64,000 nucleotides of DNA from Acidimicrobiia bacterium (GCA_022826705.1 JAJDUJ010000012.1:18486-82485), one strand, 5' to 3'. Shown: positions 1 through 64,000, counted from the first letter of the stretch. The notes: a model not told the origin generated them from the sequence alone. Made by a program: numbers and translations.

Positions 1-248
1 CCGCCAATGCCGACGCGGGAGAGAAGTCCGACATGGGCGGGGCGATGGTGAAGTATCTGGCCGCCGAGATGTCGGAGAAGGTCACCTCAGAGGCGCTCCA
101 GATCCACGGCGGCGCGGGCTACACCACCGATTTCCCCATCGAGCGCTACTGGCGCGACGCCCGGCTCACCAAGATCTTCGAGGGAACCAGCGAGATCATG
201 CAGCGCATCATCTCCGACCACCTGCTGCCCCCCTCGCCGCTGCGCTAG
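1..248 (+). CDS. Acyl-CoA dehydrogenase, C-terminal part (truncated by window start)
   Basis: ALQIHGGAGYTTDFPIERYWRDARLTKIFEGTSEI is the ACAD C-terminal signature. Confidence 0.92.
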   Translation, partial: ANADAGEKSDMGGAMVKYLAAEMSEKVTSEALQIHGGAGYTTDFPIERYWRDARLTKIFEGTSEIMQRIISDHLLPPSPLR

Positions 249-257
249 AACAAGACG

Positions 258-782
258 ATGAGCGATCTGTTTGCCCTGACCGGCTCCAACAACTACTTCG
301 AGGACTTCGCGGTGGGCCAGCGGATGCGCCACGCCCGCTCGGCCACCATCGACGAGGTGGAGAACAACTACATCTCCAAGCAGGTGATGAACACCGCGCA
401 GACGCATTGGAACGAAGAGATATTGGCTGGCTCCCCCCTGGGCGACGGCCGACTCGTGTTCGGGCTCATCACCGGGTCGATGACGGTGGGGCTCGCCAGC
501 CAGGACACCGCCGAGAACGCCTTGGGCGAGCTCGGGCTCGACGCGGTGCGGTTCTCCAAACCGGTACACCACGGCGACACCATCACCGCCTACACCGAGG
601 TGTTGGATACCGCCGATGCCCCCGACCGCGACGACGCCGGTATCGTGCGGTTCAAGCACTGGGGGTGCAACCAGCACGGCGAGGTGGTGTGCGAGTTGGA
701 GCGCCTTGTGCTCATCAAGCGCCGCAGCCACTGGGGGGCGGCCATTCCCGAAACCGAAACCGAGACCAGGGAGGTCCAATGA
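258..782 (+). CDS. MaoC family (hot-dog fold) dehydratase
   Basis: NYFEDFAVGQ start, N-x-x-Q-x-H-W motif, VRFSKPVHHGDTI; ATGA overlap with next gene. Confidence 0.85.
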   Translation: MSDLFALTGSNNYFEDFAVGQRMRHARSATIDEVENNYISKQVMNTAQTHWNEEILAGSPLGDGRLVFGLITGSMTVGLASQDTAENALGELGLDAVRFSKPVHHGDTITAYTEVLDTADAPDRDDAGIVRFKHWGCNQHGEVVCELERLVLIKRRSHWGAAIPETETETREVQ

Positions 783-1723
783 GCAGTTATGAACGCCAGA
801 TGCCGGTGCGGGTGCGGCGCTCGGAGCTGTCCACTCCGGGGCACTCCGAGAAGATGATCGCCAAGGCGGCGCAGAGCGATGCGGACATGGTGTTCTTGGA
901 TCTCGAGGACGCGGTGGCCCCGTCGGCCAAGGTGGACGCCCGCCAGAACATCATCGCCGGGCTCAACGAGCTGGACTGGGGCGCCAAGATCCGCTCCTAC
1001 CGCATTAACGGCGTCGACACCGAGTGGTGCCACGACGACATCGCCGAGGTGGTCACCGGCGCCGGAGCCAACATCGACGTGATCATGGTGCCCAAGATCA
1101 AGGGCCCCCGCGAGGTGTGGTTTGTGGACGACATGTTGACCCAGCTCGAGCTCAAGCTGGGCCTCGAGGTGGGTCGGATCGGCATCGAGTGCCTGGTGGA
1201 GGAGGTGGAGGCGATTCAGACGGTGGACGAGATCGCCCGGTGCAGCCCTCGCCTGGAGGCTCTCACGCTGGGGGTGGGCGATTTGTCGGCCAGCCAGGGA
1301 ATGCGCCTGGGCCACATCGGGGTGACCGACAGCGACGCCGCCTTGCGCTATCCGGGCGATGTGTGGCACTACGCCCGCAACCGCATGGTCGTGGCCTGCC
1401 GGGCCGCGGGCATCGACGCCATCGACGGGCCGTACGCCAACTTCGCCAACCCGGATGGCTATGAGAAAAGCGCAGCCACGTTCTCGATGCTCGGCGGCGT
1501 GGGCAAGTGGTGCATCCACCCCAGCCAGATCGAGGTGGCCAACCGTGTGTTCGCCCCAACCCCCGAGGAGATCGCCGAGGCCCAAGGGGTGATCGACGCC
1601 GTCGCCCAAGCCGAGGCTCAGGGACTAGGCGCGGCCAACTACAAGGGCCTGATGATCGACGCCGCCACCACCCGCCTCTTCGAAGTCACCCTCAACCGAG
1701 CCCGCCAATGCGGCCTCATCTGA
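779..1723 (+). CDS. CoA ester lyase, HpcH/HpaI-CitE family (malyl-CoA/citryl-CoA lyase-like)
   Basis: RRSELSTPG, FLDLEDAVAP, YRING, GKWCIHPSQI; ATG at 779 coupled to the MaoC stop. Confidence 0.9.
   Translation: MSSYERQMPVRVRRSELSTPGHSEKMIAKAAQSDADMVFLDLEDAVAPSAKVDARQNIIAGLNELDWGAKIRSYRINGVDTEWCHDDIAEVVTGAGANIDVIMVPKIKGPREVWFVDDMLTQLELKLGLEVGRIGIECLVEEVEAIQTVDEIARCSPRLEALTLGVGDLSASQGMRLGHIGVTDSDAALRYPGDVWHYARNRMVVACRAAGIDAIDGPYANFANPDGYEKSAATFSMLGGVGKWCIHPSQIEVANRVFAPTPEEIAEAQGVIDAVAQAEAQGLGAANYKGLMIDAATTRLFEVTLNRARQCGLI
1599..1722 (+). repeat. Direct repeat copy 1: 3' end of the lyase gene
   Basis: Matches 5002-5122; 1663-1722 is identical to 5063-5122 (60 bp). Confidence 0.95.
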
Positions 1724-1972
1724 CTCGTTCAAGGGGGTGCTCGACCACTAGCCGCGAAACCGCTCCTGCTTCCTGCCGGAAAGGCCACACCGCCGACACA
1801 GACCAAACCACAACCGACCCTGCTAACCCCCACCACGCGGGTAATCAGGTATGAATTCCCCTTGCTTCACCAACGCTTCATCGCGGGGGCTGGTGGGGTT
1901 TGGGTTTGACTTGTCCCCTCCGCGAATATTGGTCTCAGGGGATGTTGTTTCGTCACTCTTGGCCTGTTGGGT

Positions 1973-2206
1973 ATGCTTCTTTCTGTGGAGCTCACCACGA
2001 TGATTGAGACGAGGGCTGGTGTCCGCTGCGGCAAGCCCTGCTTCATTGGCACGCGGATAGCGGTCTACGATGTGCTGGACTATCTGGCAGCGGGGATGAC
2101 GCCGTTGGAGATAGCTGGTGATTTCCCCGAGTTGAGCGAGCAGCATGTCCTAGCTGCTGTTGAGTTTGCTGCGCTGCGCGAGCGGCGTCTGGCGACTCCT
2201 GCGTGA
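1973..2206 (+). CDS. DUF433 family antitoxin (VapB45-like); start uncertain
   Basis: GKPCFIGTRIAVYDVLDYLAAGMTPLEIAGDFPEL motif; GTGA overlap with PIN gene. Confidence 0.9.
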   Translation: MLLSVELTTMIETRAGVRCGKPCFIGTRIAVYDVLDYLAAGMTPLEIAGDFPELSEQHVLAAVEFAALRERRLATPA

Positions 2207-2544
2207 GGCTGCTGCTCGACCAGAACCTGTCGCGTCGCCTTGTGGGAATGCTGGTGGCCGAGTATCCCGGTAGCTGCCACGTTGTCGAAGTCGGGCTCGA
2301 TACCGCAACGGACCGCACCATCTGGGAGCACGCGCGTGATCATGGCTTTGCCATCGTTTCGAAGGACTCTGATTTCCGCCAGCTCGCATTCCTGTTGGGT
2401 CCGCCCCCCAAGGTCATCTGGTTGAGGATCGGCAACGCCACAACGCTCAAGATATTCAGTGTTCTCCAGCAGCATCGGGACATAATCGCTGAATTCGGTG
2501 CGAGCGAACAGGAAGCCCTACTGGTTCTGCCATCTGAGCTCTAG
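2203..2544 (+). CDS. DUF5615 PIN-like toxin (VapC45-like)
   Basis: MRLLLDQNLS, DRTIWEHA, IVSKDSDF, PPKVIWLRIGN. Confidence 0.9.
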   Translation: MRLLLDQNLSRRLVGMLVAEYPGSCHVVEVGLDTATDRTIWEHARDHGFAIVSKDSDFRQLAFLLGPPPKVIWLRIGNATTLKIFSVLQQHRDIIAEFGASEQEALLVLPSEL

Positions 2545-2606
2545 GGTCGGGGAGAGCTGATGGGCTGCTGCCGGCCCAGGGTTGGGTGTGGGAGGATTGG
2601 GCGGAG

Positions 2607-3422
2607 ATGAGACTCGGCGCAGCGCTTCCGGTTTTTGGCCGCTCCGGTGGCCCGCTGGAGCCCGACAGCCTTGCCGATGCGGCGGGGGCCATGGAGCGGC
2701 TGGGCTATTCGTCGGTGTGGGCTTTTGACGCTGTCGGGCGGGGCTTCATGCTGCCCGATCCGCTGATGGCGCTCACCGTGTCGGCTGGGGCCACTCGAGC
2801 AGTCGAGTTGGGAACCGGGATTATGCAGCTCCCGATTCGCAATGTCGCCGAGATGGCTCACCGGCTGTTCACCCTCGAGCTGGTGGCCCCAGGCCGTGTG
2901 CGGTTCGGAGTCGGACCGGGTTCGACCCGGGCGGATTTCGAGGTGCTCGGCCGCGAGTTCGACACCCGTTTCGCCCAGTTCGAGCAGCAGTGGCAGGAAC
3001 TGCGGATGTTCGTGCGGGAAGGTCGGGCACAAGGGCGCGACCTCTGTGCTTGGCCTCAAGTGATCAATCGGCCAGAGCTGCTGTTGGCCGGCTGGCGAGG
3101 GCCGTGGATCGAGCGGGCCGCAGCGGAGGCGACAGGCTGGATCGCCTCCGCCGCCTATGCCGACGACGAGGAGCTCGCCGATGGCTTGGCCCGCTTCCGA
3201 AAGGCTGGCGGGCGACGCGCTATCATCACAAACGTACGGATCAGCGCCGATGTTGGACCGACCGTCGAGCGGCTCCACCGGCTGGCCGCCATGGGATTCG
3301 ACGATGCAGTGGTCTTCGACAAGACAGCCAGCGAGGGCCGCTTGGCGGCAGTGCAGGACGCGATGCGACCACCGGCCAGGCCATCGTCATCGACGGCGGC
3401 CTCATTTCCGCATGCAATTTGA
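2607..3422 (+). CDS. LLM-class flavin-dependent oxidoreductase
   Basis: ERLGYSSVWAFD, PDPLMALT..AGATRAVELGTGI, GRVRFGVGPG. Confidence 0.85.
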   Translation: MRLGAALPVFGRSGGPLEPDSLADAAGAMERLGYSSVWAFDAVGRGFMLPDPLMALTVSAGATRAVELGTGIMQLPIRNVAEMAHRLFTLELVAPGRVRFGVGPGSTRADFEVLGREFDTRFAQFEQQWQELRMFVREGRAQGRDLCAWPQVINRPELLLAGWRGPWIERAAAEATGWIASAAYADDEELADGLARFRKAGGRRAIITNVRISADVGPTVERLHRLAAMGFDDAVVFDKTASEGRLAAVQDAMRPPARPSSSTAASFPHAI

Positions 3423-3649
3423 CCGGAGTGCCACCGGCCTGACCGGCCCCGGGTCTGTCGGGCCTGCGATCTTGGGAATGAAGCCCTAGCCAATCAACCG
3501 GCTTCGATTCCCGCACAGGGGGCCAGAGAAATAGCCCGGTCGGGCTTTCCCGCGATCAGAGCGCTGCCGGACCGGCTGGGGCGAGCACAGCTAGACGGAT
3601 ATGTCGAGCGCCTTGTGGAGCATGATATCGACACTGTGCGGGTGTGACT

Positions 3650-3934
3650 TCAGCGGTAGAACTGGATATGGAACACCGCGTCTTGTGCTGGCTCGATGTG
3701 GTGGTGGATGTCGGGGGGTATGGCGGTGCGCTGTCCTGCTGTTACGTTTACGTTGCGCGACGCCTCTTCGGTGAACTGCACCGAGCCTTCCTCCACTACC
3801 AACTCGGCCCACACCGAGGTGAGGTGGGAACGACCGAGCGCGGGCGGCATGGATTCTGCTGTGAAACTAGGGGTGCGCCGGGCCGGAACCGCTGCTGGCG
3901 GCACTTCGAATCGCTCCGTCGTCACGACAGACAT
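3650..3934 (-). CDS. DUF1971 / YeaR-TehB N-terminal-like cupin protein
   Basis: RRTPSFTAESMPPAL..SH..VWAELVVEEG..IPPDIHHHIEP..FHIQFYR; GGAGG RBS before ATG 3934. Confidence 0.75.
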   Translation of the reverse strand: MSVVTTERFEVPPAAVPARRTPSFTAESMPPALGRSHLTSVWAELVVEEGSVQFTEEASRNVNVTAGQRTAIPPDIHHHIEPAQDAVFHIQFYR

Positions 3935-4082
3935 CGCCTCCCGTGTAGGGACAAAGCAACAGGATAGATCAGTGGGAAGTTCCATACCGGAGCACGCTGC
4001 CCGCCCTCTTGGCAGGCGGCGGTTCGCGGTGTGTGGTTTCCGGGGTCGTCTAGGGTGGGGGCGAGTCAAGGGGTAGGGGGCT

Positions 4083-4991
4083 TTGGGCAGGCGCAGGTGG
4101 ACGGCGGTCGATATGCCTGGGCAGGGGGGCAAGGTGGCGGTTGTGACCGGCGCGAGCTCGGGTCTGGGCTTCGAGACGGCGTTGCAGCTTGCCCGGCGGG
4201 GTGCGCTGGTGGTGGTGGCCTGTCGCGACCTTCGGCGCGGCGCCGCCGCCGCCGAGGCCATCGGCGCTGAGAGCGGTCGTGGCGATGTGGAGGTCGCCGG
4301 GCTGGACCTGGGCGACTTGGACTCGGTGCGCCAATTCTCGGAATGGTGCTGTGGCCGCTTTGAGCGGCTAGACCTGCTCGTTAACAACGCGGGCGTCATG
4401 GTGCCCCCGGCGTCGAGCACTGCGGATGGCTTCGAGCTTCAGTTCGGCACCAACCACCTCGGGCACTTCGCGCTCACAGCCCGGCTGATGGGCCTGCTGC
4501 GAGCCACTGCCGACAGCCGGGTGGTCACCGTGTCCAGCCACGCCCACCGCATGGGCGAGGTCTGCTTCGACGACCTCCACTGGGAATCGCGCCCCTACCG
4601 GGCTGCGGCGGCCTACGCCCAGAGCAAGCTGGCGAACCTGTTGTTCTGCTTCGAGCTGCAACGGCGCATCGATGACGCCGGCATCGAGATGCTGTCGGTG
4701 GCATCGCATCCCGGCTTCACCCGCACCGGCATCCTGCGCCACAGCCGAGTCCTCAAGATCTGGAACCCGCTGTTCGCCATGCCAGTCTCGCAGGGAGCGC
4801 TGACCACCCTGTTCGCGGCCACTTCCCCCGACGCCGAGCCCGGCGGCTACTACGGCCCCAACCGCTGGGGACAACTGCGCGGCCACCCGACCCGAGTGAA
4901 GCCCTCGGCAGCCGCGAAGAACCGGGAAACGGCCACACGGCTCTGGCAGGTGTCCGAAGAACTCGTCGGCCTGCAATGCCTCCCCCAATGA
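4083..4991 (+). CDS. SDR oxidoreductase (retinol dehydrogenase/WWOX-like classical SDR)
   Basis: TGASSGLG, NNAG, FGTNHLGHF, YAQSK. Confidence 0.93.
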   Translation: MGRRRWTAVDMPGQGGKVAVVTGASSGLGFETALQLARRGALVVVACRDLRRGAAAAEAIGAESGRGDVEVAGLDLGDLDSVRQFSEWCCGRFERLDLLVNNAGVMVPPASSTADGFELQFGTNHLGHFALTARLMGLLRATADSRVVTVSSHAHRMGEVCFDDLHWESRPYRAAAAYAQSKLANLLFCFELQRRIDDAGIEMLSVASHPGFTRTGILRHSRVLKIWNPLFAMPVSQGALTTLFAATSPDAEPGGYYGPNRWGQLRGHPTRVKPSAAAKNRETATRLWQVSEELVGLQCLPQ

Positions 4992-5001
4992 CAAGCCCGC
5001 C

Positions 5002-5122
5002 CCGTCGTCCAAGCCGAGGCCCAGGGCTGGGGCGCGGCCAACTACAAGGGCATGATGATCGTCGCCACCACCCGCCTCTTCGAAGTCACCCTCAACCGAG
5101 CCCGCCAATGCGGCCTCATCTG
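5002..5122 (+). repeat. Direct repeat copy 2: orphan duplicate of the lyase 3' end
   Basis: Encodes ..ANYKGMMIVATTRLFEVTLNRARQCGLI; one codon shorter than copy 1 and the stop is lost (TGA to TGT). Confidence 0.95.
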
Positions 5123-5144
5123 TTTTATTCGACTAGGCGCTCCG

Positions 5145-5774
5145 TCAGTAGAGCTTTTCTCGGTTGGCCTTTTGTTCGTCGCGGTCGATGGCCTCGGCGT
5201 CGGCTCCGGCGATCTGCTCGGCCAGCACTTGGCCATAGGTGGGATAGCTGGAGCGGTCGATCTGGACCTCGGGGTCCCATAGCCGGGAGCGGAGCAGCGC
5301 TCGTCCGCAGTGCAAGAACGCGTCCTTGACGGTTATTTTGAGCCCTGATTTCGGCGCTCGGCTGCTTACCGAGAGCGGGGCCAAGTCCTGCTCGTCGGTG
5401 ACGATCTCCGCTGAGCCGCATACCCGCAGCGTCTCGTTCATGCCGGGTACGAGGAACAGCAGCCCCACAACAGGGTGGTTCAAGATGTTCTGCATGGTGT
5501 CTACTTGGTTGTTGCCGGGCCGGTCGGGCAACAACAGGGTGTGCCTGTCGACGACCTTCACGAACCCGGGCGGGTCGCCCCGGGGCGAGGCGTCGGCTCG
5601 GCCGTCTGCGCCGGTGGAGCTGATGACACAAAACGGCGACATCTCGATGAACCTGCGGCAGTGGGCGTCCAAATGGTCGAGCACCTTCTGCGAGGCCCGC
5701 GGCAGCGGCTCTGAGTAGACATCCCGCAGTTGCGAATAATCCGACACTCCTGGTTGGGATTCGATGGCAGTCAT
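5145..5774 (-). CDS. Pyridoxamine 5'-phosphate oxidase family FMN-binding protein (MSMEG_1061-like)
   Basis: ADASPRGDPPGFV, LPDRPGNNQVDT, VGLLFLVPG, FLHCGRALLRSRLW. Confidence 0.88.
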   Translation of the reverse strand: MTAIESQPGVSDYSQLRDVYSEPLPRASQKVLDHLDAHCRRFIEMSPFCVISSTGADGRADASPRGDPPGFVKVVDRHTLLLPDRPGNNQVDTMQNILNHPVVGLLFLVPGMNETLRVCGSAEIVTDEQDLAPLSVSSRAPKSGLKITVKDAFLHCGRALLRSRLWDPEVQIDRSSYPTYGQVLAEQIAGADAEAIDRDEQKANREKLY

Positions 5775-5814
5775 AAAGCTGAGTCCCCTGCTGGATATAC
5801 CGCCCAATATACAC

Positions 5815-6549
5815 CGCTGCCGATTGGGGCGGGTCTCAAGGGAAGTCGCTTACCGTGACGTGGACGACGCCGAGGCCATCAAGCTCAGCAATCAGTGCAA
5901 CGACTACCGGCGGCACCTCACCGACCATCAGCGGGTGATGCGCCTACAACGGGCCAGGCCCAAGGAAACCTCCAAGGGCATGGCCCAGATGCTGGGGATC
6001 AGCGAGAAGGCCGTTCACAAGGTGCTGATCGAAGAAGGGATTTGGACCCCCCGCTGCCAAGGACGAGCCGCCGAGAACCGAGTTCGGGCGAAAGCAGGGC
6101 AACAAGTGGATGGCCTCGATCAGCGGCGAGGTGGCCGACCCCTTCGAGCCTGTCGCCAAATCGCTCGGCATCTTGAAGCTGCACGAAGCCGCGGCCCACG
6201 TTCTCGCCCAAGCCGCTGACGCGCTGGCCGGCGGCAAAAAAGAGGTGACTATCAAGCTCACTCAATAGCCGACGTGATTGCCCAGACGATGGCAGCACTG
6301 TGGGCCGACCCCGACACCACTGTGGACGGCATCCACGGGTGGCTCACCGCCGCCGCCGAGCAGGTGGCCGACCGCTGGGCGGACTTGTCCGGCAGTGTCG
6401 CCGCCATGCCGACCGCCGCCGAGATGCGCGACGCCGACGAACAGGCTCAAGCCGCCTGGATCGCTGCCGGATCGACCGCGGCGGGGCTGCAAGCCGCCGG
6501 AATCTCCCTCACCGCCATAGCCGCCGACATTGAGCACCGCCGCCGATGA
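5815..6549 (+). pseudogene. Fragmented ParB-like/HTH protein remnant of a mobile element
   Basis: DAEAIKLSNQCNDYRRHLTDHQR resembles the N-x-x-RRHL motif of phage/ICE ParB-type proteins; HTH-like MAQMLGISEKAVHKVL; continuation needs frame changes near 6120 and 6265. Confidence 0.45.
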
Positions 6550-6963
6550 CCGGCCCGGTGGCCGCGGTAGTGGCCCTGGCGCTCAGCCTCGGGGCGTGCC
6601 TGCCCGAGCACGACCCCGCCGCCCTCCCGGCCCGCCGGCCTGGGGGAACGCCGACGCTGTAAGAGAACGCCAGTTATGTAAACCAAAATCCCAAAACCAC
6701 CCCCCACCAGCACAAACACCCCCCGGAACCCAACCCCAACCCCCCCCAACCCCCCATACACCCCACCGCATAACCCCAAACCAGCCAGAAGCGCTCGATC
6801 CCGGCCCGCTCGATCCCCCGAGCTGTGGGCGGTGCGGGCCAGCTCGATCCCGGCGGCGCTGGCGGCCGATGCTGGGCTCTCAGCTCCCCCGAGGCCCGCT
6901 GTGGCTGGCGACAACGCCCACGATTAAACTGGTGGTCGGCGATGTTCTAGAGAATCATTGCCG

Positions 6964-7011
6964 ACCGGCGGGAGTCCGATGATGATGCCATATTGACGGA
7001 TTCCCGCCGGT
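6964..7011. repeat. Inverted repeat (15-bp arms, one G-T pair) abutting the IS left end
   Basis: accggcgggagtccg ... cggattcccgccggt. Confidence 0.75.
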
Positions 7012-7096
7012 GCCGTGATTCACCCTGGGTTTTGCGCAGGCTCTAGAGATTGGAGCAAGCATGGGGTCCATGGATGCAGAGTTTCGTCCGGCGGCG

Positions 7097-7408
7097 ATGT
7101 CGAGGCGGTATTCGCCTGAGCAGGAGGAGCAAGCGGTGCGGTTGGTGCTGGCGCTGCGAGAGGAGTTGGGCGCCACGGCGGGGGCGGTGGCGCGTGTGGC
7201 TCGTCAGCTGGGCTATGGGGTGGAGTCGGTGCGCAAGTGGGTGGCCCAGGCCGAGATCGACGCCGGTGCCCGTGCGGGGGTGGCCTCGGCGGAGAGCCGG
7301 GAACTCAAGCGGTTGCGCCGGGAGAACCGCGAGCTGCGGCGGGCGAACGACATCCTGCAGCGGGCGGCGACTTTTTTCGGGGCGGAGCTCGACCGCCGAC
7401 AGCGATGA
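7097..7408 (+). CDS. IS3 transposase OrfA (HTH)
   Basis: RRYSPE, VARQLGYGVESVRKWV, LRRENRELRRANDIL..AATFFGAELDR; T-rich slippery motif near the end. Confidence 0.92.
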   Translation: MSRRYSPEQEEQAVRLVLALREELGATAGAVARVARQLGYGVESVRKWVAQAEIDAGARAGVASAESRELKRLRRENRELRRANDILQRAATFFGAELDRRQR

Positions 7409-8334
7409 CCGTGGAGTTCATTGACCAGAACCGCGAGGAGTTCGGAGTCGAGCCCGTCTGCTGTGCGTTGCAGGTGGCTCCGTCCACGTATTGGACCTCC
7501 AAGCGCCGGCCGCTGTCGGCGCGGGCTGTGAGCGGCGCTGCGCTGGTGCCGGTGCTGTTGGCGCTGTGGCAGGCCGACTACTCGGTGTATGGGGCGCGCA
7601 AGCTGTGGATAGCCGCCCGGCGAGCCGGCTGCGACGTCGGCCGCGGCCAGGTCGCCCGGCTCATGGGACAGCTCGGGATCCGGGGCGTCAAGCGGGCGAA
7701 GAAGGTGCGAACCACCCGGGCGGACCCCAAAGCCGGCCGGCCCGCCGATCTCGTCGAGCGGGACTTCACCGCCGAGCGGCCCAACCAGCTGTGGGCCGCG
7801 GACCTGACCCATGTCGCCACCTGGTCGGGGGCCGCCTATGCGTGTTTCATCACCGACGCGTTCAGCCGCCGCATCGTGGGCTGGCGGGTCGCGTCGAACA
7901 TGCGCACCCAGATGGTCCTCGACGCCTTGGAGATGGCACGCTGGACCCGCGGCGCCCGCCTCGAAGGGCTCATCGCCCACGCCGACGCCGGCAGCCAGTT
8001 CACCAGCATCCGCTACAGCGAGCGCCTCGACGAGATCGGCGCTACCCCGTCGATCGGATCGGTCGGCGACTCCCACGACAACGCGCCCGCCGAAGCCGTG
8101 AACCCCCTGTCCAAGACCGAGCTGATCAGAGGCCCCGGCCAAGGACCATGGCGCACCATCGACGACGTGGAACTGGCCACCCTCGGCTGGGTGCACTGGT
8201 ACAACACCGACCGCATCCACGGCTACCTCAACGACCAATCACCCGACCAGTTCGAAACGGCCTACACTGCCGCCAAGACCGGCCAAACAAGAACAGAAAA
8301 CCAAAACATTCAGCCTGCGCAAAACCCAGGGTGA
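7405..8334 (+). CDS. IS3 transposase OrfB (DDE integrase core)
   Basis: PNQLWAADLT, HADAGSQF, DNAPAE, WVHWYN; -1 frame relative to OrfA. Confidence 0.93.
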   Translation: MTVEFIDQNREEFGVEPVCCALQVAPSTYWTSKRRPLSARAVSGAALVPVLLALWQADYSVYGARKLWIAARRAGCDVGRGQVARLMGQLGIRGVKRAKKVRTTRADPKAGRPADLVERDFTAERPNQLWAADLTHVATWSGAAYACFITDAFSRRIVGWRVASNMRTQMVLDALEMARWTRGARLEGLIAHADAGSQFTSIRYSERLDEIGATPSIGSVGDSHDNAPAEAVNPLSKTELIRGPGQGPWRTIDDVELATLGWVHWYNTDRIHGYLNDQSPDQFETAYTAAKTGQTRTENQNIQPAQNPG

Positions 8335-8381
8335 ATCACCGCGTGTGAGTTTGTGCGGCTCGGTTGTGGAATAGTACGGGT

Positions 8382-8630
8382 ATGGCATCATCTAAAAGCA
8401 GTGGAGAAAGCTGCCCTCTCGGGCCTCCGTGGCTCGTTATCATCGTTCAAGCTGTTGCTGCCCTTGCATTGGTGCAGGGAGCCATTTGGCTGTTCTCTGT
8501 GTCTGAGCGGTTGGATTGGATTGTTTGGGTGGGCGTGGGGCTGCCGTCGGCTGCGGTGATTCACCGCTTCAACAAAGCTCGCTATGGGGCTGCCACCCGT
8601 TCGGCCGTATGGACACAGCGCTCGCGATGA
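8382..8630 (+). CDS. Small two-TM membrane protein, unknown function
   Basis: Hydrophobic stretches WLVIIVQAVAALALVQGAIWLF and WIVWVGVGLPSAAVI, basic tail. Confidence 0.55.
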   Translation: MASSKSSGESCPLGPPWLVIIVQAVAALALVQGAIWLFSVSERLDWIVWVGVGLPSAAVIHRFNKARYGAATRSAVWTQRSR

Positions 8631-9079
8631 GAGTTCCCCAGCCCAAGCCCTACCAGAGCCTTTTGGGCATAACGGCAGCGGCGTCCGCGCCCGGATGCCC
8701 GCCCCCTGGCAGGTTGCCGATGCCCACAAGTGGGCCGACCGAATACGCCGCGACATGGGATGGCCCACCACCACAGCCGCCCCCGAACCCCCCACCACAC
8801 CCCGGCGACGATACAGCCCCGGACACCCCGCGAATCAGTCGGCTCACCACCGCGATCTTGGCCTTTCTCGTTCACGCCGTGGGCGGTGGCCTGGTATATC
8901 TCCTCGTCTTCATAGTGTTCGGCCCGTGGGTTGCGGGCGTGTTGAACACCGACCCCACCACCACGATGCTGGTGAGCGCGGCCGCCTTCGCCTTGATAGG
9001 CGTCTTGATGATCGTGTCTCCATCAATCACTAGACGTGTCAGGGCGCGCTCTGCGCCAGTGCTGCGCGATCAAGCCTGA
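8627..9079 (+). CDS. Small two-TM membrane protein with Pro-rich N-terminus; start uncertain
   Basis: AILAFLVHAVGGGLVYLLVFIVFGPWV and MLVSAAAFALIGVLMIV, basic tail; ATGA overlap. Confidence 0.6.
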   Translation: MRVPQPKPYQSLLGITAAASAPGCPPPGRLPMPTSGPTEYAATWDGPPPQPPPNPPPHPGDDTAPDTPRISRLTTAILAFLVHAVGGGLVYLLVFIVFGPWVAGVLNTDPTTTMLVSAAAFALIGVLMIVSPSITRRVRARSAPVLRDQA

Positions 9080-9111
9080 TTCTTTCCAGCGGCCGCCCGC
9101 GCCTTGGTGGG

Positions 9112-9414
9112 TTAAACCGTGGGGTGCGACGAGTCAGGGTGCGCCGCCGCCGTTCCCATGTGGGATCGGGGGAAACGCTTCTCTAGAGCGTTTGTAAGCA
9201 GGATCGCCACAACCGCCATACCTACTGCTATCAGCGGAACCGCAGGAAAAAGCGGCAGATCGAGCAGATCCAGCAGATAGGGCGAATAGACCACCCCCCC
9301 ACAACCAAGGGCAGGCATTACCAACATCACCGTTTTCCCCCACCTGACACGTTGGCGGCGTGGCCGCTGGGGGTTGCTGGCCTTGGCGGTCTCCGAAGCA
9401 TGAGCAGAAGTCAT
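9112..9414 (-). CDS. Small two-TM membrane protein, unknown function
   Basis: VMLVMPALGCGGVVY and LFPAVPLIAVGMAVVAILL flanked by basic residues. Confidence 0.55.
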   Translation of the reverse strand: MTSAHASETAKASNPQRPRRQRVRWGKTVMLVMPALGCGGVVYSPYLLDLLDLPLFPAVPLIAVGMAVVAILLTNALEKRFPRSHMGTAAAHPDSSHPTV

Positions 9415-9454
9415 GCCACCAAGGTAGCCGCTCGCTGGGGAGCGCTCAACATTG

Positions 9455-9501
9455 GCGTGGCGGCGGCCACTTGACTTCTACTCATGTGGCCGCCGCCACG
9501 C
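9455..9501. repeat. Perfect 16-bp inverted repeat
   Basis: gcgtggcggcggccac (9455-9470) / gtggccgccgccacgc (9486-9501); outer gggagcg/cgctccc can extend it. Confidence 0.85.
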
Positions 9502-9594
9502 TCGCTCCCGATCCTACGCCATGCGCTTGGCGGTCAGCATGGCGATTGTTGCCCGATGTTGCCTGTTGTGCTCTGGTTGTTGTAGGTTGTCAGC

Positions 9595-9747
9595 CACCTA
9601 GTGAAAGCCCGTGGGGTTTCCCTGCGGTCAGATGTGTAGTGGGTCGGGAGCCGTATTTCCCCCTCAAGGAATTCTGGGTCTTGGCCCCCTTCGGATTTGG
9701 CCGCGGGCTTTCGCTAGGTGCAAATCCCGACCTTCCGAAGGGGGCCA
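9595..9747 (+). promoter_or_regulatory. Structured 5' leader with alternative long stems, one masking the RBS
   Basis: 9595-9614 pairs with 9701-9720 (20 bp, 2 G-U); 9682-9695 pairs with 9734-9747 (14 bp, covers GAAGGGGG); 9642-9649 pairs with 9725-9732. Confidence 0.5.
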
Positions 9748-9751
9748 CCTC

Positions 9752-12119
9752 GTGTTCCGCCGTTCCGTTGTTCTGTTCGTCGCGTTGTGTTTGGCCGCGG
9801 CGTTGTTGCCCGCCGCTGTCCAGGCCCATTCTCCGCGGTCTGAGACCTACAACTATGAGGTCGATGTCCCCAAGACTAAAGAGGTCCCGGTCTACACGTG
9901 GGTTTCGCTCCGCGTCCGTGTCGCGCCGTTCACCAAGACGGTGCCGGTGTACGGGCCGGGAACTGTCACTGAGTGTGTGACCATCAACGAACAGCACGTC
10001 TGTTACGGGGTGCCGGGAATTGTGCAGGTGGGCACCAAGACGGTTCCCGTTTACAACTACAAGACCGGCGAGCCGTTCCGGGTGCAGACCGGCACGAAGA
10101 TCGAGACCTACACGGTCACGGAGACCAGAACCGGAACCCGCAGAGTCCACACTCCCCACACCTGTACCCCCCCCGGCGGTGCTGCAAGGACACGACACCT
10201 GCGTAAGCCCAGCCCCGAAGCCTGGCCCTTCCTCTACCCCAGCCCCGACTCCCAAGCCGACATGCCCGGCGCACACCTTTGAGCAGCCGCTTCCGCAGCG
10301 CGCGGTTTTCTATATCGACGCTGAAGAGGTAATCAGGCTCCAATCCGATTACGAACGCGGATATCCGGCTGGTTCCTATGTCGTATGGGAGCCTGTTTGG
10401 AAGGCGCTCGACGACAACCCCAACTGCTACCAAGTTCTGCTGCGCACCAACAGCAAATTGACGTTGGGCGACGTTTGGGACGGTGTTTGGGACGGCGTAT
10501 CGGGATTCGTTCTCGACGGCGTGAAGTACGCAGTCATCGGTGGGAAAACCGTTATAAACGGGGCAGAATTTATTGTCAGAAACGGAAAACTAGTCCTTGA
10601 AGTAGCAGAGGACCATGTGCTCTCAGCAGCAGAAACAGCGGCCAAAGCGGCGGCAGACTCAGCTATAACAGCCCTCGAAGCAACCGACAGATACCTCAAA
10701 ACAACGCTTTGCTCCGCTACTGGTGCAGGAGTAACAACGATAGCGGCTGGAACCGCGGGTCATTTCGCCGGAAAGACGGCAACTATAGCCAGAATCGCTG
10801 CGACTGTGAGCCTCGCAACGCCACCCGGCATCGGAACAGCTATAGGAATAGGGATAGGGATAGCAATTGTTGCTTATTGCACCGACGGGTTCACGTCTAA
10901 TCCCTACAACGATTCGGCTCCGGAGCCTGCTTCTGGTTTGTCTGCGAGCGCCGGGGCCGGGCGGATAGTGGTTGCCTGGTCCGCGTCGGCGACGGTTCCC
11001 GCGGCTGGTTTCGGTTATCGGGTTCAGTGGTTGTCGGGTTCTCAGACGTGGGCTGAGTCTGAGGCTGCGGACCAGTTTGAGGATTTGAAGCACGGTTCGG
11101 ATTTGGCGACCTCGTACACGATCACCGGGCTTTCGGGCGGGTCGGCCTATGACGTGAGGGTGGCGGCGTTCAACGCCGATGGGTTCTCTGATTGGGTTTC
11201 CGGCCAGGCCACCCCCACAGCCCCGGCGGTGTCGGCTCCCGATCCGGCGTCGGCCCTGTCGGTTGTGGCGGGCGATAAGCAGATCGCGGTCTCGTGGTCG
11301 GCGTCGCCCACCACCGAGGGCCTGCTGGGCTACCGGGTGCAGTGGAAGACGGGCGCTCAGACGTGGGATCAGGCGGTGTCGGCCAACCAGTTCCACTCGG
11401 TCACCGGCACCCGCCATGAGATCACCGGGCTTGTGAACGGCTCGGCCTATGACGTGCGCGTGGCCGCGTTCAACAAACAGGGCCTATCGACCTGGATCGA
11501 CGCCACCGCCACCCCCACCGCCCCGGCCTCAGCTCCCGATCCGGCGTCGGGCCTGTCGGTTACAGCGGGCGATAAGCAGATCGCGGTCTCGTGGTCGGCG
11601 TCGGCCACCACTCCCGCCGCCGGGTTCGGCTATCGGGTGCAGTGGAAGCTTGTGACCCAGGCGTGGGGTGACGCCGCTGTGGGGTCCGAGGACTTGGACC
11701 ACGGCTCGGATTTGGCCACATCGCACACGATCACCGGGCTTGTGAACGGCTCGGCCTACGACGTGCGGGTGGCCGCGTTCAACGCTGATGGCGTCTCAGA
11801 CTGGATCACCGGCCAGACCACCCCCGCAGCCCCCAAGCCGAATCCGAAGCCCTCTTTGGCGTTCGACTCTGTTTCGTGCGAGTCGTCGGGCTCGGGCTGG
11901 GTCATCTCGGTTTCTTGGAGCAAAACCCCCGAAACCCTCAAACCGGACATCTGGGCGAACGAGGCGAAAAACCGCGGCCACCGCGGATTCCAACGCGCGG
12001 TCGCGGGCACCTCGACGACGTTCGACGTGCCGAACGCCGGTTGGTACCAAGTCGGAATGCAAGCCAAGATCGCCGGAAACAAAAAAGTAGGCGACAGCGA
12101 GCCGGTGCGCTGCCGATAG
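9752..12119 (+). CDS. Secreted multidomain protein: signal peptide, beta-rich N-domain, Gly/Ala-rich hydrophobic module, 3x fibronectin type III; frameshift at a C8 tract
   Basis: GTG after GAAGGGGG; signal MFRRSVVLFVALCLAAALLPAAVQA; removing one C from 10167-10174 joins ORF 9611..10282 to ORF 10020..12119 (788 aa); FN3 motifs VSWS, GYRVQW, TITGL.NGSAYDVRVAAFN. Confidence 0.8.
10914..11830 (+). repeat. Three tandem FN3-encoding units (about 300 bp each)
   Basis: Near-identical DNA blocks such as gcgggcgataagcagatcgcggtctcgtggtcggcgtcg and gatcaccgggcttgtgaacggctcggccta in units 2 and 3. Confidence 0.9.
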
Positions 12120-12129
12120 AACCGCACCC

Positions 12130-12239
12130 CCGCAAAACCCGAGACCGCAAAACCCGAGACCGGCAAAACCCGCTGGGGCGCTCTCCCGGCGCTGTGGTGG
12201 CGCTGAGGCCCGCTGGGGCGCTCTCCTGGCGCTGTGGTG
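12130..12239. repeat. Nested short tandem repeats downstream of the FN3 gene
   Basis: ccgcaaaacccgaga x2 plus a partial third; cccgctggggcgctctccYggcgctgtggtg at 12169 and 12209 (40-bp period). Confidence 0.85.
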
Positions 12240-13062
12240 ATCGGCCCGCCCCTCGGGGCCTCCAGCGGCGCTGTGGGCGCTCCCAGCTCCCGCTGCGGCG
12301 GCCCCGAGGCCCCCGCCCGCGCCGCCCGCCGGACCCATAAACCGCCCCCAGCCCCAGCGCAGCGCCCCCCGGCCCCCTCCGGTGTTACACCCCACCCCCG
12401 AAACCCACCCCCGGAGCCGAGCGCCGGCGTCGATCCCCGAGGCCCTCCAGCTCGGCTGTGGCGGCCCCTGGTGGACGTCGGGGGCCTGGGCGTGGCCCTC
12501 GATCCGCTGGGGCCTCCGGCTCGGCCTGGTGGGCGGTGGCGGTGTTTGGGGGCTTTGGGGGTGCTCGGGTACCGGGCTGGGGCCGTAACGGGCCGCTGTG
12601 GCGGTGCGGGGCGCTCTCAGCGCCGGTTTTGGGGGCCACGCGGTCGATCCGCTTATGGGTGGCTTGGCGGGTGAGCCCGGATTGCTCTGAGAGGAACAGG
12701 ATTCCGGTTTGCGGGGCCAGCTCGGCCATGAGCTAGCTAGCCAGCTCCGACCATTGGGCCATCATCTCGCCCACGTCTCGCATTCGGGCCAAAACGGCCT
12801 CTAGCTGATCCATCAGCGGCTCATCGTCCCAAATGACTATCGGCCGATCCTGGAGCTCGGGGGAAGCGGAAACCATGTAATCAAGGTGTGAAAACGGCCT
12901 TAGAGCGCCGCAGGCCCGGAGGCAGCGCCGGGAGGCCCTGGGAGGCCTTGACGGCCCTAGAATCGAGCCCTGAGGGCGTCGCGCCCGATCCCCCGGAGCT
13001 GGAGGCCTCACAGCTCTTTTCTGGCCGCCGGGCAGCCCGGCGTCATTCGATACTGTGTCCGC

Positions 13063-13386
13063 ATGGCTGTTACCAGCGTCCCTAAAAGCTGGCTGCGGGA
13101 GTGGCGGCGCTCGGTTTTGCTGCTGTTGTTCTGCGGTTACGGGGTAATGATGAACGGCATTTGGGCTCTGGTTGTATATACGCCGATGGGCTGGTCTGAT
13201 CTTGGGGCCTTCGGCGGTGCTTTTGTGGGGTCGTTTGTGAGCATGATGGCCATGAGCAAAAAGGCGGCCCTGCGGCAGTTGCAGCGGTTCTCCGATTTTG
13301 GGATCGAGCCCGAGAGCCCTGAGACGTTCGTGAAGTCTCCCCGCGCCATAGCCCGGAGACGCGCCAGGGCTAGGAGAACGGATTGA
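13063..13386 (+). CDS. Small two-TM membrane protein, unknown function
   Basis: VLLLLFCGYGVMMNGIWALVVY and LGAFGGAFVGSFVSMMAM, basic tail; lower GC than flanks. Confidence 0.6.
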   Translation: MAVTSVPKSWLREWRRSVLLLLFCGYGVMMNGIWALVVYTPMGWSDLGAFGGAFVGSFVSMMAMSKKAALRQLQRFSDFGIEPESPETFVKSPRAIARRRARARRTD

Positions 13387-13649
13387 ACCCCTGCCCGCGC
13401 CCCCGGCTCCGAGAGGGCCAGATTCTTAGCCGGCTGCTCGGCGGTATCGGCCGGACCGCTGCGGTGGGGCGGGGCATGATCGCTCACGCCCTCACCCCCA
13501 CCAGCGCTCCCAAGCTCGAGCGCCTGGGCTTGAGATTTCAGGGCCGCTCTCTCCTATCACCACTTCTGCCAGCTTGGCTGCGCGGTTCACAACGCTTCGG
13601 GCCATGCCCCCACTGTAGGGGAGCGGGCGGGCCGGGGCCACTGGCTGGC

Positions 13650-13910
13650 CTAGGGGTCGGGGCGGCCGAAAATGTCGATGTCATCGCGGTCGCTTTCGAG
13701 CGTGCGGAAGCGATGGCTCAACCATTTTCCGGCGCGGAAAACCAGATAGGAGCCAAAAATCACGATGCTGAAAGTGCAGAGCACCAGGTAGAGGGGGGAG
13801 AGGCCCAGACCGGCCAGCCCATCTCTGATTTCGCCGGTCATCGCCCCGCAGACGATGGGCGGGTATCCATACCAGGGCATCTTTTTGTAGTTCTCTCGTA
13901 AGACCCCCAC
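13650..13910 (-). CDS. Small membrane protein, unknown function
   Basis: WYGYPPIVCGAM and LGLSPLYLVLCTFSIVIFGSYLVF, charged tail. Confidence 0.55.
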   Translation of the reverse strand: MGVLRENYKKMPWYGYPPIVCGAMTGEIRDGLAGLGLSPLYLVLCTFSIVIFGSYLVFRAGKWLSHRFRTLESDRDDIDIFGRPDP

Positions 13911-13917
13911 AGCCCTG

Positions 13918-15390
13918 TTACCGCCCAGGGGCCGCCAGCGCTGCGGGGGTCGGGTTGGGCGGCCGCTGGAAGCTCATTCCGCAGGCGTTTAGAACCCGGT
14001 TGATTTCTCTGGCGGCGCCGGTGGTGTCGAAAACGATTGTGCCGATCAGAGACTCATCGTGGTTCCATGCTGTGAAGGTGAGTTCTTGGGTTGCGGTCAG
14101 CCAATCGGCGAACTCTATGGGGTTGGGGGCGAGTGCGTGTTCGTTGTTTTCGGATTCCTCCCACAGCACGTTTTCCAGCGGGTGCGGGGGCGAGCCGTCG
14201 CGTTCGTAGTAGACGGGGATTTTGCCGCTGAGCGCTTGTTGGCCGCTTATGCGTTGGCCGTCGAAGTCAACGAAAACGCTGAGCGAACCGTCCTCGCAAA
14301 GGATATTGAGCGTCGGGGTGTCGTCGTCGTAGGGGTGGTCGAAAGTGTTGCTCTCTGAGAGGAGGAAGCTGTGGACATACAGAAACCCCGGAACGAGGCT
14401 TTCGAGCCGGACCCAAGACGTGCCTTCCACCAAGCACAAGGTAACGAGGTCCTCAAATTCAAGGAACGGCAGGCAGGCCGGATCGTCTGAGCTTTCCTGC
14501 GTGCCGCAAACTCCCGCTGTGGGGATGCCCGCATACTCGGTGAAAAGGTGGTCGGCCACGCAGCGGAAAACGTCGTTGTGGAAGCACCTTTGAAGCTCCC
14601 TGTCGAAGGCGGCCTGGTCGCACTCTGCTATTGAGGGGTGGTCTCTCATCAAGGCGTGGGCCACTTCGTGCAACAGCGTCTCGGTGAAAGCGTCTGAGCG
14701 GGTGATGTGGTGGGCCTCGAAGTCGTAGCAGCCCAAGACAACGCCGCCGAGAGCGCAGGCGGTGGCGGCGTTCGCCGGAACCAGGGCGCTTGTCGGCGGG
14801 TCGGCCGGTTTGCCCTCCACTTCGACTTCCTCCCAAATCACCCCGATCAAAGCATCGGCGTCGGCATCGGACAATGCCCGGTTGTGATCTGGGTTGTCCC
14901 GGTACGGCTCCCAAGCGCAATTCTCCCAGGCGTAGCCGCCCCGCGAGGCTTGCTCAGCGCACCTTCCCTCCGGGGCGTCGGCGGGAACCTCTATGAGAAC
15001 AGCGCCGCTAGCCGGGGTGGTTGCCGCTGGTGCTTGCGGCCCATCGGTTTGGCCGTCTTCGTTTGCGCCCCAGCACTTGATGGCGCCCGCGGTGTCGATG
15101 GCGCACAAAACAAGCCAGAGCCAGCTGAGATGTCGGTGTAGCGGCCCTCCGGCGCATCGGTTACGATAACCGCGTTGTCGCCCCAGCAGGCGATGGTCTG
15201 GTCGGCTGCGATGGCGCACGAAAACAAGCCAGAGCCGGCTGAGATGGCGGTGTAGCCGCCCCCTTCCGGCGCATCGGCCTGGCCGTCGTCGTTCAAGCCC
15301 CAGCACTTGATGTCACCCCGCAGTGTCGATGGCGCACGAATGGCTCTGGCCGGCGGCGATGGCGGTGTAGCGGCCGGCTTGCTCGTAGCG
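13918..15390 (-). pseudogene. Frameshifted, 5'-truncated RCC1-repeat protein with HExxH zincin-like domain and VasI-like C-terminal domain
   Basis: RCC1 units (YTAIAAGQSHSCAID, IKCWG.NDDGQADAPEG) are spread over three frames; LLHEVAHAL...H..F motif; C-terminal PTLNILC...W...VFDTTGAAREINRVLNACG. Confidence 0.7.
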
Positions 15391-15683
15391 GTCGCCTGTT
15401 TCCAGGCGACGCGGTACTTGAGCAAAAAGAACCCCGAGAGCAGCGGCGGCGTTCGGCTCGATTCCCCTGAGCCGTAGCGGCTGCGGGCAGGGAGGTGAGT
15501 TTTGCCATGAGGCCAAGCTACCCCGCAGCGCCCACAGCGCCGCCATAGCCGCCACAGCGGCCGAGAGAGCGCCCAGGGCCTCGGGGGTGTTCGGTGTCGG
15601 CGGGTATTGTGCGGGTGTGGCTCGGGTTTGGCTACCGGGTGGGGGCAGAATGCAGAGTCTTTGGCCTAGGATCGGCTCAAGCT

Positions 15684-16505
15684 ATGAAGGTGACACTTTG
15701 CGGTACGGGAACGCCGCTGCCCGATCCAAACCGGGCCGGGCCGGCAACGCTGGTTGAGGCCGGCACCACGACGCTGATGGTGGACGCGGGGCGGGGGGCG
15801 CTGATGCGGCTGGTGGCGGCCGGGGTGCTGCCGCTGGGGCTGGATGCCGTTCTGCTCACCCACCTGCACTCCGACCACATCTGCTCACTCAACGACGTGG
15901 TCTCGATGCACTGGACGATGAGCAGCGAGCCCACGCCGCTGAAAGTGTACGGCCCGGTCCGCACCAAGGAGATGGCAGACGGCCTGTTGGCCATGCTCGG
16001 CCCCGACATCAGCTTCCGCCTGGCCCACCACGACGATCTCACCTGGGAACCCATTGTGGAGGTGGAAGAGGTGTTGGCGGGAGACCATTTTGAGGTGGGC
16101 GAAGCCGCGGTCATAGTGGGGCGGACCAACCATGCACCGGTGGAGCCGTCAGTGGCATTCCGGGTGGAGCATGAGGGCGTTGTGGCAGTGCTGGGCGGCG
16201 ACGGAGTTCCCTGCGACGAGCTCGACGAGCTGTGCGATGGGGCCGACGCTTATGTGCAGACCGTGATGCGCGACGACTTAGTGCGGCTCGTTCCCTCCGA
16301 GCGGTTCCTCGACATCTTGGACTACCACTCAACGGTGCAGGACGCGGCGCGGACCGCGGCGCGGGCCGGGGTGGCCCGGTTGGTGCTGACCCACTACATC
16401 CCGTCGCTGCCCGCGGGCCAAGAGGATGAGTGGCGGGCGCTGGCCGCCGAGCACTTCGAGGGTGAGATAATCGTGGGCGACGACCTCACGGTGGTTGAGT
16501 TCTAG
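15684..16505 (+). CDS. MBL-fold metallo-hydrolase, RNase Z/AtsA-like
   Basis: GTGTPLP, THLHSDH, DYHSTV, LVLTHYIP. Confidence 0.9.
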   Translation: MKVTLCGTGTPLPDPNRAGPATLVEAGTTTLMVDAGRGALMRLVAAGVLPLGLDAVLLTHLHSDHICSLNDVVSMHWTMSSEPTPLKVYGPVRTKEMADGLLAMLGPDISFRLAHHDDLTWEPIVEVEEVLAGDHFEVGEAAVIVGRTNHAPVEPSVAFRVEHEGVVAVLGGDGVPCDELDELCDGADAYVQTVMRDDLVRLVPSERFLDILDYHSTVQDAARTAARAGVARLVLTHYIPSLPAGQEDEWRALAAEHFEGEIIVGDDLTVVEF

Positions 16506-16652
16506 GCTCTTGCACACGCCGCCGAATCTGTTGTTGGCGCGCGGTTGGACTCGGATCGAAGCCTTGGGCTTGTGTCCGAAATTGACACCGTTGTCCTGTA
16601 ACCTTCACGAGGGTTGGAAACAGCCACTCAAGGCGATAACAGGCGGGCAGGC

Positions 16653-19085
16653 ATGAGCAAGTTGTTCCAGGTTTACGGTCGTTGGGTTGGGCTCCGTCCG
16701 TGGACGGCGCTGGTGGCAATGCTGGTGGTGACCGTGATAGCGGTGGTTGGCTTCACCAGAACCTCCGACACCGCGGACGTGGAGGATGCGTTCCTGCCCG
16801 AGGGCAGCGAGCTGGTGGAGGCCATCGACAACTTGGCCGAGAGCTTTCCCGACTCCGCTGAGCTCGAGGTGATGCAGGTGGTGCTGCGGGGCGATGTTCT
16901 GAGCCCCGCGGGCGCGGCCGATGCCGCCGCGGCCACCAACACCGCCGCCGCCCACCCGGAACTGGCCGGCTACCTGTTCCAAGACCGGCCGGCCACATCG
17001 CCCGGCCATGTGCTGGCCAAGATGCTCGCCGGTCCCGGTGGGGACCCCCGCAGCATGGATCTGGCATCGGTCCCGCAGGGGGAGATCGACGCCGCCATCG
17101 CCGACGAGTCCAACGCCGCGCTGGCCGTGTTCCTGGACGAGATCGTGGCCCGCGACGATGCGGGCCGAGTAATCGGCGGCATCGGCATCGTCACGGTGAA
17201 CGCCTACGGCGACCCCGACGGGCTGGCCGAGGCGCAGCTAACGGTGGACGAGGCGGTGAAGCAGGTGCCGCTGGCCGAGCTGGAATCGGCCCGCGCCGCC
17301 TCTCAGGGCAAGAGCGACAAGGAGTCCGACGACTCCAGCCAGAGTTCCACCCGCAACCTCATGCTGGTGGCGTTTCTGGTGATCGCCGTACTGCTGGTGC
17401 TGTTCTACCGGCAGCTATCCGACGTGTTGTTGTCGATGGGCGGGTTGATCCTCACCATCGTGTGGGCGCTCGGCTTCCAAGGGCTGCTCGGCCCCGATGG
17501 ACTCGGCCTGATCGGAGCCCCCAGCGTGCTGGCCCAGATGGTGCCGGTGATGCTCATCGGGCTGTGCGTGGACTACGGCATACAGGTCACCTCCCGCTAT
17601 CGCGAGGTGCGCTCCGGAGGGGCCGATACCACCGAGGGCATCTCCAAGTCGGTGGCCGGGGTGATGCTGCCCCTGGGATTGGCCGGGGTGACCACTATCG
17701 TCAGCTTCCTCACCAACCTGTTCGGCGATATCTCGGGGCTGGCCGACTTCGGCGTGGTGGCCGCGGTGGGCGTGTTCAGCGGCCTGACCGTGTTCTTGAC
17801 CGCGGTTCCTGCGGCGCGCTCGCTGTTGGACCGCCGAGGCGAGGCCAAGGGCAAAACACCCCAGATCCGGCCCATCGACCAGGCCATCCCCGGCGCCGGC
17901 AAGCTGGTGCAGTCCATCGGCGGCGCCACGGTGCGCCGCCCCTCGGTCATCTTGGCGGCCACCGGCATCGTCACCGTGGTCTTCATGGCGCTCACCACTC
18001 AGCTCGGCACCGAGTTCAACTCCACCGACTTCATCCCCGACGGCACCGAGAGCAAAGAAGACGCTGTGTTCATGACCGAGAACCTGGGCGGCAACACCGA
18101 GCCGGTGACCGTACTGGTGGAATCCGATCTGTCCGACGACCGCACGTTGCGCAACCTGCTGGACTTCTCTGCGGCCATCGAAGACCCCTCTCAGCGGCCC
18201 GAGGCGGTGAGCAGCGCTATCACCAACTCGCTGGGCACCTACTTCGCCGACCTGCCCACGGAATTGCAGGCCCAAATCCAAGGTGAGTTGACGCCCGACG
18301 ATTCAAGCCCGCTCGTCATCGACAGCGACACCATCGACCGCGTGCTCGAGTTGATGCGCAGCCACGATCCAGATCGCTTCGACTCGGTAGTGGCGCTGGG
18401 GGCGGCAGGCAGCGACGACCGCACCATCTTGCAGTTCAACGCGCTCACCGGCGACGCCGACCGCACCCGCGAGCTGTTCGCCGACGTGGACGGGCTGTGG
18501 TTTGGCAGCGACGACGACATCACCCCGGTGGCCAATGAGATCACCTCACTGGAGGTTACCGACAGCCTCACCGAGAGCCAGGCCACCTCCATCATGTTGA
18601 CCATCCTGGCCGCCTTGGCGGTGCTGATCCTGTTCTTCTGGATCACCGAGTTCCGGCCCATGCTGGCCATCTTGTCGGTGCTGCCCATCCTGCTGGTGCT
18701 GGTGTGGGTGCTGGGCACCATGGTGCTCCTGGGCTACAGCTACAACGTGATAACTGCTCTAATCACCGCGCTGTCCATCGGCATCGGCGTGGACTACACC
18801 ATCCACGTCACCCACCGCTTCATCGAAGAGGTGGACCACGGCAAATCGATCAGCGAGGCCATCAACACCACGATGAGCACCACCGGTGGGGCGCTCATCG
18901 GCTCGGCGCTCACTACGGCGCTGGGGTTCATGGTGCTGATGTTCAGCCCCATCGCGCCGATGGGCCAGTTCGGTCTGCTCACTGCCATCACCGTCATCTA
19001 CTCGCTCATCGCCGCAGTAGTGGTGCTGCCCCCGATGCTGGTCATCTGGGCCGCCTACCACCGCTGGCGCCAAGAGGCCCACTAA
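16653..19085 (+). CDS. MMPL/RND family transporter
   Basis: Two TM repeats with IGLCVDYGI and IGIGVDYTIH. Confidence 0.92.
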   Translation: MSKLFQVYGRWVGLRPWTALVAMLVVTVIAVVGFTRTSDTADVEDAFLPEGSELVEAIDNLAESFPDSAELEVMQVVLRGDVLSPAGAADAAAATNTAAAHPELAGYLFQDRPATSPGHVLAKMLAGPGGDPRSMDLASVPQGEIDAAIADESNAALAVFLDEIVARDDAGRVIGGIGIVTVNAYGDPDGLAEAQLTVDEAVKQVPLAELESARAASQGKSDKESDDSSQSSTRNLMLVAFLVIAVLLVLFYRQLSDVLLSMGGLILTIVWALGFQGLLGPDGLGLIGAPSVLAQMVPVMLIGLCVDYGIQVTSRYREVRSGGADTTEGISKSVAGVMLPLGLAGVTTIVSFLTNLFGDISGLADFGVVAAVGVFSGLTVFLTAVPAARSLLDRRGEAKGKTPQIRPIDQAIPGAGKLVQSIGGATVRRPSVILAATGIVTVVFMALTTQLGTEFNSTDFIPDGTESKEDAVFMTENLGGNTEPVTVLVESDLSDDRTLRNLLDFSAAIEDPSQRPEAVSSAITNSLGTYFADLPTELQAQIQGELTPDDSSPLVIDSDTIDRVLELMRSHDPDRFDSVVALGAAGSDDRTILQFNALTGDADRTRELFADVDGLWFGSDDDITPVANEITSLEVTDSLTESQATSIMLTILAALAVLILFFWITEFRPMLAILSVLPILLVLVWVLGTMVLLGYSYNVITALITALSIGIGVDYTIHVTHRFIEEVDHGKSISEAINTTMSTTGGALIGSALTTALGFMVLMFSPIAPMGQFGLLTAITVIYSLIAAVVVLPPMLVIWAAYHRWRQEAH

Positions 19086-19196
19086 ACTAGCCACCTGCTT
19101 TCCCCGCAGAAGGCTCTGCGCGGGGGGAGCCCCAACGTTGACAACACCTATGACGCCCGGGGTGCGCTGTGTAGCCCGGCATTAGCTGGCTATAGG

Positions 19197-20642
19197 TTGG
19201 CGAAGGTGCTTTTTCCCACTTTCAGCTTTGCTGCGTTCTTTGCTGTGGTGCTGCCTGTGGCATGGGCACTGCGGCGGTGGCCGGTGCCGTGGAAGCTGTT
19301 TCTGCTGGGGGCCTCATACTGGTTCTACGCCGCTTGGGACGCTCGCTTCGTACTGCTGCTGGTGGGCATGACCTTGGGAAATGCGATTGCTGCCGCAATC
19401 AACGTGCGCGCCAACAGCGAACGGGTTCGTAAGCTTGCGGTGGCCAGCGGGGTGACGCTTTCGCTCGGGGTTCTGGCCTTTTTCAAGTACTACGACTTCT
19501 TCACCGACAGCCTTGACCGCAACCTGGGAATCTCCAGTCCCGCTCTCGACATCGTGCTGCCGGTGGGGGTGTCGTTCTTCACCTTCCAGGCCATCAGCTA
19601 TGTGGTTGATGTTCACCGGGGCCGCACCGAGGAGGCAATGCTGCTCGACTTCGCGGTCTACTTGTCGTTCTTCCCCCAGCTGGTGGCCGGCCCGATCGTG
19701 CGGGCCACCGAGTTCATGCCCCAGCTGCGCTCCGAAGCCCGCCCTGACCGGGCAGAGGTGGCCCACGCCGTGAGGCTCATCGGACGGGGCATGTTCAAGA
19801 AGGTGGTCATCGCCGACTTCCTGGCCCGAGCAGTGGTGAAAGACGCCTTTGAATCTCCCGGCGAGCACGGCGCCCTGGACATTCTCGCCGGGATCTACGG
19901 CTATGCCGTGCAGATCTACGCCGACTTCTCCGGCTACACCGACATGGCCATCGGCATCGCCTTGCTGATGGGGTTCCGCTTCCCCCAGAACTTTGATGCC
20001 CCCTACGTGTCCGACTCCATTCAGGACTTCTGGCGACGATGGCACATGACCCTGTCTCGCTGGCTGCGGGATTACCTCTACATTCCTCTGGGGGGCAATC
20101 GCCGGGGGCGCCTCGCCACTTACCGGAACCTGCTCATCACCATGGCCCTGGGGGGCCTGTGGCACGGCGCGGCCGGAGTGTTCATCGTCTGGGGCGTCTA
20201 CCACGGGGCGGGCTTGGCGGTGGAGCGATGGCGGAGCGGAACCGGCCATGGCCCAAAACCGCGGGAACTAGCTCTGTTGGGCTGGCGCTGGACCCCGTCG
20301 GACACCACCCGGCTGTGGGTGCGGCGGTTCTGGGTCTTCCATTTCGTGTGCCTGGGCTGGGTACTGTTCAACAGCGAGACGCTGGGCCGCGCCGGCGACG
20401 TGCTTTTACGGCTGTTCACCGGGTGGGGCACCGGCCCTGAACTGTTGAACCCACTGGTGGCCCTGGCCATCGTGGCTGCCCTCGCCGCTCAGTTCTTCCC
20501 CCGGTCTTGGACCGAGAAGGGATTGGAGGCACTGGAGAGAACTCCGCTCGGCTTGACCGCGGTGGGTTTCTCGATGTGGACCATGGTGGTTGTCGCCCTC
20601 GGCCCCGAAGGGGTGGCCGACTACATCTACTTCCAGTTCTGA
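19197..20642 (+). CDS. MBOAT family O-acyltransferase (AlgI/PatA-like)
   Basis: LPVGVSFFTFQ, FFPQLVAGPI, DFSGYTDMA, FWRRWHMTLSRWLRDYLYIPLGG, GLWHG. Confidence 0.95.
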   Translation: MAKVLFPTFSFAAFFAVVLPVAWALRRWPVPWKLFLLGASYWFYAAWDARFVLLLVGMTLGNAIAAAINVRANSERVRKLAVASGVTLSLGVLAFFKYYDFFTDSLDRNLGISSPALDIVLPVGVSFFTFQAISYVVDVHRGRTEEAMLLDFAVYLSFFPQLVAGPIVRATEFMPQLRSEARPDRAEVAHAVRLIGRGMFKKVVIADFLARAVVKDAFESPGEHGALDILAGIYGYAVQIYADFSGYTDMAIGIALLMGFRFPQNFDAPYVSDSIQDFWRRWHMTLSRWLRDYLYIPLGGNRRGRLATYRNLLITMALGGLWHGAAGVFIVWGVYHGAGLAVERWRSGTGHGPKPRELALLGWRWTPSDTTRLWVRRFWVFHFVCLGWVLFNSETLGRAGDVLLRLFTGWGTGPELLNPLVALAIVAALAAQFFPRSWTEKGLEALERTPLGLTAVGFSMWTMVVVALGPEGVADYIYFQF

Positions 20643-20643
20643 C

Positions 20644-22038
20644 ATGAATACTCCCCGCTCCGACATCGCTGCTACCAGCACTGACATGGGTGGCCCCGGA
20701 CTTGGACGCGGCACCTCCAGCGTGACGAGGATGACAGCAGGAGTTGTGGGCTGCCTGCTGCTGGCGGTGTTCTTGGTGAGCGGCAAGCTGGTGGAGATCG
20801 CCGAGCGCCAGCCGCTGGGCGATAGCCGGGACCGGTGGCTAGACGTAGCCGAAGGAGTCGACCGGGTGGCCAACTTCTTGGCGTTGAACCGGCCCTATGA
20901 CCTCATCACCGACATCCGTGGAGTGGGCACCGACGCTGGCGAAAAGGTGGACAGCATCCAAGCGGTGGCCGACAACTTGGCTCGGGAGCGGAGGTCGTCG
21001 TCGGTTGCGGCGCCGACGGCAACCCTTGCGCCTCCGACAGCCACTTCTACGGTTCCCGCGGCTACCAGCGCCCCGGCACAAACGGAATTGCCGACGCAGA
21101 ACGACCAGCCCTCGATTCCCGAAGCAGACAAAGACGCCAGCCCTTCGGACCAGTCCGGGACACCGGCTCTAGCTGGAGGTCCCGCTCCGGACGGGGACCC
21201 GACTCCGGTTGTCAGCTCAGACCCAGACGGGAGCCCGACGCCCACGAGTGGCGACATCCCGAACGGAGAGTCCGAGCTGACCGGAGCATCCCCCGATCTT
21301 CAGCTCGGCTTCGACGATGCGGGTGAGCCCCTGCCACCTCTTCCCCCTGCCAACCCCGAGCTGCTGCTGTCTCCAAAGATCCGCGCCGTCACCCCTGAAG
21401 ATCCATTGCGGGTATACGTGGCTGGCGATAGCCAGGCCTTCTACCCCGGTCACGCATTGGCCGGGGCAGTTGACGGCGGGATGCTCGATGTGACTGTGGA
21501 CTCGCGCAACGGCACCGGACTGGCCCGGCCTGATTTCTTCAACTGGCCAGCCGAGTTCCTCGAAATCGTGGCCGAACACGACCCCGAGCTGGTTGTGCTG
21601 ATCATGGGAGGAAACGACTGGCAGGCCATGCAGTCAGCCGATGGAGTGGTGCTGAACCCAGGGTCCGACGCATGGCGGTCTGAGTGGACCTGGCGCATGC
21701 ACATCACTTTCGACACCCTTGTTGCCTCCCACCGTCATGTGGTGTGGGTTGGCCTGCCCCCGGCCCGGACCGAGCCGTTCAGCATCGGAAATCCACTGAT
21801 CAACGAGATCTCATGGCCGGTGACCCTGGTCCGCCCCAGTGTGACCATGGTGGATGTCTGGGACCTGTTCGGCGGCGACGGCCCCTATCAGGAGAGCCTC
21901 CCTCCGCCATGGGGAGGCGACCCGGTTCGGGTGCGACAAGAAGACGGAGTCCATTTCAATCGCACGGGGTCGGCCTGGGTAGCAGAGAAGGTCGTGGAGG
22001 TGGCCCGGGAGAGGTGGGACTTCGAAGAGAGCGGGTGA
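20644..22038 (+). CDS. SGNH/GDSL (DUF459-like) membrane-anchored protein, probable O-acetyltransferase partner; start uncertain
   Basis: GDS, GTGLARP, GGND, DGVH blocks; N-terminal TM and Pro/Thr/Asp linker. Confidence 0.8.
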   Translation: MNTPRSDIAATSTDMGGPGLGRGTSSVTRMTAGVVGCLLLAVFLVSGKLVEIAERQPLGDSRDRWLDVAEGVDRVANFLALNRPYDLITDIRGVGTDAGEKVDSIQAVADNLARERRSSSVAAPTATLAPPTATSTVPAATSAPAQTELPTQNDQPSIPEADKDASPSDQSGTPALAGGPAPDGDPTPVVSSDPDGSPTPTSGDIPNGESELTGASPDLQLGFDDAGEPLPPLPPANPELLLSPKIRAVTPEDPLRVYVAGDSQAFYPGHALAGAVDGGMLDVTVDSRNGTGLARPDFFNWPAEFLEIVAEHDPELVVLIMGGNDWQAMQSADGVVLNPGSDAWRSEWTWRMHITFDTLVASHRHVVWVGLPPARTEPFSIGNPLINEISWPVTLVRPSVTMVDVWDLFGGDGPYQESLPPPWGGDPVRVRQEDGVHFNRTGSAWVAEKVVEVARERWDFEESG

Positions 22039-22100
22039 CGAGAATCGAACTCGCGTCATCAGCTTGGAAGGCTGGGGTTCTACCACTGAACTACACCCGC
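22030..22100 (-). tRNA. tRNA-Gly(TCC), CCA not encoded
   Basis: GCGGGTGTAGTTCAGTGGTAGAAC...CT-TCC-AA...GTTCGATTC...CACCCGCT cloverleaf. Confidence 0.96.
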
Positions 22101-22186
22101 AGGGCTGGTCGTTCATGATATCTACCCGTTCTGGCAACCGGCTACGACACGAGGAATTGGGGGGTCGCCGGTAAACTGCCACTCCT

Positions 22187-23554
22187 GTGAGGAGCACAGT
22201 CGAGGTCTTGGACGACAACCGGGTCAAGGTGTCGGTGGACATCGATGCCGAGGAATTCGAGCAGAAGCTAGACGAGGCCTTCCGCAAACTCGCCCGCCAA
22301 GTGCGCCTGCCCGGGTTCCGCCCCGGCAAAGCCCCCCGCCGGGTGTTGGAGGCCCGGCTGGGCCCTCAGGCGGCTCGAGGAGAGGCCCTCAGCGACGCCG
22401 TTCCCGAGTATTACGCCCAGGCGGTGAACGACCACGACGTAGACGTGATCTCCCCGCCGGAGATCGACATCACTGGCGGGGCCGAGGAGGGGCCGGTCAG
22501 CTTCGACGCCGTGGTGGAGGTTCGCCCCCTGATCACCATCACCGGATACGACCAGCTCAAAGCCGAGGTGCCCAGCCCGGTACCCACCGACGAGGAAATC
22601 GACCAGCAGGTGGACCAGCTCCGCAAGCAGTTCGGGGAGCTGGGCCCGGTCACCCGCCCGGCAATCGACGGCGACACCGTGACCATGGACATCTACGGGA
22701 CCTACAACGGCGAGGAAGTCGAGGGCCTCACCGTGGACGACTACGCCTACGAAGTGGGCCAAGGCGCCGTGGTGCCGGAGATCGACGAAGAGCTCCGAGG
22801 TTCTAAAGCGGGCGAAATCTTGGAGTTCAACGCCCAGCATCCCGATCCCGACGAAGACGGGCTGTTGAGGTTCCGCATCCTGGTCAAAGAGGTGCAGGAG
22901 ACGGTTCTGCCCGACTTCGACGACGAATTCGCCCAGGAGGCCTCGGAGTTCGACACCGCTGAAGAACTGCGGACCGACATCAGCGACAACATCGCCCGGG
23001 CCAAGCGGGCCAACGCCTTGGCTTCCTTGGGCACCCAGGTGGGAGAACAGCTCGCCGAACTGGTGACCGACGACATCCCCGACGCACTAGTGGACTCAGA
23101 AGTCCAGCATCGCCTGCGGACCCTCCAAATGCGTCTGGGCAGCCAGGGAATCGAGATGGACGCCTATTTGGAGGCCATTGGCCAGACCGCCGAGGAGATG
23201 GCCGAAGCGCTGCGCGAACCCGCCCTTCAGGAGGCAAAAACCGATCTGGCTCTGCGGGCGGTGGCCGCCGCGGAGTCCATCGAAGCCACCGATGAGGACG
23301 TGGATTTCGAGCTGGCCATGCTGGCTGCGCAAGTGGGCCAGACCGTGGACGAGCTCAAGTCATCGGTATTTGCTGCCGATGAAAGCAGTCTCAAGGGGGT
23401 ACGATTGGACGCAAAGATGCGCAAGACCCGGGAATGGGTGTTGGAGCGGGTTGAGATAAAAGATCCCGACGGAAACCCCATTCAGCGGTCTAGCCTGAAC
23501 CCCGACAACGAGTCTGACCTTCCCCCCAACACCGTCGAGAGCCAAACCACATGA
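22187..23554 (+). CDS. tig: Trigger factor
   Basis: PGFRPGKAP ribosome-binding motif; upstream of clpP/clpX. Confidence 0.96.
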
Positions 23555-24183
23555 ACCCTCAGAACTACATGGTGCCAGTCGTGGTCGAGCAGACCAACCG
23601 GGGTGAGCGCTCGTTCGACCTCTACTCCCGCCTGCTCAAGGAGAACATCATCTTCTTGGGCACTCCGATCGACGACACGGTGGCCAACCTCATCTGCGCC
23701 CAGCTTCTGCACTTGGAGTCGGAGAACCCCGACAAAGACATCAACCTCTACATCAACAGTCCGGGCGGCGACATCAACGCCATGTTCGCCATCTACGACA
23801 CCATGCAGTACCTGAAGCCCGACATCACCACTATCTGCTTCGGGCAAGCGGCCTCGGCAGCCGCGGTGCTCTTGGCCGCGGGCGCCCCCGGCAAGCGCCT
23901 GGCGCTGCCCCACTCCCGGATGCTGATCCACCAGCCCTACGCCGGGGCGTCCGGGCAGGTTTCCGATATCGAGATCGCCTCGCGGGAGATCCAGCGGCTC
24001 AAAGACCAGCTAGAGCAACTCCTGGCCCGCCATACCGGCCAGGATCTCGAGAAGGTCAAGCAGGACACCGACCGCGACTACGTGATGACGGCCGAGGACG
24101 CCAAGGAGTACGGGCTCATCGACGAGGTCATCTCGTCGCGTGACGCCGTCGAGACCGCCGGCCCCATAACGGCCATCCGGTAG
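23551..24183 (+). CDS. clpP: ATP-dependent Clp protease proteolytic subunit
   Basis: [28 protein letters not shown]. Confidence 0.97.
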
Positions 24184-24196
24184 GGGGACAGGAACC

Positions 24197-25468
24197 GTGG
24201 CTAAGTTCGGAGAGGGCGGCGAACTCTTGAAGTGCAGCTTCTGCGGTAAGACCCAGAAGCAGGTCAAGAAGATGATTGCCGGCCCCGGCGTCTACATATG
24301 CGACGAGTGCATCGACCTCTGCAACGAGATCATCGAGGAGGAGTTGGCCGAAGGCACCGACGTCGGATTCAAGGAGTTGCCCAAACCCCAGGAGATCTAC
24401 TCCTTCTTGAACGACTACATCATCGGCCAAGAGCACGCCAAGCGGATCTTGTCGGTGGCGGTGTACAACCACTACAAGCGGGTCCAGATGGGTTCTTCCG
24501 ACCCGGAGGTGGAGCTGTCCAAGTCGAACATCTTGCTGCTCGGACCCACGGGATGCGGCAAGACGCTGATGGCTCAGACCCTGGCCCGGATGCTGAACGT
24601 GCCGTTCGCCATCGCGGATGCCACCGCGCTGACCGAAGCCGGGTATGTGGGCGAGGACGTGGAGAACATCCTGCTCAAGCTGATCCAGGCTGCGGACTAC
24701 GACGTCAAGAAGGCGGAGACCGGCATCATCTACATCGATGAGATCGACAAAATCTCCCGCAAGAGCGAGAACCCGTCGATCACCCGGGACGTCTCCGGAG
24801 AGGGCGTCCAGCAGGCCTTGTTGAAAATCCTGGAGGGCACCACCGCATCGGTGCCGCCCCAGGGTGGGCGCAAGCATCCCCATCAGGAGTTCATCCAGAT
24901 CGACACCACCAACGTGCTGTTCATCGTCGGCGGCGCATTCGCCGGATTGGAACAGATCATCGAAAACCGGGTGGGAAATGTCGGCGTCGGCTTCGGGGCC
25001 GAGATCCGCTCTGATGCGGAGCGCGACCACGGCCAGCTCTTCAACCAAGTCCAGCCCGAGGATCTGATCAAGTTCGGCCTCATACCCGAGTTCATCGGCC
25101 GCCTGCCGGTGGTCGGGGTGGTCTCGCATCTGGAGCGGGACATGCTGGTGCGAATCCTGGTAGAGCCCAAGAACGCCCTGGTAAAGCAGTATTGCAAGTT
25201 CTTCGAGTTCGAGAACGTAGAGCTGGTGATCAGCGACGATGCGCTGGCCGAGGTGGCCGAGTTGGCCCTCAGCCGCAATACCGGGGCCCGGGGGCTGCGG
25301 GCGATCTTGGAAGAGGTGCTGCTCGACGTGATGTACGAGCTGCCCAGCCGCGACGACGTGGTTCAGTGTGTGGTCAGCGCGGCAACCGTCCGCGGCGAGG
25401 AAACCCCCCAGCTGCTCAATGCGGCCAAGGCCCGTTCAACCGACCGGTCCCGGCGCCAAGCTAGCTGA
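24197..25468 (+). CDS. clpX: Clp protease ATP-binding subunit ClpX
   Basis: CSFCGK zinc finger, [23 protein letters not shown]. Confidence 0.98.
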
Positions 25469-26768
25469 CCTCCAGGCGTGGCTGGACAGCCACGTCAATC
25501 TGGAAGCTACGGCTGGCGATACCGACGGCCTGTCGCTGGACCCGATGCGCCAACTGCTCGAGGCGCTGGGTGACCCCCAAGCCGACTACCCGGCAGTCCA
25601 CATAACCGGTACCAACGGGAAGGGCTCGGTGGCCGCGCTCATCGCCGCGCTGGCCGGGGCGTGGGGGATGACCGTCGGGACTTACACCAGCCCCCATGTC
25701 GAGCGCATCAATGAGCGCATGGCCGTGGGCGGCGACCCCATCGGCGATTCCGAGTTGGCCGATCTCCTCGGGCACTTGCGGCTGGTGGAGAACCATCTGG
25801 CGGCAGAGTCAGCGGGCGCAGCCCCCTCGTGGTTTGAGCTGGTCACCTCGGCGGCCCTGCGCTGGTTCGCCGACGTGGCCGTGGACTTGGCGGTGGTGGA
25901 GGTGGGGAAGCTGGGCCGCTACGACGCCACCAATGTGGTGAACAGTGAGGTGGCGGTGATCACCAACATCGGCCGCGACCACACCGACGGCCGCCCTGGC
26001 TGGGAGCGGGAGGTGATGGGAGAGAAGGCAGGCATCATCCTTCCTGGCGCCACCGCGGTGCTGGGGCCCATGGCCCCCGAGCTGGTGGCTATTGCCGCCC
26101 AGGAGAACCCCGGAGAATTGCTGGCAGCCGGCCAGCACTTCGAGTTGCTGGAGAATCAGCCGGCGGTGGGCGGGCGATTGGTCTCGGTGCGCACCCCCCA
26201 TAGCCGCTACGAGCAGGTTTACGTCAGTCTGTTCGGTGCCCACCAAGGGCAGAACTCGGCGCTGGCTATCGCCGGGTTCGAAGCCCTCGTAGGTCAGGCG
26301 CTGGATGAGCCGCTCCTGGACGCCTTGGGCGATGTGAGGGTGCCAGCCCGGTTCGAGGTGGTGGCCCGCCAGCCCTTGGTGGTGATCGACGGGGCCCACA
26401 ATCCCGACGGTTTGGCGGCGGCGGCGGACACGCTGGCCGACCAGTTCACGGTGTTGGGCGCAGTCACCTGGGTGGTGGGCATGATGAGCGACAAGGACCC
26501 CGACGCCATGCTGGCCGCCATTGACGGCTCCGGTGCCCGCTGCGATCTGGTGGTGTGCTGCGCTCCTGATTGGCCGAGGGCCCTGCCCGCTGCCGATCTG
26601 GCCGCCGCGGCCCGAAATCGGGGGATCGAAGCCGAGGTGGCCGGCACTGTGAGCGAGGCGGTGGACCGGGCGCTGGCCCTGTCCACCGAGGAAGACGCGG
26701 TGGTAGTCACCGGCTCCCTCTACACCGCAGGTGCGGCCCGCCTTCACATGGCATCACAAGATCAGTAG
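25419..26768 (+). CDS. folC: Folylpolyglutamate/dihydrofolate synthase; start uncertain, overlaps clpX end
   Basis: [37 protein letters not shown]. Confidence 0.93.
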
Positions 26769-26832
26769 GGTTCGGGGTCATTAGGGTTCTGGCGGTGTTG
26801 AATGGCGGGTTGAGATCGGTAGGGTTCTGGCG

Positions 26833-27240
26833 GTGAATCGGACGCTGGTCTTGTGCAAACCCGATGCGGTGGAGCGTGGTCTGGTGGGGGCCATCGTGTC
26901 CCGTTTCGAGGCCCGGGGGTTGCGGATCGCGGCCATGCGCATGGTCACTATCGACGCCGATCTGGCCGCCCGCCATTACGCCGAGCATGTGGACCGTCCG
27001 TTCTATCCCGACTTGGTGGCATTCATTGGCCGCTCACCGTCAGTGGCTCTGGTGGTCGAAGGGCCTGAGGACGTCTATGCCGTCGTCCGCTCTATGATGG
27101 GGGCCACCAACCCCCTGGAATCTCCCCCCGGCACCATCCGGGGCGACTATGGGCTTGAGGTCACCGAGAACCTGGTCCACGGCTCCGACAGCAATGCCTC
27201 GGCCGAGCGCGAGATCGGCATCTTCTTCCCCGAACTGTGA
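26833..27240 (+). CDS. ndk: Nucleoside diphosphate kinase
   Basis: KPDAV, PGTIRGD, NLVHGSD. Confidence 0.97.
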   Translation: MNRTLVLCKPDAVERGLVGAIVSRFEARGLRIAAMRMVTIDADLAARHYAEHVDRPFYPDLVAFIGRSPSVALVVEGPEDVYAVVRSMMGATNPLESPPGTIRGDYGLEVTENLVHGSDSNASAEREIGIFFPEL

Positions 27241-27256
27241 AACTCGTCCGCAACCT

Positions 27257-27341
27257 CGCTGGTGTGCGAATTCCTTCCCGACCTGCGACTCACGCCGGTG
27301 TGCGAATTGCTTCCCGGCCCGCGCCTGTGCCGGTGTGCGAA
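27257..27341 (+). repeat. Three degenerate direct repeats (35-36 bp period) between ndk and mreB
   Basis: ggtgtgcgaa at 27261, 27297, 27332. Confidence 0.8.
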
Positions 27342-27369
27342 CCGGGATCGGCTGTTCTAACCTTGCCCC

Positions 27370-28413
27370 ATGGTGAAACGGCGGTTCTCTTCCAGTAGCG
27401 GTCTGGTTGGCCGCGATGTCGCAATCGACCTGGGCACCGCCAACACGCTGGTGTATGTCCGCGGTGAGGGCATCCTGATCAACGAGCCCTCGGTCGTGGC
27501 GGTCACCAACGAGGGCGTGCCTCTGGCGGTGGGCTCTGAGGCCAAGCGGATGCTGGGGCGAACTCCGGCTCACATCCAGGCCATCCGCCCGCTCAAAGAC
27601 GGGGTTATCGCCAACTTCGACATTTGCGAGAAGATGCTGCGGTACTTCATACAAAGAGTGTCTCCGGGGAGGTTCATCCGACCCCGAATGGTGATCTGCG
27701 TTCCCTCTGGCATCACTCCCGTGGAGCAGCGGGCCGTGCAGGAGGCGGCGATCTCCGCCGGAGCGAAGAAGCCGGTCTACATCATCGAAGAGCCCATGGC
27801 CGCGGCCATCGGTGCCGGTCTGCCGGTTCAGGAGGCCTCGGGCAGCATGATCGTGGACATCGGCGGCGGTACCACCGAGGTGGCCATGATCTCGCTGGGC
27901 GGGGTGGTCACCGGTCAGTCGATCCGCATGGGCGGCGATCGGATGGACGAAGACATCATTGCCTACCTGAAGAAGGAGCACAGCCTCACTATCGGCAGCC
28001 GCACGGCCGAAGAAGTGAAGATGGTGTTGGGCACGGCGTGGGCGGGTAGCGACAACCGCTATGCCGAGGTCCGAGGCCAAGACATGATCACCGGCCTGCC
28101 CAAGACGGTGGTGACCTCCACTGCTGAGATCCGCGAGGCCATCTCCGAGGTGGTGCGCTCCATCGTCGATGCGGTCAAAGTGACTCTGGATGAGACTCCG
28201 CCCGAGTTGGCCGCCGACATCATGGAGGCGGGGATTGTTCTGGCCGGCGGCGGGGCCCTGCTGAACGGCCTGCCCCCCCGGATCGAGGAAGAGACGGGAA
28301 TGCCGGTCCGGTTGGCGCCCAACCCCCTCCACGCAGTTGCCATTGGCTCGGGCCAATCGCTGGAGGAGTTCGACGCGCTTGAGGGGCTCCTCTTCTCGTC
28401 GTCGTACGACTGA
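27370..28413 (+). CDS. mreB: Rod shape-determining protein MreB
   Basis: IDLGTANT, EPMAAAIGAG, DIGGGTTE, GGGALL. Confidence 0.97.
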   Translation: MVKRRFSSSSGLVGRDVAIDLGTANTLVYVRGEGILINEPSVVAVTNEGVPLAVGSEAKRMLGRTPAHIQAIRPLKDGVIANFDICEKMLRYFIQRVSPGRFIRPRMVICVPSGITPVEQRAVQEAAISAGAKKPVYIIEEPMAAAIGAGLPVQEASGSMIVDIGGGTTEVAMISLGGVVTGQSIRMGGDRMDEDIIAYLKKEHSLTIGSRTAEEVKMVLGTAWAGSDNRYAEVRGQDMITGLPKTVVTSTAEIREAISEVVRSIVDAVKVTLDETPPELAADIMEAGIVLAGGGALLNGLPPRIEEETGMPVRLAPNPLHAVAIGSGQSLEEFDALEGLLFSSSYD

Positions 28414-28430
28414 TCGCTCGGTTCGGCCCC

Positions 28431-29276
28431 GTGGCAACGGGCACCCGCACAGGGCGGTCGCGATTCACGCTCATCTTCCTGCTGCTCACCTCCGCGACGC
28501 TGCTCACCCTGGATGCCCGTGATTTCGAGCCTCTCCAGCGAACCGAGGAAACCCTCTCCGATCTGATCTCGCCGCTGCGGTCGGGCGCCGATCGGGTGTT
28601 CGAACCGGTGGGCGATGCCTGGGCCGGTGTAACCGGCTACGACGAGTTGGAATCCGAGAACGAGGCGCTGCGCCAAGAACTGCAAAAGCTGGAGGGCCAG
28701 CAGATCTTGGACTCCGACGCAGCCATCCGCCTGGAGTCGCTGCTCGATGTGCTGGGCTTGCCCTACGTGCAAGACATCCCCAACGTGGTGGGCGAGGTAG
28801 TCACCGCCAACGTGGGGAACTTCGACCGGTACTCGGTACAGATCAACCGCGGGGCTGAAGACGGGATCCGCAACGGGATGCCGGTGGTTACCAGGGGTGG
28901 TCTGATCGGGAGGATCGACGGCGATCCGGGCCGAGGGCATTCCCGGGTCACGCTGCTCACCGACCCCAGCTTCGAGGTGGGGGTATTGGTAGTGGGCACC
29001 GAAGATGTGGCCCTGGCCTCGGGGGGCGGTCACGGCGAGCCTCTAATGGTGACGAAGGGGCTGGAAATCGATACCGAGGTGGCTATTGGGGATGAGGTGG
29101 TCACCAGCGGCGTGGATCGCAGCCGCTATCCCCCGGGAATTCCCATAGGCACCGTTACCGATATCGACTTCGACGAAGCACGACTGCTCCAACTGCTAAC
29201 CGTGGAGCCCTCGGCCAACACCGACAGCCTGAGCTTCGTCACCGTGCTGCTCTACGACCCGCTGGAGGATGGCTGA
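28431..29276 (+). CDS. mreC: Rod shape-determining protein MreC
   Basis: N-terminal TM, coiled coil ELESENEALR, GDEVVTSG, YPPGIPIG. Confidence 0.92.
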   Translation: MATGTRTGRSRFTLIFLLLTSATLLTLDARDFEPLQRTEETLSDLISPLRSGADRVFEPVGDAWAGVTGYDELESENEALRQELQKLEGQQILDSDAAIRLESLLDVLGLPYVQDIPNVVGEVVTANVGNFDRYSVQINRGAEDGIRNGMPVVTRGGLIGRIDGDPGRGHSRVTLLTDPSFEVGVLVVGTEDVALASGGGHGEPLMVTKGLEIDTEVAIGDEVVTSGVDRSRYPPGIPIGTVTDIDFDEARLLQLLTVEPSANTDSLSFVTVLLYDPLEDG

Positions 29277-29354
29277 TGACCATGGCCGGCGCGTACGTTC
29301 GCAGCGGGTTGAGGGCCGGCTCATGACCACAGCCAGCGCATACGTTCGCAGCGG
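29271..29354 (+). repeat. 47-bp-period duplication of the mreD start region
   Basis: ggctgatgaccatggccggcgcgtacgttcgcagcgg vs ggctcatgaccacagccagcgcatacgttcgcagcgg. Confidence 0.85.
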
Positions 29355-29829
29355 ACTGTTCCTGTTGACCGCGCTGGTGCTCCATTTGGCGCTGTTCTCC
29401 GATCTCCGGGTGCTGGGGGTTGCTCCCGAAGTGCCTCTGGCCATAGCAGTCACCGCCGGACTGGTCGGCGGACCAGAGCGGGGAGCGATCGCCGGATTCG
29501 CCATCGGGTTGGGCATCGATCTCTATCTCCCCACGCTGTTCGGGCTGTCTGCGCTCATCTACACCGTCTGGGGCTACACAGTGGGCCTGTTGGAGGAGCG
29601 GATCTTCCGCAGCGCCTGGTGGATCAACGTTTTGGTCACTGCGGCGGCCACCGCGGGCGGGCTGTTGGTTTACGCCGTGCTCGGGGAGTTGTTGGGCGAG
29701 GTCAATCTGTACACCGACCGCCTCTACACGGTTATGGGCGTGGCTGCGGCCTACAACTTGGTGCTGAGCTTGCCATTGCTGGGTTTGTGGCACTGGTCGT
29801 GGCCCAGGCTGCTAGGTGAAGAGCGTTGA
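29323..29829 (+). CDS. mreD: Rod shape-determining protein MreD
   Basis: Polytopic; GAIAGFAIGLGIDL; lies between mreC and mrdA. Confidence 0.88.
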   Translation: MTTASAYVRSGLFLLTALVLHLALFSDLRVLGVAPEVPLAIAVTAGLVGGPERGAIAGFAIGLGIDLYLPTLFGLSALIYTVWGYTVGLLEERIFRSAWWINVLVTAAATAGGLLVYAVLGELLGEVNLYTDRLYTVMGVAAAYNLVLSLPLLGLWHWSWPRLLGEER

Positions 29830-31856
29830 GCCCCGAGTCTCTTCGCTTGCGGTTGAGCTTCTTGGCCTTGTTGGCCCTGCTGGCTTTCGGTGCGCTGGTG
29901 GCCCGCCTGTGGTTCCTTCAGGTGTTGAGTTCTGAGGAGTTTGAGGCCCAGGCCCAATCCAACACCGTCCGGGTGATTTATGAGCCCGCTCCCCGGGGGC
30001 GCGTCTTCGACCGCAGCGGCAATGTGCTGGTGGACAACCGGGAGTCGCTGGTAGTGACGGTGGACCGGTTCACCTACGACACCGAATTCGACGAGGAAGG
30101 ACAAGAAGAGCTGGTGCTGCGCCTGGCCACCGAAATCAGCCGAGCCGGGCAGCTCACCAAGATATTCGAGATCAACGACGCGCTTGACGACCCCAGATAT
30201 GGCCCCCTCGATTCTGTGCCGGTGGCCGATGACGTTACCGAAGACTTCGAGATCGTTCTGGCTGAGCGGGCCGACGAGTTCCCCGGTGTGGGCACCGTTG
30301 TCCGCAGCGTCCGCACTTACCCCTACGGCGACCTGGCCGCTCACATTCTCGGCTATGTCTCCTTGCTCAGCGAGGAGCAATACGAGTTGGTAGCCGATGA
30401 TCCCAAGACCTATCGGCGCAATGACGAGATCGGCCAGACTGGAATCGAGGCGTCCTTCGAGTCGGTACTCCGAGGCACGCCCGGCTTCAAGAGGTTGGAA
30501 GTGGACAACGTGGGCGATCCAGTGCAGGTGTTGGAGCAGGTGGATCCCGTTGCCGGCGCCGACGTCCACCTCACTTTGGACATCGACGTCCAGGCGCTGG
30601 CCGAGAAAGAGCTCTTGGCCGGCCTAGCCGAAGCTCGTCAGCAGGAGACCGACGACCCCAATGATCCTCCGTTCAAGGCCCCCGGCGGTGCCTTGGTGGT
30701 GTTGGACCCCAACGGCGCCGAGGTCTTGGCCATGGCGTCATTTCCTACGTACTCGCCCAGCGAGTTCGTGAGCGGCTTCTCCGAGTCCCGGTGGGCTCAA
30801 CTCCAAGACCCGGCCAACCACCAACCGCTGCACAACCGGGCCTTGGCCGGCATCTATCCACCGGGGTCCACATTCAAGCTCTTCACCGCCTATGCCGCGA
30901 TGAACAGCGGGGTAATCGGTTCGCGGGGAGTGTTGGACGTTCGCACCCTCTACGAGGACACCGGCACGTATGTGGTGCCGTCTTGCGAGGAGGACGTGAT
31001 CGCCTCGTGCACCTTCCAAAACGCCGAAGAGGCCATCTACGGGCCGGTTGACCTGATCCGGGCCATCATCGTGTCATCCGACGTGTACTTCTACTACTTG
31101 GCCGACACCATGGACCGGGCCGATCGCTTCGACCGGGAGGGAATCCAGAGAACCGCCCAGCTATTCGGGTTCGGAGCGCCGTCGGGCATCGCGCTGCCCG
31201 GCGAAGGCGTGGGCAGGGTGCCCTCCCCGTCGGCGGCCGAGGCCGCAGGAGAGCCCTGGCGAACCGGCGATTCCATCGTTTTGGCCATCGGTCAGGGCGT
31301 GCTGGGGGCCACCCCGTTGCAGCTGGCCAACGGCTACGCCGCGTTCGCCAACGGCGGCACACTGTATGCCCCCAAGATGGTGGACAGGGTGGAGAACCCG
31401 GTTACCGGAGAGGTGATCCAGGGGTTTGCCGATCGGGTGCTCAGCCAGATTTATCTGCCAGGCGCCATCCGAGTGCCGATCCTCGAAGGGCTACTCGGGG
31501 TTACCGCAGAGCTGGAAGGTACTGCCCATTCGGCTTTCTACGGCTTCCCCCATGAGGAGTGGCCGGTGGCGGGAAAGACGGGCACGGCCGAGGTAGTGGG
31601 CCAAGCGGACAACTCGCTGTTTGTAGCCTTTGGCCCCAATCCGAATCCCGAGTATGTGGTGGTGGCAATCATGGAGGAGTCGGGATTCGGGGCATCGGTG
31701 GCTGCCCCCGCCGTTCGCCGGGTTCTGGAGCCAATCGCCACCAACTCGGTTCCGGCGGTGCGTACCATCGACGATCTCGCCGAGCTGGGCGGAACGATCG
31801 GTGAAGACGAGGCCGAAGACGAAGTCGACGCCGCAGAATCGGGGGGTGCGGCCTGA
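29826..31856 (+). CDS. mrdA: Penicillin-binding protein 2
   Basis: APRGRVFDR, STFK, SSD (SxN variant), KTG. Confidence 0.95.
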   Translation: MSPESLRLRLSFLALLALLAFGALVARLWFLQVLSSEEFEAQAQSNTVRVIYEPAPRGRVFDRSGNVLVDNRESLVVTVDRFTYDTEFDEEGQEELVLRLATEISRAGQLTKIFEINDALDDPRYGPLDSVPVADDVTEDFEIVLAERADEFPGVGTVVRSVRTYPYGDLAAHILGYVSLLSEEQYELVADDPKTYRRNDEIGQTGIEASFESVLRGTPGFKRLEVDNVGDPVQVLEQVDPVAGADVHLTLDIDVQALAEKELLAGLAEARQQETDDPNDPPFKAPGGALVVLDPNGAEVLAMASFPTYSPSEFVSGFSESRWAQLQDPANHQPLHNRALAGIYPPGSTFKLFTAYAAMNSGVIGSRGVLDVRTLYEDTGTYVVPSCEEDVIASCTFQNAEEAIYGPVDLIRAIIVSSDVYFYYLADTMDRADRFDREGIQRTAQLFGFGAPSGIALPGEGVGRVPSPSAAEAAGEPWRTGDSIVLAIGQGVLGATPLQLANGYAAFANGGTLYAPKMVDRVENPVTGEVIQGFADRVLSQIYLPGAIRVPILEGLLGVTAELEGTAHSAFYGFPHEEWPVAGKTGTAEVVGQADNSLFVAFGPNPNPEYVVVAIMEESGFGASVAAPAVRRVLEPIATNSVPAVRTIDDLAELGGTIGEDEAEDEVDAAESGGAA

Positions 31857-33016
31857 TGGCAGTTATCTCCTTGGAGGAGCGCCGCCTGCGGGAACGGGAG
31901 CTGAACCCCCGCAGCCGTCCGTATGCACCGTGGATGCACATTGATGTGCTGCTGGTGCTGGCTGCGGCCGGCCTGGCCGCCATCGGGATCGCGGCCATCT
32001 ACAGCACCACTCGGGGCCGCGACCCGGAGAACTTCGACTCCTTCTTCTTGGAGCGCCAGACGCTGTTCGCGGTGGCTGGCGCGTTGTTCATGGTGTTCGC
32101 GGCGTGGTTCCCGTATCAGGAGCTGTCCAAGTTCGCGATGGCCATCTATGTGGCAGGGCTCTTGGCCCTGATCGTGGTGTTGAGCCCCCTGGGCGAGGAG
32201 GTCAACGGTGCTCGATCGTGGTACCGGTTCGGCGATTTCCAGCTACAGCCCTCCGAGTTCCAGAAGCTCGCCGTGATCGTGGCGGTGGCGGCCTTCTTGT
32301 CCCGATATGAGGACCACATGACCGTGCCTCGGGTGTTCTTTGCCGTGGGCATTGTGGCGTGGCCCGGACTCTTGGTTCTGCTCCAGCCCGATGTGGGCAC
32401 CGCACTCATCTACGTGTTCATCGGGTTCGTGTTGCTACTCATCGGCGGCATCCGCTTTCGCCAGGTGCTCGGCATTGCGCTGATCGCTGTCACGGTGGTG
32501 ACCCTGATGGTGAACTCCAACATGTTGGAGGAGTATCAGACCAACCGGCTCCGAACCTTCGTGGATCCCACCACCGGCATCACCGAGGCCGGCTTCCAGC
32601 AGCGCCAGGCCCAGATCGCCATCGGCAACGGCGGGGTGAGCGGCAAGGGCTACGGCGAGGGCTCCCAGACGCTCAGCGGATTGGTGCCCCAGCAGCACAC
32701 CGACTTCATATTCACCGTGATCGGCGAAGAGTTCGGCTTCGTCGGCTCGGCCACCACCTTGGGGCTATATGCCATCTTGCTGCTGCGGATACTCCAGGCC
32801 GCCCGGCTGGCCAAAGACCGGTTCGGCGCGCTCATCTGCTCGGGGATCTTCGCCATGATCCTGTTTCAGATGTTCGAGGCGGTGGGCATGACGCTGGGCA
32901 TCACCCCCATCACCGGAATTCCACTGCCTTTGGTATCTTACGGGGGTTCTTCGGCCATTGCCACCCTGATTGGCCTCGGCTTGGTGCTCAACGTCCGCAT
33001 GCGGCGGTTTACCTAA
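31856..33016 (+). CDS. rodA: Rod shape-determining protein RodA (SEDS)
   Basis: QPSEF.K, QPDVGT, HTDFIF, GIPLPLVSYGGS. Confidence 0.95.
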   Translation: MAVISLEERRLRERELNPRSRPYAPWMHIDVLLVLAAAGLAAIGIAAIYSTTRGRDPENFDSFFLERQTLFAVAGALFMVFAAWFPYQELSKFAMAIYVAGLLALIVVLSPLGEEVNGARSWYRFGDFQLQPSEFQKLAVIVAVAAFLSRYEDHMTVPRVFFAVGIVAWPGLLVLLQPDVGTALIYVFIGFVLLLIGGIRFRQVLGIALIAVTVVTLMVNSNMLEEYQTNRLRTFVDPTTGITEAGFQQRQAQIAIGNGGVSGKGYGEGSQTLSGLVPQQHTDFIFTVIGEEFGFVGSATTLGLYAILLLRILQAARLAKDRFGALICSGIFAMILFQMFEAVGMTLGITPITGIPLPLVSYGGSSAIATLIGLGLVLNVRMRRFT

Positions 33017-33108
33017 GGTGATCTGGTCTGGTGGCCATGCGGCGGTTTACCTGAGGTGGTCTGGCCTGGTGGCTATCCGGCGATTCGTCTGAACTGGTTC
33101 TGGTAGGC
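32998..33108 (+). repeat. 38-bp-period tandem repeat containing the rodA 3' end (three copies, progressively decayed)
   Basis: catgcggcggtttacctRaggtgRtctggYctggtggc at 32998 and 33036; degenerate copy at 33074. Confidence 0.88.
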
Positions 33109-33134
33109 AGGGGGCCGGCGGTAGATTGGTACTG

Positions 33135-35084
33135 ATGTCCCTTTGGCCTGAATTGGAGCTAGTGCTGCCCGAAGTGTCGAAGCCGGCGCGCTACATCGGC
33201 GGCGAAGGCGGCATGGTGGAACCGGAGCACCATCCGTCCAGGGTGGCCTGGCTTCTGGCCTATCCCGACACCTATGAGATAGGACTGCCCAATCAGGGCC
33301 TCCAGATTCTCTACGAGATCCTCAACGAACGGGACGACGCGGTGGCTGAGCGGGCCTACGCCCCCTGGGTGGACATGGAGGCCGAGATGCGGGCGGCGGG
33401 CCTGCCGCTGTTCTCGGTGGACACCCATCGCCGGGCCGGGGAATTCGACGTGCTGGCGTTCAACCTGTCGGCTGAGTTGGTGTACACCAACCTGCTCAAC
33501 TGCATCGACCTGGCGGGGGCCCCGGTGCGGGCCGATCAGCGGGCCGACGACGACCTACTGATTGGCGCGGGCGGGCATTGCACCTACAACCCCGAGCCGC
33601 TGGCCGATTTCGTCGACTTCTTCGTGCTGGGCGATGGCGAGGAGGTGGTCTCCGAGATCAACGCCGCGGTCAGCGACTGGAAGCGGGCGGGCAAGAGGTC
33701 TCGCCAGTCGGTGCTGCGGGCTTTGGCCGCGGTGGAGGGCGTATACGTGCCTTCGCTCTACGACGTGGTCTACGACGGCCCCGCACTGGTATCGATCACC
33801 CCTCGGTTCGCCGATGTGCCCGCGGTGGTGGAGAAGCGCACCGTGGCCGATCTGGCCGCCTGGCCCTACCCCAAGCGGCAACTGGTGCCGCTTACCGAGG
33901 TGGTTCACGATCGGCTCAACGTGGAGGTGTTCCGAGGCTGCACCCGGGGATGCCGGTTCTGCCAGGCAGGGATGATCACCCGTCCGGTGCGGGAGCGGCC
34001 CGCCGAGCAGGTCCGCACCATGGTGGCCGACGGACTGGCCCGATCCGGCTATGACGAGGTGGCGCTCACCTCGCTGTCCACCGCCGATTTCAGCGGGATC
34101 ACCGAGGTGGTGTCCGCCACCATGGACTGCGGTGCCGGTGAGGTGTCGGTGTCGCTGCCCAGTCTGCGGGTGGACGCCTTCACCGTGGGGCTGGCTGCTC
34201 AGATCCAGCGGGCCCGGCGCACTGGCTTGACCTTCGCTCCCGAGGCCGGGTCGTGGCGGATGCGCCAGGTGATCAACAAGCTCATCGACGAGCGTGACCT
34301 CTACGGTGCGGTGGAGTCGGCCTTCTCCCAGGGGTGGCGGCGCATGAAGCTCTACTTCCTCACCGGGCTTCCCACCGAGACCGACGTGGACACTCTGGCC
34401 ATCGGAGAGCTGGCCCGCAACTGCGTTGAGTTGGGCCGGGCCCACACCAAGAACCCCTCGGTGACGGTGTCGCTGGGCGGGTTCGTGCCCAAGCCGTTCA
34501 CCCCCTTCCAGTGGTTCGGCCAGAACACGGTGGCCGAGCTGCAACGCAAGATCTTCTTGCTGCGCGACGACATCAAGCGGAACCGGGGTGTGCAGATGAA
34601 GTGGCACGACCCCAAGGCCAGCCTGGTGGAGGGCATCGCCAGCCGCGGCGACCGCCGCATCGGGCGGGTCATCGAGGAGGTGTGGCGAAAGGGGGGCACG
34701 TTCCAGGAGTGGTCCGAGCACTTCGACTACGACCGCTGGACGCAGGCCATGGACCGACACGGCCTGTCGGTGGACTGGTATGTGCATCGACACCGCACCG
34801 AGGACGAGGTTCTGCCCTGGGATCAACTGTCGGCGGGATTGCACAAAGACTTCTTGTGGCAGGACTGGCGGGATGCCCTCAACGAGGTGGGCTTGGAGGA
34901 CTGCCGGTGGACCCCGTGCTACGACTGCGGGGCCTGCACCGGCTACAGCATCGAGCACATTGTGGCCTCTGCGGTGCCCCCGGCCGGGGGCAGCCAGGGG
35001 ACCGGTCAAGTTCCCACTGGCTACCAGCCCCCCCGGGCGGTGGAGGTGCATCTTTCTGGCGTTGGGGAGAGGGCCTCATCGTGA
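33135..35084 (+). CDS. TIGR03960-type B12-binding radical SAM protein
   Basis: KPARYIGGE, YPDTYEIGLPN, RGCTRGCRFC; conserved position after rodA. Confidence 0.92.
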   Translation: MSLWPELELVLPEVSKPARYIGGEGGMVEPEHHPSRVAWLLAYPDTYEIGLPNQGLQILYEILNERDDAVAERAYAPWVDMEAEMRAAGLPLFSVDTHRRAGEFDVLAFNLSAELVYTNLLNCIDLAGAPVRADQRADDDLLIGAGGHCTYNPEPLADFVDFFVLGDGEEVVSEINAAVSDWKRAGKRSRQSVLRALAAVEGVYVPSLYDVVYDGPALVSITPRFADVPAVVEKRTVADLAAWPYPKRQLVPLTEVVHDRLNVEVFRGCTRGCRFCQAGMITRPVRERPAEQVRTMVADGLARSGYDEVALTSLSTADFSGITEVVSATMDCGAGEVSVSLPSLRVDAFTVGLAAQIQRARRTGLTFAPEAGSWRMRQVINKLIDERDLYGAVESAFSQGWRRMKLYFLTGLPTETDVDTLAIGELARNCVELGRAHTKNPSVTVSLGGFVPKPFTPFQWFGQNTVAELQRKIFLLRDDIKRNRGVQMKWHDPKASLVEGIASRGDRRIGRVIEEVWRKGGTFQEWSEHFDYDRWTQAMDRHGLSVDWYVHRHRTEDEVLPWDQLSAGLHKDFLWQDWRDALNEVGLEDCRWTPCYDCGACTGYSIEHIVASAVPPAGGSQGTGQVPTGYQPPRAVEVHLSGVGERASS

Positions 35085-35812
35085 ACCCGAATCAAGCACC
35101 TCGCACTCGGATTCGGCTGCGTTACAGCAAAGCCGGGCGTATCCGGTTCACCAGCCATCGGGATGTGGCCAGGATCTGGGAGCGCTCACTGCGGCGAACT
35201 GGGCTGCCGGTGGCTCAGACCGAGGGGTTCTCGCCCCGGGCCAAGCTGCATTTCGGACTGGCGTTGGCCACCGGCTATGAGTCCGAGGCCGAGTATCTGG
35301 ACGTCGACTTCAAGTGTGCCGATGTCGCGGCGCCAGACGTGCTGGATGCCCTGGTCAGCGTGTTGCCCGACGGGATCGCCGCCACCGGGGGATCGGTGCT
35401 ATTGCCCGGCGCGATGTCGTTGCAGCAGGCGGTGACCAGCTGCGACTGGGACATCGAGCTGATCGACGTGACCGCCGACGATCTTGCCGAATGGGTAGAT
35501 CGGGTGCGCGGTGCGGCTACGATAGTGATTACGCGAGAACGCAAGGGACAGCAGATCACCGACGACCTCGCCCCTCAGATACGGGCATTGGAGGTCGGTG
35601 AATCGACGAGTCGGGGGGTTCGCCTTTTGGCCACTCTGGGCACCCAGCCGCGGGCAGCTCGACCGTCGGAGCTCTTGACTGTTTTTGAACCGCAGTACCG
35701 CCCGGTGCTGATTCAGCGCACTCGTCAATGGATTGAGCAGGATGGCGCCCGCCTAGAGCCGCTAATGGTCGGCGCAGCCCCTGCTCAGCACACCCCGGTT
35801 GGTGTGCAATGA
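35081..35812 (+). CDS. TIGR03936/DUF2344 radical SAM-linked protein
   Basis: RYSKAGRIRFTSHRD, TEGFSPR, ESEAEY. Confidence 0.88.
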   Translation: MNPNQAPRTRIRLRYSKAGRIRFTSHRDVARIWERSLRRTGLPVAQTEGFSPRAKLHFGLALATGYESEAEYLDVDFKCADVAAPDVLDALVSVLPDGIAATGGSVLLPGAMSLQQAVTSCDWDIELIDVTADDLAEWVDRVRGAATIVITRERKGQQITDDLAPQIRALEVGESTSRGVRLLATLGTQPRAARPSELLTVFEPQYRPVLIQRTRQWIEQDGARLEPLMVGAAPAQHTPVGVQ

Positions 35813-35827
35813 GAAAGGACTACAGAG

Positions 35828-37459
35828 ATGACCGAAAGTCGCCCAAAGATCGGCGATACTCGCCCCGCGCCTGCTTCTTCTGGCGGTAAGCCAAAGATCG
35901 GCGATACTCGCCCCGCTCCACCGCCTTCTGACAGCCGTCCCAAGATTGGCGATTCCCGACCCGCGCCGAGCGGGAATGGATCGGGTTCAGACGGGGGCTC
36001 GGGCGGAGGCGGTTCCGGATCGGGTCGCAAGCGCCGTCGCCGTCGAGGCGGGCGGGGCCGCGGAGGAGGCAGCCGTCCGGTGCAGCCGGTGGAGCACCGA
36101 GTGTCGGACGGTCCGGTAGAGCTGGACGAGAAGACTCTGGAGCGCCGTCGGGGCCGCCGTCGCAAGGGCCGGCCGGTGGGCCGCTACATGATGCTGGTCC
36201 AGGTCCGCCCGGAAGTCACCCAGATCGCGGTGTTGGAGGGCCGGGCGCTGATCGAGCACTACGTGTCCCGTCCGGCCGACGACGTCGGGGAGATCCACGG
36301 CAACATCTATCTGGGTCGGGTCCAAAACGTGCTGCCCGGCATGGAGGCCGCCTTCGTGGACATCGGCACTCCCAAGAATGCGGTGTTGTACCGGGGCGAT
36401 GTGGTGTTCGACCCCGACGATGTGGAGACCTCGAACGGTTCGCCCCGAATCGAGAACCTCTTGGAGGCCCGCCAGACCATCATGTGCCAGGTCACCAAGA
36501 ATCCCATCGCCCACAAGGGGGCCCGGCTGACCCAGGAGGTGTCGCTGCCCGGCCGGTTCGTGGTGCTGGTGCCCAACTCCAAGACCTACGGCATCTCCAA
36601 GCGGCTTCCCGACAAGGAGCGCAAGCGGCTGCGGAAGGTGCTCGACCGGTGCAAGCCGGAAGAGCACGGGATCATCGTGCGCACCGCAGCCGAGAAGATC
36701 ACCGCTGAGGAACTGGAGCGCGACGTGAAGCGGCTGGTATCGCAATGGGAGGAGATCGAGGCCCTGACCAAGAAGGCGAAGGTGCCCGGGCTGCTCTACC
36801 GGGAGCCCGAGATGGCGGTTCGGGTCATCCGGGAGGAGTTCAATCAGGACTTCCGTTCGGTCCACATCGATGATCGCCGCCTGTTCGACGAGGTACACGA
36901 CTACGTGTCCAGCGTGGCCCCCGAACTGGTGGAGCGGCTCGAGTATTACGACGCCGAGAGCGAGCATCTCAGCTTGTTGGAGCGCCATCACGTACACGAG
37001 CAGTTCGTCAAGGCTCTGGACAAGAAGGTGTGGCTCCCGGGTGGCGGATCGCTGATCATCGAGAGCACTGAAGCGCTCACCGTCATCGACGTGAACACCG
37101 GCAAGAACGTCGGCGACTCCAACCTGGAGGAGACCGTGTTCCGCAACAACCTGGAGGCGGCTCAGGAGATTCCCCGGCAGCTTCGGTTGCGCGACATCGG
37201 TGGGATCATCGTGATCGACTTCGTGGACATGGAGAAGCGGGGCAACCGCGAAGAGCTCATGAAGGTATTCCGGGAGTCCCTGGCTTGGGACAAGACCCGC
37301 ACACAGGTGCTGGACATCTCCGAATTGGGCTTGGTGGAGATGACCCGAAAGCGCATTGGCGAGGGCCTGCTGGAGTCGTGCTCTTCGGTCTGCCCCACCT
37401 GCGAGGGGCGGGGCCTGGAGCTCGACCGACAGCTAGTAAGAACCCGTCGAGACAGGTAG
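35828..37459 (+). CDS. rne: Ribonuclease E/G family
   Basis: GNIYLGRVQNVLPGMEAAFVDIG, IDVNTG, RLRDIGGIIVIDF, CPTCEGRG. Confidence 0.95.
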   Translation: MTESRPKIGDTRPAPASSGGKPKIGDTRPAPPPSDSRPKIGDSRPAPSGNGSGSDGGSGGGGSGSGRKRRRRRGGRGRGGGSRPVQPVEHRVSDGPVELDEKTLERRRGRRRKGRPVGRYMMLVQVRPEVTQIAVLEGRALIEHYVSRPADDVGEIHGNIYLGRVQNVLPGMEAAFVDIGTPKNAVLYRGDVVFDPDDVETSNGSPRIENLLEARQTIMCQVTKNPIAHKGARLTQEVSLPGRFVVLVPNSKTYGISKRLPDKERKRLRKVLDRCKPEEHGIIVRTAAEKITAEELERDVKRLVSQWEEIEALTKKAKVPGLLYREPEMAVRVIREEFNQDFRSVHIDDRRLFDEVHDYVSSVAPELVERLEYYDAESEHLSLLERHHVHEQFVKALDKKVWLPGGGSLIIESTEALTVIDVNTGKNVGDSNLEETVFRNNLEAAQEIPRQLRLRDIGGIIVIDFVDMEKRGNREELMKVFRESLAWDKTRTQVLDISELGLVEMTRKRIGEGLLESCSSVCPTCEGRGLELDRQLVRTRRDR

Positions 37460-37469
37460 CCTTGGACAG

Positions 37470-37775
37470 GTGTATGCCGTTATCCGCACCGGCGGAAAGC
37501 AGTACAAGGTTGAAGAGGGCCAGATCCTCGATGTGGAGCTGCTGGGCGAACCCGGGGCTGAGGTCGAGCTGATCCCGCTGTTGTTGGTGGACGGCGACTC
37601 GGTGACCGCCGCCCCCGATCAGCTCGGCAAGGCCAAGGTCACCGCCACAGTGGTGGACTTGGTCAAAGACCGCAAGATCAACGGTTTCACTTACAAGAAC
37701 AAGAGCAACCAGCGTCGGCGGTGGGGCCATCGCCAGCGCAAGTCCCGCATTCAGATCACGGCGATCAAGGCGTAG
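37470..37775 (+). CDS. rplU: 50S ribosomal protein L21
   Basis: [18 protein letters not shown]. Confidence 0.97.
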
Positions 37776-37786
37776 AGGAGCGAACG

Positions 37787-40487
<2,701 letters not shown>

Positions 40488-40497
40488 TCGGCCCTAG

Positions 40498-42192
40498 TTA
40501 CCGCCTGACAAATGTAGCCCTGATCCGGGCCATGGCCTGTTCCATCAGGGTGGCGGCTTCCTCAGCCGCGGCCACTCCGGAGCCCCGCCCGAGGATCACA
40601 TACACCCCTCCGGTTACCAGCAAAGCCACCGGCGCGGCCACCAACAGCGGCAGGGGCTCAAAGCCCCAGGCCAGCACTCCGCCCAGCACCGCGGCCGACA
40701 GAGCGGCAACCGCCAGGCGTCTCATCGGACCCCGCACCGGCTGGCGGCGGCGCAGCAGATAGCGGATCCGATGGCGCAGGATGCCGTACTCCACCCAGGC
40801 TGCCACCGTGCTGCCCAGGGCCAGGCCCACCGCTCCCAGCCGCACGGCGCCCTCGGCCCGCTCGGCGTCCGACAGCGGTGACAGCACCTGGAAGTCGCCC
40901 AGCCGCTCCACGCTGCCGTTGACCACCCCATAGGAGTCGAAGCTGAACATGAGCAGAATCCCGACCCCGGCGGCCAGCACCACTCGCACCACCGCCACCC
41001 GGGCCGGGCCTTTGGCATCGCCTGCCGCGAAGCAGGCGTTCTGAAGCAGGCGAGACGACGCCGAGGCCACCAGCCCCAAGGAGTAAGCGGCCAGGATCCA
41101 CCACACCTGCACGGTCTGGTCGCCGTTGAACTGCCCCCGCTCCAGCAGCGCTCCAACGATCAACCCGCCCAGGGTGATGAACGCCACCGCCGAGTACAGA
41201 ACGTAGAACCCGATCCGGTCGAGGCCGGCTTGGAGCCTCCGCACCAGTGCTTCGGGATCGCCTTGCTCCCGGGCCATCTCCGGCAGGTCGCTGGCCGCCA
41301 CGCTCATGGCGAACAGGCTGATGGGCAGGAAATAGATCACCTGGGCGAACCCCAACGCGGCGATGGCCCCGCCGGCGAGCAGCCCGGCCAGGATCAAGTC
41401 CACGTAGGCCGACACCTGAACCACCCCCCGGCCGATGAACGCCGGCCCGAACCGGTTGAGCACCGTGCGCACATCCGGGCGCCGCCAGTTCAGGCTGAGC
41501 CGAAGCGACGGGACGAGCCGCAGCACCAGCGGTACCTGCACCAAGAATTGGAGGGCGCCGCCCACCACGACCCCCCAAGCCGCCATCTTGGCCACGTCGG
41601 AGGCCCGGGTGGAGGGGTCCACGTCGTGCCACACCAGCCAAGCCCCCACCATGAACGCCACCTGGGCGGCGTTCCAGGTCACCGGGGCGGCAAAGGACAA
41701 GAAGAACCGGCGGTGGGCGCTCAGCACCCCCAGGGTCCACGCGGCCAGCACGATGAACCCGATCCCGGCGAACATCACTCGTACCAGTTCGACGGTTAGA
41801 TCAGCGGTGTCGTCGGACAGCCGCCACAACAACAGCGACACCACCGGCTCGGCCAACATCCACCCGGCCAGCACCAATAGCCCGGTGACCACCGCCAACA
41901 GCCCGAACACTGCTCCGGCCAGACGCCCCGCGTCCTTGCGCCGCCCCTGCTCCACCAACTGCGTGTAGATGGGGATGAAGGAGGCCGACAGCACCCCTTC
42001 GCCCAGCAGGTTTTGCAGCAGGCGGGGAATGGTCAAAGCGGCCCGGTAGGCATCGCCGATGCGGCCCGCGCCGATAAACGCGGCCACCGCCACCTCCCGG
42101 CCGATACCCGAAACGCGGGACAGGAAAATCCCCGCACCCACCAGGGCTGCTCCCTTGCCGCTGGGGCGCTCGGAGGTCGGTGTGTCAGCCAT
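40498..42192 (-). CDS. murJ: Lipid II flippase MurJ (MviN)
   Basis: SRVSGIGRE, LLGEGVLSASFIP, polytopic. Confidence 0.9.
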   Translation of the reverse strand: MADTPTSERPSGKGAALVGAGIFLSRVSGIGREVAVAAFIGAGRIGDAYRAALTIPRLLQNLLGEGVLSASFIPIYTQLVEQGRRKDAGRLAGAVFGLLAVVTGLLVLAGWMLAEPVVSLLLWRLSDDTADLTVELVRVMFAGIGFIVLAAWTLGVLSAHRRFFLSFAAPVTWNAAQVAFMVGAWLVWHDVDPSTRASDVAKMAAWGVVVGGALQFLVQVPLVLRLVPSLRLSLNWRRPDVRTVLNRFGPAFIGRGVVQVSAYVDLILAGLLAGGAIAALGFAQVIYFLPISLFAMSVAASDLPEMAREQGDPEALVRRLQAGLDRIGFYVLYSAVAFITLGGLIVGALLERGQFNGDQTVQVWWILAAYSLGLVASASSRLLQNACFAAGDAKGPARVAVVRVVLAAGVGILLMFSFDSYGVVNGSVERLGDFQVLSPLSDAERAEGAVRLGAVGLALGSTVAAWVEYGILRHRIRYLLRRRQPVRGPMRRLAVAALSAAVLGGVLAWGFEPLPLLVAAPVALLVTGGVYVILGRGSGVAAAEEAATLMEQAMARIRATFVRR

Positions 42193-42323
42193 TGTCTTGC
42201 CTCTGGATCGCCCCTTTGCTGCCAGACCGCGGAGCGTTGTTCGGGCCGTTGAGTCGTTGTTCAACCGGTGGAATGCCAAAACACGCTACCGGAGCAGCGG
42301 GTGCAGTCGGGTACGCTCGCGCC

Positions 42324-43580
42324 GTGAGCGCCGATATACCCATGGCCGAGTTGGCCGACCGGGCCAAGGCCGCAGCCCGGGTCTTGGCCACTGCCGATAC
42401 CGAGACCAAAAACCACGCCCTGCTATTGGCCGCCGACCAACTGGAGCAGGCCCGAGACGATCTGTTGGAGGCCAACCAGGCCGACGTGGAGGCGGCCACC
42501 GCGTCGGGGATGAGCGCCACGCTGGTGGACCGGCTTCGGCTGACAGACTCCCGGTTGGAGGGAATGGCCGGCGGTTTGCGTAAGGTCGCCGGCCTCGCCG
42601 ACCCGGTGGGGGAGATCGTGGGCGGCTGGGTGGTGCCCTCCGGCCTGCGAATCAGCCAGGTGCGAGTGCCGCTGGGCGTGGTGGCCATCGTGTATGAGAG
42701 CCGCCCCAACGTGACCAGCGATGCCGCTGGCCTGTGCCTCAAGTCGGGCAATGCCGCCTTCTTGCGGGGATCGTCCAGCGCGCTGGGCTCCAACCTGGCC
42801 ATCGCCGGGGTGATGCGGGACGCGTACGAGAAGGCCGGGTTGCCCAGCGATGCCCTGGTACTGGTGAGCGATACCAGCCATTCCGCGGCGGCCGAGTTCA
42901 TGCAGCTGCGGGACAGCATCGACTGCCTCATCCCCCGAGGCGGTCCCGGACTGATCGCCTCCATTCTGGAAAACGCCACCGTGCCCTATGTGATCGACGG
43001 CGACGGCAACTGCCACGTGTACGTGGACGCCTCGGCCGACTTGGACATGGCTCGTCGCATCGTGGTCAACGCCAAGACCCAGCGCCCCTCGGTGTGCAAC
43101 GCGGCCGAGTCCCTGGTGGTACACCAGTCGGTGGCCGACGAGCTGCTGCCCCCGCTGGCCGACGACCTGGCCGGTGTCGAGCTGGTAGGCGACGAGGCCG
43201 CCCGGGCCATCTTGGGGCCGGATCGCATCGGCGAGGCCACCGAGGCCGATTACTTCACCGAGTTCTTGGACCTGAAGCTGTCGGTGAAGGTGGTGGACAG
43301 CCTGGATGAGGCCATCGCCCACGTGAACGACACCGGCAGCGGTCACAGCGAGGCCATCATCACCGCCGATCTCGACGCTGCCGACCTGTTCTGCACCGAG
43401 GTGGACGCCGCCGCGGTGCTGGTCAACGCCTCCACCCGGTTTGTGGACGGCGAAGAGTTCGGCTTCGGCGCGGAGATCGGCATCAGCACCCAGAAGCTGC
43501 ATGCTCGGGGCCCGATGGGGCTGCGCCAGCTCACCACCACCAAGTATGTGGTCCGGGGCGAGGGCCAAATTCGGGGCTAG
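42324..43580 (+). CDS. proA: Gamma-glutamyl phosphate reductase
   Basis: YESRPNVT, PSVCNAAE, NASTRF.DG.EFGFGAEIGISTQKLHARGPMG. Confidence 0.97.
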   Translation: MSADIPMAELADRAKAAARVLATADTETKNHALLLAADQLEQARDDLLEANQADVEAATASGMSATLVDRLRLTDSRLEGMAGGLRKVAGLADPVGEIVGGWVVPSGLRISQVRVPLGVVAIVYESRPNVTSDAAGLCLKSGNAAFLRGSSSALGSNLAIAGVMRDAYEKAGLPSDALVLVSDTSHSAAAEFMQLRDSIDCLIPRGGPGLIASILENATVPYVIDGDGNCHVYVDASADLDMARRIVVNAKTQRPSVCNAAESLVVHQSVADELLPPLADDLAGVELVGDEAARAILGPDRIGEATEADYFTEFLDLKLSVKVVDSLDEAIAHVNDTGSGHSEAIITADLDAADLFCTEVDAAAVLVNASTRFVDGEEFGFGAEIGISTQKLHARGPMGLRQLTTTKYVVRGEGQIRG

Positions 43581-43628
43581 GCCCTTACTGATTTCGGGGC
43601 TAGATCGAGCGAGACGTAGCCTTCAGCC

Positions 43629-44543
43629 ATGAGTTTCTCCTTCGCTGACGTCGACTCAGTGCGCAAGGGCCTGAGCGATGTGCAGTATCTGGCCGATGAG
43701 GGCATCGCCGGGGTGGTTTATCTGGCCGAGCGCTTGCAGAAGCCGGTGCTGGTGGAGGGTCCAGCCGGCACTGGTAAGACCCAGTTGGCCAAGAGCGTGG
43801 CCGAGGCCACTGGCGCCCGGCTCATCCGCCTCCAGTGCTACGAGGGTCTCGACGAGTCCAAGGCTCTGTATGAGTGGAACTACAAGAAGCAGCTCCTGCG
43901 CATCCAGGCCGAGCGCCAGGGAGAGGATCCCGAGGGCGAGGGCATGTGGCAGCAGATCGAGGACGACCTGTTCTCTGAGGAGTTCCTGCTCACCCGACCG
44001 CTGTTGGAGGCCATCCGCGCCGCTGAGCCGGTGGTGCTGCTCATCGACGAGGTCGACCGGGTGGAGATCGAGACCGAGGCGCTGTTGCTGGAGATCCTGT
44101 CCGACTACCAGGTGTCCATCCCCGAGTTGGGCACGGTGGCTGCCAGCCAGATCCCGTTGGTATTCCTCACCTCCAACAACACCCGGGAGCTGTCGGAGGC
44201 CCTCAAGCGGCGGTGCCTGTTCCTGCACATCGACTATCCCGATCTCGACCGGGAGAAGGAGATCGTGCTGGCCAAGGTGCCCGGCGTGGGCGAGAGCCTG
44301 GCCGACCAGGTGGCCCGCATCGTGCGCTCGGTTCGCCAGATCGAGCTGAAGAAAGCCCCGTCGGTGTCCGAGACCCTGGACTGGGCCCGCACTCTGGTAC
44401 TGCTGGGAGTGGAGCACATCGACGCCGACACCGCGGCCGAGACGGTGAACATCCTGCTCAAGTACCGCAGCGACATCGAAAAGGCGCTCAAGGAGTTCGC
44501 CTCCTCCGACGAGGATTTTGCCGCCCCGGTCGCAACCTCGTGA
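43629..44543 (+). CDS. MoxR/CoxD-type AAA+ ATPase
   Basis: EGPAGTGKT, IRLQCYEG, LIDEVDR, ALKRRC. Confidence 0.93.
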   Translation: MSFSFADVDSVRKGLSDVQYLADEGIAGVVYLAERLQKPVLVEGPAGTGKTQLAKSVAEATGARLIRLQCYEGLDESKALYEWNYKKQLLRIQAERQGEDPEGEGMWQQIEDDLFSEEFLLTRPLLEAIRAAEPVVLLIDEVDRVEIETEALLLEILSDYQVSIPELGTVAASQIPLVFLTSNNTRELSEALKRRCLFLHIDYPDLDREKEIVLAKVPGVGESLADQVARIVRSVRQIELKKAPSVSETLDWARTLVLLGVEHIDADTAAETVNILLKYRSDIEKALKEFASSDEDFAAPVATS

Positions 44544-44612
44544 CCCTCCTGGTCAGACGCAAGGTCACTGGCCTCACTGGCAAGCCCTTTACGGTTCAGC
44601 CCTGAGCCTGCC

Positions 44613-46073
44613 ATGAAGGTCGAGCCCGCCACCTCCCCGCTGCTGGCGCTTCTGGCCGGGTTCATCTCCGAACTGCGGGCCGCGGGGCTGCCGGTCAGCC
44701 TCACCGAGAACCTGGACGCCATGGAGGCAATCCAGCACATCCCCATTGAAGACCGGGATGCGTTCAAGTACGCGTTGGCCGCCACCCTGGTGAAGAACCA
44801 TGCCCACTGGCGGGCCTTCGAGACGGTGTTCGAGGTGTACTTCTCGCTGCGGGGGGCCGAATACGACCTCATCGATGGCGAGTGGCCCGAAGGCATGGAC
44901 CTGTCCGACTTCGTCGACGGCATGGACGGCCAGCAGCGCCGCCAGGGCGGGGGAGGCGGCGAGGCCATGTCGGCCGAGCAGCTGGCCGAGATGCTCTTTC
45001 AGGCGCTGATGCGGGGCGACGACGCCCTCATGCGGGCCATTGCCCGCCAAGCGGTGCAGCGCTACGCCGGCATGGAGCCCGGCCGGCCGGTAGGAGGCAC
45101 CTACTACCTGTACCGCACGCTGCGGAACCTCGACCTCGACGGCGTGCTGGAGCGCCTGATGGACCAGGCCCGCCAGGACGCCCCCGGTGACCTCACCCCG
45201 CTCGAGGAGCGGCTCGAGCGTGACGAGTTCGAGGCTCGCGTAGACCAGCTCCGCAAGGAGGTTGAGGCCGAGATCCGCCGCCGGCTGGTGGCCGATCGGG
45301 GAGTGGAGGCCATGGCCAAGACCCTCCGGAAGCCTCTGCCCGAAGACGTGGACTTCATGCACGCCAGCAGGGAGGAGATGATGGCCCTGCGCCGGGCCAT
45401 CTACCCGCTCACCCGCAAGCTGGCCGTGCGGCTGGCCCGCAAGCGCCGTCATGGTCGCAAGGGTCCGCTGGACTTCCGCAACACCATGCGCCACTCGCTC
45501 TCCTACGGTGGCGTGCCCGCCGAGCCCAAGTTCCGCTATCCCCGTCCGGCCAAGCCCGAGATCATGGTGGTGGCCGACGTGAGCGGGTCGGTGGCCGCCT
45601 TCGCCCGATTCACCCTCCATCTGGTGTACGCCATCAGCAACCAGTTCTCCAAGGTCCGCTCATTCGTGTTCATCGACGGCCTCGACGAGGTGACCAGCTT
45701 CTTCGAGGGGGTGGACGACATCGGCGAGGCCGTCCACCGGGTGAACGCCGAAGCCGATGTGGTGTGGGTAGACGGCCACTCCGACTACGGCCACGCCTTC
45801 GAGGTGTTCTGGGAGCGCTACGGGAAAGACGTCGGCCCCAAGACCACGGTGATGATCCTGGGCGACGCCCGCAACAACTACCACGCCTCCCAGGCCTGGA
45901 TCCTCAAAGAGATCGAGCACCGGGCCCGCAAAGTCTTCTGGCTAAACCCCGAACCCGGCGCCTACTGGGACACCGGCGATTCCATCGTCTCCGAATACGG
46001 CGTCCACTGCGACGGAGTCTTCGAAGTCCGCAACCTCCGCCAACTAGAAGGCTTCGTAGAGAACCTCGTGTGA
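44613..46073 (+). CDS. CoxE-type vWA domain protein
   Basis: DVSGS MIDAS, ILGDARNN, WLNPE. Confidence 0.92.
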   Translation: MKVEPATSPLLALLAGFISELRAAGLPVSLTENLDAMEAIQHIPIEDRDAFKYALAATLVKNHAHWRAFETVFEVYFSLRGAEYDLIDGEWPEGMDLSDFVDGMDGQQRRQGGGGGEAMSAEQLAEMLFQALMRGDDALMRAIARQAVQRYAGMEPGRPVGGTYYLYRTLRNLDLDGVLERLMDQARQDAPGDLTPLEERLERDEFEARVDQLRKEVEAEIRRRLVADRGVEAMAKTLRKPLPEDVDFMHASREEMMALRRAIYPLTRKLAVRLARKRRHGRKGPLDFRNTMRHSLSYGGVPAEPKFRYPRPAKPEIMVVADVSGSVAAFARFTLHLVYAISNQFSKVRSFVFIDGLDEVTSFFEGVDDIGEAVHRVNAEADVVWVDGHSDYGHAFEVFWERYGKDVGPKTTVMILGDARNNYHASQAWILKEIEHRARKVFWLNPEPGAYWDTGDSIVSEYGVHCDGVFEVRNLRQLEGFVENLV

Positions 46074-46107
46074 CCTCCTCAACTGGGGTCACCAGCCCGG
46101 CCGATCC

Positions 46108-47163
46108 CTAGCTTGACGGTACGTCCAGTTGCCCGTTGCGGTTGTCACCCCAACATGTGACGGCCCCGTTGGCGCGTACTCCGCATGAGTGCATCCAATC
46201 AGCTGAGAGGGCGAAGAATTGGCCATTGGGAGCATCCGACTGTCCAAAATCGTTGTCGCCCCAGCATTGGATTGTCCCGTCGGTTCTAAGCCCACACGAG
46301 TGCCTCTCTCCGACTGAGATGGCAGTGAACTGACCCTCGGGAGCATCGTTGTCGTCCCAGCATTGGATTGTCGCGTCGATTCTGAGCCCGCAGGAATTGA
46401 CTCCGCCAGCTGAGATCGCGGTGAATTGCCCTTCGGGAGTATCAATCCGTCCGCTGTCGGCGAACCCCCAGCATTCGATGACCCTGTCGGTCGTTAGCCC
46501 GCACGAATGGGATGACCCGGCGGAGACAGCGGTGAAATGGCCTTCGGGAGCATCGGTTTGACCACCCCAGTTCTTGCCCCAGCATTCAATGGTTCCGTCA
46601 GCTCTGAGTCCACATGAGTGGTCTCCTCCGGCAGAGATGGCAGTGAACTGGCCTTCGGGAGCGCCAGCCACGTAGCCCCAGCAATCGGCGGTTCCGTCGG
46701 TGTACAGTCCGCAGAAGTGTTCGTAGCCGGCAGAGACGGCGGTGAACTGGCCCTCAGGTGCCTGTGTCTCCTCATTTGAGCGTCTGCCCCAGCACTGGGC
46801 AGTTCCATCAGTGCGTAATCCGCACGAGAAGTTCCGCCTATGGCTTCCACCGGTCGTCACCGCTGTATACCGGATTCCGGTTGCCTCCAACATCAGCTGT
46901 GCAGCCCCATCTTCTTCGGCAACCATCGTCGGGATGCCAGTTTCCCGATTGGGAGGTTCTTCACACCCAGCGAGACCGGCCGCAACTGCGGAACCGGCAG
47001 CCAGAATCAGCATCGCTTCCCCCAGATGGCGCCAAACCCGACGAAACGACCCGCGGCAACTCGGCAATGCCCTACTGCCGTTGGATCCCTCGGTTCCCAT
47101 ACTGAACAAACCTACAAATTCCTGAATCGCCTCCATAGACGGGAATTCACGGGTTGGTTCCAT
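46108..47163 (-). CDS. RCC1/BLIP-II repeat protein, probable lipoprotein; start uncertain
   Basis: About 7 units of APEGQFTAISAG..HSCGL..DGTI.CWG; lipobox LAGC. Confidence 0.88.
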   Translation of the reverse strand: MEPTREFPSMEAIQEFVGLFSMGTEGSNGSRALPSCRGSFRRVWRHLGEAMLILAAGSAVAAGLAGCEEPPNRETGIPTMVAEEDGAAQLMLEATGIRYTAVTTGGSHRRNFSCGLRTDGTAQCWGRRSNEETQAPEGQFTAVSAGYEHFCGLYTDGTADCWGYVAGAPEGQFTAISAGGDHSCGLRADGTIECWGKNWGGQTDAPEGHFTAVSAGSSHSCGLTTDRVIECWGFADSGRIDTPEGQFTAISAGGVNSCGLRIDATIQCWDDNDAPEGQFTAISVGERHSCGLRTDGTIQCWGDNDFGQSDAPNGQFFALSADWMHSCGVRANGAVTCWGDNRNGQLDVPSS

Positions 47164-47328
47164 AACCGAGGAGTCCCCGAACTAGTGCTGTCTGAGGAAG
47201 CCCATGGGTCAGCGCACATTCAGTTGTCAAGGTGCGAATTCCGGGTTGGTCGTCCTTGGTCCCCTGGCAAAGAGTCGCGAGAGATGTGGCCGCGGGCATT
47301 GCCGGGTTGCCCTGTGGTCGGTCGGTGC

Positions 47329-48522
47329 TCAGCTGAGCAGCACGGGATTGCGCTGGGGCGGCCTATGAGTGTCCACGCCTTCATCGGGGAAGGGGTCCGG
47401 TGGTTGGTGAAGCTCAAAGCGTCCGGAATCAGAGCACTTGATGACCTGCCAGCCGTCGTCGTGGATGTTGTGATGGCAGCGGGCGCAGACCAGCACCAAG
47501 TTGTCGAGGTTTGTCGGCCCACCCCAGGACCAAGGCTGAATGTGGTGGGCCTGGCACCAGGCTGGATTTGCGTCGCAGCCGATGCACCCCTTGTCTCGCA
47601 ATGCCAAGGCCGCACGCTGGGCCTCGGTGGCGATTCGCCGCTTGCGACCCAGCCAGAGCTCTTGAGTCTTGGCCCGAAACACACCGGGCAGGATGTCTGC
47701 GTCGCAGGCCATCCGGCGCAGTTCGCCCATCGGAATTGGTGTTCCGTCGCACAGACGGGCGTTGACCAACTCCTGTTGGACAACGTCGTAGTCGGCAATG
47801 ACCAACAGTGCCGTTCGTGGCCGCTGGCCCGACTTCGGCTCCAAGATCAACTCGGCCAAGGCGTCGGCCATTCGCTGTTGTGGGGTACGGCGCCTCTTGG
47901 GGTCTTCCTTCCGCCACAGCTCCCGCTCCTTGTCGGAAATGGCCAGGGCAAGCCGGTTCCCGGTGATCGGGTCGAATTCGCCGGACAGAACAAACATGCC
48001 GTCTTCCCGGCTCTCAAAGAACCGGCCGTTGCGGTTCTTGCGCTGCTTGTCGAGGATCGACTGCCTGTCGTCTTCGGAGTGCTCTCGCTGTTCTTTGCGC
48101 ACTGTGCGGGCAAACTGGTCGTAGGGCTCATGCTTGGCCGCCTCGACCAGCACAGCTTCATCAATGGGTCCCTCCGATGAAGCCTTGGCGATCAGCCATG
48201 CATGCTTCTGCGGTATCTCGCCGGACTCCAACGCTGTCCAAGTCTGAGCCAACCCAGTCAAACTGGCAGCGGTCTCCACCTCCCGCTTGGCCTCCCGCTT
48301 GGAAACCTGAAGTTCGTCCCGCGCCGCCATCTCCGCAGCACCCTGACCAAGCTGGTCGCGCTCAGCATTGATGAGGCGTACCCTCCACCCGGCAAGTCGG
48401 GCCTCAGCGCGTCGCACCGAGGCCATAGCGGCCCTTCTCTGCGCCTCCGACATACCCGCCGGGTCTGTCTCCGGAATTTCTAAAGTGACCTCAAAATCCC
48501 TGGTCACAGCCTTATTTGCCAT
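47329..48522 (-). CDS. DUF222 (13E12-repeat-like) HNH endonuclease
   Basis: QRMADAL, LRRMACDA, QRAALALRDKGCIGC..CQAHHI..W..GGPTNLDNLVLVCARCHH. Confidence 0.9.
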   Translation of the reverse strand: MANKAVTRDFEVTLEIPETDPAGMSEAQRRAAMASVRRAEARLAGWRVRLINAERDQLGQGAAEMAARDELQVSKREAKREVETAASLTGLAQTWTALESGEIPQKHAWLIAKASSEGPIDEAVLVEAAKHEPYDQFARTVRKEQREHSEDDRQSILDKQRKNRNGRFFESREDGMFVLSGEFDPITGNRLALAISDKERELWRKEDPKRRRTPQQRMADALAELILEPKSGQRPRTALLVIADYDVVQQELVNARLCDGTPIPMGELRRMACDADILPGVFRAKTQELWLGRKRRIATEAQRAALALRDKGCIGCDANPAWCQAHHIQPWSWGGPTNLDNLVLVCARCHHNIHDDGWQVIKCSDSGRFELHQPPDPFPDEGVDTHRPPQRNPVLLS

Positions 48523-48529
48523 GCCAGGT

Positions 48530-48551
48530 ACAATACCTACGACCAGTGACA
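48530..48551 (-). promoter_or_regulatory. RecA-NDp / PafBC-type DNA-damage promoter, probably leaderless
   Basis: Minus strand TGTCACTG-gtcgtagg-TATTGT, 7 nt before the ATG; consensus TGTCRGTG-N8-TANNNT. Confidence 0.7.
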
Positions 48552-48686
48552 GCTTGTCAGAGCAGGGGTCCGACTTGAATTGGACCAGTTCGATCCCAGT
48601 GCCGAATCCGAATCACCTTTGCCTGCTGCAGCACCTCCACTTGTCTTCAACGTGAATTCGCTCCGGACCCTTGAATCAACCCACTT

Positions 48687-49298
48687 ATGCTGGATGTCCT
48701 TGTCGGGAAGCGGGGTCGAATTGTGAAGGCGGTGCCGCCGCTTGTCGCCGCAGCTGAGATGAGGGCTGTCGAACACGACTTCGGTCACTCGTGCCAACGG
48801 GGCGTGGGGGAATTGCTTTCATTCCTGGCCACTACTACTCCGCCCGGCGGTCGCATTCTTGAACTCGGGACGGGGTTTGGTGTGGGACTGGCGTGGATTT
48901 TGTCTGGGCTCGGCTCACGGACCGACGTCGAGATCGTGACCATAGAGCGGGATGTCGAGCGGGTCGCGTCGCTTGCTGAAGTCGACCTCCCTGCCCACGC
49001 ATCAATAGTTGAGGGCGACATAGAGGCTTTGCTTCCAACACTGGGTCAGTTCGACCTGATCTTCGCAGATGCTGAAGCGGGAAAGTGGACCGGCCTTGAA
49101 CTCACAATTTCAGCCCTTGCACCACGGGCCCTGCTTCTTGTCGATGATATGGACATCTCGCACTATGACTCCTCACACGATCGCTCAACGGTTGAGGCTG
49201 TCCGAAAGGCGCTGATGACTGACCCTCGTCTGACCGCAGTCGAGTTGAACGCATCTTCCGGCATGATTCTTGCGTCGCGCCTCGCGGAGGTGCTCTAG
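48687..49298 (+). CDS. Class I SAM-dependent O-methyltransferase
   Basis: ILELGTGFG, VTIERD, FDLIFADA. Confidence 0.85.
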   Translation: MLDVLVGKRGRIVKAVPPLVAAAEMRAVEHDFGHSCQRGVGELLSFLATTTPPGGRILELGTGFGVGLAWILSGLGSRTDVEIVTIERDVERVASLAEVDLPAHASIVEGDIEALLPTLGQFDLIFADAEAGKWTGLELTISALAPRALLLVDDMDISHYDSSHDRSTVEAVRKALMTDPRLTAVELNASSGMILASRLAEVL

Positions 49299-49328
49299 AA
49301 GCTTCCCGATTCGGTTCTGGCTAAGACA

Positions 49329-49877
49329 TCAATTGGCCGTGTTGGGTTCAACAATCGTTGAGTCTCTTTCGGCAGCAGCAGTCTTCCAGGCTTCGAGCAC
49401 CGGGCCGATATGGCTGGGAAACGCCAGTGTGTCTGGCAGCTCCCAGCTCTGGAAGTAGCGTGCCTCACTCACCTCGGAAGGGTTGATATCAAGATGACCG
49501 GGATGAGTTGCTCGGGCCGTGTAGTAGATGTTCAGCGTTGACTCGACTGGCCGCTCCCCGGCAGTCCCTGGCTGATCGGGATACACATCCATCCAAATCC
49601 CTAGAAATCCAGTGATCGTGATGTCGAGACCCACTTCTTCGCGCACCTCACGAATCGCGGTTGCTTCGGGATGCTCGGCGGGGTCGCAGAATCCGCCGGG
49701 AATGTCCCACGCGCCCCTCCATGGCTCACTGGCCCGCTTCACAAGGAGAACTGTGCTGTCACAGACCACCAGCGCTGAGGCGCTCGGCTTGGGGTTAAGC
49801 CAGTGAGACTCATTGCACGCTGGGCAACACGTAGGTGGAAGTTTGGCCAGTGCATGGCCACAATGCATGCAATACAT
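49329..49877 (-). CDS. NUDIX hydrolase with N-terminal zinc ribbon
   Basis: CMHC...CPAC; GGFCDPAEHPEATAIREVREEVG. Confidence 0.9.
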   Translation of the reverse strand: MYCMHCGHALAKLPPTCCPACNESHWLNPKPSASALVVCDSTVLLVKRASEPWRGAWDIPGGFCDPAEHPEATAIREVREEVGLDITITGFLGIWMDVYPDQPGTAGERPVESTLNIYYTARATHPGHLDINPSEVSEARYFQSWELPDTLAFPSHIGPVLEAWKTAAAERDSTIVEPNTAN

Positions 49878-49983
49878 CAGACCGGACCCTAATGGGCGCA
49901 GACCAGACCCAGTCCCGAGTGGCGATTGTTGCAATCCCAGAAGACTCTTGGGGCTGTCTCGCTAGGGGTAGCGTTTCGTTGTC

Positions 49984-50424
49984 ATGAGGATCTCGATTGG
50001 TGCTGATCACGCTGGCTTCCAACTGAAGGGGACTCTGGTTGAAGCGCTTCAACGACACGGTCACGAGGTTGTTGATCGCGGCACGGTAGATACCCAGCCG
50101 GTCGACTATCCAGAATTCTGCGCAAGCGTGGCGCGAGACGTAGCGGCGGGACGGGCTGACCGGGGAATTGTGCTCGGCGGCTCTGGACAAGGTGAACAGA
50201 TAGCAGCCAACAAGATCCCCTCCATTCGTGCGGCACTATGCAACTGTTTAGCGACGGCCCGCTTATCGCGCTCACACAATGATGCAAACGTCCTCGCCGT
50301 TGGTGCACGGATCGTCGCTGCAGAACTTGCTGTCGAGATCATGGAACTCTGGTTGGAGACGCCATTTGACGGAGGACGCCATCAAGCGCGGATCGACCAA
50401 ATTGCTCAATTGGAGACCCGCTAG
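49984..50424 (+). CDS. rpiB: Ribose 5-phosphate isomerase B
   Basis: GADHAG, DYP, GGSGQGEQIAANK, HNDAN, GGRHQAR. Confidence 0.96.
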   Translation: MRISIGADHAGFQLKGTLVEALQRHGHEVVDRGTVDTQPVDYPEFCASVARDVAAGRADRGIVLGGSGQGEQIAANKIPSIRAALCNCLATARLSRSHNDANVLAVGARIVAAELAVEIMELWLETPFDGGRHQARIDQIAQLETR

Positions 50425-50437
50425 TTGTAGAGGGTGG

Positions 50438-51685
50438 TCACAGGAGGGCCGGTGAACGTGCTGGCTCCTGTTGAGCAGGGGCAACCAAAGGACGGATTGA
50501 CCGGACTCGCTGTCTGATCCAGGTGGCGGCCTCGGTGATTGCTGCGGTGACTTCTGTGGGTGAACCGCTGAGGTCGATGGCCAGAGTGTGGAGGAGCTTG
50601 CCGGCGTGGCGGACGGTGATCGTACGCTCGGGAACGCCACCGTCGTCGAGGCAGTAGATCAGCACGCCCTCGGGGAGATCCAGTGCAGTGGTGTAGGCCA
50701 GTAGCTGGTAGTAGTCGCTTGTCCGGGCCCGGGCGTCGTCGGTGAGCTTGTACTTGATGTCGGCCACATAGACCTCGTGGCCTTGCTTGCGGAACACCAG
50801 GTCGGGGCGGATCGGCACCTGTTGGCGGGTGTCTAAGTGGCGGTTGGACTGGCTCCGCACTTCGAGGTGCCCTCTCAAGGCGCGGCGCAGCCGTTGGGTG
50901 ACGAAGTTTTCGAACAGCCGGTTCATGTCCACAACGAACGATGACGCGGCGTGTTGACCACGCTGATCGGCCAGGGTCAGATTCTCCAGCAGTAGTCGGG
51001 CTAGTTGGAGAGCCGGCTGGTAGTGGGCATTCAGGCGGGTTATCGGTATTCGGTCGAGGTAGTCGGCCCGCATGAATTCGTCGGCCACATCTTCCAAGGA
51101 AACCACTTGTTGGAGCAGCCGGCGCCGGTCCTCTGGATCGACTCGGGGCACACGCAACGCCAGCCGCGTTGCAGCCTTTAGGTAGCGGTTCTCGGTGATG
51201 TCCGGTGTGTACTCGTCATATCGGCAGGCCACGGGCAAAGCGATCCCCGCTTGGCGGAACTGGGCCGCCATGTCGATGCGGCCCCGCAGCGCGACGAGCC
51301 GGTCTTCTTGGTGCCGGTATGACCGCAGCAGCCCGCGGGCCAGGGTGGTCTCCAGAGTCCGGGTATAGAACGCGACTATCGAGGGCAGGAGGTCTGCCTT
51401 GTTTGCATAGTCGAACGCCTCCTGCCTCCATGCGCTTTCGTCAAGCCCCACCTCCAGCAGCAGAAAGAGATTCTCAGGGCGGATCTTCGGGCGGATCAGC
51501 ACCCGGAGATCATCGACAACCAGAGTTCCCACCATATTCTGGGCGGTGATCGAGTAGCTGTCAGTGTCACCTGCGGGCTGTACCGTGATGATTCCTCGTC
51601 CTCTGGCGGCGAGGCGTTGTGCTTGGCCCTGAGCGAGTTCGACGGTGGTCGTCTCGTACTCGATGAGTTCGATCACGTCGCTCAC
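50438..51685 (-). CDS. mcrC: McrC family restriction nuclease subunit
   Basis: DMNRLFE, IRPDL...ADIKYK, DYYQLLAY. Confidence 0.92.
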   Translation of the reverse strand: MSDVIELIEYETTTVELAQGQAQRLAARGRGIITVQPAGDTDSYSITAQNMVGTLVVDDLRVLIRPKIRPENLFLLLEVGLDESAWRQEAFDYANKADLLPSIVAFYTRTLETTLARGLLRSYRHQEDRLVALRGRIDMAAQFRQAGIALPVACRYDEYTPDITENRYLKAATRLALRVPRVDPEDRRRLLQQVVSLEDVADEFMRADYLDRIPITRLNAHYQPALQLARLLLENLTLADQRGQHAASSFVVDMNRLFENFVTQRLRRALRGHLEVRSQSNRHLDTRQQVPIRPDLVFRKQGHEVYVADIKYKLTDDARARTSDYYQLLAYTTALDLPEGVLIYCLDDGGVPERTITVRHAGKLLHTLAIDLSGSPTEVTAAITEAATWIRQRVRSIRPLVAPAQQEPARSPALL

Positions 51686-54303
51686 AAATCTGGATTCCCC
51701 TCCGCGATAACCCCGGGATTGGCCATCGCTTCTTGGAGAGCAGCCTCTTGCTCAGCCATTTCGGCCCTACCCGACTGGTCGAGATAGCGCTTGTGAACCT
51801 GGTCGAAGCGGAAGTACTCGATCTGGTCGCGGTCGCCGAAGAACTGGTCTTCAATGAACGGCTCGATGTTGTACTTCCAAATGCGGCGCATCGCGTCCTC
51901 ATCGAGGCCATGCTTCATGAAGTGGCTTGGTCCCAGCAGCAGGTGAGGCCCGCCCAATTCCCTGTCGAGTTCGTCGTTGACCTGGGCGACGAGTTCGCCA
52001 ACCCATTCCGGTTCATGGTTCGCGGCCAGCCAGCGCTCGAGCAGTCCCTCCATAGGCCATTGGTTGGGGAAAAATGGAATGAAGTGGAACCTTCGCCGCA
52101 ACGCGGCATCAACGAGGGCAATGGAGCGATCGGCGGTGTTCATGGTGCCGATGAACCACAGGTTTCGGGGAAGCTCAAACGAATCGTCGGGGCGGTGGAG
52201 GGTGCGCACGCTCTCGTCCCTGTACTCCAACAGGAACAGAAGTTCGCCGAACACCTTGGGCAAGTTCGCCCGGTTGATCTCGTCGATAATCATCACATGT
52301 TGCTGGCTCGGCGCATCAGCGGCCCGTGCCGCCATGCGCATCAGGGGACCAGGCGTGAGCTGATAGGTCATGTCGCCGCTGTCTGCTTCCGGCCGGTAGC
52401 CCTCGAAGAAGTCCTCATAGGAAGTCGAAGGGTGGAACTGCACCAACGCCCGGCGGTTGTGATCGGGGGCGAGTGCTTCGGCCAGCTTCCGGGCCAGATA
52501 AGTCTTGCCCGTACCCGGCGGCCCGTAGAAGACCACCTGCCCTTTGTCTTCCAACAATTCGATGATGTCGTCTAAGAAGCCGCGGTCGACCAGCAATTCC
52601 TCAGCCAGACCATCGAGGATCTCGGCCTTGGTCTCGATGCTGCCAGGTTCATCTTCGCCCACAGGTGGCTCTGGCGGTTCTTCCGTTGCCTTGGCCAACA
52701 GCTCGTCGAACAGGGGTTTGAGTTGTTTGGCCGTTTCGATCACAGTGGCTCTCAAGTCGATGTCGGCGAACTCCTCCCGGTCGAACCAACGCCCATAGAC
52801 GAACTCTGCGCCGTGTGACCCATAGAGTCCGACATCGTCGCCGATTTGGGAACTCGAACCGCCGAGAACTCGACAGTCGACGTAGTCGGCGGATGAAAGC
52901 ACCGGCACAACTTTGTCCCACCACCCCTTAGGAGTTGCCCCTGGGCGCAAGGCAACCGCTGCTCCCTGGTGGTTAACCCATACCCTCATGCCGAGGCCAT
53001 GTTCGGATGCCTCCTTGATTCGCCAGTCCACCCACAAGTCAGCCCGAGGATAGGTGGGCGTCCAGTTTGCCGATGGCTTTCGGACGACCAAATCTCGACC
53101 TATCGCCTTCTTGAGTTCGTCTTTGAGCAGGTGTCCCCAGTGATCAGCGATACCTGTCATAGCCCGGGCGTTGGCCTCCCGTTCGTCGTGCGTTGCGCCG
53201 TCATCATCGAGCCCAAACACTGCACGATCCGACAACACCTCATCGAGGAACACCGGCCTTTGCCTCTGCCACCACGCAGCGGTTGTCTCAAATTCGCGGT
53301 TGTCGTTGGCGAGCTCTCGAACCCGCTCAGCAAAGGCCCGGTAGCGTTCGGGCGGTTCACTGGGAAGACTCTCCCCAGCAGAAAGCTCAATGAAGGCCGC
53401 AGCGCTTGCCCATAAGACTGGCCAGCGATCCCAGTCGGCCAGTGCCCAGAAATACGACAGTAGAAACGGCACATGCCCCGGTCCGGGATGCGCACCTACT
53501 CGGATGCTCTCCACGTAGTCGACGACCGACTGAATCTTGGAAACGGCATCGTCGTCGGACACCGGAGCAGTCAGCGACTCTGCTAACAGCATGGCAAGTT
53601 GTCGAGGGTCTTCGGTCCGATTGACGAGTTGATTCAACATCATTTGACCGCTAAATCCGTTGAAGGCCAACGTCCCCGGCTTCACTGCCCACGCCTTCAT
53701 CTGCTTGTGAAACGAATTGAGGTCCCCGGTCCGACTGAGGTTGGCAAGCAACGCAAGCGCTTCTTCGGCGCTTGCCTCAAACCCGTCGGTAGCAGCCCTT
53801 GCCTCTCGGTAGTGGTCCTCATCAGCAACAAATCGCTCGACATGCGCCTCGTACCACCGTTGGCGAAATTCCTGCTCAACTAGAGAGACTTCCTGTTGGG
53901 GGCCTGAAACCAACCCCGGCCCCCGTCCCGCTACTGGCCTGTAGCTTCTGAGTTCCAGGCCGTTGTCGTCCTTCCACCTTTCAAGCCAGCTGTCATGGCT
54001 CCCTACCAGTACCCCGCCTGCCGCACTTGGTGAGTTGAATTCATAGTCGCGGATCAAAACCGCATGGTCGCCCTCAATGAGCAAAGTGCCATCCTCAACC
54101 AGCTGCTCGCGAAGCCGTTGCCTGGATGGGTTGGCATACTTCTTGAACGAAGGTGTCGTCTCGGCACGCCCAATTGCTCCTTCATGGACTCGGAAGCGTC
54201 CGCCGGGGAGCAGAACGCCAGTGCCGCTACAGCCAGAGAGGTCAAGACGGAAGACGGGGTTGCCGCCTGAGGAGTCTGGGTTCGTTTCTACCTGATCAGC
54301 CAC
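51682..54303 (-). CDS. mcrB: McrB family AAA+ GTPase with N-terminal DUF4357-like domain; start uncertain
   Basis: GPPGTGKT, VQFHPSTSYEDF, IDEINR, MNTAD, ALRRRF; N-terminal DYEFNSPSAAG..WKD. Confidence 0.92.
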   Translation of the reverse strand: MADQVETNPDSSGGNPVFRLDLSGCSGTGVLLPGGRFRVHEGAIGRAETTPSFKKYANPSRQRLREQLVEDGTLLIEGDHAVLIRDYEFNSPSAAGGVLVGSHDSWLERWKDDNGLELRSYRPVAGRGPGLVSGPQQEVSLVEQEFRQRWYEAHVERFVADEDHYREARAATDGFEASAEEALALLANLSRTGDLNSFHKQMKAWAVKPGTLAFNGFSGQMMLNQLVNRTEDPRQLAMLLAESLTAPVSDDDAVSKIQSVVDYVESIRVGAHPGPGHVPFLLSYFWALADWDRWPVLWASAAAFIELSAGESLPSEPPERYRAFAERVRELANDNREFETTAAWWQRQRPVFLDEVLSDRAVFGLDDDGATHDEREANARAMTGIADHWGHLLKDELKKAIGRDLVVRKPSANWTPTYPRADLWVDWRIKEASEHGLGMRVWVNHQGAAVALRPGATPKGWWDKVVPVLSSADYVDCRVLGGSSSQIGDDVGLYGSHGAEFVYGRWFDREEFADIDLRATVIETAKQLKPLFDELLAKATEEPPEPPVGEDEPGSIETKAEILDGLAEELLVDRGFLDDIIELLEDKGQVVFYGPPGTGKTYLARKLAEALAPDHNRRALVQFHPSTSYEDFFEGYRPEADSGDMTYQLTPGPLMRMAARAADAPSQQHVMIIDEINRANLPKVFGELLFLLEYRDESVRTLHRPDDSFELPRNLWFIGTMNTADRSIALVDAALRRRFHFIPFFPNQWPMEGLLERWLAANHEPEWVGELVAQVNDELDRELGGPHLLLGPSHFMKHGLDEDAMRRIWKYNIEPFIEDQFFGDRDQIEYFRFDQVHKRYLDQSGRAEMAEQEAALQEAMANPGVIAEGNPDL

Positions 54304-54353
54304 GCCGAGCACTCTACTTGTGAGGTATGACGGCTTGTTCCTAGCTAAGGCTT

Positions 54354-54698
54354 CTACTCGGTGGCTTTGGGGTGGCCGATGTGAACGGCGGTCAGCCACA
54401 CGGTCTTCTTGTCGTCGTCGATGCAGTACCAGATGCGGCCGCTGGAGGTGACCTCGTATTGCCACTGGGGTAATTCCGCACCGTCGGCGATTGCTGTGGC
54501 CAATTCATGCTGAAGTGGCTTCTGGCGTTTATCCCAGCGTCGAGGATCTTCTGTGATGTGCTCCCATGCCGTTCGGATGTTGTTAGGTGCAGTGGCGCTG
54601 AGCTGCACCCAAGACTTGGCGGCGGTGTTGTTGGCGAATCGGCAGTCCCAGCCGTCCTTGCGCGGTGGAGGGGCGACTCGATCCCGACGACGGGGCAT
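54354..54698 (-). CDS. RelE/ParE-like toxin
   Basis: Basic 114 aa, QWQYEVTSSGRIWY...HPKATE; coupled to the upstream gene. Confidence 0.65.
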   Translation of the reverse strand: MPRRRDRVAPPPRKDGWDCRFANNTAAKSWVQLSATAPNNIRTAWEHITEDPRRWDKRQKPLQHELATAIADGAELPQWQYEVTSSGRIWYCIDDDKKTVWLTAVHIGHPKATE

Positions 54699-55162
54699 TA
54701 GTCAACGGCAGGAGGGCAGGGAACACGTCCGCCATGTGTGATTGTGAAGGGGCCGGAGAGTAGGGCAGTGAGTTCGGGGTCGCTGAGAATCTCGGCGGTG
54801 TTCTGCCAGGAGTCGATGAGGAGTTCGACTCGATCGAAGCTCTCGACGCTGGCTGAGGCCAGAATGGTACGAGTCAGAGCCTCGGCAAATTCACGACGTC
54901 CATCGGGCGAGAGGAATTCGACCCAGGGGAAGGCGGCCTCGATGGCGTCATCCATTGCCTCAGGGGAGTCGGCGGAAATCTTGCAGAGAAGGCGGGCCAA
55001 ACACTCGATGGTCTTGGCCCGGCTGAGGTCGCTGGCAGCGAGGCTGAGGTAAAGGTCAGGGGCGTTGCGCCGGCGCAGCACCACATCATGCTGGGCGAGG
55101 TTGGCCACTACCTCCTTGGGCTGTCGGAGAAACTCGGAGAATGTGCGCTCGATAACCTGCAT
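54698..55162 (-). CDS. Probable antitoxin with Phd/YefM-like N-terminus
   Basis: FSEFLRQPKEVV...VVLRRRNAPDL; W.NTAEILSDPEL; 1-bp overlap with toxin. Confidence 0.65.
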   Translation of the reverse strand: MQVIERTFSEFLRQPKEVVANLAQHDVVLRRRNAPDLYLSLAASDLSRAKTIECLARLLCKISADSPEAMDDAIEAAFPWVEFLSPDGRREFAEALTRTILASASVESFDRVELLIDSWQNTAEILSDPELTALLSGPFTITHGGRVPCPPAVD

Positions 55163-55170
55163 GAAGGCAG

Positions 55171-55194
55171 GATATCTGAACTAGTTCAGGTATC
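55171..55194. promoter_or_regulatory. 24-bp palindromic operator upstream of the TA-mcrBC genes
   Basis: gatatctgaactagttcaggtatc, 22/24 self-complementary, 8 bp from the antitoxin ATG. Confidence 0.7.
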
Positions 55195-55296
55195 AAGCCA
55201 AAATTGGCCAGATAGCTTCCACATCGGCCCAAGAGTGGGGGTCGGAGTCGCCCACCACCGGGGTTGCCACTCGGACATAGTTGATGGCTCTGAGAT

Positions 55297-55983
55297 GTGG
55301 ATTCACGTTCGCATTTTGGCAAGGGCGGCATTGGGTCCCTAGTTTCGACAACCGTGCCGAATGGGAAATTGACTCAACCTGCGGAGAAGATCAGGGCGTT
55401 CATTAGAGATCACCGGGATGTCGATCTCGTTGTCTGCACTGGGAATACGTCAGTCCGGGGACTGGCTTGGCTGGCGGACCAGACAGACAGCAGCCAAAGG
55501 GTGACCATTGTCATCGGTGACATGCTGGGTCCGAACTTCTCCAAAGCAAGCGAGGGCGATCGGGGAGCAGCGGCTTCTTTCCTCCGCCGGCCAAACGTGA
55601 AAGTGCACAACTGGTATCGGACGAAGCCGGAGAAGAAGATTGCCCATGGGAAGGCAGTTGTTGCTCTCCGCGAGGGAAGAGCAATTGCCGCCCTGGTGGG
55701 GTCGGCGAATCTTACGCACACAGGCCTCTACACAAACCTAGAGATGATGGTCCGCAGCGACCCTTCTGAATTGCCTGAAATTGAGGCGTATATCAATGAG
55801 GCGACCCGGCATCCTCCCGCCAACGAGAAGCTCATCGGTCTTGTGGCACCCACTCAGAAGGTGCCTGTGGAGACTGCCGCCAGCAAGGGCGGATGCCTCC
55901 CGGCATTGGTGCTGATCCCATCCCACGCGGCAAGGAACCTATGGATCAGGACCAGGCTCACTGTCTACCGGTATGACACCTAG
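55297..55983 (+). CDS. Phospholipase D-like (HxK) nuclease domain protein; start uncertain
   Basis: IAHGKAVV...VGSANLT..GL..NLE. Confidence 0.75.
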   Translation: MDSRSHFGKGGIGSLVSTTVPNGKLTQPAEKIRAFIRDHRDVDLVVCTGNTSVRGLAWLADQTDSSQRVTIVIGDMLGPNFSKASEGDRGAAASFLRRPNVKVHNWYRTKPEKKIAHGKAVVALREGRAIAALVGSANLTHTGLYTNLEMMVRSDPSELPEIEAYINEATRHPPANEKLIGLVAPTQKVPVETAASKGGCLPALVLIPSHAARNLWIRTRLTVYRYDT

Positions 55984-56153
55984 CCCCTTTTGGGTCGTGT
56001 GACGAATGCGGCACCTAGGGCTACTCCCACGCCGGCTCCTATTGCCACGCCGATTCCGACGTCGCCAAGTGCCGCTCCTATGCCCGCACCGATCCCGACG
56101 CCGAGAGCGATGCTTAGTCCCATCCGGGGGTTGGGTTTCATCTCTTTCTTCAT
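55980..56153 (-). CDS. Small glycine-zipper membrane protein (57 aa)
   Basis: GLSIALGVGIGAGIGAALGDVGIGVAIGAGVGVALG; AAGGA RBS. Confidence 0.7.
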   Translation of the reverse strand: MKKEMKPNPRMGLSIALGVGIGAGIGAALGDVGIGVAIGAGVGVALGAAFVTRPKRG

Positions 56154-56191
56154 TGCTTGTCCTTCATGCCGCAATGGCCCCCGACTGGCGA

Positions 56192-56623
56192 TCAGCCCCG
56201 AGTGGCGATCACCACGTTCTCTAGGACTTCGCTGTCGCCGGTGCGGACGTACCACTCCCAGGCGGTGCCGTCGGGGTCGGTGACCCAGGTTTCGGTCTTC
56301 TCGGCGAAACAGCACTGGGTGTCGTCCACTCCGGTGGTGGCCAGGCCCGACCCGCTTAGGCGGCGTTCGGCGTCTAGGACTTCCTCGGTGGTCTCAACCT
56401 CCACCCCTAGGTGGTTGATTGTGCCGCCAACGCCGTTGCAGCATCCCTCTTCGTCGGTCGCTCCGTGGCCAGCCTCGAACAACACCAGTTTGAGGGGCGG
56501 TTGGTCGATGGCGAAGTTGGCGTATCCCGGACGCCGCCGGGCTGGCTCTACGCCGAAGAGGCGGGAGTAGAACCCCACCGCCTCCTCCAGATCGGACACG
56601 TTCAGCGCAAGCTGCAATCTCAT
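56192..56623 (-). CDS. ArsI/CadI family VOC metalloenzyme
   Basis: RLQLALNV, PGYANF, NHLGVEV, CCFA...WVTDPDG..WE.Y. Confidence 0.9.
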   Translation of the reverse strand: MRLQLALNVSDLEEAVGFYSRLFGVEPARRRPGYANFAIDQPPLKLVLFEAGHGATDEEGCCNGVGGTINHLGVEVETTEEVLDAERRLSGSGLATTGVDDTQCCFAEKTETWVTDPDGTAWEWYVRTGDSEVLENVVIATRG

Positions 56624-56705
56624 GACAACTCCCTTTCGAAGATCATGTCATAGCCCGGCGAAATCAGCCGCCATCTCAAGAGGTGCAACCCAGGGGGCGG
56701 CTTTT

Positions 56706-57902
56706 CTATTTCACCGCCACCGGCAGGTGCTTGAGGCTGTTGAAGTGGGTGGTGCGAAGCCTCGCCTCCGGGCCGGACCGCTCCAATCGCTGAAGGTGAG
56801 GGGCCAGCGCGGAGAAGTAGGCTCGGGCCTCGGTTCGGGCCAGATTGGCGCCCAGGCAGTAGTGGGGGCCTCCGGAGCCCAGCGACAGTTGGCCGCTGGC
56901 GTCGCGGCGGATGTCGAAGGCGTCGGGGTTGTCGAATATTTCGGGGTCGCGGTTGGCCGCTGTCATCCACAGGTCCACGATCTGGCCGGGCTCGAAGCTG
57001 GCTCCGCTCTCATGCTCCATCCGAGACGTCACCCGGCGCTGGTGGTGCATGACCGGGGTCACCACCCGCAGCATCTCGTCGATGGCCCCGTCGAGCAGCG
57101 ACTCGTCGGCCGCCAGCGCCGCGGCTTGGTCAGGGTGGTCCAACAGCAGCATCAAACCGCTGCTCAGCAGGTTGCGGGTGGTCTCAGTGCTGCCGGTGAC
57201 CAGCAGCTGCCACCATCCGCCCAGCTCCTCGTCGGTCAGCCGGCGCTCCTCGTGTTCGGCGTGGACGAGGCTGCTGAACACGTCGTCGCCGGGCTCGGCC
57301 TTCCGACGGGCGATATGGGCCTGGCCGTAGGCGGCGAAGTTGGCCATGGCCGCCCGGGCATCGTCCATCGTCGGGCACATCTCGGGATCGAATGCCCCGA
57401 TGGTGGTGTTGGTCCAAGACAAGATGTCGGCCCGGTCTGACATTGGGATGCCCAGCATCTCCCCGGTCACATGCAGGGGCAACTGTGCGGCCAGCATCTC
57501 GGCGGCGTCGCCTCCGCCGTTGGCCAAGAAACCATCAACTAACTCCCCGGCAATGCGGTGGGCGCTGTCTTCCAGCCGGCGGATGGCCCGAGGCGTGAAC
57601 CCCCGGTTCACCAACAGCCGCAACGCGGTGTGGTCGGGGGGGTCGAACTCCAACAAGGTGATGGCACCCTGACCGCGGTGTTCGCCCTCGCCCCCGGAAA
57701 CAGCCAGCTGCGAAGAGGAGAACTGCTGCCAGTCCCGATTGAACTCCCGCACATACCGATAGCTGGTCACCACATAGCGCCCCCCGCCCCGGCGGTGGGG
57801 GAGCCAGTGCACCGGGTCTTCCTCTCGAAGCTGGGCCAACAACTCCAGCGGCAGCCCAGCGACAAACGTGTCCGGGTTGTCCAGCGGCGCGGCATCAATC
57901 AT
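56706..57902 (-). CDS. Cytochrome P450
   Basis: DPPDHT, ETT, EMLR, ANRDP, GPHYCLG. Confidence 0.95.
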   Translation of the reverse strand: MIDAAPLDNPDTFVAGLPLELLAQLREEDPVHWLPHRRGGGRYVVTSYRYVREFNRDWQQFSSSQLAVSGGEGEHRGQGAITLLEFDPPDHTALRLLVNRGFTPRAIRRLEDSAHRIAGELVDGFLANGGGDAAEMLAAQLPLHVTGEMLGIPMSDRADILSWTNTTIGAFDPEMCPTMDDARAAMANFAAYGQAHIARRKAEPGDDVFSSLVHAEHEERRLTDEELGGWWQLLVTGSTETTRNLLSSGLMLLLDHPDQAAALAADESLLDGAIDEMLRVVTPVMHHQRRVTSRMEHESGASFEPGQIVDLWMTAANRDPEIFDNPDAFDIRRDASGQLSLGSGGPHYCLGANLARTEARAYFSALAPHLQRLERSGPEARLRTTHFNSLKHLPVAVK

Positions 57903-58269
57903 CGGCGCGGAACTCTAGGCGGTTCCCAAACGGGTCATAGATGTAGACCTGTTCGGTTTCGTCGTCCTGAACCTCGAGCACTTCGTAACCCTGAGGTCGA
58001 GCCGTCTCGGCGAGCTTCGTCACATCCGAGACAACAAAGGCCACATGGGCCTTCTTAGCCGGCCGAAAGTCCGGGTCAACCCCTAAGTGCAGCTGCCCGC
58101 AAGTCCCTTCGGGCAACTCGAACCAGCACCCGCCCCTTTTGGCCAGCTCCGGCGGCTTGGCGACTTCAACCAACCCCAACAGGCCGCCATAAAACGCTCG
58201 AGCCTCGTCCTCACCCCCCACCGGGATCGCCACCTGCACATGGGTAACCGACCTGACTAGTGATTCCAT
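57895..58269 (-). CDS. Glyoxalase/VOC family protein
   Basis: HVQVAIP..ARAFYG..GCWF..HLG..DPFGNRLE. Confidence 0.88.
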   Translation of the reverse strand: MESLVRSVTHVQVAIPVGGEDEARAFYGGLLGLVEVAKPPELAKRGGCWFELPEGTCGQLHLGVDPDFRPAKKAHVAFVVSDVTKLAETARPQGYEVLEVQDDETEQVYIYDPFGNRLEFRADD

Positions 58270-58276
58270 GCTCGCT

Positions 58277-59542
58277 TCAGTCTTCGAGGGGAATGTTGTG
58301 GTGGGCGATGTAGTCGGCGAACCCGGCGCGGATAGTGGACTCGTCGAGGCCGAGCGCGACCGGGTCGTAGACGTGTTTTCCGAACTTGTCCTTGGGCTTT
58401 TCGGCCAAGTAGGCGGGGATGGCATCGGCCAACACGTTGGAGAACTCCAAGCCCAAGCGGTCGTACACGACCCGAACCGCGGCAACCGGGTCGCTCATCA
58501 GGTCGCGGAATAGCAGATCGGCGATCTGGTCGTCGGGGACCTCCCCCGAAGCCCGCTGGCCCATCACCATGCCCATCATCATCTGGTAGACGAACAACAT
58601 GATCGGCCCGTTCTCGCTTGGGGTCACCGCGTCGCTTCGCATCCAATGCATGGTGGTGGTGATGTTGGCCACCGACCCAACGAATCTGACCGGGTCGCGG
58701 TGGGTGAGGATCACCCGAGCATTGGGGTAGGCGGCAAACAGGTCCGGGAGCGTTCCCATGTGGGCGGGCGACTTCAACAGGAACTGAGCCGGAGCGCCGT
58801 CGACGTGCTGCAAGGTTTGCAGGAAGTTCTTGTGCCACCGGTACACCGCGTCAAAGTCAGCGGGCACTCCCCGTTCGGCAAGATCGCCGATGGAATGCAT
58901 CATCGGCCAGTGCCAACTGCGGAACTCGGGTTGGCAGAAGTGGATGCATTCCACCGGAAGGTCGCCGCGCAGCTCGTGCATGGTCATGAACTCGGGCTGG
59001 ATGTCGGCCCAGAACTCCTGTTCAGGCTCGCTGCACGCCAGCGCGTCAGCCCCCGTGTCTGGAAGCGTGCCCAGCGGGAAATGGGCCTCGTAGCCCCGCA
59101 CCCCCCGCAATCTGGGGTCCAGCGCCAACAGCTCCAACAGGATGGTGGTGCCGGTTCGGGGCGGCCCGGAGATGAACACCGGCCTGGCGATCTCGGCCTT
59201 CAGGGTTTCGGGATTCGCCTGCCAGTAGTGCACGAGACGAAGCCGGTTTTGCAGGTTGCGAATGATCTCTCCCCGGGCGCTGAGCCGCCCCACCACATTC
59301 AGGTGGGCATTCTCATCAAGCGCACCGCACAATGCCCGGTAACCGGCCTCCCAACCCGGCTCGTCGCCGAAGTCCGAAAGCCCGACCGATTCAACCGCCA
59401 CCGCCAGCATCTCGTCGGCATCCAGGCTCACCAGGCGAGCCGGATCGCCCACCGCGGTGCCAAACAGGTTCATCCGCCGTACCCAGTCCGGGCGCCCTAG
59501 GTGGCCGGCTGGTTCTATGGCTGTGCCTTCTTGCTTGCCCAC
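58277..59542 (-). CDS. Sulfotransferase family protein
   Basis: PVFISGPPRTGTT (5'-PSB), LKSPAH, THRDP..S (3'-PB). Confidence 0.92.
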   Translation of the reverse strand: MGKQEGTAIEPAGHLGRPDWVRRMNLFGTAVGDPARLVSLDADEMLAVAVESVGLSDFGDEPGWEAGYRALCGALDENAHLNVVGRLSARGEIIRNLQNRLRLVHYWQANPETLKAEIARPVFISGPPRTGTTILLELLALDPRLRGVRGYEAHFPLGTLPDTGADALACSEPEQEFWADIQPEFMTMHELRGDLPVECIHFCQPEFRSWHWPMMHSIGDLAERGVPADFDAVYRWHKNFLQTLQHVDGAPAQFLLKSPAHMGTLPDLFAAYPNARVILTHRDPVRFVGSVANITTTMHWMRSDAVTPSENGPIMLFVYQMMMGMVMGQRASGEVPDDQIADLLFRDLMSDPVAAVRVVYDRLGLEFSNVLADAIPAYLAEKPKDKFGKHVYDPVALGLDESTIRAGFADYIAHHNIPLED

Positions 59543-59546
59543 ACCG

Positions 59547-61193
59547 TCAAGCGTGCCGCTCCTTGGCCGCCTCTCCCAAACCGAGCTCTTCCACCAACCT
59601 CTCCCGCATGAGGTACTTCTGGATCTTGCCGGTGATGGTCATCGGGAACTCGTCGGTGAACTTCACGTAGCGGGGGACTTTGTAGTGGGCGATCTGGCCC
59701 CGGCAGAACTCTTTGATGTCGTCGGCGTCCAACGAGATCCCGTCCCGTAGTTGCACCCAGGCCATGATCTCCTCGCCGTATCGGGCGTCGGGCACGCCGA
59801 TCACCTGCACTTCGACCACGTCGGGGTGGCGGTAGAGGTACTCCTCGATTTCCCGGGGGTACACGTTCTCTCCACCCCGGATGATCATGTCCTTGATGCG
59901 CCCCACGATGTTGATATACCCGTCGTCGTCCATTACCGCGAGGTCGCCGGTGTGCATCCAGCCCTCGTCGTCGACTGCCTCGGTGGTGCGGGCCTTGTCG
60001 TCCCAGTAGCCCAGCATCACCGAATAGCCCCGGGTCATGAACTCGCCAGCCGCACCCCGAGGAACGGTCTCGCCGGTGTCGGGGTCGACGATGCGGACCT
60101 CCACGTGGGGGTGCGCCCGGCCCACGGTGGCCACCCGCTTGTCCAGTGAGTCGTCGACCGACGTTTGGGTGGAAACCGGCGACGTCTCGGTCATGCCGTA
60201 GGCGATGGTCACCTCGGCCATATTCATCCGGTCCACCACCTGCTTCATCACCTCCACCGGGCACGGCGAGCCGGCCATGATCCCGGTGCGCAGCGACGAC
60301 AGGTCGTAGTCATCCAGGTCGGGCTCGCCCAGTTCGGCGATGAACATGGTCGGCACCCCGTACAAGCTGGTGCAGCGCTCCGCCTCGCAGGCCCGCAGCA
60401 CGGCTGAGGCGTCGAATCCGGCCGCGGGCACCACCATGGCCGCCCCGTGGGTGGTGCAGGCCAGGTTGCCCAGCACCATGCCGAAGCAGTGGTAGAAGGG
60501 CACCGGAATGCACACCCGGTCGGCGGGGGTATAACCACAGGCCTCGCCCACGAAGAAGCCATTGTTCAAAATGTTGCGATGGCTCAGCGTGGCCCCTTTG
60601 GGAAAACCTGTGGTCCCGCTGGTGTACTGGATGTTGATGGCGTCGTCTGGGCGAAGGCCCGCGGCGCGCTCCTCAAGCTGGTCGGCGGATATCACGGTGC
60701 CAGCAGCCAGCAGATTCTCCCAATCAGAGGTCTGGAGATAAACCACCTGCTGAGTGGGCACCCGATCCCACACCTCCTCGATCATGCGCCGGTAGTCGCT
60801 GTGGGAGAACGACTCCGCCGTCACCAGCACACTGATGCCCGATTGGTTGAGCACATACTCCAGCTCGGCCACTCGATACGCCGGATTGATGGTTACCAAG
60901 ATGGCCCCAATGCGGGCGGTGGCGTATTGCACCAGTACCCACTCGGCCGAGTTCGGGCTCCAGATCCCCACCCGGTCGCCCACCTGCACGCCCACGGCCA
61001 TCAGCCCGGCGGCCACCTCGTCGACCGCGTCGGCGAACTCTCGGTAGGTGTAGCGCAGCCCCTGCTCAACCGACACCAGCGCTTCATGGTCGCCGTGCTC
61101 TGCCACGGTGCGGGCCAAGTTGGCCGAGATGGTCTCCTCCAACAGCGGTATATCAGTCGGCCCCAGAGCCGATGACAGCATTGCCCTTTCCAT
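59547..61193 (-). CDS. AMP-binding acyl-CoA synthetase; start uncertain
   Basis: [41 protein letters not shown]. Confidence 0.94.
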
Positions 61194-61206
61194 TGGGGAC
61201 GCAGTC

Positions 61207-61974
61207 TCAGTCGTGGCTGATGACGCCCCCGTCAACGATGAGGGTGGTGCCGGTTACGAAGCCGGCCTCATCGGACATCAGGAAGCGGACTGCCTTGGCG
61301 ATGTCTTCGGGGATGCCCACCCGGCCCAGCGGGGACTTTTCCACGCAGGCGGCCTTGGTCGGGGCGTCAGCCATCATCTGGGCCGTCATCGGCGTTTCGA
61401 TGTAGCCAGGGCACACCGCGTTCACCCGGATGCCGTCGGGGCCGAGGTGGTTGGCCAGCGACTTGGTTACCCCCACCACGCCGTGCTTGGAGGCGGTGTA
61501 GGACGGAATTGTCGGGCTGCCCACCACCGACATGATGGAGCCGATTCCCACAATGGCCGACCCCTCATGGCTGCGCAGGTCGCCCAACAGGGCCTTGGCC
61601 ACGAACACCTCGGCCCGCAAGTTCACCCCTAGCACCGAGTCCCAGATCTCTTCAGTGAGATGGTCGATGTCCATGGCGGTCACGATGCCCGCAGCATGGA
61701 CCAGGCCTCCGATGCTGCCCAGCGCCTCCCGGGCGGAGGTCACCGCGACGGCCACCGCCGTGCTGTCGGTCACGTCCAAGCCAACCGAGTGGGTTGCCAC
61801 CCCGCAGTCGGCGGAGATGGAGGCCGCCGCTTCGGCCGCCCCCTCGCCGTTGAGGTCCCACAGCGACACCGGTCGTCCAACCTCGGCAAGGGCGCGAGCA
61901 CAGGCTCGACCTATTCCGGACCCCCCACCAGTGACCACGACCCCGGTATTCGGCGACATATCCAAAGCAGACAT
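61207..61974 (-). CDS. SDR family oxidoreductase
   Basis: [26 protein letters not shown]. Confidence 0.93.
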
Positions 61975-62034
61975 GGCGGACACCCTACGCGGTGGCCGGG
62001 ATGAAGATGACTTCAATCGAGAGGCCGAAAGCGC

Positions 62035-62709
62035 CTAATCGTGCAGGCCGCACTCGGTTTTGTCGGTGCCAGCCCAGCGGCCGGAGCGGGGGTCGTTGCC
62101 GGGGGCCACTGGTTTGGTGCAGGGCATGCAGCCGATTGAGGGATAGCCCCGCTCCAACAGAGGATTGAACGGAACCCGGTGCTCGGCCATGTAGTCGTTC
62201 ACCTGCTCGTCGGTCCAGGTGGCGATGGGGTTCAGCTTCACCAGACCCCGCAGGTCGCGCACCACGATGGGGGCCGATGCCCGGGTGACGGCCTCCACCC
62301 GGCGAAGGCCGCTCATCCAGGCCGCCTTGCCGGCGAGCGCCCGGTCGAGTTGGCCGGCCTTGACCGCGGAGCAGCAGTTCTCTGGGTCCATGTTCCAGAG
62401 ATCGGGGTCATGGCGGGCCACGGTCATGAGCCGCAGGTTCAGGCCGTAGTGGCGCCGCACCCGCTCGACCGTCTCCAGCGTCTCGGGGAAATGGAAGCCG
62501 GTGTCGATGAACACCACCTCGATGGCCGGGTCCACTTTCACGGCCAAATCGATCAGCACGGCATCAGTCATCGACGCGGCCAGCGCCAAGTGGGGAGAGA
62601 AGTTGTCCACCCCCCACTGGATGACCTTTTCCGCAGGCAAGTGCTCGAACTCCTCGTTGAGAGCAGCTAGTTCTGCGTCGGTAAACGACGGAACAGTCAG
62701 GTTGGGCAT
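62035..62709 (-). CDS. cysH: APS/PAPS reductase; CC and CxxC pairs indicate the Fe-S APS-reductase type
   Basis: DTGFHFPET, ENCC, GYPSIGCMPCT, RSGRW..KTECGLH. Confidence 0.94.
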   Translation of the reverse strand: MPNLTVPSFTDAELAALNEEFEHLPAEKVIQWGVDNFSPHLALAASMTDAVLIDLAVKVDPAIEVVFIDTGFHFPETLETVERVRRHYGLNLRLMTVARHDPDLWNMDPENCCSAVKAGQLDRALAGKAAWMSGLRRVEAVTRASAPIVVRDLRGLVKLNPIATWTDEQVNDYMAEHRVPFNPLLERGYPSIGCMPCTKPVAPGNDPRSGRWAGTDKTECGLHD

Positions 62710-62746
62710 TCAGAGTCGCCAATCGGGGTGCAGGTTGCGGAAGAGC

Positions 62747-64000
62747 TCAGGTGGCGCATTCCGAGTCGCCGATCACCGCTTCGTAGGGGCCAGTCTCGTC
62801 GTAATCGACGTAGAACTCGGGTCCGTCGTCGGGCAAGGGGAACTCGTCCAAGTCGGTCAGCGTCTTGCCCACCTCACGGGATCCGCCCTTGCGCTCCAGC
62901 CAGTGGCGGAACTCTTCCCCGGCTTCCCTCTCGGCGGTGAATTGGCGCACCACCCGCACCACCGCTTCGGGAGCATTGCGGGCGGGAAGACGCAGGGCCT
63001 TGGTGCCGAAGTGGATCTGCGAGTCGCCCACATAGCCGCCGAGCAGCATCTGGTAGCCCGGCGCAGAGCGGCCGTGAGCCCGGCGTTCGGCCCCGAAGAA
63101 TCCGATGTCGGAGGCGTGGTGCTGGCCGCACGAGTTGGTGCAGCCGGAGATGTTGATCCGCAAACCGCCCACCTCGGCCAAACCCTCTTCGTCTAGGCGA
63201 TTGCCGATGGCATCGGCCAACCCCCGCGATTGGGTGACGGCCAGGTTGCAGGTGTCGGCGCCGGGGCAGGCCACCACGTCTCGCAGCAGCTCGGCACCGG
63301 CCTCGGCCATGCCGATGGCCGACAGCGCCTCGAAGAGCCGGGGCAGCTGGTGCTCGCTCAAGTCGCGGAAGACGATGTTCTGGCGATTGGTCACCCGGCA
63401 CTCTGCACCTAGCTCCCGCTGGATGTCGGCCAGGGAGTCGAATTGGTCGGCGGTGATGTCGCCCAGCCGAGCCCAGGCATAAGCCGACACCGTGCCCTTG
63501 GCCGCGCCCCGCACCACATTGGCCTGCTCCCACTTCTCGTAGGGTGCCCGGCCGCCGATGGACACCGGAACCCCTTGGCCCACCGGGGTGGCCTCCACCT
63601 CGGCATGGCGCCCGGCGGGGGCGTCGCCGTGGACCTTCACCAGGTCGGGGATGCCGCCGGGCCAACTTGAGGAGGCCAGCAGGAACTTGCGCTCCCGGAA
63701 GATGCGGCGCTGAAGCTCCTCGAAGCCCAGTTTCTCCACCAGCCACTTCATGCGGGCCCGCAGCTTGTTATCGCGGTAGCCGTCGTGGTCGAACACCCGC
63801 AGGCAGGCTTCGATGGTGGGAAGCAGATCTTCTCGGGAGGTGAAGTCTTCCAGAGCCAGCGCGGGGTGGGGGTTGGCCCCCAGGCCGCCGGCCACGAACA
63901 CCCGGAACCCGGCCTCCACGCCGCCATCCACCTCCCGGGTGGCGGCAATGATGCCCACGTCGTTGAACATGGCCTGGCCGCAGTCGGTGGCGCAGCCCGA
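62747..64000 (-). CDS. Ferredoxin-type sulfite/nitrite reductase, C-terminal part (truncated by window end)
   Basis: ACPGADTC, SGCTNSCGQH siroheme/4Fe-4S motifs; adjacent to cysH. Confidence 0.92.
   Translation of the reverse strand, partial: SGCATDCGQAMFNDVGIIAATREVDGGVEAGFRVFVAGGLGANPHPALALEDFTSREDLLPTIEACLRVFDHDGYRDNKLRARMKWLVEKLGFEELQRRIFRERKFLLASSSWPGGIPDLVKVHGDAPAGRHAEVEATPVGQGVPVSIGGRAPYEKWEQANVVRGAAKGTVSAYAWARLGDITADQFDSLADIQRELGAECRVTNRQNIVFRDLSEHQLPRLFEALSAIGMAEAGAELLRDVVACPGADTCNLAVTQSRGLADAIGNRLDEEGLAEVGGLRINISGCTNSCGQHHASDIGFFGAERRAHGRSAPGYQMLLGGYVGDSQIHFGTKALRLPARNAPEAVVRVVRQFTAEREAGEEFRHWLERKGGSREVGKTLTDLDEFPLPDDGPEFYVDYDETGPYEAVIGDSECAT

Follow-up and report, generated by a model that had tools for sequence, protein, structure and literature searches.

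In pore-forming colicins, a hydrophobic helical hairpin is recognized in the membrane by a small protein with several transmembrane (TM) segments, the immunity protein, and specificity resides in the TM helices. The glycine-zipper LXG toxin EsxX of S. aureus depolarizes membranes, and its membrane immunity proteins ExiCD are described as occurring also as orphans (PMC12744356). The rAID-1 loci of Bacteroidales are reported to have a XerD-like recombinase at one end and to combine GC-skewed small-gene arrays with repetitive intergenic sequence (10.1101/471110), and fn3 “eukaryotic-like proteins” are reported to be enriched in sponge-associated Acidimicrobiia, where they were suggested as mediators of host recognition (PMC11706023). 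The locus described here lies in a 64,000-nt stretch of Acidimicrobiia DNA that was analyzed as a whole (the window); it joins a hairpin-swapping gene to matching membrane cassettes and has the look of an effector/immunity or recognition pair not described before. An initial annotation had proposed a toxin/immunity system with an FN3 carrier, a reading that is partly supported as a system of cognate pairs. Of the conditions named there as refuting it, none that sequence analysis could address was borne out, but the gene is frameshifted, no toxin domain or fold was detected, and FN3 is not general among its relatives.

The decayed window copy and its small membrane ORFs

The copy of this lineage-restricted “hairpin-and-cassette” locus found in the window is decayed: its large gene is frameshifted, it is flanked by an IS3 element, and no recombinase was seen beside it among the ORFs read, of which a part was scanned. 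The IS3-family insertion sequence lies directly 5′ of the locus (7061..8334, + strand; Pfam HTH_Tnp_1, rve, and HTH_21), with orfA at 7061-7408, orfB extending to 8334, and a frameshift pseudoknot at 7366-7482 (Rfam ALIL, 80 bits); a transposase end near-identical to this element adjoins the paralog labeled C8. An RCC1/HExxH gene neighboring the window locus is also broken.

The large gene starts at a GTG at 9752, in agreement with the family gene P0003. Its 5′ frame (9752..10282, + strand, from the ORF list) encodes, after a Sec-type signal peptide, a beta-rich N domain of “VPVY” repeats, which is 60% and 46% identical to the N domains of the C31 and C6 paralogs, and reaches a stop at 10280-10282 after the frameshift. 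The 3′ frame (10176..12119, + strand, within ORF 10020..12119) encodes a Pro-rich linker, the central module, three FN3 domains (~10926-11820; three stretches, Pfam E 8.1e-30, as first annotated), and a conserved C-terminal domain of ~92 aa (~11841-12116). The initial annotation had treated 9752-12119 as one secreted protein; the signal peptide holds up, but the span of 2368 nt is not a multiple of 3, and the signal-peptide/N-domain frame and the module/FN3 frame are separate ORFs. Because intact paralogs hold the N frame through “...TETRTGTR..H.PH”, the break is placed at or near a homopolymer of eight C residues (10167..10174, + strand; sequence and paralog alignment), where the two frames part. 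An independent Logan contig, from the probable source sequencing run, has 0 differences from window positions 9600-11260 at a depth of ~12, although these are not independent reads. The eight-C homopolymer is the only C/G run of at least 7 inside any of 29 family genes, and runs of at least 8 number 10 genome-wide. Phase variation through homopolymer slippage was considered as a family trait and rejected, the run being unique to the window copy.

An AT-richer internal segment had been noted, and GC is indeed 0.53-0.55 in 10350-10949 vs. 0.60-0.69 beside it; third-position GC (GC3) is 0.54 for 10284-10910 vs. 0.79 in the N domain and 0.80 in the FN3 part. Downstream of the gene lies a non-coding tail (12120..12620, no strand assigned; GC 0.79), recognized from its composition and from repeats D5 and D13, with 40-nt tandem repeats at 12170-12276 (GGGGCGCTCTCCYGGCGCTGTGG). 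A genome-wide search for close matches to this repeat returned the window copy only, and degenerate relatives follow family genes and precede cassettes elsewhere, as seen in the regions downstream of 25 family genes.

Five small membrane proteins had been proposed around the large gene; all have one or two hydrophobic segments and are mutually dissimilar, but s1 is not supported as a gene. This 82-aa ORF with one hydrophobic segment (8382..8630, + strand) has codon-position GC of 0.60/0.57/0.58, which is no coding signal, and no homologs in its own genome or in 25 related loci. The other four (s2, s3, s4, and s5) recur beside family genes in other genomes, and none of the small ORFs matches a known family in Pfam, NCBIfam, or PADLOC. 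The two-TM cassette protein s2 (8627..9079, + strand), of the “NPPPHP-leader” class by its homologs, the leader catalog, and two Kyte-Doolittle segments, has homologs at L017 (77%), L018 (76%), L027 (60%), and the C6 island. Its 5′ end is rearranged: of the leader stem, only the 3′ arm (8786-8803) is left, and no stem-loop is found at s2 (z -0.47). Upstream of and divergent from the large gene, the 100-aa two-TM protein s3 (9112..9414, - strand; tblastn and Kyte-Doolittle segments) matches L026 at 84%, in the same position relative to a P0003-like gene, L011 at 69%, and L035 at 58%. On the other side, the 107-aa s4 (13063..13386, + strand; GC3 0.72) has two TM segments by Kyte-Doolittle and a basic tail, and is 49% identical over 100 aa to an L030 ORF adjoining a family gene fragment. 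The 86-aa s5 (13650..13910, - strand; GC3 0.77) belongs to a conserved family of small membrane proteins (MKLNIGRNRK.LPWYDY ... RFPALKSEHVGYFDR; alignment A4) with homologs at L011, L021, L023 (two copies), L032, and L035; the L032 homolog lies 243 nt downstream of the large gene, in the locus whose hairpin is closest to that of the window.

A hypervariable hairpin inside a lineage-restricted family

The family-defining part of the protein is the central module (10227..10931, + strand; alignments A3 and A5 and profile search), which comprises a CPxxx...W..(N/D)..CY beta domain, GVxY..GK beta-hairpin repeats, a helix, a Cys-bracketed hairpin, and an acidic linker, and which is flanked on two sides by long Pro/Thr-rich and Asp/Ser-rich spacers. 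The bracketing cysteines reported from the sequence (TGC codons 10710-10712 and 10878-10880) are invariant in a 16-sequence alignment, and the hairpin they bracket is 42-73 residues long across the family. The region they enclose had been called hydrophobic; arm 2 is TM-like (Kyte-Doolittle 19-window 1.81), but arm 1 is not (0.88). A GxxxGxxxG glycine zipper is present in arm 2 of the window hairpin (GIGTAIGIGIGIA) and is not general among family hairpins. The turn carries K/R, and acidic residues follow Cys2. Arm 2 is TM-like in 14/23 genes; neither arm is hydrophobic enough for a TM segment in 9/23 hairpins, five of which are frankly polar or charged, and therefore a single membrane mechanism cannot cover all members.

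The hairpin is predicted to be helical, its base closed by the two invariant cysteines, inside a Sec-exported modular protein. AlphaFold2 models of the module from 16-row and 23-row alignments have mean pLDDT of 54.0 and 57.7, with the hairpin below 50; at this low confidence they give ~90 helical residues to the module and place beta hairpins where an amphipathic stretch had been described (GDVWDGVWDGVSGF). Because the models are poor, fold comparison of the hairpin was impossible, and the suggested likeness to colicin and bacteriocin folds found no match: nothing in Pfam, a best E-value of 0.41 when the poor model was searched against the PDB with Foldseek, and ESM Atlas scores that never exceeded 0.82, those for the Colicin and Gly-zipper clusters being 0.78, the level of chance. 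No toxin family or motif was detected; Pfam and NCBIfam find only fn3. A complex prediction for the window hairpin (A3 residues 125-235) with s5 (A4) scored 0.00 and is uninformative for or against pairing.

The window gene is one of four paralogs in its genome, with 3′ parts 80-89% identical (A2; 84-92% by BLAST) vs. 36-49% for the modules. The last FN3 and the C domain are the most conserved part of the family (80-95%; 80-89% among the four paralogs), and the variable module is internal, as the initial annotation inferred; N-terminal regions are of several unrelated kinds and also vary. One member, P0002, is a 99% copy bearing a C6-like C terminus. A module profile search found 31 representatives among 1.84 billion proteins, and the Cys bracket and module architecture are conserved across them. 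Judged from these searches, the family is confined to a few sponge-associated Acidimicrobiia and is defined by the central module, not by FN3: the idea of FN3 as the general carrier fails, as the module occurs without it in at least 7 of the 31 representatives and at 4 further loci. FN3-type family genes number up to 9 in one chromosome, with 1-5 FN3 domains each. A scan of metagenome contigs with A2 gave 91 pattern matches, none confirmed, and stand-alone hairpin cassettes were not found. The proteins lack an LPXTG anchor, ending in ...GDSEPVRCR or ...SVRAQCPS with no hydrophobic tail.

The hairpin is the fast-evolving part of the gene, exchanged via recombination and atypical in codon composition. 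Loop GC3 is below FN3 GC3 in 23/23 genes (mean 0.44 vs. 0.80; window loop 0.40), and dN/dS is 0.8-1.8 in the hairpin loop vs. 0.15-0.32 in the flanks. Between L017 and L018, dS is 1.46 in the loop, 0.0 in the preceding 70 codons, and 0.05 in the remainder; therefore the loop was replaced segmentally between otherwise near-identical genes. At an orthologous nusB-pyrR island, five genomes carry four different hairpin types. The module is thus hypervariable rather than invariant among homologs, in keeping with the swapping first suggested. The indel-rich divergence of the loop does not look like the adenine-directed mutagenesis of a diversity-generating retroelement. Translational pausing for membrane insertion is an unlikely cause of the low GC3, as polar loops also dip (0.48-0.64).

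Leader-bearing cassettes that co-vary with the hairpin

One to five small one- or two-TM genes lie beside the large gene, in arrays of up to 4-5 divergent members, with none at other loci. A small TM gene follows the large gene by 116-417 nt in at least 8 loci and lies directly upstream of it in others. Twenty leader-bearing cassettes from 29 loci are all on the strand of the large gene and within 2.9 kb of it, and the leader DNA pattern has 26 matches in 8/39 genomes of the genus (0 for the reversed control). Orphan cassettes were not found in family-less genomes, where three candidates turned out to hold divergent FN3-less family genes beside cassettes; in the three genomes without an FN3-type gene, the cassette lies directly upstream of a large secreted family protein in 4/4 resolvable cases. 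Each cassette of this leader-bearing class starts inside a conserved stem-loop with a 14-15-bp GC-rich stem and a 15-17-nt loop enclosing the start codon (13/13 folded), with no compensatory changes in the stem. The 3′ arm encodes the NPPPHP peptide motif, which exists because of this nucleic-acid structure, a clean case of a structure-driven protein motif. Cassette GC3 is lowered (0.62-0.77), and the intergenic sequence is repetitive.

Often upstream, in divergent orientation, is a gene for a XerC/D-like tyrosine recombinase (Phage_integrase and SAM-like N domain). It is complete at 8/25 related loci, with one further copy cut by a contig end and one weak match, and is present at 2/4 loci of the window's own genome; at the orthologous island it is 96% conserved.

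Across unrelated genomic contexts, hairpin type and small-protein type move together. Non-orthologous pairs of loci with the same hairpin share a cassette at ≥45% identity in 4/5 cases vs. 14/65 for pairs with different hairpins (Fisher one-sided p = 0.014), in a small sample of related pairs with types defined by eye. L036 and L039 match only in the module (78%) and the cassette (78%), and not in the DNA between and around them, and the O6/L024 pair has a cassette type in common that is found nowhere else (41%). For W22 vs. L032, only an s5-type gene is shared, at 27% identity, and the window s2 is nearest to cassettes linked with a different hairpin type. The co-variation anticipated for the module and the neighboring small TM genes is thus seen as co-occurrence at non-orthologous loci, within this small sample.

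A candidate specificity pair and its described relatives

The best explanation of these sequence patterns, to which we give a probability of roughly 40%, would be a membrane-active hairpin effector with a cognate small TM immunity protein. The two would meet in the membrane and form a specificity pair, most likely an effector (with a glycine-zipper-like hairpin in the window copy) neutralized there by the immunity protein; extra cassettes would be orphan immunity genes, and the upstream XerC/D-like recombinase, the intergenic repeats, and the stem-loops may serve cassette turnover or common regulation. A broken large gene beside intact small ORFs fits retained immunity.

Against an effector, an internal module between long spacers would agree with a hairpin that sits in the membrane of the producer and has two arms spanning the wall, the K/R turn and the acidic residues after Cys2 fit an N-out/C-out hairpin of that membrane, and an arm 2 with a Kyte-Doolittle value of ~2 would probably be integrated by Sec rather than released. 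The same features favor a serious, if rather unlikely, rival that fits the same genetic evidence, in which the product is a two-headed surface protein held in the membrane, an “eukaryotic-like” FN3 adhesin or host-interaction protein of a sponge symbiont. The disulfide-stapled hairpin would then be a re-entrant or TM anchor in the producer's own membrane, with spacers that cross the wall and expose both the N-terminal repeats and the FN3/C-terminal domain. In this case the small TM proteins would be in-membrane partner subunits, e.g., for stabilization or signaling, and variation would reflect host or phage pressure. Also in keeping with this are the signal peptide, the extracellular-type domains, the paired cysteines, the TM-like arm 2 in 14/23 genes, the 80-95% conservation of the last FN3 and C domain expected of a constant binding end, and the enrichment of fn3 proteins, suggested for host recognition, in sponge-associated Acidimicrobiia (PMC11706023). 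However, the anchor would be lost in the many members without a TM-like arm (9/23, 5 of them polar); dN/dS near or above 1, segmental replacement, and invariant cysteines are left unexplained by a simple anchor; and arrays of up to 4-5 divergent small TM genes, with none at other loci, fit stoichiometric subunits poorly.

Conservation of the Cys bracket and module architecture in 31 representatives, the occurrence of cassettes only beside family genes, the module and cassette common to L036 and L039 without matching intervening DNA, and the 96% conserved recombinase at the orthologous island all make it improbable that there is no functional pairing, i.e., that the small TM genes, recombinase, IS elements, and large gene are independent cargo of recombination-prone islands and the low-GC3 hairpin merely a fast-drifting linker under relaxed constraint. 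In favor of such cargo, the loci are associated with IS3 and recombinases, the window copy and the neighboring RCC1/HExxH gene are both broken, the MAG assemblies are fragmented and may hold chimeric repeats (P0002 with its C6-like C terminus), and the statistical case for co-variation is weak, with p = 0.014 from related pairs. The pair might instead serve self/non-self recognition and not be a weapon, the hairpin marking identity and the cognate small TM protein of a sibling cell reading that mark. The logic would be comparable to that of IdsD and IdsE in Proteus, a pair in which the variable regions fall within membrane segments. The hypervariability of the module, TM partners that co-vary with it, and the presence of several allelic loci in a genome agree with this reading as they do with an effector/immunity pair, and the habitat, from the sponge metagenome label, is dense and clonal. 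Yet the loci have no linked delivery system, a genome with several paralogs and cassette arrays is more usual for weapon/immunity sets, and no data positively single this reading out; we hold it to be quite improbable.

If the hairpin and cassettes do form an effector/immunity or recognition pair, sponge-associated Acidimicrobiia would gain their first described interbacterial-specificity system, the polymorphic module would be one that sits within a protein instead of at the C-terminal end, and part of the well-known FN3 “eukaryotic-like protein” enrichment might reflect bacterium-bacterium rather than host interactions. Nature supplies both cognate and non-cognate hairpin/cassette sets, with which the pairing can be tested directly. 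More tentatively, and as a composite we hold to be doubtful, the loci may constitute a cassette-based specificity system of Actinobacteriota, with ~9 loci per genome in sponge symbionts, in which a disulfide-stapled, recombinationally exchanged hairpin in a Sec-exported protein would act as polymorphic effector or identity tag, co-varying small TM proteins as immunity or receptor proteins, and a dedicated XerC/D-like recombinase would turn over stem-loop-bounded cassettes.

Among described systems, the colicins differ in export route and phylum, in their ten-helix bundle vs. the ~90 helical residues predicted here, and in PF01024, which has no match in the module (Pfam E ≤ 0.1). With EsxX/ExiCD (PMC12744356) and TelE of S. 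gallolyticus (PMC10434224) the locus shares a short Gly/Ala-rich segment, including GxxxGxxxG in the window arm 2, and its small TM genes are comparable to the small polytopic membrane immunity proteins reported there, whose genes also occur as orphans in islands. As described, however, those toxins are C-terminal on LXG/T7SS carriers, whereas the present module is internal and Cys-bracketed, follows a Sec signal peptide, and has no LXG domain, and many family members have no glycine zipper or no arm that is hydrophobic. Polymorphic toxin systems (Zhang et al. 2012, PMC3482391) likewise combine a recombination-diversified module, an adjacent small gene, extra cassettes, and multiple loci per genome, but in that account a constant N-terminal trafficking part precedes a variable C-terminal toxin, unlike the internal module here. 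Integron membership was rejected, the best NCBIfam match of the recombinase (NF040815) scoring 46.6 bits vs. a cut-off of 220; in comparison with attC, a stem-loop bounds the start of each cassette folded, yet it encloses the start codon and has no compensatory changes.

With PF00041 (fn3) domains in a sponge-associated symbiont, the window protein falls among the fn3 proteins of the same host group, a descriptive class and not a functional family, and the module family probably contributes to that enrichment; the source, in the part consulted, counts domains, with no hairpin module, cassettes, or recombinase (PMC11706023). The rAID-1 loci (10.1101/471110) share the skewed-GC small-gene arrays, the repetitive intergenic DNA, and the strain-variable array content, and, where one is present, a recombinase. 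As that source presents them, rAID arrays run in the same direction as the recombinase and contain homologs of known T6SS immunity genes with no effector. In the present family, from another phylum (Actinobacteriota), the recombinase is oriented divergently and is often missing, the cassettes have no match among known immunity families, and the locus includes a large secreted protein whose module co-varies.

Central module and hairpin of the family

The big gene at 9752-12119 has three close relatives in its 3.45-Mb genome (31 contigs), at C6:118531-120456 and, on the minus strand, at C31:113760-115949 and C8:789-3071. The last FN3 and the ~92-aa C-terminal domain are 80-89% identical among these four paralogs (alignment A2; 84-92% by BLAST), while their central modules share only 36-49% identity. 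Pfam recovers the three FN3 stretches noted in the initial annotation (E 8.1e-30), and fn3 is the sole Pfam or NCBIfam model matching any part of the family protein. Since at least seven representatives (P0011, P0014, P0015, P0018, P0020, P0025, and P0026) and four more loci (L036-L039) carry the module without FN3, we take the module to be the family-defining core. It begins with a small beta domain that contains Cys and ends in W..(D/S)N..CY; GVxY(V/A)V..GK beta-hairpin repeats come next, then a helix, the Cys-bracketed hairpin, and a long Asp/Ser-rich linker. Three of the module's cysteines are invariant across 16 sequences.

A word-indexed search of the module against 5.8 billion proteins returned two proteins, the window's own among them, and a 16-module profile run against 1.84 billion representatives returned 31 at E <= 1e-3 (22 at E <= 1e-10). 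Scanning one genome per species yielded 25 loci, every one in five sponge-associated Acidimicrobiia MAGs/genomes and nine on a single 'Candidatus Poriferisocius' chromosome. Among 301 genomes sampled from the order, 4 gave a module-profile match; in the genus, 7 of 39 genomes had a strong match to the conserved 3′ part. JGI metagenome contigs gave no family match. Literature searches of main texts in non-subscription journals, on 'Poriferisocius', on sponge-symbiont fn3/ELP proteins, and on polymorphic toxins of sponge symbionts, found no description of the family or locus.

In the window copy, the AT-richer internal segment reported earlier has a GC content of 0.53-0.55 over 10350-10949 and a GC3 of 0.54, versus 0.79 and 0.80 on its two sides; the Cys bracket is likewise present (codons 10710-10712 and 10878-10880). 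The hydrophobic character ascribed to the hairpin holds for arm 2, GIGTAIGIGIGIAIVAY, which is TM-like (Kyte-Doolittle 1.81-2.09) and contains GxxxGxxxG, but not for arm 1, which reaches only 0.88. The stretch first described as amphipathic falls in a segment rendered as beta hairpins by two low-confidence models. Predicted structures of the module have pLDDT <50 across the hairpin; a fold search with such a model gave no match, and an Atlas search gave leads at chance level only.

Across the family, loops of 42-73 residues are mostly rich in Ala, Gly, Thr, Val, and Ile, with polar or charged loops at L011, L012, L013, L031, and L033. At a Kyte-Doolittle threshold of >=1.5, both arms qualify in 1 of 23 genes, arm 2 only in 13, and neither in 9. 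Loop GC3 is below downstream FN3 GC3 in all 23 (mean 0.44 vs 0.80); polar loops are also low in GC3, and the AT-richness therefore belongs to the variable segment and not to hydrophobic coding. Comparisons of related genes give a loop dN/dS of 0.79-1.8 (L014/L015: 0.491/0.273), against 0.15-0.32 for both the 70 codons leading up to the loop and the FN3-to-end part. Between L017 and L018 the loop segment alone has been replaced, because its dS is 1.46 versus 0.0 for the preceding 70 codons and 0.05 for the rest. Module similarity is mosaic, with segments of one gene matching different genes, and the nusB-pyrR island, orthologous in five genomes, carries four different hairpin types. The central module is thus hypervariable among homologues, much as an internal variable module had been envisaged, and these comparisons reveal a hairpin that is variable, recombining, and disulfide-bracketed.

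The island inserted between nusB and pyrR (C6:117036-126550 in genome G000, comprising L008 and neighbours; also L016, L017, L027, and L031) holds one family locus. It also encodes a 591-aa AlbA_2/HATPase_c_4/DUF5635/MarR-like protein, 99-100% identical across the five genomes, with weak PADLOC matches to pAgo-associated proteins.

Decay of the window copy

Although first read as a single secreted-protein frame, 9752-12119 spans 2368 nt, no multiple of three, and comprises two frames. The N frame (plus strand, GTG at 9752 to a stop at 10280-10282) encodes MFRRSVVLFVALCLAAALLPAAVQA, which is the signal peptide, followed by an N domain rich in beta structure, and the module and FN3 domains lie in a separate plus-strand ORF, 10020..12119. 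Since the intact paralogs and one homologue carry the N frame on through '...TETRTGTR..H.PH', the break is placed at or next to a run of eight C at 10167-10174. A Logan contig from the one run containing this DNA, a sponge metagenome that is probably the source and hence not independent, matches 9600-11260 with 0 differences, so the frameshift is not the artefact of one assembler. We read the window copy as a pseudogene. A family-wide contingency switch at this run was rejected, since no other C/G run of >=7 lies within the 29 family genes. An IS3 element with an ALIL frameshift pseudoknot (7061-8334) lies directly upstream of the locus.

P0002, a 99%-identical gene in another assembly, is annotated from an internal start only (551 aa), in keeping with the same frameshift. 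The C-terminal domain of P0002 resembles that of the C6 paralog, not that of the window copy, which points to gene conversion between paralogs or to their chimeric assembly. Just upstream of the family genes at L015 and L025 are G10 and G13 homopolymers, which sit at the 5′ border of stop-to-stop frames and precede the likely starts. At 13918-15555 on the minus strand, a protein with RCC1 repeats and an HEVAH (HExxH) motif is apparently split across three frames (ORFs 15313-15555, 14991-15425, and 13918-15306, all minus), being either a second broken gene of the island or a mis-assembled repeat. Its homologues (54-59% identity) adjoin family genes in L030 and L012. Two small overlapping ORFs at 1967-2544 (plus strand; 79 and 113 aa) are candidates for a toxin-antitoxin-type pair.

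Small TM-protein cassettes and their linkage to the hairpin gene

All five small ORFs singled out around the big gene, s1 (8382..8630), s2 (8627..9079), s3 (9112..9414, minus), s4 (13063..13386), and s5 (13650..13910, minus), do have 1-2 hydrophobic segments, and none matched a Pfam, NCBIfam, or PADLOC family. Homologues of s3 occur at L026 (84%, with the same position and orientation relative to a P0003-like gene), L011, and L035, one of s4 at L030, and those of the well-conserved s5 family at L011, L021, L023 (two copies), L032, and L035; s1 showed no coding signature and no homologue in its own genome or the related loci compared. The s2 class consists of small two-TM proteins that share an N-terminal leader, 'MVGGMxYQNPPPHPxDDT', and differ greatly in their bodies. 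Twenty such genes, up to four in tandem, occur in 29 loci (25 fetched and 4 own), all on the big gene's strand and <=2.9 kb upstream or downstream of it. The exact leader DNA pattern has 26 occurrences across 8 of 39 genus genomes and none in a reversed control. In the three of these eight genomes without an FN3-type gene, the cassette immediately precedes a divergent family gene lacking FN3 in 4/4 resolvable cases, a fifth being truncated by a contig end. Linkage of the small TM-protein cassettes to the hairpin gene is obligate. At L036 (G315:C1:319500-335500), a family gene, cassette, and transposase are flanked on one side by a full-length amidohydrolase-like gene and on the other by a duplicate of that gene's last 168 codons, which suggests that the three were inserted as one unit.

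Cassette DNA is conserved, even at synonymous sites, from ~35 nt before the ATG through codon 20. Its two conserved blocks are inverted repeats (GGUGUAUGGUGGGGGG / CCCCCCACCACACC) that pair into a GC-rich 14-15-bp stem with a 15-17-nt loop holding the AUG, and the NPPPHP peptide is simply what the 3′ arm encodes. The stem-loop folds in 13/13 cassettes (L017:10800-10865 and 12 others) at -21 to -36 kcal/mol (z -2.0 to -5.9), with no compensatory changes among the cassettes compared. It could be a regulatory RNA hairpin that masks the G-rich ribosome-binding region and so controls translation, or alternatively a site of DNA recombination. Window s2 retains the 3′ arm only (8786-8803) and has no fold (z -0.47), another sign of decay of the window locus.

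A tyrosine recombinase (Phage_integrase plus a SAM-like N domain), scoring far under XerC/D and integron-integrase cut-offs, is a recurrent upstream, divergent neighbour. It is present in full at 8 of 25 fetched loci, truncated at a contig end at another and weak at one, and also occurs at the C6 and C31 copies; ORF reading, not an exhaustive scan, revealed none at the window locus. After the stop codon of the big gene comes a conserved, GC-rich tail that carries degenerate GGCGCTGTGG/GGCCCTGAGGCC repeats. In the window it is non-coding, 79% GC, and spans 12120-12620, with 40-nt tandem repeats at 12170-12276; degenerate GCTGTGG/GCTGGGG-rich relatives follow the stop of most family genes and also precede cassettes.

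Proposed pairing of hairpin and cassette

Hairpin types (seven multi-member types and seven singletons) were set by eye, and pairs of loci without common outer flanks were scored by best cassette identity, leader excluded. Cassettes were >=45% identical in 4/5 same-type pairs (100, 80, 75, and 45%; two of the five not independent) versus 14/65 different-hairpin pairs (Fisher one-sided p = 0.014); the fifth same-type pair, the window locus and L032, reached 27%. Outside that count, the L024 ORF having been missed, O6 and L024 share one hairpin type in different contexts and, uniquely, one cassette type (41% over 104 aa). Similarity between L036 and L039 is confined to the module (78%, 143 aa) and the cassette (78%, 104 aa); neither the flanks nor the N-terminal gene half between module and cassette match. 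Simple block duplication fails to explain the linkage, because in four of these pairs the cassette lies on the other side of the big gene or in opposite orientation.

The expected co-variation of module and neighbouring small TM genes is therefore upheld in part, with moderate evidence that hairpin type and cassette co-vary; against it stand a small sample, the close kinship of the genomes, the by-eye types, and the window's s2, which is most similar to cassettes tied to another hairpin type. That hairpin and cassettes have no functional link we consider quite unlikely. From these patterns we infer that hairpin and cassette protein would form a specificity pair in a membrane. The form we tentatively favour, with a probability of roughly 0.4, has the hairpin as effector and the cassette products as predicted immunity proteins, because it best accounts for the divergent cassette arrays and the small genes kept beside the broken big gene, and also best covers the recombinase, skewed composition, and intergenic repeats; that the pair would instead serve self-recognition seems very improbable. 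Pro/Thr-rich and Asp/Ser-rich spacers flanking the hairpin on both sides, turns rich in K/R with acidic exits, and the reported fn3 enrichment in sponge Acidimicrobiia (PMC11706023) would suit a two-headed surface protein that is anchored in the producer and has partner subunits, a serious rival that we regard as less likely.

For the effector and immunity reading, the island features of the family loci may be compared with rAID-1 clusters (10.1101/471110), and the glycine zipper of the window hairpin with EsxX/ExiCD (PMC12744356).
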